Origin: Chiloscyllium plagiosum
Lineage: Eukaryota
Direction: 5' to 3'
DNA: 64,000 bases
Assembly (NCBI RefSeq): GCF_004010195.1
Contig: NC_057752.1
Location: 12,226,253 to 12,290,252 of the forward strand
Part shown: piece by piece, positions 1 to 64,000 of the stretch
Layout: every line of letters starts with the position of its first letter
How positions within the stretch are numbered: the stretch's first letter is position 1
Made by a program: the position numbers and the translations under genes
The notes under the pieces: model-generated
Databases searched by the model: none
Seen by the model: only the letters and a program-made list of their open reading frames with translations
What the model was told of the DNA's origin: nothing

Positions 1-826
1 GATTGGCAACATTTAAGGCAGGAGCATCTCCAATGTGTCCCAAATGTAAAATAGAGGTGGGCACTCTTGTACATTGCCTATGGACCTGTCATAAGATCCG
101 TAGATATTGGACTAAAGTAGCAAGTGCTCTGACAGAAATCCTAGGAACGGAAATTAGAGTGGACCCTGTATCTCTCCTTTTGGGCTTTTCAAACTTACCC
201 TTATATGCACGGGAAGAGATTATTTTCTATTCTCTCTTTCTGTGCAAGGAAAAATATTTTGGTAAACTGGGTGGCTGAGGGCCCTCCTGGACTTTCAAAT
301 TGGCACAGATTAATTATGGAATGTATTCCCCTTGACTTCCTTACAAATATGGTGCACCGAAAGACCAAATTATTCCATAAAATATGGCAACCCTTCTTGA
401 ATTATATAAATACAGATATTTCGGCTATCCTAACAAGGGCTTTTATTTAACTGAGATGGTGAACCCGGCTGGTCCGAGGCCGCCTTGGGAGAGGAATCCC
501 GCACGAATACGGGTTTTGTTACATTTGATGTTAATACATTCCAAACATGTATCTCACTACCCAATTTGTGTTATCCGCCGGTTTTTTTTCCTCTTATTTG
601 AATAATGTAAGAGACTTAATTATACACTCTGGTTAGTTGTAGGTTAGGTTAGTAGTTAGTTGAGTTTTGTTTTTTTTTCTCTCGGTATTTTTCTTTTGTT
701 AAATTTTGGTGATTATTTATTTAAGATTTAATTGTATATCAATGTTTATACTTGGGTTTTTTTTTTATTTTTGTAAACTTGTAAAAATGTTAAATTTTCA
801 ATAAAAATAACTATATAAATAAAAAT
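1..826 (+). mobile_element. L1-clade LINE 3' end (ORF2 C-terminus, 3' UTR, A-rich tail)
   Basis: ORF2 zinc knuckle CPKC...HCLWTC. One frameshift, then ...FHKIWQPFLNYI... to a stop at 450. T-rich 3' UTR, AATAAA near 800 and A-rich tail. 5' part lies outside the window. Confidence 0.85.
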
Positions 827-834
827 CCACATTA

Positions 835-1332
835 TTAGTTCTTCCTTAGGAGACTAAGGAAATTCGGCATGTCCATAAGAACTCTTTCAACTTCTATAAA
901 TGCATCATTGAAAGCATTCTATCTGGGTGCATCACAGCATGGTATAGGACAACTGTAGTTTCTTACGGTCCTGGGCAGAGCAGAGAGTTGTGAACACAGT
1001 CCAGTCCATCACGTAAACCAACCTTCCATTCATTGGCTCCATCAAAAATTTTTGCTGCCTCGGAAAGGCAGCTAACATCAAAGACCCCTCCCGCCTCAGT
1101 TATAATCTCTTCCGACCTCTTCCATCAGGCAGTAGGTACAAAAGCTGAGGTACATGTACCAACAGGTTCACGAACAGCTTCTTCCTTGCTGTTATTAGAC
1201 TTCTTGATCTTGCTTTTTGTGCACTTTCGTTGTAGTTGTAACTTTGTGTACCTCGCTCTGTTCAATCTTTGTATGGTACAATCTGCCTGTACTGCACTTA
1301 GGTAATAACATAATAATAAAATCAAATCAAAG
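835..1332 (+). mobile_element. Rex1/Babar-like LINE 3' fragment
   Basis: Translates as FLRRLRKFGMS...FYKCIIESILSGCITAWY, a typical Rex1 RT C-terminus. Ends in an AATAAAATCAAATCAAA tail. Confidence 0.75.
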
Positions 1333-1844
1333 ATAACCACATTCATTCCATTTCCTGTACTTTTTTTTTCAGCCTTTCCCCCAACCCATTCTTTCTTTTC
1401 TTACAACAAAGCTTGTCTGGTCTTCAGCTAAAGCCCAGCAGCATCTAGTTTATCCAAATTAACAGTACAACCCTACATTTGCCCTCATTTTGAATTGGAG
1501 TGGAGGATCTAATCTGATCACAAAATACCTGTCTTTACTCTCTAGTCTGTCCTCTTATTTCCAAAGATGATTCCCTGAGCAACTTCCTATGCAACTACAG
1601 CAAATGCAAAACATGCCCTTCACCTCCTTTTAAAGCAGTGGCTAGGCTCCCACACATTTCTTCCATTTAAGGCAATAATTCACATGTTCATTGTCCAATG
1701 GAGATAACAAATTCAAATTAGAAGTTTTTGCCATACAATTTAGTTTGGCTCATCATTAATGCTGACTCGCACCATTCTTTAACTGCCCACTCTGTTCCAA
1801 CTAAGATCAGTGCAACCTTCAGCAACAGTATCTTTGCTCATTTA

Positions 1845-2640
1845 CAAAAAAGGAGTAGGCCATGCAGCCTTGAGGATGCTCCACCATTCAATAACATCAT
1901 GGCTGATCAGATTACAACTTCAAATCCACATTTCCATCTACTCTTAATAACACTTTTCCCACTTTCTTGAGAAATCTTTATTCAACACTGTTTCAAAAAT
2001 ATTCAACGACTGCTTAAGCCCTTTTCAGGAAGTGAGTCCAAAGACTCATTGAGAAAAAATAAATTCTCATCTGTCTTAAAATGGGCAACCTCGGTTTTTA
2101 AACTAGTAACCCCAGTTATAGATTATCCAAGAGGAAACATCCTTTTCACATCCACTCTGTCAAGACGTATACATATACATCAGTACAGCACAGGATCGGG
2201 CCCTTCAGCTCATGAACATGACAACAAATTAAACAATCCCTTCTGCCTGCCCTTAGTCCATTTCCCTCCATTCCTTGCATATTTATACATTTATTTAAAA
2301 GTGTCTTAAAAATCCCTATTGTATCTGCCTTTACCGCTGCTCGTGGCAGTGTGTGCCAGACTCTTATCACTCTTAAAAAAAAATTGTCCCTCACAACTCC
2401 TTTGAACTTGCCCCCTCAGGACTTTATATGCTTCAATCAACCCATCGCTTACTCAGTTAAAATCCTGCAGGTACAAGCCTACCCTGGCAAACCCTTCCTT
2501 GTAAGACAAGCTGCCCATTTTAGGAATCAGTCTCGCAAACATTCTTTGAACTGCTTCCAACTCAATAAGGTGAGCCACACTGCAACAGTATCCAGATGCA
2601 ATCTCACTAGTGACCTGTTTAATTGAAGCATAACCACCCT
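1845..2640 (-). mobile_element. Decayed CR1-clade LINE 3' fragments (at least two)
   Basis: Minus-strand NFFLRVIRVWHTLPRAAVKADTIGIFKTLLNK motif and CR1-type 3' tails. Confidence 0.65.
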
Positions 2641-2685
2641 AATTGTGTGGTTTTGGGCACTAAGTGACTCTCTGGTGTAAACAGC

Positions 2686-2816
2686 TGAAATAACACCACA
2701 CAGGCTGGTATCCTGTCACCGCGTCACCCTTTACTTACATGTGGAGAGTCCTTGACACTGACCCAGCTACCTCAGTGGCAGCTCTCAGAGTGAACAGAAC
2801 CTCTCATACTCCGGTT
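2686..2816 (-). mobile_element. Gypsy LTR, 3' (R-U5) part
   Basis: Minus strand is homologous to the LTR half at 12478-12601 and ends ...TTATTTCA. Confidence 0.65.
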
Positions 2817-3700
2817 ATGTTTGCTTCTCTTCCCCCCCACCCAACTCCACTTCACCTGTGGTTGAGTGTCTGATCAGACTCAGTAAAAAAAAACATTATT
2901 CTATATTTTCACCACCTGGAAATACACCCTTATGGCCAGTGAACCATTATCGAGCAGAGCCTGATACGGGCAATGTCTCTGGGGGGAAAGTGAAGAGGAA
3001 GGGGAAGGACTAAACCAAAATAGAATTGGAGGAGAAAATAAAGCACTCCACCCCCCATGGTGCTCACCTCTCCCTAAAGATGTCAAGTGTGCTGGTGAAC
3101 ACCATGTACTCCTTCTCTAAGGCCACCTGGGCTCAAACAGAACCACCGAAGAGGGGCAGACAGTTGGCAGAGACTACCCCCCTCCACAGCCCACTGCCTG
3201 GACCTGTTTATAGCCTGGCCAAGCCCAGAAGCAGACCCACAGGAGGTCCTCCAATCTGCCCACACCCCTCAGCACTGGGTGCCCAAAGATCAGGAGATTG
3301 GGGCTGAAGTGCAAACAAAAACCGAGCAAAAAGGTTTTTCAAATAACTAAAAAGGGAGTGCAAACACTCACAACCAATTTATACACAGTCCACGGACTCC
3401 ACAGCACCATAAAATAAGCAGTTGGGCTGGGGGTCCATGAACCACAGCAATCTGTGATAATATGGGACTGCTTCATGCAGATCCCAGAATGAGGGAAGAA
3501 TCCTGCACAGAGAGCCTTCCACTGGGGATCTCCGCTGCCCAGTGATAAATAGACACACCAAGTCCTGTCTGGGCAGTGGATGAAGGACAAAGGATGGATG
3601 GTGTGCAATACCAGTCTGTACATAAGCTGCCATTTCAACTCCCTGAAAGACATACAACACACATTCCAGAGGCGGCTCAGGTTAAGAGGCACAGGGCCCA
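2817..3700 (-). mobile_element. Tx1-clade LINE 3' fragment, decayed, abutting the Gypsy LTR
   Basis: Minus-strand relics such as LWFMDPQPNCLFYGAVESVD and AINRSRQWAVEG. 3' UTR is homologous to 11985-12150, with a G-run and A-rich tail. Confidence 0.75.
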
Positions 3701-4330
3701 AAGGAGATGTGGGATCCTGGAGCTAATGTGAAATTCCGTCCGAAAAGGTGTACATGCAAATGGCCCTTTGGTTTCCCCCATCGCCACCAGTTTTTCCAGG
3801 ACCGGATCTTTCTGCATCCAAAGTCTGATATCGGCAGCTGTGACTGGAAGCATGTCCAAAACATTTCAAACCATTTTGGACTCTTCCAGTGGTGGTACCA
3901 CTGGTGATGTATCTGCCAGCGGGAACCAACTCAACGCATCCGCATTTGCTATTTGGCCTCCAGGATGGTATTCCAACTTGCAATTATATTCCCTTAAAAT
4001 TAGAGCCCACCGCTGAATTTGGCCTGGAGCTATGGGCTGCACTGCTTTGTCCTCTTTGAGTAGACTTAACAGGGGTTTGTGCTCCATTATTATTACAAAT
4101 GTATGTTCATAAAGGTATTGGTGGAACTTCCTGACTCCAGATAAGACCAGCAAACCTTCCTTCTCTATCTTGGTATATTTATGCTCTGCATTAGCCAAGT
4201 ATGGATGCATACACTATTACACGTTCCTTACCACTCGGCCACCTATGAGCTAATACCATCCCGAGGACATATGAGGAGGTATTGCATGTGAACTGAGTGG
4301 CCTGGTGGGTAAACGGTGACAAGGACGAGA
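3701..4330 (-). mobile_element. Mag-like Gypsy pol fragment (RNase H region)
   Basis: IEKEGLLVLSGVRKFHQYLY...HKPLLSLL...IQRWALILREYNCKLEYHPGGQIANADALS. Confidence 0.85.
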
Positions 4331-4699
4331 GAATAGGGTTGTATACATGAGGAAGTGCTGGCTGGATGCGACAAGCAGCATATGGCTGCCGTGCCATGAA
4401 ATTGCTGTTGAGAGACAATGCTGGTTTGCTGACACTGGTCTGGGTGTATAGCAGCCTTTCAAAGATGGTATTGGAACAGAGATAGATAGGTTCTTATGGA
4501 ACAAGAGAAGCCAGCCCTTTGACAGATATCTGGCATGAGGAGAGTTGTTCTAAGAATGGCAAGTTTAGGATGGAGCTTAAATCAATCAGACAGAATACCA
4601 TAGAGGAGAGGTACACAGCTAATGAGACAAGATTGGGAAGATATATCAGTAAATCGTGCTAGGCCTCATGGCAAAAAAAAGCCCCCAAAAAGTTAAACA

Positions 4700-6806
4700 C
4701 AACTCCTGGGGCCAAAAGAAAATGCAAGATTCAGCTGCATGCAATACGGTTGTTAACATCAATTATTTGGTTGGTTTCAGCCAAATCTGGGAAGAACATT
4801 TACATCACTTGACTGAACTCTTTGGCTGGCTAGAAAAAGCCAATTTGGTTATGAAGTTAGTGAAGATTGGACTTGCCAAGACAAAGGTAACTTATTTGGG
4901 CCACAATGTGGGACAAGACCAAGTAATATCTGGAGAGGTATTTTGGTACAGGCTATTTTGGATTTTCCTGTGCCTGGGACAAAACATGAAATGTTTGCAT
5001 GAGTGGATTCTACTGCAAGTTTGTTCCAAACTTCAGCACTGTCAGTGCACCTTTCCAAATTTGTTGAAGGCAGGCAGAAATTATGAACAGACGCAAAACA
5101 GCGTCAAAGTGCCTTTGAAATCTTGAAAGCTGTGCTCAGAACTGCACTGGTTTTAGTCAAGCCTAATTATGAGGACTCCTTTCAAATTGGTGTTTGATGC
5201 TAGTGACATTGGTGTGGGGTCGGTTTTAGTGCATGAATAAGAAATGCCACAGCCTGACACCGATTAATCAAAGAAACTGACTGCATGTCAGCAAAAATAT
5301 TCAATAATTGAGAAGCAGACATTAAAGTTTTGTGTTGTCTACACATCATTCTGAAATAGACATTACCAACGTGGAAAGAACTGGTAATTATACAACAAAA
5401 ATCCTATTGATTTTCTTGGAAACATTTCAGGACAAGAACTTATAATTATTTTGGTGGAGTTCAATTCCCATACCACATTATTTGAAAATCATTCAATGGC
5501 CTGGAAAAGAAAATGTTATAGTGGATGTTTTTTTGAAAGGATATGTGATGGACCACCAAGAGCTATGGTGCCCATGGACTTCTGTAAAATATGGTTACTG
5601 TGTAATTCCTCTCATCTTTAGTGTTGATGACATGGAGGTGCCAGTGTTGGACTGGGATGGACAAGGTCAGAATTCACACAACACCAGCTTATAGTCCAAT
5701 GGGTTTATTTGAAATCACAATCTTTTGCAGCGCTGCTCCTTTGTCAGGTGAAGACTTTGGTGATCTTTAGTGTCAATATGTTAATACTGTTAATGTGACA
5801 TATAAATAGTATTAACAATTTTTGATAGGTCATGAAAAATGTCTCTTAAAAGATACATTTTCATTCTTCGCAAGTATGACATAAAGGATGTGATTTATAG
5901 ATAACAAAAATTGTACATTAATTAACATCTACACAATTTATTTTAGCGTTTGAATTTTGAACTAGTGGCATGTGGATTTGGACTGTATTTTGAGGGTGTT
6001 TAATGATTAACATGTCCATATTTCTGAAGCCATGAGTTTTTTTTATAAAAACCAGCATGAGAGGGGGAATTCCTTGGATGACAATGGGAATTTATTTGCA
6101 TTCGGAGAGCTTTACGGGTGGACAGAGTAAATACTGAGGAGTGTTATCTTGCTTTCAATTCAGAAGAATGTTACATTGTTTTGTTTCGCTTAGGAGAAGT
6201 ACTCATAGCTTGGAAAGCTTTTGGTTTGTTTGCAGAAGTTCTGTTGAAGTTGAATGTCTGAGAAAGTTTCTCCTAGAGAAAAGAATTAGTTCAGAAGTTA
6301 GGAAATAGGTTACATCAGTGTAAGGGTTTTTCATTGAAAAGTTCCAGACGGATTTGGTTACAGTCCTGTTGAAGTTATTTGAAGCTGAGAAAGTGTAAGC
6401 TCAGTTCGGTGGCTAATCAAGGAACAGGCCACTAAATGCTCAAGAGTAGGATTTGAAAGAAAGCTAAATTTATATATATGTATATTTATTATGTGACAGA
6501 AGTGAATGCCCTCTGGCATTTAAGTACTGTAAAGTGACAAAGTTGGGATTGATGGGATTGTAGTTTACTATGCTTCAAATCTTTAAAAATCCATTGTATC
6601 TAAATTGCTTGGTTTGTTCATTTTGTTTTTTTTCTTTTGTGTAACAAACTTGCGTTTTACTATTAAAATCAAATTACAGCATTGTTGCTGGTGCTTCAGT
6701 AAAAGGCTACCTCATTAAATAACAAATACAAAATAATGATCTCTCAAGCCAAATTTAAGTCTGGGATCTAACTTGTCCAGCAATAACATCAGATAAGATC
6801 ATAACA
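4700..6806 (+). mobile_element. Gypsy element 3' part (RT-RNase H, then probable LTR), Gmr1-like layout
   Basis: FSQIWEEHLHHL...VTYLGHNVGQ, FDASDIGVGSVL, QKYSIIEK, GKENVIVD. Followed by about 0.9 kb of LTR-like sequence ending ...ATCATAACA at 6806. LTR start (~5880) is uncertain. Confidence 0.65.
5625..5755 (-). mobile_element. Short Penelope-derived element with decayed hammerhead core
   Basis: Minus strand reads CCTGACAAAGGAGCAGCGCTGCAAAAG, interpretable as a decayed CTGACGA-GGAGC/GCTCC-GAAA. Confidence 0.5.
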
Positions 6807-7003
6807 ATATTACTTGCTAGCTTTCTCTGAGGCTCTAATTTCTTCCTCCTTCCTGCTCTTTTAGTTCTTTATGTTCTGTCCAATCTTCTGACCTGTCACT
6901 CATCTTGCAGGATCATGTGCTTTTTCTTTCAAATTTGATGCTTTTGTTTTTTCAGTTAGCAATGGGTGGCTTGCATTTCTCTTGGATGATTTCTTTCTTA
7001 TTC

Positions 7004-7322
7004 ACGGTGGCACAGTGGTTAGCACTGCTGCCTCACAGCGCCAGAGACCCGGGTTCAATTCCCGCCTCAGGCGACTGACTGTGTGGAGTTTGCACGTTCT
7101 CCCCGTGCCTGCGTGGGTTTCCTCCGGGTGCTCCGGTTTCCTCCCACAGTCCAAAGATGTGCAGGTCAGGTGAATTGGCTATGCTAAATTGCCCGTAGTG
7201 TTAGGTAAGGGGTAAATGTAGGGGTATGGGTGGGTTTCGCTTCGGCGTGGCGGTGTGGACTTGTTGGGCCGAAGGGCCTGTTTCCACACTGTAAGTAATC
7301 TAAATCTAAATCTAAATCTAAA
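7004..7322 (+). mobile_element. HE1-type SINE (tRNA-derived V-SINE), young
   Basis: tRNA-like head with B box GGTTCAATTCC, V-domain GTGTGGAGTTTGCACGTTCTCCCCGTG, CR1-type tail GGGCCGAAGGGCCTGTTTCC and (TCTAAA)n. Confidence 0.9.
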
Positions 7323-8645
7323 CTCTTTAAATGCCTGTCACTGCATGTTGTTTCTTTCATTCATGAGACGTAAGCTGCCATTCTCGAGTTGCCTTTCAGG
7401 AGACGGTGGACAGCTGCCTTCTTGAAGTGTTGCATTTAGTGCAGGTACATCGATAATTCTGTTGGGAAGGGAGTTCTAAGATTTTGACCCAGCAACACTA
7501 AGTAAACAGCAATATATTTCCAAGTGAGAACGGTGAGTGGATTGGAGGGGAACTTGAAGGTGGTGGTGTTCTGACATAGCTGGTGCCCTTGTCCTTCTGA
7601 TGATTGTGGGTTTGAAAGATGGTTCAAAGGATCGTTGGTGAGTTTCTGCACTGCATCTTGTAGATGCACTGCTGCTGAGTGACAGTGGAGGACAGAGTGA
7701 ATATTTGTCGATACAGCACCAATGCTTTATCCTGAAAGCTGTCAAGTTTCTTGAGTGGCGTTGGAGCTACACTCATCCAGGCAAGTAGAGAGCATTCCAA
7801 TGCACTGCCAACTTGTGCCTTGTAGATGGTGGACAGGCTTTAGGGAATTATTTATTGCAAGATTCTTAGTGTCTGAACTGCTCTTGTAGTGAACGTATTT
7901 ATATGACTAGCCTGGCTCAGTTTCTGGTCGATGGCAACTCCCAATATGTTGAAAGTCATAGTTTCAATTTGGAAATGGACTGTGTCAGTACCTGACCTCA
8001 CAACAGAGAGAAGGTCATTGATGAAGCAGCCTAACTTGGTTGGGCCCAAGACACTCCTCTGAGGAACTGCTTCAGGGATGTCGTGGAGCCAAAGTGACTG
8101 ACCTTCAACAACTACCACCATCTTCTGGTGTGCCAGGTATGAATCCAAGCAGCAGAGAGTTTTCCCCCGGATTCCCATGAACTCTAGTTCTACTATGGCG
8201 CCTTCATGCCATGCTCAGTCAGATGCAGCTTTGATGTCAAGGGCTGTCCCTCTCCCCTCCCCTCTGGAATTCAGCTCGTCTGTCCATGTTTGAACCAAGT
8301 CTGTAATGAGAACAGGAGCAGAGTGGCCCTGGCAGAACCCACGCTAAGCTGTCACTGAACAAGTTATTGCTGAGCAGATGCTGCTGGATAGCACTGCTGG
8401 TGACACCTTACTAATAATTGAGAGTAGACTGAAGGGGTGGCAGTTGGTTGGGTTGGATTTATTTTGCTTAGTGTGTAAAAGACATACCTGGGCAAGTTTT
8501 CACATTGTCAGGTAGATGCCAGTTTTGTAGCTGTACTGGAATAGCTTGTCTCAGGGTGCTGCAAGTTCTAGATGCCTCACCCTATTGCCTGAATTATGAC
8601 ACGGCCAGTAGCCTTTTCTTAATATCATGTGGAGTGAATGGAATT

Positions 8646-8935
8646 GGCGGCACAGTGGTTAGCACTGCTGCCTCACAGCGCCAGAGACCCAGGTTCAATT
8701 CCCAACTCAGGCGACTGACTGTGTGGAGTTTGCACATTCTCCCCGTGTCTGCGTGGGTTTCCTCCGGGTGCTCCGGTATCCTCCCACAGTCCAAAGATGT
8801 GCAGGTCAGGTGAATTGGCTATGCTAAATTACCCGTAGTGTTAGGTAAATGTAGGGTAATGAGTGGGTTGCGCTTCGGCGGGTCGGTGTGGACTTGTTGG
8901 GCCGAAGGGCCTGCTTCCACACTGTAAGTAATCTA
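8646..8935 (+). mobile_element. HE1-type SINE
   Basis: Near-identical to 7004-7322. Flanked by direct repeat GAATTGGC (8641-8648 and 8936-8943). Confidence 0.9.
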
Positions 8936-9339
8936 GAATTGGCTGGAGACTGACAGTAATGATCGCAGGAAGTGGCCAAGATGGATCATCCATATGGTAC
9001 TTTTGACTGAAGATTGATGCAAATACTTCAGTCTTATGTTTTGCACTGGCATGCTAGGCTTGCTGTTCTTGGGGATGTGAATATTTTGGACTATAATGGA
9101 GAGTTATTTAATTGCCCACCACCATTCATAACTGGATGTGACAAGACTGCAAAGCTTAGATCTGTTCCATTGGTTATGGAAGTGCTGAACTCAGCTGATC
9201 ATTTGCTGCTTGGCACACAGGTAGTGAAGTTTTTTGCTTCACTAGGTTGATACCTCATCTCTTAGGTATGTACGGTGATGTTCCTGGCATGCTCTCCTGC
9301 ATTCTCCATTAAACCAGGGTTGATACCGTCTTGGTGATA

Positions 9340-10462
9340 ATGCTCGAGTGGTCTCAATATCAAACAAAGATACGTTAGAATACTACAGGAATGAGACAGA
9401 ATGCTTGGTATCATGGTACAAAGATAACAATCTTTCCCCATCAGCAAAACTAAAGAACTGATCATTGACTTCAGAAAGAAAGGAGGAAGACACACCAATG
9501 GAGCAGAGGTGGAGAGGATTGAGAGCATCAAGTTTATTGGAGTGAAAACCAACAATCTGCCCTGGACTTCCCCCATAGGTGCAACGGTTAAGAAGGCACA
9601 ACCATACTGCCTCTTCCTCATAAAGCTTAGGAAATACAGTATGTCCATATGGGTGGTATGATGGCTCAGTGGTTAGCACCACTGCCTCTCAGCACCAGGG
9701 ACCTGGGTTTGATTCTAGCCTCAGGCAACTGTTTGTGTGGGGTTTGCGCATTCTCCCAGTGTCTGCATGGGTTTCCTCCCACAATCCAAAGATGTAGGGG
9801 TTAGATGAATTGGCCATGCTAAATTTTCCATAGTGTTTCAGGGACGTGTAGGTTACATGCTTAGGTGCAGTATTCAGGGGTAAACACTTATCCATAGGAT
9901 AAGGGAATAGGTCTGCGTGGGATACTCTTTGGAGGGTCAGTGAGGACCTGTTGGTCTAAACAGCCTGTTTCCACACTGAGGATTCTAGGACATTCACCAA
10001 CTTTAACAGATGCACCACGAAGTATTATATCTGGGTGCATTACAGTCTGGTACAGCAACTACTCTGCCCAGGACCATAAGAAACTACACAAAGTTGTGTA
10101 CACAGCCCAGACAGACAATCACGCAAGCCAACCTCCCATCCATTGACACCATCTACTCTTCTCGCTGCCATGGAAAGGCTACCAGACCCCTCACACTTCA
10201 GTAATACTCTCTTCCAACCTCTCCCCAAGGCAGAGGATACAGAAGCTGAAACACACATACCAACACATTCAAGAACATCTTCGTCCCTGCTGTTATTAGA
10301 CTGCTGCATGGTCCGTTCGAACTTCACGTCGATCTTGCATTCATGCACCTCCCGAGTAGCTATAACCTCATTCTGTCTAAATACCCTATGATGTCTCAAC
10401 TACATAAAAAACAAAAATTTTCATTATACTTAGGTACATATGACAACAATAAATCAAATCAT
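9340..10462 (+). mobile_element. Rex1/Babar-like LINE 3' part
   Basis: SKTKELIIDFRK, ESIKFIGV, IISGCITVWYSN. Ends AATAAATCAAATC. Interrupted by HE1. Confidence 0.75.
9652..9985 (+). mobile_element. HE1-type SINE nested in Rex1
   Basis: TGGCTCAGTGGTTAGC head, V-domain and CCTGTTTCCACACTG tail. Confidence 0.85.
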
Positions 10463-10849
10463 CAGTTGATGGGTGGTTGGTATATTATAAATCAGATGTT
10501 TCCTTGCCATTTTTGACCAGATACTGAGACTTCATGGTCTGGAGGCAGCATTGAGCAACTCCCTCAATTGTATACCATCATGCTACCACCTCTGCTGCAT
10601 CTTCCCTGTCAGTCAGACAGGACATATCCAGGGATAGCGATAATGGTTTCTAGGACACTGTCTATAAAGGTGGGATTCTGAGAGTATGACTATCTCAGGT
10701 TGTTGTTTGACTAATCGGAGAGACAGCTCTCCCAATTTTGGCACTGGTGCCCAGATGTTAAGAAAGACGTTGCAGGCTCAACAGGGCTGTTAGGTAGTCT
10801 GTCCAATTTCAGTTCATAAGACATTCTAGTGGTTGGTACCTAAAAGCAT

Positions 10850-11300
10850 ATTAATAAACCAGATCATTTTTATGTCAGTTGACAAGTGAGTGATTTTAAG
10901 TTCCACAATTTTACTAGAATTTGAATTCACCATCTGCTGTGCTGGGGTTCAAATCCAGATTTCCAGAGCATTACCAAGGTCTGTCGATTACTAGTCCAGT
11001 GTAAATAGCACTAGGCCATCACCTCCCCATCTACTGATGCATCCTGTAATCTAATTTTCCAGTTCACTTCAGACATATTTGTTCAGGTCCCTGTAATTTT
11101 AAAAATTGTTGGTTGTTAGTTAGGGATAGACTAACATTACTGTAGGCCTGGAGTCACATGTAAGCCAGACCAGGTAAGGACTACAGATTTCTTTCCCTAA
11201 AAAAAAGGGAAAGTGATGAGATAGTTATCAACAGTGGTTACAGGGTCACCAATAGACAAACTCTATTCCAGGTTTATTGAAATCACATTACCATTATGCT
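10850..11300 (-). mobile_element. SacSINE1/DeuSINE-like SINE fragments
   Basis: Minus-strand head GGGGAGGTGATGGCCTAGTG...GGACTAGTAATC and Deu-like AATCTGTAGTCCTTACCTGGTCTGGCTTACATGTGACTCCAG. Homologous to 54092-54890. Confidence 0.6.
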
Positions 11301-11877
11301 ATCACCTTCCTCTATCTGCTATCATGAAAGCATAAAACACTTGCTCAAAATCCATTCTTCCCTTCCTAAAAAAGTGATATTCAATCAAACTGATGATTGC
11401 TACTAGCTAGGGGCACCTTCACTATGAGGCAATTAGTTAATTACCTGCACATTCCAATCCAATGAGAAAAAGGACATTGCAGAGGCCAGAGTTACAACTG
11501 CAGGAATTGAAAAAGTTACAACATACTTAATCCAGTCATCAGCATTCTCTGACTCAAGCCATTGATGGTGTTAGCATGCACTGCTTACTTTGATCTCACT
11601 CTAAGCCAATTGTTAACTCTTCCATGCTTCAAGTACCCAAGAATTGTAACACATCCAGATAGTGAAGGAAGAGCTATGAAACAATGAAGATCCACCTCTA
11701 CTCCAGCACCAGCTCAGATTAATTATCAATGTCTCAAACATATGTCTCAAACATTCCTATAATGTGACACATGCACATTTGCTGCAGATGGGTGGCAGTG
11801 ATTGTAAAGAGTTCCCTGCTTGAACCAGCTTAACAGCCCCAATCAGGGAGGCCTAGCTAACAGTTAAGAACAGGTGT

Positions 11878-12198
11878 GTGGAGTGCATTATTTCCCCCTC
11901 CAACTCTATTGTGATTTAGTCCCTACCCTCCTCTTCACTGTTTGATCACACAGCACTGCCCTTTGATGTGAAGGGGAGTGCTTGTCACTTGGCCACTTGG
12001 GTGTTTCCTATCTTCCTGGTGGTGGAAATTGAATAAAGATTCGTGCACTTTCTCTCACTGTGTGTCTCACACCTGCACACACACACCATGGGTGCTGGGG
12101 AAAAAATAAGCACTACCGCGGTTAGGCGGTAGTGTGGGGGGGGGGGAAAAAAATACCCAGGCGAGTGGAGTGCATTACTTAAAAAAAACAGAAAAAAA
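11878..12198 (+). mobile_element. Tx1-clade LINE 3' end, copy A, inside the 5' LTR
   Basis: Starts VECIISPSNSIVI*, then 3' UTR with AATAAA, hairpin, G-run and A tail. Bounded by AAGAACAGGTGTGT at 11866 and 12199. Confidence 0.8.
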
Positions 12199-12213
12199 AA
12201 GAACAGGTGTGTC

Positions 12214-12474
12214 AAACCGGCCATAAACAGGTCCAGACAGCGGGCAGTGGAGGGGGTGGTTAGGACCAATTGCCTGCCCCTCTTCCGCGGTTACGTTAGG
12301 GCCCGGGTGTCTCTGGAAAAGGAGCATGCGGTGTCCACCAACACCCTGGAGTTGTTCAGGGAGAGGTGGGCATCGCAGGGAGTGGAGTGCATTATTTCCC
12401 CCTCCAACTCTATTTTGATTTAATCCCTGCCCTCCCCTTCACTGTTTGATCACACAGCATTAAAAAAGAAAAGA
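12214..12474 (+). mobile_element. Tx1-clade LINE 3' end, copy B, young
   Basis: Uninterrupted frame KPAINRSRQRAVEGVVRTNCLPLFRGYVRARVSLEKEHAVSTNTLELFRERWASQGVECIISPSNSILI* (stop 12421-12423). CpG-rich, with an A-rich tail. Bounded by AAGAACAGG(T/A)G(T/C)GTC at 12199 and 12475. Confidence 0.85.
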
Positions 12475-14564
12475 AAGAACAGGAGCGTCAGACATCCTGC
12501 TCACACTGACAGCAGACTCAGAGCTAGATCAGTGTTAAAGGCTATCCACAAATAAAATAAAGGGCTATTTGGTGACTAGATACGGGTCTCGAGTTGTTAC
12601 ATTGCTTTTCTCTCACTGGCACAGGCTGAAGAGATTAGTTCATAATAGCAGTCTTTGAGTTGGAGTAACTATTTCTAGCATCACTCTGTTACTTGGAAAG
12701 TTTGACTCGTTTGAGCCTGCCAAAGACTGGGCCCAGTACATGGAAAGAATTTTATTTTTTCTGGGCAAAGCAATGAGTAGTTCTCTTGACAGCTTGTGGA
12801 CCTGCAGCTTTTTCAGTTATTAGGAACTTAACTGTCCCTGAGGTACCAGATGTTAAAACTAAATCTGACAACTCCTTGACCAGTTAGGGATATTTCAATC
12901 CCAAGCCTCCTCCAATTTGTACTCAGCAATTTGAGAGCTCGGGGAAATCTGTATTGGGATCTTTTGACTAGATTAAGACAACTGGCAGAGGCATGTGACA
13001 TTGATTTAACCCTTAGCAAGTGCATCTCATTTTGTGGGATTAATGTAACCCTGCAAAAGCACTTGTGAGCTAAAGCCCAACGGGACCAAAAACCAGTTGT
13101 AGTGCTTGTTTAATCATTGGAAAAATTTGGCAAGTGGAGCACGAGTTGCAGAGTATTCTGGTGGAAGTGGACATCCTCCCCAATCTGACTGAACTTGGGG
13201 GAGTGAAGGCAATTGCATAGCCTCACTCAGGACACATCATGAACAGAGGGACTTGAGGTCTACCTACACAAAAACCCCAAAACAAAGCCAAGTCTCAGCC
13301 AAAATAGTTAAAGTTTTCTTCAGGATCTGGGCTGGTAAGCCATTGTAGTTGCTGCCAATATGTGGACTCAAAACAGCAAAAAAGGTCATCCCACGAAATC
13401 TAAATTGAGTAAGAAACTGCATAAGCCCATATCCAGGAGAATGCACACCCTCGAAAGTCTACTTACATCTGGTTTGGAACAGTTAAATTGCTTTGCGACA
13501 TCCAAATCATAACCAAAACAAGTGCCTGCTTAAGTGGTCACCTGGTTCTAATGGAGGTCAATACCAGTGCAGCCATTTCACTGATTGTAGAACCGGTCTT
13601 TAACAAAATTTGCCCTGGACTCCAACCCTTAAGTAACTGTTTCAGTTACCACTGACTATAGTAAAAGGCTCAGGCCCAAGCTCATTGGGGTGAAATTAGT
13701 TGAGGAAGATTTACCTAGTTTGGCTAACATTTTGATTAGAAAATAGCAGCCTGAGTGAAGTCCTAATTAAATGCCCAGACATTTTCAGGAAGGTCTAATG
13801 ACTGTCAAAGGAGGCAAGGCCACCTCACATGTTGACCAGGATGCAATTCCATGATTCTGCAAGGCCTGCCCAGTGCTATTTGCCTTACCAGCAAAACCGG
13901 AGGCAGAACTCAGAAGGCCGGAAAGCAAAGGAGTCATCAAATCAGTTTAGTTTGTGCAATGGGCAGCATTAGTCATACCAATTTGAGCATCATGGGTCAG
14001 TTGCTTTTGTGGGATTTTAAACAAATGTAAACTGCTTTTCGCAACTGCACAAATATCCACAGAGCTGGGGCAGGGGCTGCCCTTCACTAATGTGGACATG
14101 AGCCATACATACAATTAGATGAGGATTCCCAGAAGTGTGCTATAATCACTATCCACAAGTGTTTGTACCAATATACCAGACTGCCATTTGGGGTATTGTT
14201 AACCTGTATAACTTTTCAGTAGACAATGAAGAACATTTTTACAAAATCTACCCCAGGTCACCAGATGACGTGCTAACAAGACAGAACAGGAAGGAGCAGT
14301 TAGAGAACTTGGACAGTCCTTAGGTGTTTGTCCCAGGCAGGCACATGCCTTGGAAAATAAAAAAAAATGTGACCTACAGAGTCGATAAGGGTTATATCTG
14401 TTGGAAGGTGGTGAGGGCAATCAAAGGTGCCCTGGTTCCCACATCTGTACCAGAGCTTCAGTCTTTCCTTGGGCTGGTGAGCTATTACAGAAAGTTCTAC
14501 ATAGCCTGGCCTCCATCCTGGCACCTTCACATCGACTCTTAAAAAGGGTCAGCCTTAACAAAAG

Positions 14565-14785
14565 GGCAGCATAGTGGTTCAGTTGTTAGTGATAGTACTG
14601 CTGCCTCAAGGAGCTAGGGACGTAGGTTTGATTCTTTGCTTGAGAGACTGTCTGCATGGAGTTCACATGCACTGCATGGGTTTCCTCCCACAATGCAAAG
14701 ATGTGCAGGTTCGGTGAAATGGCCATGGGAAATGCAGGGTTACAGGGATAGGGAGGCCTGAGTGGGATACTCTGAGGATCGGTGG
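14565..14785 (+). mobile_element. HE1-type SINE, decayed, inside Gypsy pol
   Basis: V-domain and GGGTTTCCTCCCACAATGCAAAGATGTGCAGGTT core. Confidence 0.75.
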
Positions 14786-16471
14786 AAATTTTGGCAGTCA
14801 TATTTGGAGTCAGGAGCTTTCACCAATACCTTTACAGGTAATAACATTAAAGTGGAGCACAAACCCTGCTAAACCAACTTAAAGATGATACAACTGTAGT
14901 GCCCATAGCCTCAGGCCAAATTCAGTGGTGGGCTCTAATACTAAAGTGCATATAATTACAAGTTGGAACTGTCCAGGAGGTCAAATAGCAAAAGCAGATA
15001 CCTTGAGCTGCCTTTTGCTGGCAGATATACCACTGGAGGTAATGCCACAGGAAGAGTCCGCAATGGTTTGAAGTGTTTTGGACACGCTTTTGGTCACAGC
15101 TGACAATCAGACTTTGGATGCCATGAGATCTGGTCCTGACAAAACTGAAACAGACGACGACAAGGGAAACCAGAGGGATGTCACAACCTTTTTGGACCTA
15201 GAGACACCAGACCAGAGGATGGCATATTAATGGGGAGCAAGAGCAATTTGTCCAGAGTAAAGGTTGCCACCAGATACTGGCTGAACCCCACCAGGGTCAT
15301 CCAGGGGTTTCCAAAATGAAGATGTTGGTGAGCCATTGACTGGCAGCCAGGATTGGATACAGACATAGCTGCATGGGAATGGCTGGGTAAACTCAGGACC
15401 TGCATAAATCAATGTGTAGCAGTCCAATCACTGGCTCATATGTTCTCAGTCAGTCAGTCAGTCAGTCAATGTGGAGGCCTACTTATAGTGGCTGATGTGC
15501 ATAGAGTTTATTCAAAACACTGACAGAAAAACTGAGCAGACCTTTTGCAATACACAGGCTCCTAGAAGTGTTGGCCACAGATAACAGGACATTTAGCTGC
15601 AAGGAATTTCAGTATTTCCTAAAGGTGAACAGTAGTTGACGTAAAGAGAGCTCCATACCATCAATCATCCAATAATCTGGCAGAAAAAGAGCAGTCCAAA
15701 CTCTGAAGGCAAGCTTAAAAAGAAACTAACTTCATGAGATACTGAATTGACCTGGGTTGCTATTTGATACTCAAACCACCCCTCGTGCAACTACAAGGAT
15801 AGTTTCAGCACAGTTGCTGATGGGGAGACGACACCACACCAGGTTAAATCTGATCTTCCTGAACTGTGGGGATTGGGTGGGTGAGCGAGAAAGTGACAGC
15901 ATGGGGAATGCCAGTCGCAGACACAAGACTAAGTGAAAGGGACAGTTTCCTTCAGGAAGCTTGGTGTAGGAACCATGGGAATAGCCCTGCATGGGTAAGT
16001 AGTCAGGTACAGGGATGACTGTATAAAGTACAGGTAGGTGTAACTGTTCTGAACAAGCATGGAGATTACATGAAAGCTCCAAACTTTCAAACAGTGCAGG
16101 AACAAAACACAGCCAGCTCCACAACAGCCTTTCTGCCTGTTGCAGAACAGGTGGGTTCCCCTTATCCATCAAGCTTTGAAGATGCCTTCAGAATTTCAGG
16201 TGGACAGAGAAGTCACTGCCTTGATTCCTAGAATGAAATTTGCCCGAAACACTCTGGCGAGATAGTGTGTTACACAGTCCTTTATCAGAGGTGGAGATGG
16301 AGGAACCTTACCTGGTGCTAAAAACCAGACCTGATTATGTCCCCAGACTCAGGAGGAGGGACATAGTGATTGGAACTAGGTCAGTGAGGTGTACCTCAGA
16401 ATGAGTTCTGATTGCAGTAGAGTAACAGCCTCAGCTGTCAGCCAGGGCTCCATGATTAAGAACAGGAGTGT

Positions 16472-17075
16472 TCCTGCCAGGCAGCAGGGTTTCCCTTCTA
16501 CACAGGAGTCCTCCTTCCAGGACCTGGGGTGGAGGGGATTGCACGCAGTAGTCTCTTACATCTGCGGATTACAGTGGATCACAGACTCCCAGCCCCAAAC
16601 TGCTTGCTTTGCAGTGCTGTGGACTCCATGGACCAGATATCTTTTGGTCACGGGCATGTGCATTCCGTTTAGTTATTTGAAAAGCCTTCCGTTATGTTTC
16701 TGTTGTACTTCAGCCCCACACTCCTGAACTTTGGGCACCTGGTGCTGAGAGGTATGGGCAGATAGGAGGACCTCCTCGTGAGTCTGCTCCTAGGCTTGGC
16801 CTGGCTTGCTGTAAACAGACCTAGGCAGCAGGTAGTGGAGGAGGTTGTCTGTCGACTGCCTGCCCTTCTGTGGTTCTGTTCGAGCCCAGGTGTCATTGGA
16901 GAGGGAGCACGCAGTGTCCACCAACACACTCAATGCCTTTAGGGAGAGGTGGACATTGGAGGATGGACTGCTTTCTTTCCCCCACTAACTCCTCTCTCCG
17001 CTACCACACCTTTTCACTTTGATATAAGCATTGCCCTTATCAGGCTTTGCTTTGTTAATGTTTCACTAGCCACAG
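16472..17075 (+). mobile_element. Tx1-clade LINE 3' fragment, decayed, in the 3' LTR
   Basis: DLGWRGLHAVVSY...WITDSQP, LLLGLA, AVSTNTLNAFRERW relics. Begins immediately after AAGAACAGGAGTGT (16458-16471). Confidence 0.75.
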
Positions 17076-17199
17076 CTATCTCGGAACCACAGTTGTTGGA
17101 AGGCAGGAAGCCTTTTTAATTAAAAATTGGTTATTAGTCCACATTCCAACCGTTTATTACCAGTTGAACTACATTTGTACACTACCCTAAATAGTAATT

Positions 17200-18950
17200 T
17201 ACCAAAATTCACTGGACTCTGGGCAGGTCCCAGCAGACTGGAAGACAGCGAATGTCACACTGCTGCTATTTTTAAACAAAGGTTATAGAAAACTGCAGGT
17301 AACTATAGGCTAGTTAGCTTAACATCTGTAGTCATGAAAATGCTGGAGGCTATCAATAAAGAAGAAATAGTGAAACATCCAGATGGAAAGGGTTCCATCA
17401 GGCAGACGCAGCAAGAATTCAGGAAGGGAAGGTAGTGTTTGACAAACTTGGAGTTTAGATTAGATTCCCTACAGTGTGGAAACAGGCCCTTCAGCCAACC
17501 AGTCCACAGCGACCCTCCGAACAGTAACCCACCCAGACCCATTTCCATCTGACTAATGTACCTAACACTACGGGCAATTTAGCATGGCCAATTCACCTGA
17601 CTTGCACATCTTTGGACTGTGGGAGAAAACTAGAGCACCCGGAGGAAACCCACGCAGACACGGGGAGAACGTCTGTGTGGAGTTTGCACAGTCACCGGAG
17701 GCTGGAATTGAACCTAGGACCCTGGTGCTGTGAGGCAGCACTGAGCCACTGTTCTTTTGAAAAATTAACAAGTGCGGTAGATGTTGTACATTTGGATTTC
17801 CAGAAGGCATTCAATATTTTGCAGCATAAAAGACTCATCCATAAAGATAATGCATGGCATTCTGGGTAATGTGCTAGCATAGAGAGAGGACTGGTTAACT
17901 AACACAGCAGAGTTGGGATAAATGGGTATTTCTCTGGTTGGAGATCAGTGATGAGCGGGGTGCTGGGCCCACAACTCATGATTTATATGAATGATCTGGA
18001 GGAGGAGACTGAGCGTAATGTATCCAAGTTTTTGCCGATTACACTAAATTGAGTGAAAGGCAAACGTGTGCAGAGAATGTGGAGGGTCTGCACAGAAATT
18101 TAGATACATTAAATGAGTGGGCATGGCTTTGGCAGATGGAGTACAATGATGGTAAATGTGAGGTTATCCACCTTAAAAGTAAAAATCGTAGGTCAGAGTA
18201 TTATTTAAAATGGTAAAAGGTTGCAGCATGCTGCTGTGCAGAGGGACTTAGGAGTACCATATGAATTGCTAAATGTTGATTTGCAGGCACAACGGGTAAT
18301 TAGGAAGCCAAACAGAATATGGTCTTTCATTGCTAGAGATATTGAATTTAAGAGCAGGGAGGTTCTGCTGGAATTGTACAAGGTGTTGGTAAGGCCGCAC
18401 CTGGAGTATTGTGCGCAGTTCTGGTCTCCTTACCTGAGGAAGGATGTACTGTCTTTGGAGACAGTGCAGAGGAGGAGGTTCACCAGGTTAGATTCTGGAG
18501 ATGAGAGGGTTACCCTGTGAGGAGAGGTTCAGCTGCCTGGGACTGTATGCGCTAGAATTTAGAAAAATGCAAGGAAATGTTATTGATCATTTTATATGTC
18601 TCCAAGGGATAGAGAAGATAGAGGCAGGCAAGTTGTTTCCACTGGTAGGAGAGACTAGAATTAGGGGACATGGCCTCAAGATTATGGGGGAGTACATTTA
18701 GGACAGATGAGGAGGAACTGTTTTTCCCCCAGAGAGTAATGAATCTATGAAACTCTCTACCCAAGGAAGCAGTAGAGACAACTTGAATACATTCAAGACA
18801 CAGTTGGATCGGTTTTTGCACCGTAGAGAAATTAAAAGGGTTATAGGGATAATATTGAGACAGTGAATAGATCAGCCATGATCTTAATGAATGGCAGAGC
18901 AGGCTTGACGGGCCAAATGGCCTATGCCTGCTTCTACTGCTATGAAGCTA
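17200..18950 (+). mobile_element. CR1-clade LINE RT to 3' end, decayed
   Basis: VDVVHLDFQKAF, LYKVLVRPHLEYCAQFWSPYLRKDV, and tail GGGCCAAATGGCCTATGCCTGCTTCTA. Confidence 0.85.
17453..17750 (-). mobile_element. HE1-type SINE
   Basis: Reverse-complement HE1 with (TCTAA)n tail. Confidence 0.88.
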
Positions 18951-19888
18951 TGATAACCCTGACTCCAGCTTATCTGCAACTAGGCCTTCACTGTTTAAAC
19001 AAACAGCTTGTGCAATCAGTACTTACAAATGAGTACGAGGTAACTTCCTTTCTAAAAGGTGTAGAAATCCTTCAATTATCGTGGCTTTTAATCATTTCAG
19101 TCCACAATTAAAAATACAGAAAGGATGATATGGTCTTTACAATTTGAATCTTTGAATTAATATGGAAAAAGCATCCAAAGTGCAGAGAGCTGCAGTAACT
19201 AACCTATCAAAAGTTAACTGCTGGAAGAGAGTCTCTTGTGTCATTGACTGTGTTTAGCCTTGAGAAATATAGAGTGTAGGAGGATCATGTAGCTCCAAAA
19301 TGGCAGCTGTGTCATAACCTGGCATTGCACACCGACTTCACATAGTGTGCCTCCTCTGCATATCTTTGGTTGATGTTGGGTAGTGCATGGACACCTTTCA
19401 CCAACATGGCAGCCACTTCACATCAGAAACATCACATGCATGCCACTGACACCATTTTTAACTAATTCATAGCATCCAATAAACCGTCAAACAAACTTCA
19501 CTGCATTTTTACATGAAGCACAAAGTTCTGCCATTAGACTGTTATACAAGAAAAAAGAAAATTGGTTTAAATTATTTGTGCCTTTATTTAATCAGCAACA
19601 TAGATTTCCCATTTGGCAGTATCAGATTTTCCTCCCCTTTGGCTACTTGTGATTTTTAAATTAAAATATTAAAAATCAGTGATGTCAAACCTACCAATAA
19701 ACATTTTTAGCTAGGTTATCATAAACCTTACATTCAATGTCAAAATGTCAATTTTGATTAGACCACAGTCTCAATTTTGAATCATCTCACATCTCCCCAT
19801 AAAAGGGAATTTTAAATTGGTGTCTCTAATGGATTAGACTTAAGATAAACTTGTTATTTCTTAGCATCATAGACATATACATTATGGA

Positions 19889-20012
19889 TTCTGGATTAGT
19901 GGTGCTGGAAGAGCACAGCAGTTCAGGTCGGATGCTGCCTGAACTGCTGTGCTCTTCCAGCACCACTAATCCAGAATCTGGTTTCCAGCATCTGCAGTCA
20001 TTGTTTTGACCT
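19889..20012. mobile_element. Penelope-derived fold-back element
   Basis: Perfect inverted arms of about 40 bp (GATTCTGGATTAGTGGTGCTGGAAGAGCACAGCAGTTCAGG and its reverse complement). Near-perfect 14-bp TSD ATATACA(T/A)TATGGA at 19875 and 20013. Confidence 0.7.
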
Positions 20013-20302
20013 ATATACAATATGGAAACAGACCCTTCAGTCCAACTTGCCAATGCCGACCAGATATCCTAACCTAATCCAGTCCCATTTGCCAGCACCT
20101 GGCCCATATCCCTCTAAACCTTCCTATTCATATACCCATCCAAATACCTTTTTAAAAATGTTGCAATTGTACCAGCCTCCACCACTTCCTTGGGCAGCTC
20201 ATTCCATACACACACCACCCTCTGCATGAAAAAGTTGCCCCTCAGGTTCCTTTTAAACCTTTCCCCTCACCCTAAACCAATGTCCTCTAGTTCTCGACTC
20301 CC

Positions 20303-20683
20303 CCACCCCAGGGAAAAGACCTTCTCTATTTACCTTATTCATGCCCCTCAGGATTATATAAATCTCTGATGTCACCCCTCAGCCTTCAACACTCTAGGGA
20401 AAACAGCCTCTCCCTGTAGCTCAAACCCTCCAACCCTGGCAACATCCTTGGAAATCTTTTCTGAGCCCTTTCAAGTTTCACAACATCTTTCCACCCCAGG
20501 GAAAAGACCTTCTCTATTTACCTTATTCATGCCCCTCAGGATTTATATAAATCTCTGATGTCACCCCTCAGCCTTCCAACACTCTAGGGAAAACAGCCTC
20601 TCCCTGTAGCTCAAACCCTCCAACCCTGGCAACATCCTTGGAAATCTTTTCTGAGCCCTTTCAAGTTTCACAACATCTTTCCA
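20303..20683. repeat. Tandem duplication of ~190 bp inside CR1
   Basis: 20303-20493 is repeated at 20491-20683. The only differences seen are two homopolymer-length changes. Confidence 0.9.
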
Positions 20684-20799
20684 ATAGGAAGGAGACCAGA
20701 ATTGCATGCAATTTTCCAACAGTAGCTAAACCAATGTCCTGTACTACCACAACATGACCTCCCAACTCCTGTACTCAATACTCTGACGAATAAAGGAAA

Positions 20800-23700
20800 T
20801 CCATTTTGCCAGTGTGGCAAGGAGAAGGAGGAGTAAAGCAAGGGCTGCCAGGAAGGGTAAGTTTCTCACATAAAAAGGAACTTACCTCGGGTAGGTAAGG
20901 GCTTAATTTATATTTGGGCAGTGGTTAAACCAGAGATACTACATGTGTACTATCTCCCTCCCACTCCCCTCCTCTAACCGGAAGAAAAAGACCCTGTAAG
21001 GTAAGGCTTTTATTTATCTTTCTTTTTCATTTATTTAAGTGCATTGTTTGGTTTTATTTAGCTCATATAAAGCTAAGCTCACAATGGCTGGGGACCTCAG
21101 ACCCGTGGCATGTGCCTCTTGATGTGGGAGCTTAGGAAGGTGTCTGACGTTCCTGACTCTTACACTTGCAAGAAGTGTGTCCAGCTGCAGCTCTTGTTTG
21201 ACCGCATGATGGCTCTGGAGCTGCGGGTGGACTCACTGTGGAGCATCCGCGATGCTGAGGTTGTGGATAGCACGTTTAGTGAACTGGTCACACCGCAGGT
21301 TGGGATTGCTGAGGGAGACAGTGAATGGGTGACCAGAAGACAGAAAAAGAGTAGGAAGGCAGTGCAGGTGTCCCCTGCGGTCATCTCCCTCCAAAACAGG
21401 TATACTGTTTGGATACTGTTGGGGGAAGATGGCTCACCTAGTGAGGGCAGCAGTTGCCAGGATCATGGTACTGTCAGGCACTGCTGTTCAGAAGGGCGGG
21501 AAAAAGACTCGTAGGGCCATAGTCATGGGGATTCTATTGTGAGGGAAGTAGATAGGCAGTTCTGTGGCCGAAAATGGGACTCCCGGATGGTATGTTCCCT
21601 CCCAGGTGCTCAGGTGAGGGATGTCACCGATCGGTTGCAGAGCATTCTAAGGGGAGGGTGAACAGCCAGTTGTCTTGGTGCATATAGACACCAACGATAT
21701 AAGTAGAAAGCGAGATGAGGCCCTGAAAAGAGAATTCAGGGAGCTAGGAGAGAAATTAAAGGGGAGGACCTCAAGTGATCTCAGGATTACTACCAGCACC
21801 ACGTGCTAGCCAGCATTGAAATGAAAAATAGGAAGGATGAACATGTGGCTTGAGAGATGGTGTAGGAGGGAGGGGTTCAGATTTGTTGGACATTGGGACC
21901 AGTTCTGGGGAAGGTGGGACTATTACAAAAGGGATGGTCTACACCTGGGCAGTGAGGCATTATGGGTGGAGCTGAGAAATAAGAAGGGTGCAGTTACATT
22001 GTTGGGGCTGTATTACAGACCTCCCAACAGTGAGGGTGAGGTAGAAGAACAAATATGTAAACGGATTATGAATAGATGTAGAGGCAATAGGGTAGTGGTG
22101 ATGGGAGATTTTAATTTTCCCAACATTGACTGGGATACACTTAGCGTCAGAGGTCTGGGTGGAGTAGAATTTGTACAAAGCGTCCAGGAGAGTTTTCTGC
22201 AGCAGTATGTCAATAGTCCGACGAGGGAAGGGGCCATATTGGACCTGGTACTGGAGAACGAGCCAGGACAGGTGGTAGAAGTGGGGGATTTCTTTGGGAA
22301 CAGTGACCACAATTCTAAGTTTTAGAATACTCATAGATAAAGAAGAGAGTGGTCCTAAGGGAAGAGTACTAAACTGGGCCAAGGCCAATTATATCAAAAT
22401 TAGGCAGGGCTGGGAAATGTGGATTGGACACAGCTATTTGAAGAGAAGTCCACATTTGAGATGTGGGAGGCTTTCAAAGATAGGTTAACGGTAGTGCAGG
22501 ATAGGCATGTTTGGTTGAAGGCAAAGGATAGGATGACAGGAGAAATTGTACGACTAGCCAAGAGGAAAAGGGAAGTGTACATAAGGTCTAGGTAGCTAAG
22601 AACAGAACAGGCCCGAGAGGAATATCAGAAGAGTAGGTCAAGTCTTAAACAAGGAATCAGGCGGGCTAAAAGGAGTCATGAAATAGCTTTAGCGAGCAGA
22701 ATTAATGAAAATCCCAAAGCATTTTATTGTTATATAAAGAAGAAAGCGGGTAACTAGAGAAATGATTGGTCCATTAAAAGATAACGAAAGCAGGCTGTGT
22801 GCCGAACCTGAGAGAATGGGTGAGATTCTGAATGATTACTTTGCATCAGTGTTCACTGAGGAGAGGAACATGATGAATGTTGAGATTAGAGATAGAAGTT
22901 TGATTAGACTGGATCACGATGACATAAGTAGGGAAGATGTGTTGGGTAGGCTAGAGGTTATTAAGGTGGACAATTCCCCCGGACCGGGTGGGATCTATCC
23001 CAGGTTGCTGAGGGAGGAGAGAGAGGAAATAGCTGGGGCCCTGACAGATATCTTTGTGGCACCCTTAAATACAGGTGAGGTGCCAGGGAATGGAAAGTTA
23101 CTCATGTTGTCCCCCTGTACAAGAAGGGTAGTAGGGATATTCTGGGTAACTGCAGACTAGTGAGCCTGACATCAATAGTGGAGAAGTTGCTGGAGAAGGT
23201 ACTGAGAGATAGGATCTATTTATATTTAAGAAAAGAATGAGCTTATCAGTGATAGGCAACATGATTTTGTGCGGGGGAGATCGTGCCTTACCAACTGATA
23301 GAGTTCAAGGAAGTGACCAAGTTGTTAGATGAAGGAAAGGCTGTTGATGTCATATACATGGACTTCAGTAAGGTGTTTGATAAGGTTCCCCATGGTAGAC
23401 TAATGGAGAAAGTGAAGTCATATGGTGTGCAGGGTGTTCTAGCAGGGTGGATAAAGAACTGGTTGAGCAACAGGAGACAGAGTAGTAGTTGAAGGGAGTT
23501 TCTCGAAATGGAGAAAGGTGACCACTGATATTCCACAGGGGTCAGTATTGGGGCCACTGTTGTTTGTAATATACATAAATGATCTAGAAGAAGGCACTGT
23601 TGGTATGATCAGCAAGTTTGCAGATGACACGAAGATTGGTGGAGTAGCAGAAAGCATAAGGGACTGTCAGAGAATATAGGAGGATATAGATAGACTGGAG

Positions 23701-24530
23701 AGTTAGGCGGAAAAGTGGCAGATGGCTTTCAATCCAGAAAAGTGTGAGGTGATGCATTTAGGCAAGTCTAGTTCTAGAGCGAATTATACAAATGAACAGA
23801 AGAGCCTTGGGAAAAGTTGATGGGCAGAAAGATCTGGGAGTGCAGGTTCATTGTACCCTGAAGGTTGCTGCACAGGTGGCATATAGTATGCTTGTCTTCA
23901 TTGGACAGGGTATTGAGTATAAGAGCTGGCAAGTCATGTTAAAATTGTACAATACATTGGTTTGGCTGCATTTAGAATACTGTTTACAGTTCTGGTCACC
24001 ACATTACCAAAAGGATGTGGACGCTTTGGAGAGGGTGCAGAGAAGGTTTATGAGGATGTTGTCGGGTATGGAAGGTGCGAGCTATGAAGACTGGTGGAGT
24101 AGGTTAGGTTTATTTTCACTAGAAAAAAAAAAGGAGATTGAGGTGGGATCTGACTGAGGTTTACAAAATCATAAAGGGTATAGACAGGGTGGATAGAGAC
24201 AAGCTTTTTCCCAGGGTGAAGGATTCAATAACGAGAGGCCACGCTTTCAAAAAGTGAGAGGTGGAACGTTTAAGGGGGATACACGCACCAAGTACTTCAC
24301 ACAGAGGGTGGTGGATATTTGGAAAGCATTGCCAGCAGAGGTGGTAGAGGCAGGCACAGTAGATTCATTTAAGATGCATCTGGACAGATGCACGAGTAGG
24401 TGGGGAGCAGAGGGATACAGATGCTTAGGAATTGACCAACAGGTTTAGCCAGGACATTTGGATCGGCTCAGGCTTGGAGGGCCGAAGGGCCAAAGGGCCT
24501 GTTCCTGGGCTGTAAATTTTCTTTGTTCTA
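20800..24530 (+). mobile_element. Near full-length CR1-clade LINE (5' UTR, ORF1, ORF2), inactivated
   Basis: ORF1 Cys motif (CLLMWE...YTCKKC) and SGNH esterase motifs (VMGDSIVR, DGLHL). ORF2 endonuclease (YRPP, MGDFNFP, SDHN) and RT (YMDFSKVFDKV, PQGSVLGP, FADD). 3' tail GGGCCTGTTCCTGGGCTGTA. Contains stops, frameshifts and an internal deletion. Confidence 0.92.
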
Positions 24531-25354
24531 TACCAAACACCTTCACTATCGACCTGTGACTCTACTTTCAAGAAACTATGAAGCTGCACTCCAAGGTCTC
24601 TTTGTTCAGCAACACTACCCAGGACCTTACCATTAAGTGTAGAAGTCCTGCTAAGATTTGCTTTCCCAAAATGCAGCACCTCGCATTTATCTGAATTAAA
24701 CTCCATCTGCCACTTCTCAGCCCATTGGCCCATCTGATCAAGATCGCATTGTATTGAGGTGACCTTTGCTGTCCACTACACCTCTAATTTTGGTGTCACC
24801 TACAAACTTACTAACTATAGCTCATATGCTCACATCCAAATCATTTTTATAAGTGATGAAAAGCAGTGGACCCAGCATGGATCCTCATGGCACACCAATG
24901 GTCACAGGCCTCCAGTCTGAAAAGTAACCCTCCACCACCACCCTATCTTCCAGAAGATCTATGGCTTATTGAAGTCCATATAGATCACATCCACTGTTCT
25001 GCCCTCAATCCTTTTTGTTACTTAAAGGAAAATCAAACTTGAGAGACATGATTTTCCATGCACAAAGCCATGCTGACCAGCTCTAATCAGCCCTTTTCTT
25101 TCCAAATCGATGTAAATCCAGTCCCTCAGGATTCCTTCCAACACCTTGCCCACCAGTAACGTCAGGCTCACTGGTCTATAGCTCCCTGGCTTTTCCTCAT
25201 CACCTTTAAATAGTGGCACCACGTTAGCCAACCTCCTATCTTCTAGCACCTCACCTGTGACTATCGATGATACAAGTATCTCAGCAAAGGGCCCAGCAGT
25301 CATTTCCCTCACTTCCCACAGTTCCAAGGTATACCTGATCAGGTTGTGGCAATT

Positions 25355-25642
25355 TAAATTAATTCCTTACAGTGTGGAAACAGGCCCTTTGGCCCAACAA
25401 GTCCACACCAAACCCTCCGAAGGAGTAACCCATCCAGACCCATTCCCCTCTGACCAATGCACCTAACACTCTGGGCAACTTAGCACGGCCAATTCACTGC
25501 ACCTGCAGAGCTCTGGATTGTGGAAGAAAACCCACTCAGACACCGGGAGAATGTGCAAACTCCACAGACAGTTGCCAGAGGCTGGAATCGTACCCGGGTC
25601 CCTGGTGTTGTGAGGGAGCAGTGCTAACCACTGAGCCTCCGT
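25355..25642 (-). mobile_element. HE1-type SINE nested in CR1
   Basis: Reverse-complement HE1 head, V-domain and tail. Confidence 0.85.
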
Positions 25643-26505
25643 ACAAACTTATCCACTTTTATGCATTTCAAGACATCCAACAATGCCTCCTCTGTAATAT
25701 AGAGATTTTAAGATGTCATCATCTATTTCCCCACATTCGATATCTTCCATGTCTTTCTCCACAGTAAGCACAGATGCAAAATACTCATTTAGTATCTCCC
25801 ATCTCCTGTGGCTCCACCCATGGGCTACCTTGCTGATCTTTAGAGGGGCCCTATTCTCTCCCTAGTTACCCTTTTCGTCCTTAAATGTATTTATAAACCT
25901 TAGCTTTGGCAAATAAGGTTAAGGAGAATCTCTCTCAAGTCCCTTTTTGCCCTCCTGATTTCCCTCTTCTGTATACTCCTTTATACGGAGGATTCATTGG
26001 ATTTCTCGTCTATACCCAACATATGCTTCCTCCTTTTTCTTAACCAAACCCTCAATTTCTCCAGTCATCCAGCATTCCCTACACCTACCAGCCTTTCATT
26101 TCACCCTAACAGGAATATACTGTCTACGGACTCATTATCTCATTTCTGAAAGGCTTCCCATTTTCCAGCCATCCCTTTACCTGCGAGCATCTGTCCCCAA
26201 ATCAGCTTTCGAAAGTTCTCAACTAATGTACCAAAATTGGCCTTCATCCAATTTAGAACTTCAACAGTTAGATCCAGTCTCTCCTTTTCCATCACTATTT
26301 TAAATCTCAGAATTATGGTCACTGACCCTAAGGTGCTCCCCCACTGACACCTCAGTCACCTGTCCTGCCTTATTTCCTAAGAGTAGGTAAAGTCTTGCAC
26401 CTTCTCTAGTAGGTACATCCACATACTGACTCAGAAAATTGTCTTGTACACAGTTAAATTCCTCTTCATCTAAATCCTTAACGCTATGGCAATCCCACTA
26501 TTTGT

Positions 26506-26624
26506 GAGTTGAGAAGATTTGTAGCTCTGGTTGAGGTTCTGGATGTCGGTTCGCTTGCTGAGCTAAAAAAGGGTTTGTTTTTTGTTAAACAAATCTCACA
26601 GCTCAGCGAGCAAACCTACATCCA
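26506..26624. mobile_element. Small Penelope pseudo-LTR fold-back remnant nested in CR1
   Basis: GGATGTCGGTTCGCTTGCTGAGCT / AGCTCAGCGAGCAAACCTACATCC inverted arms, similar to the ends of 54280-54770. Confidence 0.6.
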
Positions 26625-28532
26625 AGTCCCAGTCTATGCTTGGAAAGTTAAAATCCCCTCCTGTAACCACCCTATATTCTTACTGATAGAAATCTCCTTA
26701 CAAAGGTTTCTCAAGTTCTGACTATTAGGGGGATTGAGAATAAAATCCCAAGGTGACCCTTGTCTTATTTCTCAGTTCCACCCACATAACTTGCCTGGAT
26801 GTATTCCCAAGAATATCCTCTCTAAAGTACATCAGTATTGCTATCCCTTGTCAAAAACTCCACTCCACCTCCTTTTGCCTCCCTTTCTATCCTTCCTGTA
26901 GCATTTGTAGCCTGGAACATTAAGCTGCCAGTCCTGTCCATCCCTGAGCCATGTTCTTGTAATAGCTATGATACCCCAGTCCCTAACCATGCCCGGAGTT
27001 CATCTGCCTTCCCGGTTAGGCCTCTTGCATCGAAGTAAATGCAGTTTAATTTCAGTCCTACCTTGTTCTGCTTTGTTGCTGCCTGCTCGGACTTCTCAAC
27101 TGTACTAGTCTCATTAATCTTTCCTCAGTATCTCCCTAGGTCCCACCCCCTCCCCAACCTTGGAGTTGGTGTGCACCATCATTGCATAATCCAGTTACTT
27201 GCATCGGACATTTTACAGGAGCATAAAGGTGAGCTTGCATAATTTAGTGGATGCTATTTAGAAGCTGATACTGCTGTACATCATATAGAAGCTAGCTACA
27301 CAACAGCTGTACTAGAAATGCTAGACTACTTCAATCAGCAGGACTACTCGCTCCCTCCCTCTCAGATATCAGCTATTCTTTACAGTAGACATACAAGTAA
27401 ATGCAGTAGTCTTCTACAGCCAGGAGTGAATTGTTGGCTTTTTTCCACCGTGCACTACAGGCTGGGAGGGGAAAGGGAGGTGTAGGCTTGTTCTCACTAT
27501 GACTGATAGAACTTCAGATTTCCTACATGTTTTGAAAGACACTTTTGCAAAGACAGTCTATATTGAATTTCTGGGTACTTATTATGAAATCAAACCAACG
27601 GTCTGGATTTTGTGAGTGGAGACCAGAGAGCTCACAAAATAAAGAGCTAAATTCCTTTCCCTTTAACTGCAGGGGCAGAAAGCAAAGTGAACTCAAATTT
27701 TTAGATGTGGGAGTAGTGCTGCAATTTAAGATGATACCATAATTAAAAATTAAGCCATTAGGCTCACAAGAATTACATTCTGGCACATTTAGTACTACAT
27801 CAATCCTCTCATTCTTGGTATGCTGGCATTATGAAGCTGACATTTTTTGACCATCAAGTTATCCTGAAAAAGTGGAGGAGAATAATCTGCTGGAGGAGTT
27901 TCTTGCAGTTTGATAGACTTAAGGTAGTAAGGAATCAACCATGCAGGTGAGAGACTGGAATCACAGGACTAGGTAATAACAGTAGGTTTTATTTAAAGTC
28001 ACTTTAATGTAATCCTTTTATTGACAAGAATTTAATGCCCAGTCTTTTTCTAGAAAAAACACGGACTTTAAAATGTTTGCTCCCCTGAAAGCACTATGGG
28101 GAATATTTGACAGTATGGGTGAGAAGGGGATGTCTGGCTGCTCACCAAACCTCAAAAGTATTTTTCCAGGAGAGAATGGTGCCTTTCCAATTACTTTTAA
28201 AATGGCTAGATAACAACTGGTGTTACCAGAAAGCTGGTGTGAGGAAATAGTTGTACAAATATTGGGTGTGACACAAAAGGCACTTACCAAATAACCTAGG
28301 AGTCTGGTGACATGTCCAGGTCAGAGGTGAGTCATGTCCATTACAACATGTAATCTACTTGCATATTTGAGTATAGATTTAGACATACAAGATTACTCAA
28401 ATATTATTATTCCAGTGCTAAAGCAGATGCAATAGCAGCAGTGGATAAAAATTGTTTGCTCCAAGCCACAAGGGAAGATTCCAGAAATATCAACTGCATG
28501 TTAGCTCTGGAGGGTAGGTGTCCAGTGACTAG

Positions 28533-28677
28533 ATAAAAACCCCAAAAAGAACAGTAGATGCTGGAAATCAAACCAAACAAAATGCTGAAAGAGCTCAGCA
28601 GGTCTGGAATATCTGTGGAGACAAATCAAGAGTTAAATGTTTCAGGTCCAGGGACCATTCCTCTAACAAATCAGTTA
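28533..28677 (-). mobile_element. Short Penelope-derived element with 14-bp TSD
   Basis: TGTCCAGTGACTAG is duplicated at 28519-28532 and 28678-28691. Interior has AGATGCTGGAAATC...CTCAGCAGGTCTGG, related to the fold-back family. Confidence 0.6.
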
Positions 28678-29024
28678 TGTCCAGTGACTAGGGCAAGTTC
28701 AGAAGCTACCAAGCTACACAGGTTTTGGTTGAGCAAGCTTTCTTGCAGTTAAAGAAGTGTCCAATGCAAAGCACATCTTATTCCACATTTGCTGTATTGA
28801 GCCATTGTATCCTACACTAATTTCTTTATTCAAAGGCTGCCCTTCTATTCACTTTCCCATTTATCACCACAGGAATGGTAATCTAGTAGTATCTCAATTT
28901 AAAGCTTAAGACTTGACATTACTCCAAAACATCAAGAGGCTTTATCCCACTTTTCATGCAGTCCTGAGCAGAATAGCCCAATAGGCAGCATTCCTCAGCA
29001 CTAATGCCCAACTGCAGAACCAGG

Positions 29025-29312
29025 AGGCCAGCATGGTTGCTCAATGGTCAGTACTGCTGCCTCACAGCACAACAGATCCAGGTTCAATTCCACCCTCAGA
29101 CCACCATCTGCATGGAGTTTGCATGTTCTCCTTGTGTCTGGACTGTGGGAGGAAACCCACAAAGATGTGCAGGCAGGTGCCAGATTGCCCATAGCATCTA
29201 GAGATATGCCAATTAGGGTGTTGGCTATAGGTAGGATAAGGGGCAGGATCTGGGTGGGTGCTCTTCAGTGCTGGTGTGGACATGGTCCAAATGGACTGTT
29301 GTTTCAACATAG
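29025..29312 (+). mobile_element. HE1-type SINE, old
   Basis: Decayed head, B box GGTTCAATTCC and V-domain. Confidence 0.7.
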
Positions 29313-29599
29313 GTAATAATTGCAGGATTACCACTGAACCAAGAGCTAAAAATGGCAATGGGTTGATAAGGTTAAGTAGGTAAATGTGTGGCTCAAGAGA
29401 TTGGTTTGGGAGATATGGGTTTGAATTCATGGGACATTGGTCTCAGCACAGGTGAGATGAAGAGCATCACATCAGATCAGGTTCTATCCTAGTACTGGTG
29501 CATCGAGTCCAAGTGAATAGCGTAACTAATTACTCTAATTAGGAGACAGTGAGGAGAGAGCACAAGAGAAAATTGACTGGGATGTGGTGAAGGACAGTG

Positions 29600-31130
29600 G
29601 GAAAGCTTGTTAAGCTTTTCATCCGAGACCATTCTCATGAACCTCTGAGCAGGCCCCAGGGTCAGTACATCCTTCCTAAGATAAATCAGGCCCAAAACTA
29701 TGCAGTATTCCAAATGTGGCCTAACCATAGGATGTATTTTGGAGACTGTGAGGCTAACTACCGAGTCAAGCTTCTTTCCATGCTAGCACCTTGCCTGACA
29801 CCATGGGTGCTTATTGTACTCAGCCTCCTGTGCAGCACCTCAAAGGCCTTCTTGAAGCCCAGGTAGATAACATCCATTAGTTCATCTTTGTCTAACACAT
29901 CACTTCCTTAGAATTCTAGCAGATTTATCAGGCATCATCTCCCCTCAAATTAAACTATGCTGACTTTGCCCTATTCCAAATGTTCAGAAATCTCAACCTT
30001 CACAAGAATCTTACCCACAGCCAGTCTGTAATTTTCCATCTTTTGCCTTACTCCTTTTAAAGAGAGAGGTTACACTGAGGATTTTCCAGTCCTCTGGGAC
30101 CCTTCCTATTTCTGAAAGATTGCCACTAATGCCGTTGCCATCTCCCCTCGGACTCCGGTGCAGTCCATCTGGTCCAGGTGATATCTACCTTCAGGTTCTT
30201 CTAGCACCTTCTCCTTGGTGCTGGCCACCATACTCAACTCTGCCCAATCACTTGAATTTTTGGGATATTACTTTTATCTTCCACTGAATACTGATGCAAA
30301 GTAATTATCCAGTTCCTCAGCCATTTCCTCATTTCCCCATTATCTCCAGTGTCACTTTCCAACAGCTCAACGTACACATTTGCCTTTAAAGGGCATCTTA
30401 GTCTTCCTTTTATATCATGGCTAGCTTACCCTAATTATCTTTTTTGTTGCTGTCTTTGCAAGCTTCCTAATCCTCTAGTTTCCCACATTTTTGGCTTTTA
30501 TGCTAGCCCCGACTTTCCCAGTCAGCCATGGTTACCTCATCCTCTCTACTATGCTTCTTTCTGTGAAGATTTTCTGCCGTCTCCTGAATTACTCCCAGAA
30601 ACTCCTGCCATTGCTGTCCCACTGTCTTTCCTTCTAGGCTCCTTTCCTAGCCAATTCTACTCAGCTCCTCCCTCATGCTTTAGTTGCCTTTATTCAGCTG
30701 TGATTCCAATTCTCTTCTCCCTCAAATTGCAGAGGAAGTTTGATCATATGATCACTAAGGGTTCCTTCACCTGAAGCTCCCTGATCAAGTCTACCTCCTT
30801 GCACAACAAATCCAGTATTGCCTGTTCCCTGGTGGGCTCCACCACAAGCTGCTCTAAAAAGCCAACTTTTTGACATTCCACAGTTTCTGGCAATCCACTA
30901 CCAACCTGGTTTTCCCAGTCCACATACATAGAACATCGAATACAGCACAGAACAGGCCAGTCGGCCCTCGATGTTGCACCAACGTGTGAACTATTCTCAG
31001 CTCATCCCCCCTACACTATCCCAAAATCCCCCAATGCTTATCAAAGCATTGTTTCAATTTCCCTAATGTGGCTGAGACCACTTAATGTAGTCTCTCCCTC
31101 AATCATTTATACCCTCAAAGTATCCCACTT
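29600..31130 (-). mobile_element. Decayed CR1-clade LINE fragments
   Basis: VRPHLEYC, FLEQLVVEPTREQAILDL, SDHMI. Confidence 0.7.
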
Positions 31131-31469
31131 TCTTGGAGCCAATTGCATATTTGAGACCAGGAAGCCCGGTCACCTTTCCACACACCAGCTACTTATTGCT
31201 AACCAAGTCTCCATTCACACATCAGCTCCAACTCCATTTCATCTGTACCTAGGCTATCCCCATGGCTTGAATCACTGGTGCAAAAGTTAAGTGCTGTAAG
31301 CGTTCAACAATCCCTGGCTTTTAAGTCAGCCTTCTTCCCATTTCAGTTCAAATTTGAATATCCATAATACCACCCAACTGGAATCCTTTATTCGACTTAG
31401 TAGTGACCATGTGGTATTCATTAAAATGGAGAGTGACAGTTGAATCCAAGACTAGGACCCTGCACACAA

Positions 31470-32390
31470 GCTAACTTTGATGGTACGAAGCATGCATTGG
31501 CTAGGATAAGCTGGCCACAGATAAGGGTTGACTGTGGATAGTCAATAGCAGACATTTAAAGACATGGATAAACTTCAAATTGTACATTCCTGTCTGGCAT
31601 AAGAGTAAAAACAGGGAAGGTGGCTCAACTATGGTTAATGAGGGAAATAGGGATACTGTTAAAGTCAGAGGTGGAATGTAAATTGACGAGAAAAAACAGC
31701 AACCTAGAGGCCTGGGAAAAAAAAAATTAAATTCAGCAGGGCTCAATTCCGAAAAGGGAAAAAAAAGACTAAGCTTGCAGAAAACAACTGACTGCAAAAA
31801 CTTCTACAAATATGTAGAAGAGAAAAAGACTAGTGAAGATAAACATAGGTCCCTTGCAGTCAGAATCAGGTGAACTTTAAGAGATGGCAGACCAGTTCTG
31901 GGAACTCAGCTGTTCACAATATATTAATGATTTAGACAAAGGAATTGAATGCCATACCTCAATTTGCAGATAACACTAATCCAGGTGGCAGCATTTGCAG
32001 AGGAGGATACCAAGAGGCTGCAGGGTGACGTGGATAGACTGGCTAAGTGGGCAAATGGAACATAATGTTGATAAATGTTAGGTTCACAAAAACAAGGCAG
32101 ATCATCAAAATGGTGGCAGTTTAGGGAAAAAAAAAAGTGAAGTGTAAATGAAACCTGGGTGTCATGGAGGAACAGTGAAGCTTGGCATGCAGCTGTAGCA
32201 GGCCGTGAGGAGTGTTCACCTTCATAGAAGAGGATAGAGTATGGAGCAGGGTGCCTTACTACACAGTTATCCTGGTGTGGCCTCACCAAGGCCCATTGTG
32301 CACAGTTTTGGACTCCTGGACGGAGGAGGGACATTTTTGCAATTGAGGGGGCCCAACAGGTTCACCAGACTGATTCCTGAGATGGAGACA
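31470..32390 (+). mobile_element. Decayed CR1-clade LINE fragment
   Basis: PWLT-like linker, KNFYKYV, LFTIYINDLD and VQFW relics. Confidence 0.65.
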
Positions 32391-32517
32391 GTGAGGTCAG
32401 CAGATGCTGGAGATCAGAGTTGAGAGCGTGTGTTGCTGGAAAAAGCACAGGTCAGGCAGCAGGGAAAAACAAACAAACATTGAGCTGGAACCCTTCATCA
32501 AGAACCTCATTTCCTGA
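32385..32517 (-). mobile_element. Penelope-derived element, single arm
   Basis: GCAGATGCTGGAGATCAGAG...GCTGGAAAAAGCACAGGTCAGGCAGC...CCCTTCATCA. Confidence 0.65.
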
Positions 32518-35500
32518 TTACAACTAAGGTTACAACTTACATCCACATGCAAGACCTTCTGGATCAGGCTGAGAATGTCAGCTTCTTTCTCCCCCACTAT
32601 TTTGTGGGATCAAGGGATCATTAGAACTTCTTTATAATTGAAAAAGACTATTCATCTTTGAATAGATGCAAGCAGACATTGCTGTATGTTAAATTCCACT
32701 TATTTTGCATGCTACAATAAATCCATTTTTGTAAAGTTATTCAAAGCCTTACAATTTTTTCATGATCTTCAATAGATGGATGACTAGTTAATGTTGATAC
32801 GACAAAGTTGCATTTGTTGAATATATTACTTTCCCTCCCAGGCCTCAGCAAAATCAGGATGGTCTGTTGGTGTCTTAAGTGCTAAATTCTAGAGAATACC
32901 AAAATCTGCCTAACAAGAGCTTGGAAACATTTGCATTGATAAGTTAGTAATAGGCTGTATGATGTCATAACTAACCATTTAAGACAAATTAACAGGTGCA
33001 CTATTTTGGCACCAATAAAAGAATGGGCATTGCTGTGCTCACTAAGTTAGTGGTTCCTAGTCGTACAATTTTAAAGATTCTTGGGGGACTGAAGGACAGT
33101 ACAACTACTGTGAAGGACAAGGCAAGCAAATTTGAAAACAGGAATGAGACTTTCAGGGAGGTGTTGCAGCCTTTAGGACCAGGATAACATTTTTACCTAA
33201 TGACTGTCTTGTGAAATCAACCCTTTGGGACATACTTTTAACTTGTATAGCACCTTTAACAATAGTTATAACAGTTACCCAGGACAGGAGTTGCAATGTA
33301 TTCAAAACCCTTTTCATGTAGTGACCATATCTCAAACTTCAATTGTGCATTTTAGAAAATTCTAGAGAAACTATACTTCATTTTTGCTTCTGCCTTTAGT
33401 CTGGCTGTAATAAGTCTGAAAATCAACTATCCTCCAGTTGCATACAGATCTTAAGTAAAAAAAGTGCACTGTTAGGCCACTATACCTTGCTTCCAAAGCC
33501 CACATGCAAGTCATTTTGTTACAGCAAGTTTGCATTGGCAGAATTGTTAGACCACGATTGATGAATTAAGGACATTTCTAAAGTCTTCAAAATGGGCTGA
33601 CTAATGAGATTACAGCACCAATACTTTTAATTGCTGTTTTTAAAGCACAATTTTTCAATAATGTGGGGTTGCACAAGAACCACCATCACGTTTATAGAAC
33701 TAATTAGAATGTTTTGCATCTAGCGTGCAGCTGCAGTGACACTTTGAAGGCAGCAGACCTCAAAAGCAAATCTTGAATTCTTAACTCAATTTGTAAATGT
33801 TGCACCCCAAAGTGCTTAAAGTCCATAGGGCAAAAATGATGGAGGTTTCAGTAATTACACAAGCCAAACGTGGGGTTGACTGGGTGTCAGTGTGCAGGAG
33901 TAAGTTAATGCTATGTTTTGATTCATTTTTCCCTCAATTCCTCCCCCTCAACTGCTTTTTTCCCCACAGAACTTTAAAATTTTCCTCCCATGGAAGCCTT
34001 CCCTTCTGGCTTGGGGCTTCAACTGAAATTTAATGATTGAAAATTTATAGCTAAAGCCAACAATTCAGTGTTGGCAGGAGTGTCATCATGACAACTTGGA
34101 GTCCAACAGGAGCAGAAAAAAATTACAATATCCAGATTACTTGTACAACATGGACTGCCATGGTGCAGACAAAAAACAAACAAACAAACAGGAAAGGGAA
34201 CATTTTCTTGCCTCCATGGTATTGAGCATCTGGGTGCAAAGTACCTGATCATTGGGCTGGTCAGAGCATAGCCCTGACAAAAATCAGTGGTTTTCTTTTA
34301 TCACTTAATTTGAATAGAAGAATCATTGAGTCAAGCAGCAGTGTCAGAGCTGACATTTCAGGTTAGAGACTGAAAGCTGAAACACCCATCAGGTCCATGC
34401 TGGTCAAAAAAACAACTATTGTAACCTGTCTGTCCAATCTCTCCATAACAAAACATTCCAGACCACATCCTGGTAAATCTCTGCACCCTCCAACGTGGAT
34501 TCCAGAACTGTACACAATACTGTGGCATAACCAGCTATTTTTTTTTTTAAAATACAGTTCCAACATCTCCAAACTCTTAAAATTTATGCTTTGACCAGTA
34601 AGCTGAACACCATGGAGAGATCAGTGTATAATTCAGGGAATTTGGAAGCAGTGTGGACAGTTTTGGGGGGGGAGGGAGGAAGAGAAAAGGGCTGCTTTTT
34701 GGCTCAGTTTAGGAGACTTTATACAGGATAAATTGAAAGATAGGATCAGGGGCCTAGCACAAAAAAGGTGACATAGGGAAACAAAGTTCATTTGGTGGGA
34801 ATAGTGACCAATTTGATTATAGGTTGCTTTCAGATTGAAGTTAAAAAGAGCAAATATTTGCAGGTACAAACAGAAGGAAGCTTTGATAAATCAAGTTAAC
34901 AAGTAAATAAAAATAGAGATGCCCAGCCAAGCAATGTGCTGTAACTGCATGATGTGGGAGCTGGCACACCCCAATGTGGTTTATAGTGACCACATCTGTA
35001 GCAAATGTTGGCTGCTTGAGGAACTCCAAGTTAGTATTAAGCTCGGACTCCAGCTCATTAACGGTATGACACATCAGGGAGGGGGAAAAACAAAATAAAA
35101 AAGTGTTACTTGGACAGTTTCATGAGACAGTCACACCCTCAATTTTATCAATTGTTAGGGATAGGAGTGAAACTATGAACAAGCAGGTAGAGTTGAGGGT
35201 GCCTCAGCAATTGAGGCTGTCTAACAGATTCAAAATTCTTGCTGTGTGGATAAGAGCTGGGGCTGTAGGGAGGATAGGCAAACTGTTCATTAGCATTATG
35301 GTACAGGGAACAGGGAGGAGAGAAATGTAGTTGCAAATAGGGATAAGTCAGGAAATAGACACTGTTCTGTAGCTAGGTTTGAGAGATCTGAAAGCTGTGT
35401 TACCTACCTGGGTTCAGGATTTCTCATTTGGGCTGCAGAGGAACTTGAAGTGGGTGAAGTTTTAGTTATGGCCTAGGGAGGTACCCACAAATCTAGGAAG

Positions 35501-35801
35501 GAAGAAGAAAGGGGTTCTGCTGAGGGAATACGAGCAGCTAGGGCCAAGTTAAAAAGCCAGACTGGACTACTTGAGCCATGGGCAAATTGGCACAGGGTCA
35601 ACAAGATTAGCGGTAAACATGGGCTCAGACAGACAGGTTGAATTCATTGGACATTGGCACCATTAATGGTGCCAGAGGGAGCTATTCCAATGGGACAGAC
35701 TTCACCTCAAATCATGCTGGAACCAGGATGAATTGCATAATTAAGCACTGTGGATGGGTTTTGAAAGTAAAGAGTGGGGGCAGGTTCAGGTGCTATTCAA
35801 G

Positions 35802-35943
35802 CTTTAAAATGTTTTGCTGGAAAAGCACAGCAGGTCAGGCAGCAAAGGAACGGAGAATCGATGTTTCAGGCACAGGCTGTGCTTTTCCAGCAACACATTA
35901 AGCTCTGATCACCAGCATTTGCAGTCCTCACTTTCTCCTAGAT
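35802..35943. mobile_element. Penelope-derived fold-back element
   Basis: Arms AATGTTTTGCTGGAAAAGCACAG / CTGTGCTTTTCCAGCAACACATT. TSD TATTCAAG at 35794 and 35944. Confidence 0.65.
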
Positions 35944-36185
35944 TATTCAAGTTTCCAGACAAAGTATAGGACAGAGCATGGAAAGGGCATCAGGAATTTA
36001 ACTTCAGGCAGATAAAGGGAACAACAACGAGAAGGGGTGGCAGTCAACATAGGACTGAGGGTGCTTACTTAAATGCTCAAGTATATGAAATAAAACAATA
36101 AGGGAGTTTATAGTACAGTTTGAAATTGGTAGTTACGTTCTCTCAAAATGTGGCTGCAAGGGGATCAGGGCTGGGAACTAAATAT

Positions 36186-38210
36186 AAGACCATAAGACAT
36201 AGGAGCGGAAGTAAGGCCATTCGACCCATTGAATGGCGGAGTGGACTCAATCATGGCTGATGGGCATTTCAACTTCACTTACCCGCATTCTCCCCGTAGC
36301 CCTTAAATTCTTGATGTCACAAGGAATTATCAATTTCTGCATTGAAGACATTGAGCGTCCCAGCCTCCACTGCACTCTCTGGCTGAAGAAATGTCTCCGC
36401 ATTTCTGTTCTGAATTTACCCCCCCTAATTCTAAGGCTGTGTCCACGGGTCCTAGTCTCCTCGCCTAACGGAAACAATTTCCTAGTGTCCACCCTCTCCA
36501 AGCCATGTATTATCTTCTAAATTTCTATTAGATCTCCCCTTAATCTAAACTCCAATGAATACGATCCCAGGATCCTCAGCCGTTCCTCATATGTTAGATC
36601 CACCATTCCAGGAATCATCCGTGAAAATCTCCACTGGACACACTCCAGTGCCAGTATGTCCTTCCTGAGGTGTGGGGACCAAAACTGGACAGTACTCCAA
36701 ATGGGGCCTAACCAGAGCTTTATAAAGTCTCAGTAGCACAACAGTGCTTTTATATTCCAACCCTCTTGAGATAATTGACAACATTGCATTCGCTTTCTTA
36801 ATCACGGACTCAACCTGCATGTTTACCTTTAGAGAATCCTCAACTAGCACTCCCAGAGCCCTCTGTACTTTGGCTTTACAAATTTTCTCACCGTTTAGAA
36901 AGTAGTCCATGCTTCTATTCTTTTTCCCAAAGTGCAAGACCTCGCATTTGCCCACATTGAATTCCATCAGCCATTTCCTGGACCACTCCTCCAAACTGCC
37001 TAGATCCTTCTGCAGCCTCCCCACATCCTCAGTACTACCTGNNNNNNNNNNNNNNNNNNNNNNNNNNNNNNNNNNNNNNNNNNNNNNNNNNNNNNNNNNN
37101 NNNNNNNNNNNNNNNNNNNNNNNNNNNNNNNNNNNNNNNNNNNNNNNNNNNNNNNNNNNNNNNNNNNNNNNNNNNNNNNNNNNNNNNNNNNNNNNNNNNN
37201 NNNNNNNNNNNNNNNNNNNNNNNNNNNNNNNNNNNNNNNNNNNNNNNNNNNNNNNNNNNNNNNNNNNNNNNNNNNNNNNNNNNNNNNNNNNNNNNNNNNN
37301 NNNNNNNNNNNNNNNNNNNNNNNNNNNNNNNNGCCCATCGGGGCCAGGAGATTTGTCAATTTTAAGACCTTTTAGCTTTTCTAGCTAGCACTCTTTTGTA
37401 ATGGCAACCATACTCAACTCAGCCCCCTGACTCCCTTTAATTGTTGGGATATTACTCATGTCTTCCACTGTGAAGACTGATGCAAAGTACTTATTAATTT
37501 CTCCAGCTATTTCCTCATCTCCCATCACAGGGCTTCCAGCATCAGTTTGAAGTGGCCCAATGTCTACTCTTGCCTGTCGTTTGTTTCTTATGTATTGAAA
37601 GAAACTTTTACTATCATTTCTAATACTACTGGCTAGCCTACCTTCATATTTGATCCTCTCCTTCCTTATTTCTCTTTATCCTTTGTTTTTGTAGCCTTCC
37701 CAATCTCTGATTTCCCAGTGCTCTTGGCCACTTTATAGGCTCTTTTTCTTTGATAGATTTCCTGACTTCCTTTGTCAGCCATGGCCGTCTAATCCCTCCC
37801 CGGATAATCTCTCTTCTTGGGGATGAACCTCTGTACAGTGTCCTCAATTTTACCCACAAACTCCTGCCATTTTTGCTCTGCTGTCTTCCCTGCTAGGCTC
37901 TGCTTCCAGTCTATTTTCATCAGTTCCCCTCATGCCCTCAATTACCTTTAACTGTAACACCATTACATCCAATTTTGCCTTCTCTTTCAAACTGCAGACT
38001 GAACTCTACCATATTATGATCGCTGCTTCCTAAGTGTTCCCTTTAAGATTTTTTTAATAAAAGTCTGGTTCATTACATAGCACTAGGTCCAGAATAGCCT
38101 GCTCCCTTGTGGGCTCCATGATAAGCTGTTCCAAAAAGCAATCCTGTAAGCATTCCATGAATTCCCTTTCTTTGGATCCACTGGCAACATTTACCCAGTC
38201 CACCTGCATA
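36186..38210 (-). mobile_element. CR1-clade LINE, relatively young, spanning the gap
   Basis: WSRKWLMEFNVGKCEVLHFGKKN, LYKALVRPHLEYC, RTRGHSLRIRGGKFRTEMRRHFFSQRV. Confidence 0.88.
37042..37331. other. Assembly gap (290 N)
   Basis: Run of N inside a CR1 copy. Confidence 0.99.
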
Positions 38211-39539
38211 TAGAATGTGTATCCCTAGATATTTCTTCAATCAAAAAAAAAGGACAGGCAGATGACCAGAAAGGGTAGGGTTGCCTCGTTAGAAACAAGT
38301 ATAATAAAAACAAACAAATAGCAGCAAGTGACAGACAGCAGGCATAGAATGTGTGGGTAGAGAGTGGAGGAACGGCAAAAAAAAATATTAATTGGGAGTT
38401 ATGCACAAACCTCCGTCAGGAGGTGGGGCAGAAAATAAGTTGGGAGCTAAAAAGGGGCACTACTACTGTATTGCAATAGCTAAAAGGGGAACTTCAATAT
38501 GCAGGTGGACTGGGAAAATAAAGTTGATCAAGAATTGGAATTTGTGGATGTCTACAAAGGTGCTTTTGCAGCAGTTTGTGGTTCTACTAGGGAACAAAAT
38601 TCTGGATTTCATGATCCAGAATCAGGTAGACTGGATTAAGGAGTGCAAGGTGAATGAAGCCCTAGGAGAAAGTAACGATAATGATGGAATTCATCCTGCA
38701 GTTGGAGAGTGAGAAACTGGAATAGGACAATAGTATTACTACAATGGAGTAAAAAACTATAAAGACAGAGGAGCTGGTCAGAGTGGATCAGAAGGGGAGC
38801 CTTGCAAGGAAGACAGGGCAGGAGCTCATGTGTGTGGGGGAGGGGGAAGAGAGTAGAGTCACAGCAGAAATTCATCCCAAGGCAAAAGAAACAGAGGGTA
38901 AGGCAACCATGGCTGACAAGGGAAGTCAGGAAGAGGATAAAGAGCAAGAGGAAAAAGGCAGTGTGGTGAAGATCAGTGGGAAGTTAAAGGATGGGGAAAC
39001 CTTTAAAAATAGCAAAGGACAACTTAAAAAGCAATAATGGAGGGAGAAGATAAAATGAGTACATGCTAGCTTGGAGAGAAGGATAATGCAAGAATCTATT
39101 TAGATATATTAGAGCTAGGAGGGCAAGAATGGACATTGCACCATTGGAAAAAGAGGCTGGAATAGTGAAAATGGGGAAGAAATGAAGGAACTAGACAAGT
39201 ACTCTGCATTAGTCTTCAAGGTGGAAGACACCACAAGCAAGCATACCAAAACTTCAAGGGAGTCAAGGAACAGAGGTCAGTGCAGTAGTCATCACTAAAG
39301 GTAAAAAAAAAGTGCTGGGGAAGCAGAGGGGTCCAAAACAGGACTAAATCACCCCAAATAAATAGGCTGCACTTCATGGCTATGAAGGAGATAGCCAAGA
39401 TTATGGAGGCATTGGTGAACTTCCCAAAATCATTAGAGTCCAGAGGGTGCCACAGGGCTGGGAAAATGGCTGATGTAACACCTGGATTATAATTTGCTTT
39501 TTTTCCCCCCCCAAAAAAAGTATAAGTTGCTGTAAAAGC

Positions 39540-40098
39540 TCTTTCAGATGCTGTAATGCTATCCCTTATCAAAAAGGCCGCTCCCCCTCTTTTGCCTCCC
39601 TTTCTATCCTTCGTGTAGGATTTGTATCCTGGAACATTCAGCTGCCAGTCCTGCCCATCCCTGAGCCATATTTCTGTAATTGCTATGATATCCCAGTCCC
39701 ATGTTCCTAACCATGCCCTGAGTTCATCTGCCTTCCCTGTTAGGCCCCTTGTATTGAAAGCTGAAAATGTGTTGCTGGAAAAGCAGAGGTCAGGCAGCAT
39801 CCAAGGAGCAGGAGAATCCTGCTCCTTGGATGCTGCCTGACCTGCTACGCTTTTCCAGCAACACATTTTCAGCTCTGAACTCCAGCATCTGCAGTCCTCA
39901 CTTTCCCTTGTATTGAAATAAATGCAGTTTAATTTATTAGTCCTACCTTGTCCCTGCCTGCCCTGACTGACTCACGTCTGTTCTCAGCTGTACCTGTCTG
40001 AGGAAAGAGATCGACTTCTGTGGGTCCCACCCTCCCACCTTACGAGTTTAAAATCCTCCCAAGCAGTTCTAGCAAGTTTCCCTGCCAGTATATTAGTC
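39540..40098 (-). mobile_element. CR1 ORF1-end / EN-start fragment
   Basis: FNTRGLTGKADELRAWLGTWDWDIIAITEIWLRDGQDWQLNVPGY. Confidence 0.85.
39760..39904. mobile_element. Penelope-derived fold-back element
   Basis: Inverted arms of about 50 bp. Perfect 14-bp TSD CCCTTGTATTGAAA at 39746-39759 and 39905-39918. Confidence 0.75.
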
Positions 40099-40099
40099 C

Positions 40100-41362
40100 C
40101 CTTTCAAGAAAAGGTGGTAAGGACAAGCCAGGGAATTATAGACCAGTGAGCCTGACCTCAGTGGTGGGCAAGTTGTTAGAGGGAGTCCTGAAGGACAGGA
40201 CGTACATGTATTTGGAAAGGCAAGGACTGATTAGGGATAGTCAACATGGCTTTGTGCATGGGAAATCATGTCTCACAAACTTGATTAAGTTTTGAGGAAG
40301 TAACAAAGAAGATTGAGGGCAGAGATGTGAGATGTGATCTGTATGGACTTCAGTAAGGCGTTTGACAAGATTCCCCATGGGAGACTGATTAGCAAGGTTA
40401 GGTCTCATGGAATATAGGGAGAACTAGCCATTTGGATACAGAACTGGCTCAAAAGGTAGAAGACAGAGGGTGGTGGTCGTCTTGGTGGAGGGTTATTTTT
40501 CAGACTGGAGGCCTGTGACCAGTGTAATGCCACAAGGATCGGTGCTGGGCCCTCTACTTTGTCATTTACATAAATGATTTGGATGCGAGCATAAGAGGTA
40601 CAGTTAGTAAGTTTGCAGATAACACCAAAATTGGAGGTGTAGTGGACAGTGAAGAGGGTCCCATTACAACAGGATCTGGACCAGATGGGCCAATGGGCTG
40701 AGAAGTGGCAGATGGAGTTTAATTCAGATAAATGTGAGGTGCTGCATTTTGATTTCTCAAAACTTAGCAGGATTTATACACTTAATGGTAAGGTCCTAGG
40801 GAGTGTTGCTGAACAAAGACCTTGGAGTGCAGGTTCATAGCTCCTTGAAAGTGGAGTCGCAGGTAGATAGGATAGTGAAGGCAGCGTTTGGTATGCTTTC
40901 CTTTATTGGTCGGAGTATTGAGTACAGGAGTTGGGAGGTCATGTTGTGGCTGTACATGACATTGGTTAGGCCACTGTTGGAATATTGCATGCAATTCTGG
41001 TCTCCTTCCCATCGGAAAGATGTTGTGAAACTTGAAAGAGTTCAGAAAAGATTTAAGGATGTTGCCAGGGTTGGAGGATCTGAGCTACAGGGAGAGGCTG
41101 AACAGGCTGGGGCTGTTTTCCCTGGAGCGAGGTGGAAGGGTGACCTTAGAGGTTTACAAAATGATGAGGGGCATGGATAGGGTAAATAGACAAAGTCTTT
41201 TCCCTGGGGTCAGGGAGACCATGGATGGGTATATGAATAGGAAGGGTTTGGAGGGATATTGGCCGGGAGCTGGCAGGTGGGACTAGATTGGGTTGGGATA
41301 TCTGGTCGGCATGGACGGGTTGGACCAAAGGGTCTGTTTCCATGCTGTACATCGCTATGATG
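40100..41362 (+). mobile_element. CR1/HER1-like LINE RT to 3' end
   Basis: GNYRPVSLTSVVGKLLE, SQHGFVHGKSCLTNL, PQGSVLGP, and tail TTGGACCAAAGGGTCTGTTTCCATGCTGTA. Confidence 0.88.
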
Positions 41363-43589
41363 ATGAGATGCTGCCAGACTGAAATTTAGAGTTAACATGG
41401 AGTTGAGTGACCCTTCCTCAGGACTAAAAAGGAACCAAAAACATTTGATTTCTAGTCAGATGCTGTCAGATCTGCTGGGCTTTGAGCAATGTCGGACTTA
41501 AATTTACAGAATCCACAGTTGTTAGAACAGGAAATTATAGACCAGTTAGCCTGAACTCAGTCATTAGTAAGATTGGAGTTCATTAAGGAGATGGGTGTAG
41601 TACTTGGCAAAATAGGACTGAGTCAGCCGGACTTCAAAAAGGGAGGTCATACCTTCTGAAAAGAATTCTAATAGATTTGTCAGGTTGAGTAAGTTAGATA
41701 AAGGAGAGCCAATGGATGTGATCTATTTTGGATTTTCAGCAGGCACCACAAAGGCAGCTGCTAAATAAGCTAGAAACCTATGGTATTAGGGGCAACGTAC
41801 AACATGGAGTGAGGACTGGCTGACTGGCAGAAGGCAGAGTAAAGTCAAAAAGGGATCTTTCAGAATGGTAATCACTGACTAGTAGAGTTCCACTGGAGTC
41901 AGTATTGGGACCACAACTATTCAAGTTACACATTAACAATCTGGGTGAAGGAACGAGGGCATTATTGCTAAAATTTGCCAATGACACACAGGTGAAGGGT
42001 TACAGGTAATTTAAGAGGGGAGGCTGCAGAAGGACTTAGACTAGGAGAATGTAATGGCAGATGGAATACAATGTAGGAAATTGAGAGGTTAGGAAGTTTG
42101 GCAAGAGAGGCATAGACTTTTTCTACACAAGGAAAGACTCTGGAAATCTGAAGCACAAGTGATTTATGAATCCTAGTTCAGGATTCTTTTCCCATTTAGA
42201 TGCAGGGTCAGTTGGTAGCTAAGGAGGCAAATGCAATGTTAACATGCACTTCAAGGGAGGGAGAACAATAGCAGGGATGTACTGCTGAGGCTGCACAAGG
42301 CTCTGGTCAGTCCAAATTTGGACTATTGGGCACCGTCAGGTCCCATATCCAAAAAGGAGGGTGTGGTGTTGGAAAGTTTATAGGGAGAAGGCAAGAGAAT
42401 TGGATTGACAGATCATATGCCTTCTTAAATCACTTTATCCACTTGAGCTGATACATTAGGGGATCAGTGGACATGCACAAAAAAAAAAGTCCTTCTGATC
42501 CTTGGTACTTCCCTTGCTTCATTTGTCCTGTCCAAGAGGATCAGGTCACATTTATCTGGATTGAGTATTTGCCAGTAGTGAGCCCACCCACAGACTCCTT
42601 TGTATCATCAGGACATACTCTCCTGCATTCAAGTCGACATCATTTATATATATCACAAATCAACAAGGGCCCCACTGATCCTGGAAGAAACGCAGACACG
42701 TAGTTGGAAAAACACCCCTTAACCATCACCCTCCTCCAGCCAATTGTGGATCCCAATTTACCAAATTTCTAAATTGCCCCATGGTTTCTTGTGTGTTACC
42801 TGAAAGAGAGCAGGTTTTATTATGAAAAACAAAAGGAATAAATTAAAGACTTCCAAAAAAAAAAAAGGTGGCAGAAGACATTGTCATCAGGAGAGGCACC
42901 ATCCTGATAAGGGGATTTTGTCTGTTTGATCTTAGCCCATAAGTGACCCTGGTGGTTCAGAACAGCTTTTTATAACCATGGTCAACATTTGTTGGATTTC
43001 CCAGGTTCTCTTCCAGTCACTTGTGCTTTTCATTCCAGATTGATCCTGGAGTGTCAGCCCTTGGACTTGTGACCTTGGAACAGGAGGTGAGCACTTTGGG
43101 TGCTGAGATGGCATCTTCCAAACCCACAGTCACTTCCATCTAGAAGGACAAGGACAGCAAATACATAACACCATCTGCTGCAAATTCCTCTCCAAGCCAC
43201 TCACCATCCTGACTTGGAAAGAATTCCAGGATTTTTGACCCAGTAGTGGAAAAAAACACCAATTATATTTCCAAAGGTATTTTTTCTTGGGTGGGGGGGG
43301 CTACCACCAAGGCTCAGACTGCAGTGGTTCAAAGGTGGCAGCTCACAATCTTCAAGGGGAAACTAGGAATGGACTGGCTAGCCAGTCTCTTCATATTGTG
43401 AAGATTTTAGATTGGTTGAGATCTTTGATTGAAATTCCTTTTCAGTCTTGATCTTTCTCCTCTTGTACTAAGTGGATCACCAAACAAATCTAATATTTGT
43501 TCAGCAGGCATGAGATGTGGGAGCAGAAGTAAGCCATTTGACCAATCTGGTCTGCTCCAACATTCAATGAATCATTTGCCCCCGACTAA

Positions 43590-43785
43590 AAAAAGTACTT
43601 AACACTGTAGGCAAAATCATCATGGCCAATTCACCTGACCTGCACATCTTTGGACGGAGAGAGGAAACCCCACACAGACAAACAGGAAGAATGTGCAAAC
43701 TCCACACGGACAGACAGCAGAGGTGGAATTGAACCCAGGTCCCTGGCACTGGGGCACAGCAATGCTAACCACTGAGCCACCGCAC
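43590..43785 (-). mobile_element. HE1-type SINE, partial
   Basis: Reverse-complement head and V-domain. Confidence 0.8.
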
Positions 43786-43799
43786 TGCTCCTGTTATTG

Positions 43800-43950
43800 C
43801 CCAAACAGGTTTATCTGGAAGCAAGCTTTTGGAGCACTGTCCCTTTGTCAGGTGCACAGAGTGTGCGCTCACTGTACCTGACAGAGGCTGCACTCCAGGA
43901 AGTGTTTTGAAATCACTTGTGACACCAGGTTATAGTCTAACATGACTTTT
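43800..43950. mobile_element. Penelope-derived inverted remnant, same family as 5625-5755
   Basis: GCTTTTGGAGCACTGTCCCTTTGTCAGGT / ACCTGACAGAGGCTGCACTCC, plus ACACCAGGTTATAGTCTAACA. Confidence 0.5.
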
Positions 43951-44049
43951 GACTGCTTCTTTACCCCAGCCACAAAGCTCTGTTAATGTCAGCAATCAGT
44001 CAGGTCCAGTGGTGAGAGTGCTGGCTTTTCATACTTCCCAATGGGAATC

Positions 44050-44520
44050 TTCCCTATGCACTGGCACACTGAAACAGTGCTACGCTGCCTCCTGTGAAGT
44101 GCTGCTGCACTGTTCAGCTTTGAATTTGTGGTTCTGTTTGGGCTGTTTCCAGTCAGTGCCAGTTCTCCATTGCAGCCATTTGTATAATGGGGTCCAGGTC
44201 AATGCATTTGATGTTGAGGAGTACTATGCTTCCAGGAATTCCCTAGCTATCCTTTGTTTAGCCTGTTCTAGTAACATTGTGTTGTCCCATTCAAACTCAT
44301 GCCTCGTTATCCAAGTGTATGGGTACCAGGGAGAGTGTTGGTCATAATCACTTAATTTGGTATTCATGGATGTTGATTGCTACCTGTCTGCCCTATGTAG
44401 TGCTTAATGCAATCACTGCGTGGGATTTTGCAAATTACTTAATCCTGCACATTGTGGGTATCGGGTCCTTTATTCTGGTGAGCTGCTGTCAGTGTGGCTA
44501 CTGTGGGTTGTCTGTGTAAA
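44050..44520 (-). mobile_element. Penelope-like element GIY-YIG endonuclease fragment
   Basis: Minus strand VICKIPRSDCIKHYIGQTG...IHEY...HEFEWDNTMLLEQAKQRIAREFLEA. Confidence 0.8.
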
Positions 44521-45311
44521 GAGGTCTAATAACTAGTTAAATCTGCATGGCTAAGCAAAATAAAATTTACCAGTGACCAGTCTCAGAAGTAAAATAGTTA
44601 CACATTAGGCTTTCAGCTTTAGTCAGAAGTTGATTCCCTCCTCTCCCTCCCACACCCCCCCATCCCCTCCTTGATTAAAGGGGAAAACACTCTTGAAAAT
44701 AAAAAGCTTCCTGGATTTCAGTTTGGTAGATTTGCAGAAGTCTTTGCTGAAACTAAATTGGTTGCTCCTGAAGGAAGGGAGCTCATTTAGAGCTGTTAAG
44801 AAACTGATTGCCAGTGTAAACAGTTTAGTTTAACAGTTTCAGATCAAAAAAAATTAACCCTGAAGGGTTGTTTGTAGCTTAGAATGCCTAAACTCATGTC
44901 AGACAAGTTCAGGAAGAGGCCCAGATGGTCAAGGGAATTGAAACTGCAGATGAATTAAACCCTATATAGATAGGTTAGGATGGGAATTCTCTGGTGCAAG
45001 CACTATAACAAAGTACTTTGGGGGAATGTGATTTACTATATTTATAGTTTAAGTTTGTTCTATTAAGTTCATTATGCAAAAGTGAACATTGGCAACATTG
45101 CACACTTGTGCTTCACTGAAAGACCAAAAAAAGTGATCAAACCGAATTGCTAAGTTACTGGAAAAGTCAGATCCATCAACTGGCATCAGCCATTCTAAAT
45201 TTCAGTAATAAAAAAGTCTGTTTCCACATGCCAGAAACGTTCTCACCTTGTCACTGCCATCAGCATTTGCCCTTTCAACCATTTTCACTGCCATTCCTGG
45301 TCAAATGATAG

Positions 45312-45553
45312 CCTTGTCTCAGTCCCAACCCTCGAACTCCGCACCACCTTCCTAACCTCTGCCCCACTCCGGCCTATCACCCTCACCTTAACCTCCTTCC
45401 ACCTATTGCATTTCCAACACCCCTCCCCCCTACCTTATCTGAGCCTACTTGGCACACTTTCCTCATTCCTGAAGGGCTCATGCCAAAAACAGATTCTCCT
45501 GCTCCTTGGATGTTGCCTGACCTGCTGCGCTTTTCCAGCAACACATTTTCAGC
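45312..45553 (+). mobile_element. Penelope-type 3' end / pseudo-LTR
   Basis: C-rich tract, then decayed hammerhead TTCCTGAAGGGCTCATGCCAAAAAC and the family arm. TSD AATGATAG at 45304 and 45554. Confidence 0.65.
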
Positions 45554-46639
45554 AATGATAGTTGGTAAGCTTCAGACACATGTTAACATTAAGTTTGTAA
45601 GTGGAGCAGTATGACAGTAACTGAAGCTTTCAACAGAATAGAGTAGCATTGCAATGCACAACCTAGACTAAAGTGAACAGCTACTGACAACTTTCATACC
45701 TTGGATATCACACTAATTACAGCAAATAATTCCAAGTAACCGTTTTGACAATTTTGATTTCTACAAAATCATGTTCATTCCACTGGATTTCATTTGGCTA
45801 CAATTTGTGGGCAACGTGGACTAGACAATGCATCTTGACAATTGTACTGAGCCCCTCTAACCTCCAGAGAAAAGACTCAAATCAAGAAATAGATATGGAT
45901 AACATTGCTCCTGCCTGCAAGAACAAGTGGGCACAGGTTGAGTGAATTTAGGAAATCTGGTTGCAAAATGTGATGCAAGAAACTTGAAAAAGGGAATAGG
46001 TGACCAAAGCCTGTAGTGGAAGAGGAGACTGGTTCAAATCAGAGCATTTGAGGGCATTAGCTGATTTTTTTTTTATTAGAGAAAATAAGTGCAGGATTAC
46101 AAAGGGAGAAGAATAGGGGAATTACACAGTCAACTCTCATTTGGAGTGCTAGTACAGACATGGTGGGCCAAATGGTCTCTTCCTGCATTGTAAGAAATGT
46201 GCAATTCTTAAGAGTCACTGCATGATGGGATCCAAGCATTCTTGCACAAGATTGGGTCATATGATACTCTGCAATAGTTACATTAATGTTTTAAAACGGA
46301 GATCTAAATCTATTTGAAGTAGGATGGGGAGCTGAACACTAATAAAAATCCAGCAATATTTTAAAGATTATGGGTATTTGCCTCAAACTAAAGAGTCTGT
46401 TTTGGCAAGTCTAATTACATTTTAAAAATGTGAAGAATGTTAGAGTCCTGCAAACTCTGCAGAGGTTTAAGAGTAATACTAGCTATGCAATGCATAGATT
46501 TATCAAAATGTATATCTGAAGCAAATGAAGATTTTGCACCAAAGTACAACTTACAGACAGAAATGGCTATAATATACATCTTACCAGAAGCTGGAAATAT
46601 CATACCAGATATGCAAGGTAATTAGGCCTCATCCAAATC

Positions 46640-47700
46640 AAGAACCCTCAAAAGCTAATTTCTGAAGCATTTAGTACCAGACTAGAGCAATATAGTGGTA
46701 CTCAAGTTGAATCTCAGGACTGTCTTTGATATCAAGACATCATCTGACCAACTGTGGCATCAAGGAGCCCTAGCTAGCAGGAAGAACTGCTAGTTGGAGT
46801 CACAGCTGAAACTAAAAGAAGAATGGCTGTGGTTGAAGATCATTCATCTCAATTCCAAGACATCACTGCAGGAGTTCAGGGTGGTGTCCTAGGCCCATTC
46901 ATTTTCAGCTGCTTCAATAACCAATCCCTCAATAAGGCCAGAAATGGCTATGTTTGTAGTATAAACAAACCTAGCACCATTTGCAACTCAAATTACTGAA
47001 GTACTGTAGTTCATATCCAAATACAGTCAAGACCTAGACAATATCTAGGCTTGGCTTATGCATGGCATGAATGTTACTTTCCACTTAAGTATTTATCTCT
47101 AACAAGAGAATCTGACCATTGCCAAATCCCTCATTACCAAAGTCCCAGGCTCACCACGAACCAGAAACTGAACTAGACAAAAGAGTATGGTCACAATAAA
47201 AGCAGGTCAGAGGCCAGTACTCCTGCAACAACTCCTATCCTGATTTCCAAGGCCTCGCCACCATCTATAAAGGCTATTTCACAACAGTGGTTATACTTGC
47301 CTGGATGGCACAACTCCAACAAGCAGCTCAATACCAAATCAGGACAACAGCTCTTTAAGGTCAGCTTCATTATTCACTCCCTCCACCACCACAGCAGCAG
47401 TGTTGTAACTATAAAAGTACACTGCAGCAACTCAAAAGGCCCTTTGTACATTACTTCCAAACCCAGAACCACTACCATTTAGAAGCACAGGGGCAGCAGA
47501 ACACCATCACAAGGTCCCCTAACCCACACCATCCTGCACTGGAAATATCATTGCTCCTTCATTACCACAGTCAAAATCATGGAACTGCCATTGTAACAGC
47601 ATTAACAAGGCCATTCCTTCTCCATGGCCACTGAGTGGAGAACTTCTGGAAGGTAGCTCATATTTAAGGGTACTTAGGATTGGACAAAAAAAACCAAGAG
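46640..47700 (+). mobile_element. Decayed CR1/L2-group LINE RT to 3' end
   Basis: Relics of DITAGVQGGVLGPFIFSCFNN. Homologous to 7365-8640 in the opposite orientation. Confidence 0.6.
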
Positions 47701-49104
47701 AATTACAATGTGCTCCCAAGCTCAACATTACAAAGTCAAGGCTGACGTCTAGTGGAACATTGAGAGTTATGTCAATAACTACATCCAGCAGCTGTCAGAC
47801 CAAAATATTCAAACATTGATTAGGAATTTCAGCAAAATATATGAGATGAGATAAATGGTCAGAAGTTCATGCATTAATAAAACTCAGTAGATAAATCAAA
47901 GATGTCCTGCAAACAATACATAAGTCAATCCAAGCAGCATACCAAAACTGTAAAGAGTTAACAGGATAGCATATCCAAATATTGTGGGATCAACACAAGG
48001 AGAAAAGACAACCTCAATATTGCCAATTTCTTTTTCCAGACAGAGCCACTGGAAATTCTTGTCCTTTGGCATATAGCCATTTGAAAGCATGCACCACAGA
48101 TTCATGGCTGTCAGCCAGTCTCCTGGGCATAGTGCCCAAATTTAACCTAACTGCAGTATGTTAAAGATTTAACTGTTTCAAAGGCAGCCAGAATGTGTTT
48201 TTGGGGGCGGGGAAGAGAGACAAGCAAAAGTGACTAAAACCCTTTGAGGGAATTCTACTAGAAAAGCAAAATAATGATTCCCAATTTAATATGGGAAAAA
48301 GAGAAAAAAGTACCAAGTTGAATGACCTGTGTTGCTGGTGTTATATTGGTCTGCAGTTTATTTTCAGTCAGCCAAATTTAGCAAGCTGGGCTAATGGAAT
48401 AGTATTTTGCAGAGTGGATTAAGTCAAGACAGGGAAAAATCTCATTCTTCAGTGATCAGTTCCAGGGTCAAGTGCATGAAATCTATTGCTGTCATGACTT
48501 GTAGACCCATGAAACAGCAAGAATGAGGAGTGATTTGACAAGTTAGGGATTGCTTTAAAAACACCTGCTGTATTTTGTTTAAAATTTCTACTCATTTCAA
48601 ATAACCCCCATAAACCAAAGTCAAGTAACTCAATACACAGGATGAACAATAAACAAATTCCCTTTTGAAAAAGGAGACCAAGGACCAAAATCAGTTTGAA
48701 CTGTTCTGTTCTCAACAAATCTGGTCCAGAGTACTATAGGTGATTGCCACCTGAATTCTTTTACCTATTAGGGTATAATCTAGAAAAAGGAGTAATGGAT
48801 AGTACACTTTCTGGAAGATCCACTGAACAGACCAGCACCAGCACAAAATTGCTGCACTTAACAGTTTGTTCCCCGATGGGTTTGGTGTAGGAAAGTGCTA
48901 AAAAAAGGTACATTTTGTACTTTTGCTAACTACTGGATTAGGCTCCAGGAAGAGGTTGAGTGCTTCAGCCCACCACGTCTGCAATCACAATTCCATTCCA
49001 AGCTAATCCCATCTGCCTGCACATGGTCTATCCTTCTACTCTGCCTGTTTGTCTAAATGCCTCTTCAAACTGCCTCGCTCACTTCCTTAACCTCCAAGGT
49101 GTGA

Positions 49105-49755
49105 GAAGACCTGGTCTGTGGACATGCCATAAGATCCATAGGTATTGGGATAGAGTAGCAAATGCCTGGACAGATTTTGGGTAGGGAGATTGGATCAGAT
49201 TCAACTTTTGGGCTCCAAATTTCCCTGCTTGGATGTATACAGGAGGAAATTTACTATCTTTGCCTTTTGTGCAAGGAAAAATATTTGTGAATTGGGTATC
49301 CAAAGGCCCCCCCCAGGAGACAAACTGGCACAGGTCAGAATATATTCCCTTGACTTCCTCAAATAAGGTGCACCAAAAAGGAAACATTTTATAAAACAGC
49401 AGCCCTTTTTGAACTATAAGGGACAGACATTTCAGCCATATCGTCCAGGGCTTTTGTTTAGTTGGGGGTAATGGTCCTGGCTGGTTTGGGGGCCCCCTGG
49501 GGAAGAGGAATATGGGTTCTATTATGACTTGATGTAAATCTATTTTGAGCATGTATCTAGTTAATTAGATTGTTGTTTGACTGTTAGTAATGTATGATAT
49601 CCTATTTTATTTTGGTGGTTTGTAGAATAGATTAGTTAGCTGGGTTTTTAAATTTAATATTGGCATTATATTGTAATGTGGAATACACTAGTCTATTTTT
49701 GTAATTTTATAAAAAAACCTTGTTTTTTCAATAAAAATGTCTATAATTAAAAAGT
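49105..49755 (+). mobile_element. L1-clade LINE 3' end, decayed, same family as 1-826
   Basis: LWTCHKIHRYWDRVANAW, TTTTGTGCAAGGAAAAATATTT, T-rich UTR and TTTTCAATAAAAA. Confidence 0.8.
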
Positions 49756-50210
49756 GGGCAGGTTAAGACATTTAAAGACAGACTAAGCCATACATCTATT
49801 TAGTACCCTAAATGGAACTGACTCTTCACGTAGATGGATTAAAATCTTAAAATCATGCAATGCGTTCATTTGACAATATCCCAAACTACCTGTTTAAAAC
49901 TCAAATCAACTACAGAAACAAACACATCCATATAAAAAACAAAAAGCTGAAGAATTGGCACAATTATGCTGTGAACAGAAAGTCACAAAGCTGATAGTGG
50001 AGAAGATTGTAAAGCAGCATTCTCACACCTAGTCTCCAAATCTTCTAGAAATCAGATGGTGGTGAATCGGAATCCTCTACCAGAGGCCTGTAGAAGCCCA
50101 GTTATTTGGTTAGTTCAACCTAGAGATCGGTTAGGTTTGTAGATAATGACATTAAAGGAATATAGGTGTAGTACAATGATCAAGAATGGCTAGCCCTGCT
50201 CTTATGGTAG

Positions 50211-50516
50211 TTTAGATTAGATTTAGATTAGATTACAGTGTGGAAACAGGCCCTTCGGCCCAACAAGTCCACACCGACCCGCCGAAGCGAAACCCACCCA
50301 TACCCCTACATTTACCCCTTACCTAACACTACAGGCAATTTAGTATGGCCAATTCACCTGACCCTGCACATCTTTGGATGGTGGGAGGAAACCGGAGCAC
50401 CCGGAGGAAACCCACGCAGACACGGGGAGAACGTGCAAACTCCACACAGTCAGTCGCCTGAGGCAGGAATTGAACCCGGGTCTCTGGCGCTGTGAGGCAG
50501 CAGTGCTAACCACTGT
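50211..50516 (-). mobile_element. HE1-type SINE, young
   Basis: Near-identical reverse complement of 7004-7322 with (TCTAA)n tail. Confidence 0.92.
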
Positions 50517-51282
50517 TTTCAATTTGACAGCCTGGTATCTACAAATTTTGGGAGGAGATTTCTTTAAATCCTTATGGCTTCCCAATATAACATGCTATCC
50601 AAACAGAGGATGTGGGCAGATGCCCTTTTCCACAACCTGCATTCATTGCTCTTAGACTGGCCTCAGACTAGCACATGTTCAGGAATAAAAGTACATTATC
50701 TAGTATTCAAGTGAAAAGGCAAGCCAACAATTTTTGATGCATTATTTCAACTGAAAAAGTGTTATTTGCATATTGGAAGAGATGGAGGAGAAAAAAATTA
50801 GAATTATACATTGCTAGTTAACAATGATTTTACTGGATTCGACAGATTAACATGAACATTTTAGTTCGCAAGTTGTTTTGCTCCCTCAAGTGTTTTACAA
50901 AACTGCTGCACATGGTAACACTTTGCTACACAACCCATCAGGGAACAAAGTGCTAAAAATGTATATTTAAGATCCAGAAAGAGGTTGAGTTCAGAGTTTG
51001 ATTCAAATAACCCTTTAGAACTTTAGCCAAAAGCTTCAAAAATTTTTAAACTGTTCCCTAAAACCAAATAAAAATTCCAGTATCTATTGGAAAACAATGC
51101 AGTAGAGTTTTGTTCCTCAAAAATGTTCTTTGTAAACAAATCCACTACTCCCCAGGAAGTCTTGTGTTTGAAGACTCACCATGACTATAGGACAAGCTTA
51201 AAGTGGTTAAACTCATTTTTGGATGTTTGAAATAGCATAAGAGTATTAAAATATCTAAATGTCACAGACCTTGTATCACACT

Positions 51283-51530
51283 AGATTAGATTACTTAGTG
51301 TGGAAACAGGCCCTTTGGCTCAACAAGTCCACACCGACCCATTCCCCTACATTTACCCCTTCACCTAACACGGTGGGCAATTGAGCATGGCCAATTCACC
51401 TAACCGGCACATCTTTGGACTGTGGGAGGAAACCCACACAGAACATGGGGAGAATGTGTAGACTCCACACAGACACTTGCCTGAGGCAGGAATTGAACCC
51501 AGGTCTCTGGTGTCGAGACAACAATGAGCT
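51283..51530 (-). mobile_element. HE1-type SINE
   Basis: Reverse-complement HE1 with internal deletions. Confidence 0.82.
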
Positions 51531-51954
51531 AGAATGGGAAGTATCACTTGGACAATGTGATTATGTCATTTAGTTAAAGATTAAACTTCACTACACCTAT
51601 CCTTTACATAAAATGAGTGCTTTCTACTGGAGGAGGATCTGGATGCTTTTTGTTGTCCAACTGTTAGAAACTTGAGGACACTTTTGCTAAAAGATTGGAT
51701 ATACCCAACTCCCACCCATGAGAGAACCTGCCAGATCAGCTGCTTAAAATCTTGCACACAGCAGGTTGTTTTGACCAAAGCAACCTGCAAATCAGTTCAA
51801 GTTTACAACCATGACAAAACTTGAAATTTGTTCACCTCCAAAATGGAGATACAACATTGTGATTCATGTAGAAAATTAAAGAGTCAGCACATAGCTGAAG
51901 TAATTAAGAAAGACAGAATGTTTGGGGGGGGGGGGGGTGCAGCAGCAGGAGGAA

Positions 51955-52400
51955 GAGAGTGTGCACTGTTTTGGTCTCCTTACTCTAGGAGAGAGACACT
52001 TTCATTAGAAGCAACTCAAAGTTCACTAAAGTGATTCCTAGGATGAAGAGGGTTCATGAGGAAAATGTAGAGTACGTAGGATTTTTACTCTAGTATAGAA
52101 GAGAAATGACATTTTATTGCAAGATTGAGGTGGTTTGATAGGGGAGGCTGAAAGGTTGATTCCCCTTGAGGAATTTAGAGCTATGGAGCTCAATTTAAAA
52201 GAGGAGTCACCTATTAAGAGGTTAACAGTAGTGATAGCAGCTTATTTTCTCAGAGAGTGGTGAACCTTTGGAACAGAGATTATAGTTATGGCAGCCAAGG
52301 CAGAGTTATTTAGGATTAAGTTAAAGGGGGAAAAAGGGTTCTGGTTAACAGGTAGGAAAAGAAGAAGGGGAAGGGAAGTGACAATCAAGTTGACAATAAC
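51955..52400 (+). mobile_element. Very decayed CR1 3' fragment
   Basis: CALFWSPYSRRETLSLE and FSQRVVNLWN relics. Confidence 0.55.
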
Positions 52401-52532
52401 CTGTGCAGAAGAAGATCAGAACAGAACACCACAGGAATAGGCCCTTCCACATGAAAGCAAGGATGCTCTACGTTGCAAAACTCAAAACCATTGAAACTTC
52501 CCCGTCCAAATGCAACAAGACCTGGGACAACA

Positions 52533-52725
52533 TTTAGATTAGATTCCTAGTGTGGGAACAGGCCCTTCAGCCCAACCAGTCCACACCGATCCTCTGAAGA
52601 GTAACCCACCCAGGCCCATTTCCCTCTGATTAATGTACCTAACATGGGTAATTTAGCATGGCCAATTCACCTGACCTGCACATCTTTGGACTGTGGGAGG
52701 AAACTGGAGCACGCCCACACAGACA
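52533..52725 (-). mobile_element. HE1-type SINE, 3' part
   Basis: Tail and core on the minus strand. Confidence 0.8.
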
Positions 52726-54091
52726 GGAGACTGGTGGTGATGTGAATGTTAGGTACCAACTGTCAGCCCAAGTGTTGGGAAATGATCTCCAAGAGAATCT
52801 AACCAACAATAAACGCAGTACCATTGCAAAATCCCCCACCATCAACATCCTGGGGACAATGACCAGAAACTGAAGTGAACCAGTGTTACACCTGTGCTAG
52901 AAAAAAACTCTGCTCTTCCTGCATTCACCATAAAAGTCATTCTTTAAAAAAGGCTGCAAAATTCAACAATTCACCTGTTGACTAAAAGCAGATTCCAATG
53001 CTCAACAGGAATTACCATTTATTCCAATTAGACCTAATTAAGCAATTAGACTAACATGCCTACTTTATATTAGATTAGAATTGTATTTACACATGAAAAA
53101 TACACAAGCTTTTTGGACTGAGACTGGGAATGCAGTTGTGGTCCCTGTTCATAAGGTTTGCAGAGGTGACTCATGCTGATTAGAATGCAGATTCAGTCTG
53201 ACTGTTCCAGATTTTTTTTCACTTATTTGCAGGAGGCACAGGATAATTGGTTCCTAAAAGAGTCTCTTGTTAATATTTGCAGTTTACAGCAGCTGAAGGA
53301 AACCTGTTTTTTATTCAGGCTTTTATTGCTGTGAACAGAGCTAAGCTTGTAGAGATGTCTTCACATAGAGTCCAAAAGGTGTTCAGCTACTTGGGAAATA
53401 ATTGCAGTTGAAAGACAAAGGCTTAGCATCAAAATCTAATCGCTAGTAAACAGACTGATCAGCTACTTGCTGCCAGCTGAATTTCCATTTGTATACAGCC
53501 TAGCTCATCTAACTTATTGCTGCTTGAACCAGTAGCAGTGTAAACAGTGTCAGGTTATTTGCTTTTAAGTGCAGCAATCCCCCTTAAGCTTTGGTTTTTA
53601 AAAGGCTGTTTTTGACACAATTCAGTCCACTAAACTACAGGAAAATGCTGGGTCTTTACAGTGGTCATCTGAACATTGTTGCTACAAGAGCAGGAGAGGG
53701 GTTGGGAATTCTGCAGCAAGCAGCTCATATCCTGGCTCCCCAAAAAGCTGATCTACAGATCAGACAGGATAGAGATAGAATACTCCCAACTACCCAGATT
53801 GTTACAACAGCACTAAGCTCAAACATGGTCCAGATCATAGCAACCTGCTTCAGTAGCATCACATCCCTTCCAACACCCACTAACTAGAATAATGAGTTCT
53901 AAACTACAGATGGCACTCCAAACCGGATCTTATGGCTAAATAGTTTTAAAAAAATTATACTCACTACTACCACCACCACCACATGTGGTATTTCAGACAA
54001 GTACTGTCTAGGAGCTTTGTGCTGCTAGTTTTACTGACCAGATCTTTTATAGCAAAATTAAATAAAACAAGCTTTTTCTACAACTAAAGAA

Positions 54092-54890
54092 AGGGCAATG
54101 CTCTAGTGGTATTATTGCTATGATATTAATCCAGAGACCCAGGTAGTGTCCTGGGCTTCAACCCCACTACAGCAGATGGAATTTTAATTCAGAATTGTGG
54201 AATTAGGGTCTAATGATCACAGAACCATTACCTGATTCTTGGGGTGGGAGAAAGGGGGGAACCCAATCATTTTCACCTGCAAGGTTTGTAGCTCAGGTTG
54301 AGGTTTAGGGTGTAGGTTTGCTCGCTGAGCTGTAGGTTTGATATCCAGACATTTCATTACCTGGCTAGGTAACATCAGTGGCGACCTCCAAGTGAAGCAG
54401 AGCTGTTGTCTCCTGCTTTCTATTTGTGTTTGTCCTGGATTCATACACAGATGAAAAACTACCAATTTCGACTGTGACAACACATCTATCCTGGGACAGG
54501 CTAAGCAAAGACATGCCAGAGAATTCCTAGAGGCCTGGCACCCCAACCACAACGCCATAAACAAACAGATCTAGATATCATCTATCAACCCCTCAAAAAC
54601 AAACAGGAAATGACATCACCACAAACCCCAGGAACCCCATCTGGGAGAAAGATAAATAGAAAGCAGGAGACAACAGCTTTGCTTCACTTGGAGGTCACCA
54701 CTGATGTTACCTAGCCAGGTAATGAAGTGTCTGGATATCAAACCTATAGCTCAGCAAGCAAACCCACACCCCATTTGCCCCTGTTCTGGCCTACACAACT
54801 CAGACCAGCAATGTGGTTGACTCTTAATCACCTTCTGATGAATTAAAGGAATGGACAATAAAAGCTACATATGACTCCGCATTCCATGCA
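54092..54890 (+). mobile_element. SacSINE1/DeuSINE-like SINE split by a Penelope insertion
   Basis: Head CTAGTGGTATTATTGC...TAATCCAGAGACCCAGG. Resumes TCTGGCCTACAC...AGCAATGTGGTTGACTCTTAA after 54775. Confidence 0.65.
54280..54770 (+). mobile_element. Truncated Penelope-like element with inverted pseudo-LTRs
   Basis: Inverted arms at 54309-54425 and 54654-54770 around FDCDNTSILGQAKQRHAREFLEAWHPNHNAINKQI (GIY-YIG C-terminus). Confidence 0.82.
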
Positions 54891-55229
54891 CAGTGAAAAT
54901 AAGTTATTCCAAAGTTAGCGTTTACAATCTATTCTTCTGCACTGTAACTGGATCTGTATTTGCCAGTTCAAAAGGATCAGTTGCTGCATCTATCCAGTTC
55001 AATTTATTCATGAATCAGAACAGTGTGGTCTTGTGGTGCAGCAATATTGAGAAGTTAAAAAACATTGTTTTGGACAAATCTCTGCCCAGGCAGTAAGTTA
55101 CACAATTTGGCCCACTTTAAAAAGATGCCTTTGCAGGAGCTGCAATGATTCCAATTTTTGTAAGCAACTCTTGCCAGCCAGTTTCCCAGCAATGCAGTTT
55201 CTTCATCCACTCCAGGTGAGTGGCTTAGT

Positions 55230-55365
55230 CAGATGTACAGTATGGAAACAGACCCTTTGGTCAAACTCGTCCATACCAACCAGATATCCTAACCTAATCA
55301 AGTCCCATTTGCCAGCACTTGGCCCGCATCCCTCTGAACCCTTCCTATTCATAGGCCACCCAGAT
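55230..55365 (-). mobile_element. CR1/HER1 3' tail fragment
   Basis: Homologous to 20015-20145. Confidence 0.75.
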
Positions 55366-56090
55366 GCAATTGTGCTTTTAACTAGTACCTGTGCTCAAAT
55401 CTGACCACTGGAGATTTGGAATTGTATTTGGTAGGTTTACATTCCAGGCTAGTCTGAATGTAAACCCACCATAACCAGCATTTTCCAACCTTCACCTCAC
55501 TCTACATATTCTGCCCTCTGTTCTCTAGTGTTCCCTCAACAGTCTGGTTTTCAAAACTTAAAACCACTCAAAGCCTGTAGACTGTAGCTAACTCTGTTCC
55601 ATCTCCAAGCACTCCAAAATCCTCTCTTTAGTTTCGGAAGATTTAAGAGAACATGTTTACAACAATGGTCAAGAATAGCTCTGCAGCAACATTACAGACT
55701 GAACTGCAAGAGTCCTGAAGGATGCAACTACAATGTTACCCACAACCAGGTCAAGAACACCAAAGAAAAACAGACTTCAAAATCAAGGCAAGTCTAAGTT
55801 ATACTGTCTGCCATGGCATTTAAAACACTCTGGGGACTTCAGTTTGAGTTCTAGAGAAGTCATAGTCCAAAGTGTTTACGCTTTCTCCCAGACCTGCTGA
55901 GTTTTTTGTCAGCAGGTTGTCTCCCCTGAATGCATCTAGTAGTATCACTAGGTCATCACCTCCCCATAGAATTGAAAAAAAAAGGGGTAGTTCTGCTAAA
56001 CCTATCACTTTAGAGATTAAAAAAAGTGCTAGGTTCACTTTGTGAAGAGACCTTCCTAACTTGTGTATTCGTAGCCCAATACCTTTGCTC

Positions 56091-56107
56091 CTATATCCCA
56101 CCTAGAC
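56091..56107 (-). CDS. Candidate stop-containing (terminal) exon start, (G)LGGI*
   Basis: Acceptor ctgtttttcatgtttttgaatgtgcag followed by GT CTA GGT GGG ATA TAG. Phase-compatible with the exon at 58858-58893. Followed by non-repetitive UTR-like sequence. Confidence 0.4.
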
Positions 56108-56204
56108 CTGCACATTCAAAAACATGAAAAACAGGAGTTTGTTTAACTACCAAAAAAAGTCATTTGTCTGTTGAATGCCATTGGTCAAATCTGCAAGTTT
56201 AAAC

Positions 56205-56420
56205 TGAGGAGTTTGCACATTCTCCATGTCTGTGTGGGTTTCCTCTGGGTGCTCCGGTTTCTTCCCACAATCCAAAAAATTGTGCAGGTTAGGCGAATTG
56301 GCCATGCAAAATTGCCTGTAGTGTTAGGTGAAGGGGTAAATGTAGGGGAATGGGTCTGGGTGGGTTGTGCTTCGGTGTGGACTTTGGGCCAAAGGGCCTG
56401 TTTCCACACTAATCCAAAAA
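56205..56420 (+). mobile_element. HE1-type SINE, 5'-truncated
   Basis: V-domain through GGGCCAAAGGGCCTGTTTCCACACT. Confidence 0.85.
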
Positions 56421-56801
56421 AAAAGTACCCACTGTAATCTGTTACACTAAAGTACTGCAATCAGCTAGATATGAAATTAATCAAAAACTTCTATATTTCT
56501 AGACCAAGTCCAAACCAATAGTGAATGGTTAAGTGGTCCCAGTACACTTCCTTCTGGTACAACACTTCCTACCTTCTGCTGGAGGAATAACCCTTAACTG
56601 CCACTATCTTGAAGCCAGCTCTTAATCCATTCTGTAACTCCACTGCAGATGCCAGATTTCTTGACATTCATCTATTTACAAGATACCTTGTCAAAAACCC
56701 TGAAAATCCATTAAAATTACAAATACTATGTTGCCATGGTCTAATAGTGTGCCATAGGGATCATGCTAGAACTACAGTTATTGTTTTTACCATTATATAA
56801 T

Positions 56802-57007
56802 TGTCAATGACTGCAGATGCTGGAAACTAGATTCTGGATCAGTGGTGCCGGAAGAGCACAGCAGTTCAGGCAGCATCCAAGGAGCAGTAAAAAAAAAACA
56901 TTTCAGGCAAAAGCCCTTCATCAGGAGGGCTTTTACCCGAAACATCGATTTTACTGCTCCTTGGATGCTGCCTGAACTGCTGTGCTCTTCTGGCACCACT
57001 GATCCAG
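56802..57007. mobile_element. Penelope-derived fold-back element with hammerhead core
   Basis: Long inverted arms. TSD ATTATATAAT at 56792 and 57008. Confidence 0.75.
56899..56925 (-). ncRNA. Minimal hammerhead ribozyme core
   Basis: CUGAUGA-A-GGGC-UUUU-GCCU-GAAA on the minus strand. Stem III region appears damaged. Confidence 0.55.
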
Positions 57008-57261
57008 ATTATATAATGACTGAGGCAGCAAGTGAAAGTACTATTAGCCAAGTTTACAGATGACAATGTGGGAAAGGCAAGAAGTGGGGATGACACTCTA
57101 CAGGAGGGATGAGAGAGTGAGTGGGCAAAACAATTTGACAGATGGAATAGAATGGTAAAATCAGGTTAGAGCACTGACCGGAAGAGAAGTGACCATTTTA
57201 AAAAGTGGGGAAAAGACTGCAGAAAACTAGTGTAATTAGAGAGTCCTTACCCATGAATCAC

Positions 57262-57448
57262 AAAAAGGGAGAGAGCAAGGACTGCAGATCACAGTAGAGA
57301 GTGTAGTGCTGGAAAAGCACAGGTCAGGCAGCATCCAAAAAGAGGGAAAAAAAAAGTTGTTGTTTCGGTCATAAGCCCTTCATCAGGAATGACTTCTTCT
57401 GCTCCTTGGATGCGGACTGACCTACTGTGCTTTTCCAGCACCACATGA
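57262..57448. mobile_element. Penelope-derived fold-back element with hammerhead core
   Basis: Inverted arms. Minus strand 57361-57390 reads ATTCCTGATGAAGGGCTTATGACCGAAACA. Confidence 0.7.
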
Positions 57449-57644
57449 CATGAAATCATGAACAGCTAGCATCCAAGATTCTTGGGGAATCTGTGTGGAG
57501 GCTGTTTCTACTTGTACACTCTCCTGCAAGAAAAGGGAATTATCTTTAGATCAAAAAGATCCTATTTTCTGGGTCTGTAGATCATGAAGGAGCAAAGATG
57601 GCCTTTGATGGAGTGATAGGCTCTTCCTGTTAGATGTGAATGTT

Positions 57645-58315
57645 AGATGTGGATGTGCAGAGGGATCTTTGACTCCATTAACATGGATCCCTGAAAGTTG
57701 CTACCCAGGTGGGTAGTGCTGCTAACTCATCGTATGCATTAAGTTTTATTGGTAGAGGGATAGAGTTCCAGAGCTGTAATGTCAAGCTGCAACTATACAA
57801 AACCCTAGTGCGGCCACACTTGGAATATTGTGTACAGTTCTGGTTGACCCATTACAGTTTGTGGGAGCATTGGAAAAGGTGCACAGGAGATTTACCAGGA
57901 TGTTACCTGGTCTGAAAGGAAGGTCTTATGAGGAATGGCTGAGAGACTTGGTCTGTTCACGTTGGAAAGGCAGCGACTAAGAGGGGATTTGATAGAGACA
58001 TACAAGACGATCAGAGGGTTAGATAGGGTAGAGAGTGAATGTCTTTCCTAGGATGATGTCAGCTTGTATGAGGTGGCATAGCTACAAATTGAAGGGTGAT
58101 AGATTTATGACAGATGCCAGTTCTTTACTAAGTGGTAAGGTTGTGGAATGCCCTGCCTGCCAATGTAGTAACTCTGCCACATTTAAAACAATCCTTGGAT
58201 AATCACTTGGATGTTGGGATAGTGTGTGTGGGGGGGGGATGGGTTTAGATTAGTTCACAGGTCAGCACAACATTGAGGGCTAAAGGGCCTGTTTCACTGT
58301 ATTGTTCTAGTGTTT
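57645..58315 (+). mobile_element. CR1-clade LINE 3' part
   Basis: LYKTLVRPHLEYCVQFW and tail GAGGGCTAAAGGGCCTGTTT. Confidence 0.8.
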
Positions 58316-58857
58316 TCTTTATTTTAATATTGAAATTTAACAGTTCAAGTTGACAGAATCAGTGGTATATGGATTTAGCAGCATAGGTTGAAGTGGGTTA
58401 ACAGCAAGTCATGTTCCAAACCACTAACTTCCACATTTCAGTGAAGTGTATGAGTGTGAGCAACCCCTTTGGGAGATGTGGGTTGTCAATTTGAATATGT
58501 TCATAGCTCAATTTCAGCCATATTGAAATGGCTTTTGCAACTGAACTGTAGGTCCACAGTTTCAGTGGCAAATTCCAGGAAACCTAAGTGAGAACACAGC
58601 AGCAATTGGAGGGGGCTGAAGGCAGGACAGGATTATATGCCAATAAGTAACAAAACAGTTGTAAGACAGACATTGTTCACAAGTCTTGTGCAGAGAGGTT
58701 TGACCTTAAAATTAAGGTCACAGATGTACACTTGAAGTGATAATCAAGTCAACATAGGTTTTTCTTTCAGATTGTAATGTTTAAGCCAGGAGGTTACATA
58801 ATTAGGTCTTAAATAGTTAACACTGAAGAGTGTTTACACACCAAGTTAGGATCTTAC

Positions 58858-58893
58858 CTGAAGAGGTGGTCAGAACATCAAAAGAACTTGTAC
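58858..58893 (-). CDS. Candidate 36-nt phase 1-1 coding exon, (G)TSSFDVLTTSS
   Basis: ttgcatgttggcaattag|GTACAAGTTCTTTTGATGTTCTGACCACCTCTTCAG|gtaagat. Strong donor, length divisible by 3, only one frame open. Gene not recognised. Confidence 0.5.
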
Positions 58894-59489
58894 CTAATTG
58901 CCAACATGCAATAAGCTAGGTTTTAGAACAGCAGTACAGCACAGGAACAGACCCTTCAGGTCATGTGCCAAACATGACAGCGAAACTAAAGTAACCCCTT
59001 CTGCCTGCCCTTTGTTCATACCCTATTTGTGCTTACCTAAAAGCCCCTCAAAACACCCATATCATCTCCATTACCATCCCTGGCAGCTCATTTCAGACAC
59101 CTACCACTTTTAAAAGGTGCCCCTCATCTTGAGCTCTGCTTCTCCCCCCCCCCCATGTGACCATGTAATCAGATGACATTTACTTTGGTTTGGATTTGAT
59201 GTTGCTAAGCAATTTAATTGTTTCAAAGCAGATGTTGGCTGGTATACAGGGTGTGCATGCTCCTGGATACCAGCCTATGATCTCTTACACAATTTAGATC
59301 TAGCAGTACTCTTGCCATCGAGTCTGCATACCAGCAGTGACTACATGCTGGTCCAGATATTGACGAAAATTGAACCATTTAATTGAGGCTTTGATTTGTT
59401 TTCGGGTCAGTACACAGCAAAGACAGTTCAGGATGTGTCCTCAGTGAGGATGTGGTAATTGCCTTCACGAAAACCAGAGGACAGCTTAA

Positions 59490-59762
59490 AAATACAGGGT
59501 AGACCATTTAGGACAGAAGAAACTTCTTCACCCAGAGTGGTGGTTGTGTGGAATGTGCTGCCCCAGAGGGCAGGAGGCCCAGTCTCTGGATTCATTTAAG
59601 AAAGAAAGAAAGAGTTGGATAGAGCTCTCAAGGATAGTGGATTCAAGGGTTAGAGATAAGGCAGGAACAGGATACTGATTAAGGATGATCAGCCATATGG
59701 AATGGTGGTGCAGGCTCAAAAGGGCAGAATGGCCTACTCCTGCACCTTTTGTCTATTGTGTT
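59490..59762 (+). mobile_element. CR1 3' end
   Basis: NFFTQSG/VWNVLP relics and tail GGGCAGAATGGCCTACTCCTGCACCT. Confidence 0.75.
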
Positions 59763-59764
59763 CA

Positions 59765-60415
59765 CAAGCTCAAGTCAGACTGGCAAGGGTGTCCACTTCC
59801 ATCAGAATACCCTACAACAAATCATTGGAAAAATGTGGCAAGTGGAACATGCCAGTTGCAGTGGTTCTCAAATTGCTGAGTAGAACCAATCGCATCTCAA
59901 TTCTAGGTGGCTTGGGAGTCAATATTCCTTAACTAAACCGGTCAACTCCTGAACAGTTAACTTTCCCAGAGGTACCACATATTAAAAAAGGTCCTAATAA
60001 CTGAAGCAGCTGCAGGTCCACATGCTATCAGGAGCATTACTCATTGCTTTTCATCTACTCCAATGTCATTTGGGAAAAACACATTCTACATATTGGGGTG
60101 GTGTCCAACAGCTAAAATTAAACTAGTCAAGCTTCCAAATAATGACATGATGCTAGAAATACTTAGCCCAAAAGATTACTGTTGAGCAAATTTCTTTGAA
60201 GTGTACGTTTCTCTTGCTGCCACTGAATAACTCACATCTGGTATCAAATCACCAAGTCACCTTTTAGTTATGAGGAGTCCTTGACCAGTCCTTGATCCAG
60301 GTCCTTCTACAAACAGCCTCTGGTTTTGTCAGCCAGTGCTCCTGGTTGGGGCTGTTAATCTGGTTCAATCAGGGAACTCTGGTCCAGCTGACTGATCTCA
60401 CTCCAAATCACTAAA
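59765..60415 (-). mobile_element. Mag-like Gypsy 5' LTR, PBS and gag fragment (same family as 11794-16471)
   Basis: LTR at about 60224-60415 (GAGTTCCCTGATTGAACCAGATTAACAGCCCCAA shared with 11809-11842). PBS-like TGGCAGCAAG follows. Gag is homologous to 12670-13200. Confidence 0.75.
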
Positions 60416-60544
60416 AAAAAGAGAGTGAGGGTTGTTGATCCTCTAAAATGCTTGTGATCTAACCTCAAACTGTCCAATTCTGTACCCCAGTCTTGGAGAG
60501 AAAACATTCCTTTGCATTTCAGTTTTAAGTGTCCATTTATTCAG

Positions 60545-63370
60545 GCCATAGGGTAGGAGCAGAATTAGATCTGGCCCACCAAGACTGCTCTGCCATTTGA
60601 GAAACATCAGCCATGATCAGCTATATTTCACTTAATAAAGGGAACCTCAAAGACATTGGCTGGGCCTCTACAGCCTTTTCTAGAAGTCCCACAAATTTAC
60701 CACCCTTTGGCTAAAAGCTTCTCATCTTTATTCTAAAAAAAGTCATCCTTTCATAAATGCTGTACCTTGGAGTTCTAATCTTTAGAAGAGAAAAGATTGC
60801 TATTTCCATTCTGTCCACTAGTCAGTGACTACAATTCTGAAAGACCCCTTTATCCTTACTGCCTTCTGCCAGTCAGCCAATCCTCAATCATGCCAGTACC
60901 TTGCCCCTAATACCATGGGCATATTTCACAGCCTTCTGACTAATACCCTGTCAAAGACCTTCTGGAAATCCAGATAGATCACATCCACTGGCTCTCCTTT
61001 AACTTGCTTGTTGCCTTCTCAAAAAGGATTCTTGCAGATTTGTCACACATGACCTCCCTTTGACAGAGCAATGCTACTTAAGCTCTATTCTACTGTGTAC
61101 CAGGACGAAGATAAAGAGATTCAATACTTTAGTGACCAGAAATTAAGCTTGGTCAAAAAGGAGGCATAAGATTAAAGAAACTGAAGACAGGCAGCACCCT
61201 CTAAGAATACAAAGCTAGCAGGAAGAACCCTAAAGTAGAGAGAGCTGAAAATGGCATCAAGTGTCTTTGGCAAGCAGGAAGGAAAATCCCAAGGCCTCCT
61301 CTGAAGAGCAAAAAAGGGTAGTTAAGACCAGATAGGTCCCTCAGAACTGGAAGTAGTGGGCAAGGTCCTTTAAAGTCATTTGCATTAGTATACAAAGACA
61401 ACATAGGATGGTGAATCTCTAGTATTAATAACCTTGGCATATAGTCAGAGGAGTTGGCAGATGACAATCCCATTGCACCAAGGTAACCTTCTTTGCCATC
61501 CACTACATCTAAATTTTGTCATCTGCAAACTTCCTAACTATCCTTATTGTTCATACCCAAGTCACTTGTTCAAATGATAAGCAGTGGACCCAGCACTGAT
61601 CCTTGTGACTAGTGGTGTGCCACAGGCTCCAGTCTGAAAAATAACCCTTCACCACTCTAGTCTACCTCGGAGCCAGTTCTGTATCCAAATGGCTAGTTCC
61701 CCCTATATTCCACAAGATCTAACCTTGCTCATGAGCCTCCCATGAGGAGCCTTCATGAACACCTCACTGAAGTCAATGAGATCATGTCCACTGCTCTGCC
61801 CACTTTGAAGTGACAAATAAAACTCAGTGAGACATGACAAATCAAGTCAACTATCCTTAATAGGTCTCTGCCTGTACAAAGGAGTGTAAATCCGGTCCCT
61901 CAGGATTCTTTCCAACAACTTGCTCACCACTGTCAGGCTTACTGGCTTTTCTTACCATCTTAAAATAGTAGCACCATGTTAGCCAACCTCCAGGCTAATG
62001 GCACCTTGTCTGTGGCCATCAATAAACTAATCATTGTAAGGGGCTCAGCAATCTCATCCTAGCTTCACAGGTACACTTGATCAGGTTCTGGGATTTATCC
62101 CCTTTAAAGATATCAATCACCACCGCTATGGACATTTTTCCAAGCAGTCACCATTTATTTCCCCCACATTATGTCCTTCTCTACAGTAAACACCACAAGA
62201 TACTGGTTTAGTATCTCCATCTCCTGCGGTTCCACACAGCTACTTTGCTGATTTTTGACTGGTCCTATTCTTGCCCTTGTTACCTTTTTAAAAGAAAGAT
62301 TTATAGATCCTTTGGATTCCCCCTTAACACTATTTGCCAAAGCTGTCTCATGTCCCCTTTTTTGCCCCTCCTGATTTCCCTCTTAAGTATACTCTATGCC
62401 TTATACTCTTAGGGATTCACTCTCTGCTGTCTATACCAAACATCTGCCTCTTTCTATTCTTAACCCAAACCTCCAAAGTTCTCTAGTCATCCAACATTCC
62501 CTACACCTATCTGTCCCTCACCTTAGCAGGGGGATATTATCTCTGGACTCCTGTTATCTCCTTTATGAAACTTTCCATTTTCTAGCTGTCCTTTTTAAGC
62601 TGCAAACATCCACTCCACCTTCCCTGCCCCCCCCCACCAAAAAAAGTTGGCCTTCATGCAATTTAGAATTTCAACTTTTAGATCTGGTCTATTCCTTTAT
62701 CATTTTAAAATAGAATTGTGGTTGCTGACCCTAAAGTGCTTCCCCCACTGACACCTCAGTTACTTGCTCCGTCTTATTTCCCAAGAGTAGGTTAAGTAAT
62801 TTGCACCTTCTAATAGTAGATCCACAGACAATCAGAATTAGTGTATACTTAAATTCCCCTCTGTCCAAAGCCTTGACAGTCCCAGTCTGTTTGGAAAGTT
62901 AGAAGTCCCCCATCATTACCACCCTTTTCTTACAGAAGAGATCTCCTTGCAAGTTTCTCAATTTCCCACCCGACTATTGGAGAGTCTATAGTAAAACCCT
63001 AATGAGGTGATCAGCCTTTATCTCAGTTCACCCAACTTCCCTGGATGTATTCAAGAACATCCTCAATTAAAGCTGTAATGTTATCCCTTATCAAAAACAC
63101 CACTCCCCCTCTCTTAGCCCTTTTTTCCTATAGGATTTGTATTCTGAACACAAAGCTGTCAGTCCTGTCCATCTGAGCCATGTCTCTAATTGTTGATATC
63201 CTAGTCCCAATGTTCCTAACTGTGCCTCAAGTTCATCGGTCTTCCCAATTAGGCCTCTTGCTTTGAAGCAAGTGCAGTTTAATTTCAGTCCTACCTTGCT
63301 CTCAGCTTTGTTCCTGCCTTGACTTGCTCCTTTTCCCCAACTGATCACTTTCCTCTCCATCACCCTGGAT
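60545..63370 (-). mobile_element. Decayed CR1-clade LINE cluster (includes a plus-strand piece at ~61100-61420)
   Basis: Homology to 24531-27160. CFKARGLIGKTDELEA and CVEPQEMEILNQY relics. Confidence 0.7.
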
Positions 63371-63419
63371 CTCTTCAGCTATAGCCAAATAGAATATTGG
63401 CCTTAAATGTGGCCTAAAA

Positions 63420-64000
63420 TTCTAAGTCACCACATAATACCCAAGGAGGCTTTGCAGGAGGGTACAGAAACAGACATTGCCTGGTTTCGTGGGTATTGGC
63501 TGAAGGATTGGATAAACTTAGCTTGCTTTCACTTGAAGGATGAGGGGTGAGCTCCTGTTACAAAAATTGGAGACATGGATATTCAGTCTTTCAAGGCAGA
63601 AATGCCAGTTACTAGAGGACTTAGTTACACTTTAACCTCTAAATATTAAAGAGGGGCAAACTCTTACCACCTTGTCTAAGTGCAGAGAATGTTCTGTGAG
63701 GTGGATACAGTATGAGACATCTCTACATATATGAACAGGTAGGGAACAGAAAGATAAGGACCACTTGGAGGCAGAAGGTTTTTCCCCCCATTTGGAGAGG
63801 GCACTGTTTCTGCAGACTTGGTGAGCTGATGGGCCTGTTTGTGTTGTGTACTGTTCTTATAACAGCTGCTTTGTTGAGACTGCACCTTAAGGTTGTGCAG
63901 TTTGTCTCAATTTAAGAATGTCCTGACATGGAGGCAGTTCAAAAGAGATTCACTTGGCTGATTCCAAGGATGAGGAGAAAGGCGAGGACTGCAGCTGCTG
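63420..64000 (+). mobile_element. Very decayed CR1 3' fragments and the start of a fold-back element
   Basis: GATGGGCCTGTT tail, EAVQKRFTWLIPR, and GGAGAAAGGCGAGGACTGCAG at the window edge. Confidence 0.5.

Follow-up and report, generated by a model that had tools for sequence, protein, structure and literature searches.

A Tx1-type LINE family in the shark Chiloscyllium plagiosum that prefers the TATA box of long-dead Gypsy-type LTRs and probably uses their promoter

LINEs of the Tx1 clade that home to other transposons, LTR elements included, are already known. The families Tx1-8_Crp and Tx1-4_AMi of crocodilians prefer LTRs, in a study that set the bar for target specificity at one repeat type in over 20% of flanks (Kojima 2015, PMC4494074). 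As far as the accessible description goes, no LTR superfamily, position, orientation or LTR-derived head is given for them, and Tx1-4_AMi has a U1-derived head (PMC4494074), whereas the shark LINE described here has heads derived from an LTR or from its own 3' UTR. The shark LINE resembles Tx1-Mar/SINEU, which inserts in Mariner-N4_AMi, in having another transposon as target and in adding heads repeatedly; the author suggests that the transposon next to Tx1-Mar/SINEU drives its transcription, and reports a single 5' extension with weak similarity to the target (PMC4494074). However, Tx1-Mar/SINEU inserts into a DNA transposon, at two hot regions that are used in one orientation each, and the heads are mostly U1/U2 snRNA (PMC4494074), whereas the shark LINE uses one TATA-box site in one orientation and takes its head from the sequence behind the target. 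Tx1L of Xenopus laevis, inserted in Tx1D, is likewise a LINE with an apurinic-type endonuclease that targets another transposon, although that target is a piggyBac-type DNA element and not an LTR, according to the accessible parts of two accounts (PMC4494074, PMC6719617). Our reading is that a Tx1-type LINE family of about 7 kb has a sense-oriented preference for the TATA box of long-dead Gypsy-type LTRs and uses the LTR promoter for its own transcription, which we consider probable, if far from certain. The endonuclease specificity of Tx1L is said, going by cited titles, to have been studied biochemically.

The window, i.e., the whole stretch of 64,000 nucleotides that was analysed (NC_057752.1, positions 12,226,253 to 12,290,252), holds a decayed provirus and further LTR sequence, with the following features.

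11794..11865, plus strand: 5' LTR, U3 half (profile match 11785-11863, E 6e-10; CCAAT word at 11839-11843)
11866..11879, plus strand: target copy 1 in the 5' LTR, at the position of the TATA box of most LTR copies (motif search)
11880..12153, plus strand: young Tx1 fragment 1, with the final ORF2 codons, the entire 3' UTR and a short A tail (89% to the young natural copy L025)
12154..12198, plus strand: degenerate target copy, 11-nt Tx1 micro-fragment (12167-12177) and A-rich tail (motif and sequence inspection)
12199..12212, plus strand: target copy 2 in the 5' LTR (motif search)
12213..12474, plus strand: young Tx1 fragment 2, truncated at either end, plus its A-rich tail (93% to L025)
12475..12488, plus strand: target copy 3 in the 5' LTR (motif search)
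12489..12601, plus strand: 5' LTR, R/U5 half (profile match 12491-12591, E 4e-14; AATAAA at 12551-12556; CA end)
12602..16350, plus strand: decayed Gypsy-type internal region, all frames broken and interrupted by SINE pieces, no 150-aa open frame (remnants by eye; Pfam RVT_1 on the natural frame of a related copy)
16363..16471, plus strand: 3' LTR, U3 half, with the target (16458-16471) at its end (profile match, E 7e-7)
16472..17075, plus strand: older-subfamily Tx1 fragment in the 3' LTR (75% to L025; BLAST match 16520-16991)
2686..2816, minus strand: second LTR, its R/U5 half together with a variant target at 2802-2816 (profile match at 2804-2687 with E 4e-34)
2817..3787, minus strand: older-subfamily Tx1 fragment (BLAST match 3742-2989, 75%), its 5' side adjoining Gypsy pol
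60224..60413, minus strand: related LTR without Tx1, its target region degenerate (profile and motif search)

The motif AAGAACAGG(T/A)G(T/C)GT occurs at 11866-11879, 12199-12212, 12475-12488 and 16458-16471 and nowhere else on either strand of the whole window, in agreement with an earlier note that had placed it three times in the 5' LTR (11866, 12199 and 12475) around two Tx1 3' ends. These two pieces (11880-12141 and 12213-12461) show 89% and 93% identity to L025, and the micro-fragment at 12167-12177, which has the same 5' start as Tx1 fragment 1, is a third piece in this LTR, additional to the note's two. The provirus has an AAG form of the target where most LTR copies read TATAAAC; because this form is the provirus's own variant, the target repeats appear to have been copied from the local target. 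Its 3' LTR does hold another, differently truncated copy right behind the motif at 16458-16471, as had been noted, with 75% identity to L025; this copy lacks a tail, a second target copy and the LTR 3' half, which leaves the 5' junction as its one informative end. The minus-strand Tx1 tail adjoins the variant target at 2802-2816 and then the LTR 3' half, again as described, and its 5' junction is with Gypsy pol (3788-4160), not U3. The observation of four Tx1 fragments at one LTR position is confirmed, with the corrections that one copy counts at its 5' end only, another has pol on its 5' side, and the micro-fragment has to be added. Motif and profile searches found neither motif nor Tx1 in the LTR at 60224-60413, as expected from the note, but this empty LTR proves little because about 70 among 100 listed intact-motif sites (counted by eye) are also preceded by LTR U3 rather than by a tail. 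A tRNA gene search of the window found none.

Judged by its domains, the inserted element is an L1/Tx1-type LINE of about 7 kb, and the Tx1-clade assignment made earlier agrees with the order of domains in ORF2, an N-terminal apurinic-type endonuclease followed by a reverse transcriptase. The natural ORF2 frame L184:4124-6247 matches RVT_1 (E 4e-19), Exo_endo_phos (E 2e-4, under the curated cut-off) and the endonuclease region of human L1 ORF2p (E 6e-9); GDFN is invariant across 15 sequences. Many copies have a recurrent frame behind the 5' UTR, in the position of ORF1, without a Pfam match, and the copies show an A-rich tail, 5' truncation and target-site duplication. In a reverse transcriptase tree of 30 rows (1 of 31 omitted as too short; no Tx1L, Keno or L1 reference included), the element groups with sturgeon, turtle and one unlabelled protein (100/99), and this group is sister (99/99) to a pair including a fish protein named "transposon TX1 149 kDa protein" by its source. 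The closest proteins include turtle and tortoise elements (44-51%). An Rfam scan of L050, L184 and L247 found no family, so these copies have no known ribozyme or snRNA head.

The host repeat has the features of a Ty3/Gypsy element: gag-pol with a reverse transcriptase lies between paired TG...CA LTRs, each about 250 nt long and separated by 4 kb in L144 (RVT_1, E 1.5e-12 in L145; RT_RNaseH_2, E 0.0014, under the cut-off, in L144). The natural frames scanned gave no Pfam integrase match; words downstream of the reverse transcriptase in broken frames, seen by eye, are what we take to be integrase-like. The LTRs have the anatomy of a promoter: among 30 of them, 18 contain an exact TCACTCT at a constant spacing and 15 have CCAAT upstream.

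The first important finding is that Tx1 targeting of the LTR TATA box is genome-wide, as a preference and not as strict specificity. Among clusters sampled regardless of flanks, 32/59 split a Gypsy-type LTR at its TATA box by a strict count (35/59 by a looser criterion) and 0/59 are nested antisense. A target-like word follows 42/100 Tx1 tails vs 21/1,112 control A-tracts, a per-tail count that is inflated because transduced arrays make some junctions non-independent, which makes the cluster count the safer one. An older Tx1 subfamily occupies the same LTR site in 14/27 loci (3 of 30 rows were dropped as self, same locus or near-duplicate). Both 32/59 and 14/27 exceed the bar set for crocodilian families. 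The single preferred site at the TATA/R boundary proposed in the earlier note is thereby upheld, and Tx1 flanks, far from being heterogeneous, are strongly enriched for the motif. Its idea of a site-specific family survives only as a preference, since real off-target insertions exist: 58/100 tails have at least three mismatches to the target core, and 27/59 clusters lack an LTR half by profile, some of them with 1.5-kb flanks only or in diverged LTR subfamilies and several truly off target. Off-target insertions carry duplications of their own, mostly of 13-17 nt, although these lengths are approximate because automatic calling in 29 copies yielded convincing pairs for only about half of them and was misled by short chance matches within arrays.

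Could this preference arise without dedicated targeting, from a weakly specific endonuclease acting on A-rich DNA, with the LTR a hot spot because it is an A-rich open promoter and with arrays formed by tandem duplication? We regard this as improbable, although some observations suit it: the off-target duplications in L005, L009, L011, L018, L019, L020, L021 and L026 have little in common beyond an A-rich start, an off-target site was re-used at L104 and L110, and some arrays (L093, L100) have near-identical units. Against it, about half of the clusters sit at one position of one repeat, in one orientation and in two subfamilies, and only 1/31 U3 halves lies away from any Tx1 in the 394 kb examined; moreover, the LINE itself has a 5' end built of target-adjacent sequence.

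The arrays themselves speak on the same question. Tandem neighbours have one common 5' breakpoint in 42/121 pairs, vs 2.3% by chance. Tandem duplication fits poorly with the different 3' ends of 23/42 same-break neighbours, many of which differ at subfamily-marking sites (at least two such sites in 23/40 pairs). Rare variants are shared by same-break vs other neighbours at 9/17 vs 0/14 in the first 12 nt, 22/103 vs 11/153 at 13-70 nt and 20/234 vs 15/215 beyond. Since same-break neighbours are somewhat more alike (identity 0.945, against 0.933 for other neighbours and 0.915 for unlinked copies), there is room for local duplication or gene conversion. The motif was also considered as part of the LINE tail, which is ruled out by the fact that each array repeats its own local target variant.

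That the Gypsy element, or else segmental duplication, multiplied a single ancestral insertion or a handful of them is already refuted as a general explanation, and we give it hardly any credence. A few junctions are common to unlinked loci and there is one near-duplicate locus pair (L276/L278), but upstream sequence differs in the pairs with shared junctions. The 16 Tx1 fragments directly behind a TATA box have 15 distinct 5' breakpoints, in line with the independent events that the earlier note had proposed and at odds with identical junctions throughout, and the two LTRs of the window provirus hold different inserts of different age. The LTRs are only about 80% alike (76-84% identity for paired LTRs of the host element) vs about 92% for young Tx1 copies; with different junctions at different loci, and with LTRs that greatly exceed the LINEs in age, the Gypsy element did not spread the Tx1 copies. 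The description of the LINE as a parasite of an LTR retrotransposon also fits the young copies poorly: the sampled LTRs are long dead, and 17/22 filled ones are solo or unlinked.

The second important finding concerns the 5' ends of full-length copies. As laid out in the DNA, a full-length Tx1 insertion reads U3-TATA-R-LINE, with the promoter and the predicted start site intact in front. Among 68 heads, covering one 5' UTR variant plus a few further copies, 24 are of LTR type, made of the LTR sequence that directly follows the target (~65 nt from the start of R), 43 are of 3'UTR type, i.e., a piece of the LINE's own 3' end, and one is of another kind; 38/43 of the 3'UTR-type heads precede a remnant (the last ~20 nt) of the LTR head. 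When 50 head rows were aligned, 39 had LTR sequence from the target onward, four had no target copy in front, and seven were compound, deleted, misfiled or unmatched. No RNA data set was listed as containing the 5' region. Four RNA runs were compared with a head locus and four with an empty LTR; the one raw run showing the organism (~2% read) gave 69 and 162 reads, respectively, without a point at which many molecules start, and these reads are uninformative on the start site.

These heads bear on the main rival of promoter borrowing, that of an ordinary target-preferring Tx1 with an internal promoter, whose LTR-like head stems from a single 5' transduction and has since become part of the 5' UTR, with the LTR as a mere safe landing place. 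L1-type LINEs have internal promoters as a rule, and full-length copies are also found outside LTRs (L165, L254, L320). The distal head carries a Tx1-specific GT-repeat stretch and is therefore old and fixed, whereas the variants of the proximal head are those found among the LTRs, a sign that it has been refreshed repeatedly. In the commoner of the two head types R is largely gone and the start points vary, which also speaks against this rival. Compound leaders with old tails and target copies recur at unlinked loci whose upstream sequence differs (L209/L247, L193/L214, L229/L250), the common part of L209/L247 beginning at the initiator word. Relative to the initiator A, the four target-less heads begin at -8, -2, -1 and +3, close to the start site predicted for the LTR, although they were picked after the fact and one of them (L267) is perhaps an on-target head that has diverged. 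Local copying of the first ~14 nt from the LTR in all full-length heads is ruled out: only ~4 of ~18 LTR-type heads with identifiable R (L183, L193, L194 and L247; by eye) match the local R in the first 15-35 nt. In the remaining LTR-type heads the variants are those of the donor, beginning within the target, which favours the internal promoter in that it requires either such a promoter beginning at the target word or an RNA start further upstream. On balance we think an internal promoter unlikely, albeit the most serious of the rivals.

Promoter borrowing together with homology-guided 5' joining is the likely mechanism, as read from these junctions. The ORF2 endonuclease would nick the T-rich strand at the TATA box, with target-primed reverse transcription from the A tail. 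The duplications, of roughly 13-17 nt, copy each locus's own target variant, and the duplicated target is hit again, giving head-to-tail Tx1 arrays. RNA would begin 29 nt below the TATA box, at the initiator-like word, and read through intervening sequence, which would yield the compound leaders found at unlinked loci. New cDNA may often pair with the DNA just downstream of the target, with R in full-length copies and with the start of the previous fragment in truncated ones, and this pairing would set the 5' junction and prevent a loss of ~15 nt per cycle. More tentatively, and with a little less than even confidence, we propose a LINE without a promoter of its own for which thousands of dead solo LTRs are a dispersed substitute for rDNA: it would home to the TATA box, and its downstream-target head would both rebuild the start site and pair the cDNA with the landing site, the same pairing explaining the copied truncation points.

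The literature covered, freely accessible papers taken mostly as listings and abstracts, held no account of this family, of a TATA-box target or of an LTR-derived Tx1 head, and the LTR-borrowed front end appears to be new. The 5' joining and second-strand start of apurinic-type LINEs are described as poorly understood (PMC6895275); thousands of natural re-insertions into one site here record the 5'-joining step, through breakpoints that neighbours have in common, next to a short stretch copied locally, and through the downstream-target head. As far as the accessible accounts go, close parallels also lie in ribosomal DNA (PMC2718515, PMC6895275): R1 forms tandem arrays with a target duplication (14 bp) between units, co-transcription with the target has been proposed for R2, and in R1/R2 precise 5' junctions result from pairing between the site and target sequence at the RNA 5' end. 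In contrast, the target sequence on R1/R2 RNAs comes from upstream of the site, these elements reside in a host gene array, and the endonuclease of R2 is of a different class (PMC2718515, PMC6895275), whereas the shark LINE has a downstream head, thousands of dispersed dead LTRs and an apurinic-type endonuclease. If promoter borrowing is true, an endonuclease aimed at a TATA-box context would be identified, and the co-transcription strategy proposed for R2 in host gene arrays would extend to promoters that belong to an extinct family of LTRs.

Tx1, an L1/Tx1-type LINE, has a strong and long-lived preference for one 14-nt target at the TATA box of a short LTR, with real leakage. This follows from target enrichment, local target variants, off-target duplications, and the presence of an older subfamily at the same site. 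Behind the tail, at most two mismatches to the target core were found in 42 of 100 Tx1 copies versus 21 of 1,112 unrelated A-tracts, and at most one in 22 of 100 versus 3 of 1,112. The target variant repeated within each array is that array's own, copies elsewhere are flanked by duplications particular to their site, in most cases of 13-17 nt, and an older Tx1 subfamily, with mostly 67-78% identity to the young one, lies at the same LTR site in 14 of 27 loci. We regard targeting of this site as very nearly certain. In the 3.56-Gb genome, the Tx1 3'-terminal pattern has 4,308 exact matches, the first 100 of which (genome order, contig C1) form 59 clusters. By strict criteria, both LTR halves are in place in 22 clusters, U3 alone in 5, R/U5 alone in 5, and neither in 27; none of the 59 contains an antisense-nested Tx1. 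In 394,111 fetched bases, one of 31 U3 halves lies away from Tx1. The measured fraction of Tx1 in LTRs is probably an underestimate, because a second LTR subfamily, with another R sequence behind the same TATA word and also targeted (L025, L273, L281, L282, L300), is poorly detected by the LTR profile. Exact target-plus-R matches number 1,085 in the genome; an A-rich tail precedes, by eye, ~30 of the first 100, which include a few heads or second matches at one locus. The same target also holds tailed sequences that bear no relation to the reference Tx1 3' end (L073 from about 2200 on; 3' flanks of L017 and L024; L002, L100, L172, L210); a second family, LINE or SINE, probably inserts there.

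Within the window, a motif search recovered the four motif positions reported in the earlier note and none elsewhere. The 5' LTR is, as described there, split by two young Tx1 3' pieces (89% and 93% identical to the natural copy), and also by an 11-nt Tx1 micro-fragment. The piece assigned to the 3' LTR, an older one (75%), does directly follow the motif, but its 3' junction is gone; similarly, the older minus-strand piece adjoins the LTR 3' half on its 3' side as proposed, but Gypsy pol on its 5' side. The LTR at 60224-60413, thought to have lost the motif and to lack Tx1, indeed has a degenerate target and no Tx1 insert. Other repeats in the window are as follows.

Further repeats in the window
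59000-60413, minus strand: a third Gypsy copy, decayed, comprising LTR, leader and gag-like remnant; 68-87% identity to the main Gypsy copy
7003-7316, 8646-8935, 17454-17753, 50211-50516 and others: copies of one ~300-nt SINE family, 68-96% identity

The third Gypsy copy is broken up by other repeats. The SINE family has about a dozen copies in the window, and a SINE piece splits Gypsy pol at about 14600-14780.

The host LTRs are ~250 nt long, with an uninterrupted run into R, by eye, in 25 of 30 sampled loci; exact genome matches to a 30-nt LTR word number 393 (reversed control word: 0). CCAAT lies upstream in 15 of 30 LTRs, the TATA box overlaps the target, 18 of 30 have the initiator-like word TCACTCT at one constant distance, and an AATAAA-type word comes downstream of these. 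Since TATA-initiator spacing is an established promoter feature, the CCAAT, TATA and TCACTCT words are read as a putative working LTR promoter. Internal regions linked to LTRs matched RVT_1 (E 1.5e-12) and, weakly, RNase H, and the frames scanned gave no integrase match, so that the Gypsy-type assignment leans partly on domain order judged by eye. The family is old, with a median pairwise LTR identity of 0.79-0.81; paired LTRs are 0.76-0.84 identical. Young Tx1 copies, ~92% identical between loci, are much younger. The independence of insertions that had been argued from differing truncations is borne out by 15 different 5' breakpoints among 16 fragments directly behind the TATA box, and 17 of 22 Tx1-filled LTRs are solo or unlinked, as are 22 of the 26 in a mostly empty set. 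Given this youth, these varied breakpoints and the mostly solo or unlinked LTRs, the Gypsy element did not carry the young copies around. The older subfamily, by its similar divergence, may overlap the Gypsy element's active period.

Long Tx1 copies span ~7 kb and a word at the start of their own 5' UTR has 211 exact matches. Endonuclease and reverse transcriptase lie on one natural frame; none of 20 long loci inspected has both frames intact. The nearest relatives of this frame are turtle, tortoise and sturgeon proteins, with which it groups in an RT tree built without named references, its neighbour there being a fish protein that bears the label TX1; the labelled proteins closest by identity include those of horn shark (62%, half of the query) and white shark (74%, short piece). 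In the 5' UTR, a purine-rich microsatellite precedes a GC-rich repeat array that varies in length and has units of a few dozen bases (e.g. L156-L180:600-1500, L247:650-1400). The 3' UTR has two inverted repeats, putatively stem-loops (L025, about 1745-1775 and 1900-1930), and 5' breakpoints cluster immediately before the first of them.

The 5'-most part of 5'-complete copies is here called the head. The target plus the first ~65 nt of R opens 24 of 68 5' ends, and 43 start instead with part of the 3' UTR of the LINE itself (one of which, L267, looks LTR-type by eye), 38 of these retaining ~20 nt from the end of the R head; one end is of neither type, and 20 further loci show the same two types. 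When 50 head rows were aligned to natural LTRs, 39 had LTR sequence from the target onward, four without a target copy in front started at -8 to +3 of the initiator A, none started between -17 and -8, and seven were compound, deleted, misfiled or unmatched. Three unlinked locus pairs have leaders in common, including old tails and target copies, with differing upstream sequence. In L247, the head agrees with its own LTR as far as the initiator, beyond which it follows the distant locus L209. By eye, no more than about 4 of some 18 heads agree with local R at their start, which counts against a simple version of promoter borrowing; to account for the remainder, either the promoter is internal or the donor was transcribed from a more upstream point of an array. 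Many heads extend no more than 20-150 nt into the 5' UTR before an A tail and target (L201, L202, L209, L210, L217, L219, L227, L229, L230) and are read as short transcripts of the LINE's 5' end that were retrotransposed. A-tailed pieces that are internal or cut at the 3' end are frequent as well, and suggest that RNA fragments were tailed or that priming was untemplated. At the target there are also inserts of just a few to 30 nt of R plus an A tail (L017, L055, L076, L121), which may stem from short transcripts of the LTR that were mobilised in trans.

Neighbouring copies often share a 5' breakpoint. Among 218 fragments at 83 loci, 42 of 121 adjacent pairs break within 3 nt of each other (random pairs, 2.3%), and such pairs occur in 30 of 42 array loci. 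Some resemble plain duplicates; 3' ends differ in 23 of the 42, and 23 of 40 have two or more subfamily-marking differences. Past the first 40 nt, same-break pairs score no better than other neighbours for agreement at subfamily-marking sites (0.73 and 0.71), with 0.54 for unlinked copies. Rare variants are in common in 9/17 versus 0/14 cases (same-break versus other neighbours) within 12 nt of the break, 22/103 versus 11/153 at 13-70 nt and 20/234 versus 15/215 beyond, numbers that are small and, in the nearest bin, open to alignment-edge effects. The pattern is consistent with pairing between a new cDNA, derived from a different donor, and the first bases of the older neighbour. At L131, the LTR 3' half and ~700 nt of flank are present twice (5389-5623 and 8675-8785, with flanks), either side of a truncated Tx1, which points to a duplication at this locus or to a target duplication of great length.

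The copies themselves show the site, the orientation, the duplications of local sequence, the arrays, the heads derived from the LTR, and the leaders and breakpoints held in common. In the mechanism that we propose, the Tx1 endonuclease would choose the LTR target, Tx1 RNA would be transcribed from the LTR promoter, and the 5' end of the new cDNA would be joined through homology with DNA at the site. We lean towards promoter borrowing, and to a similar degree towards the view that homology guides the joining in a sizeable part of the events.

The Tx1/LTR association is real, and homing to LTRs is already known in kind. According to the main text of Kojima 2015 (PMC4494074), two crocodilian Tx1 families also show a preference for LTR retrotransposons and others target a Mariner element, with repeated head additions and transcription possibly from the flanking transposon; position within the LTR and head may be dealt with beyond the main text. 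In the parts consulted of PMC2718515 and PMC6895275, R1 forms arrays with 14-bp duplications between units, and target sequence on the RNA guides the 5' junction; there, however, it is upstream target sequence, whereas Tx1 carries R sequence from downstream of the target. The general frame is found in portions of PMC4640811, PMC6719617 and PMC8869645. The literature searched, seen in part and exclusive of Repbase and Dfam, yielded no description of the present family or of an LTR-R head. What appears to be new, beyond homing alone, is the target-derived head and the pattern of shared breakpoints.
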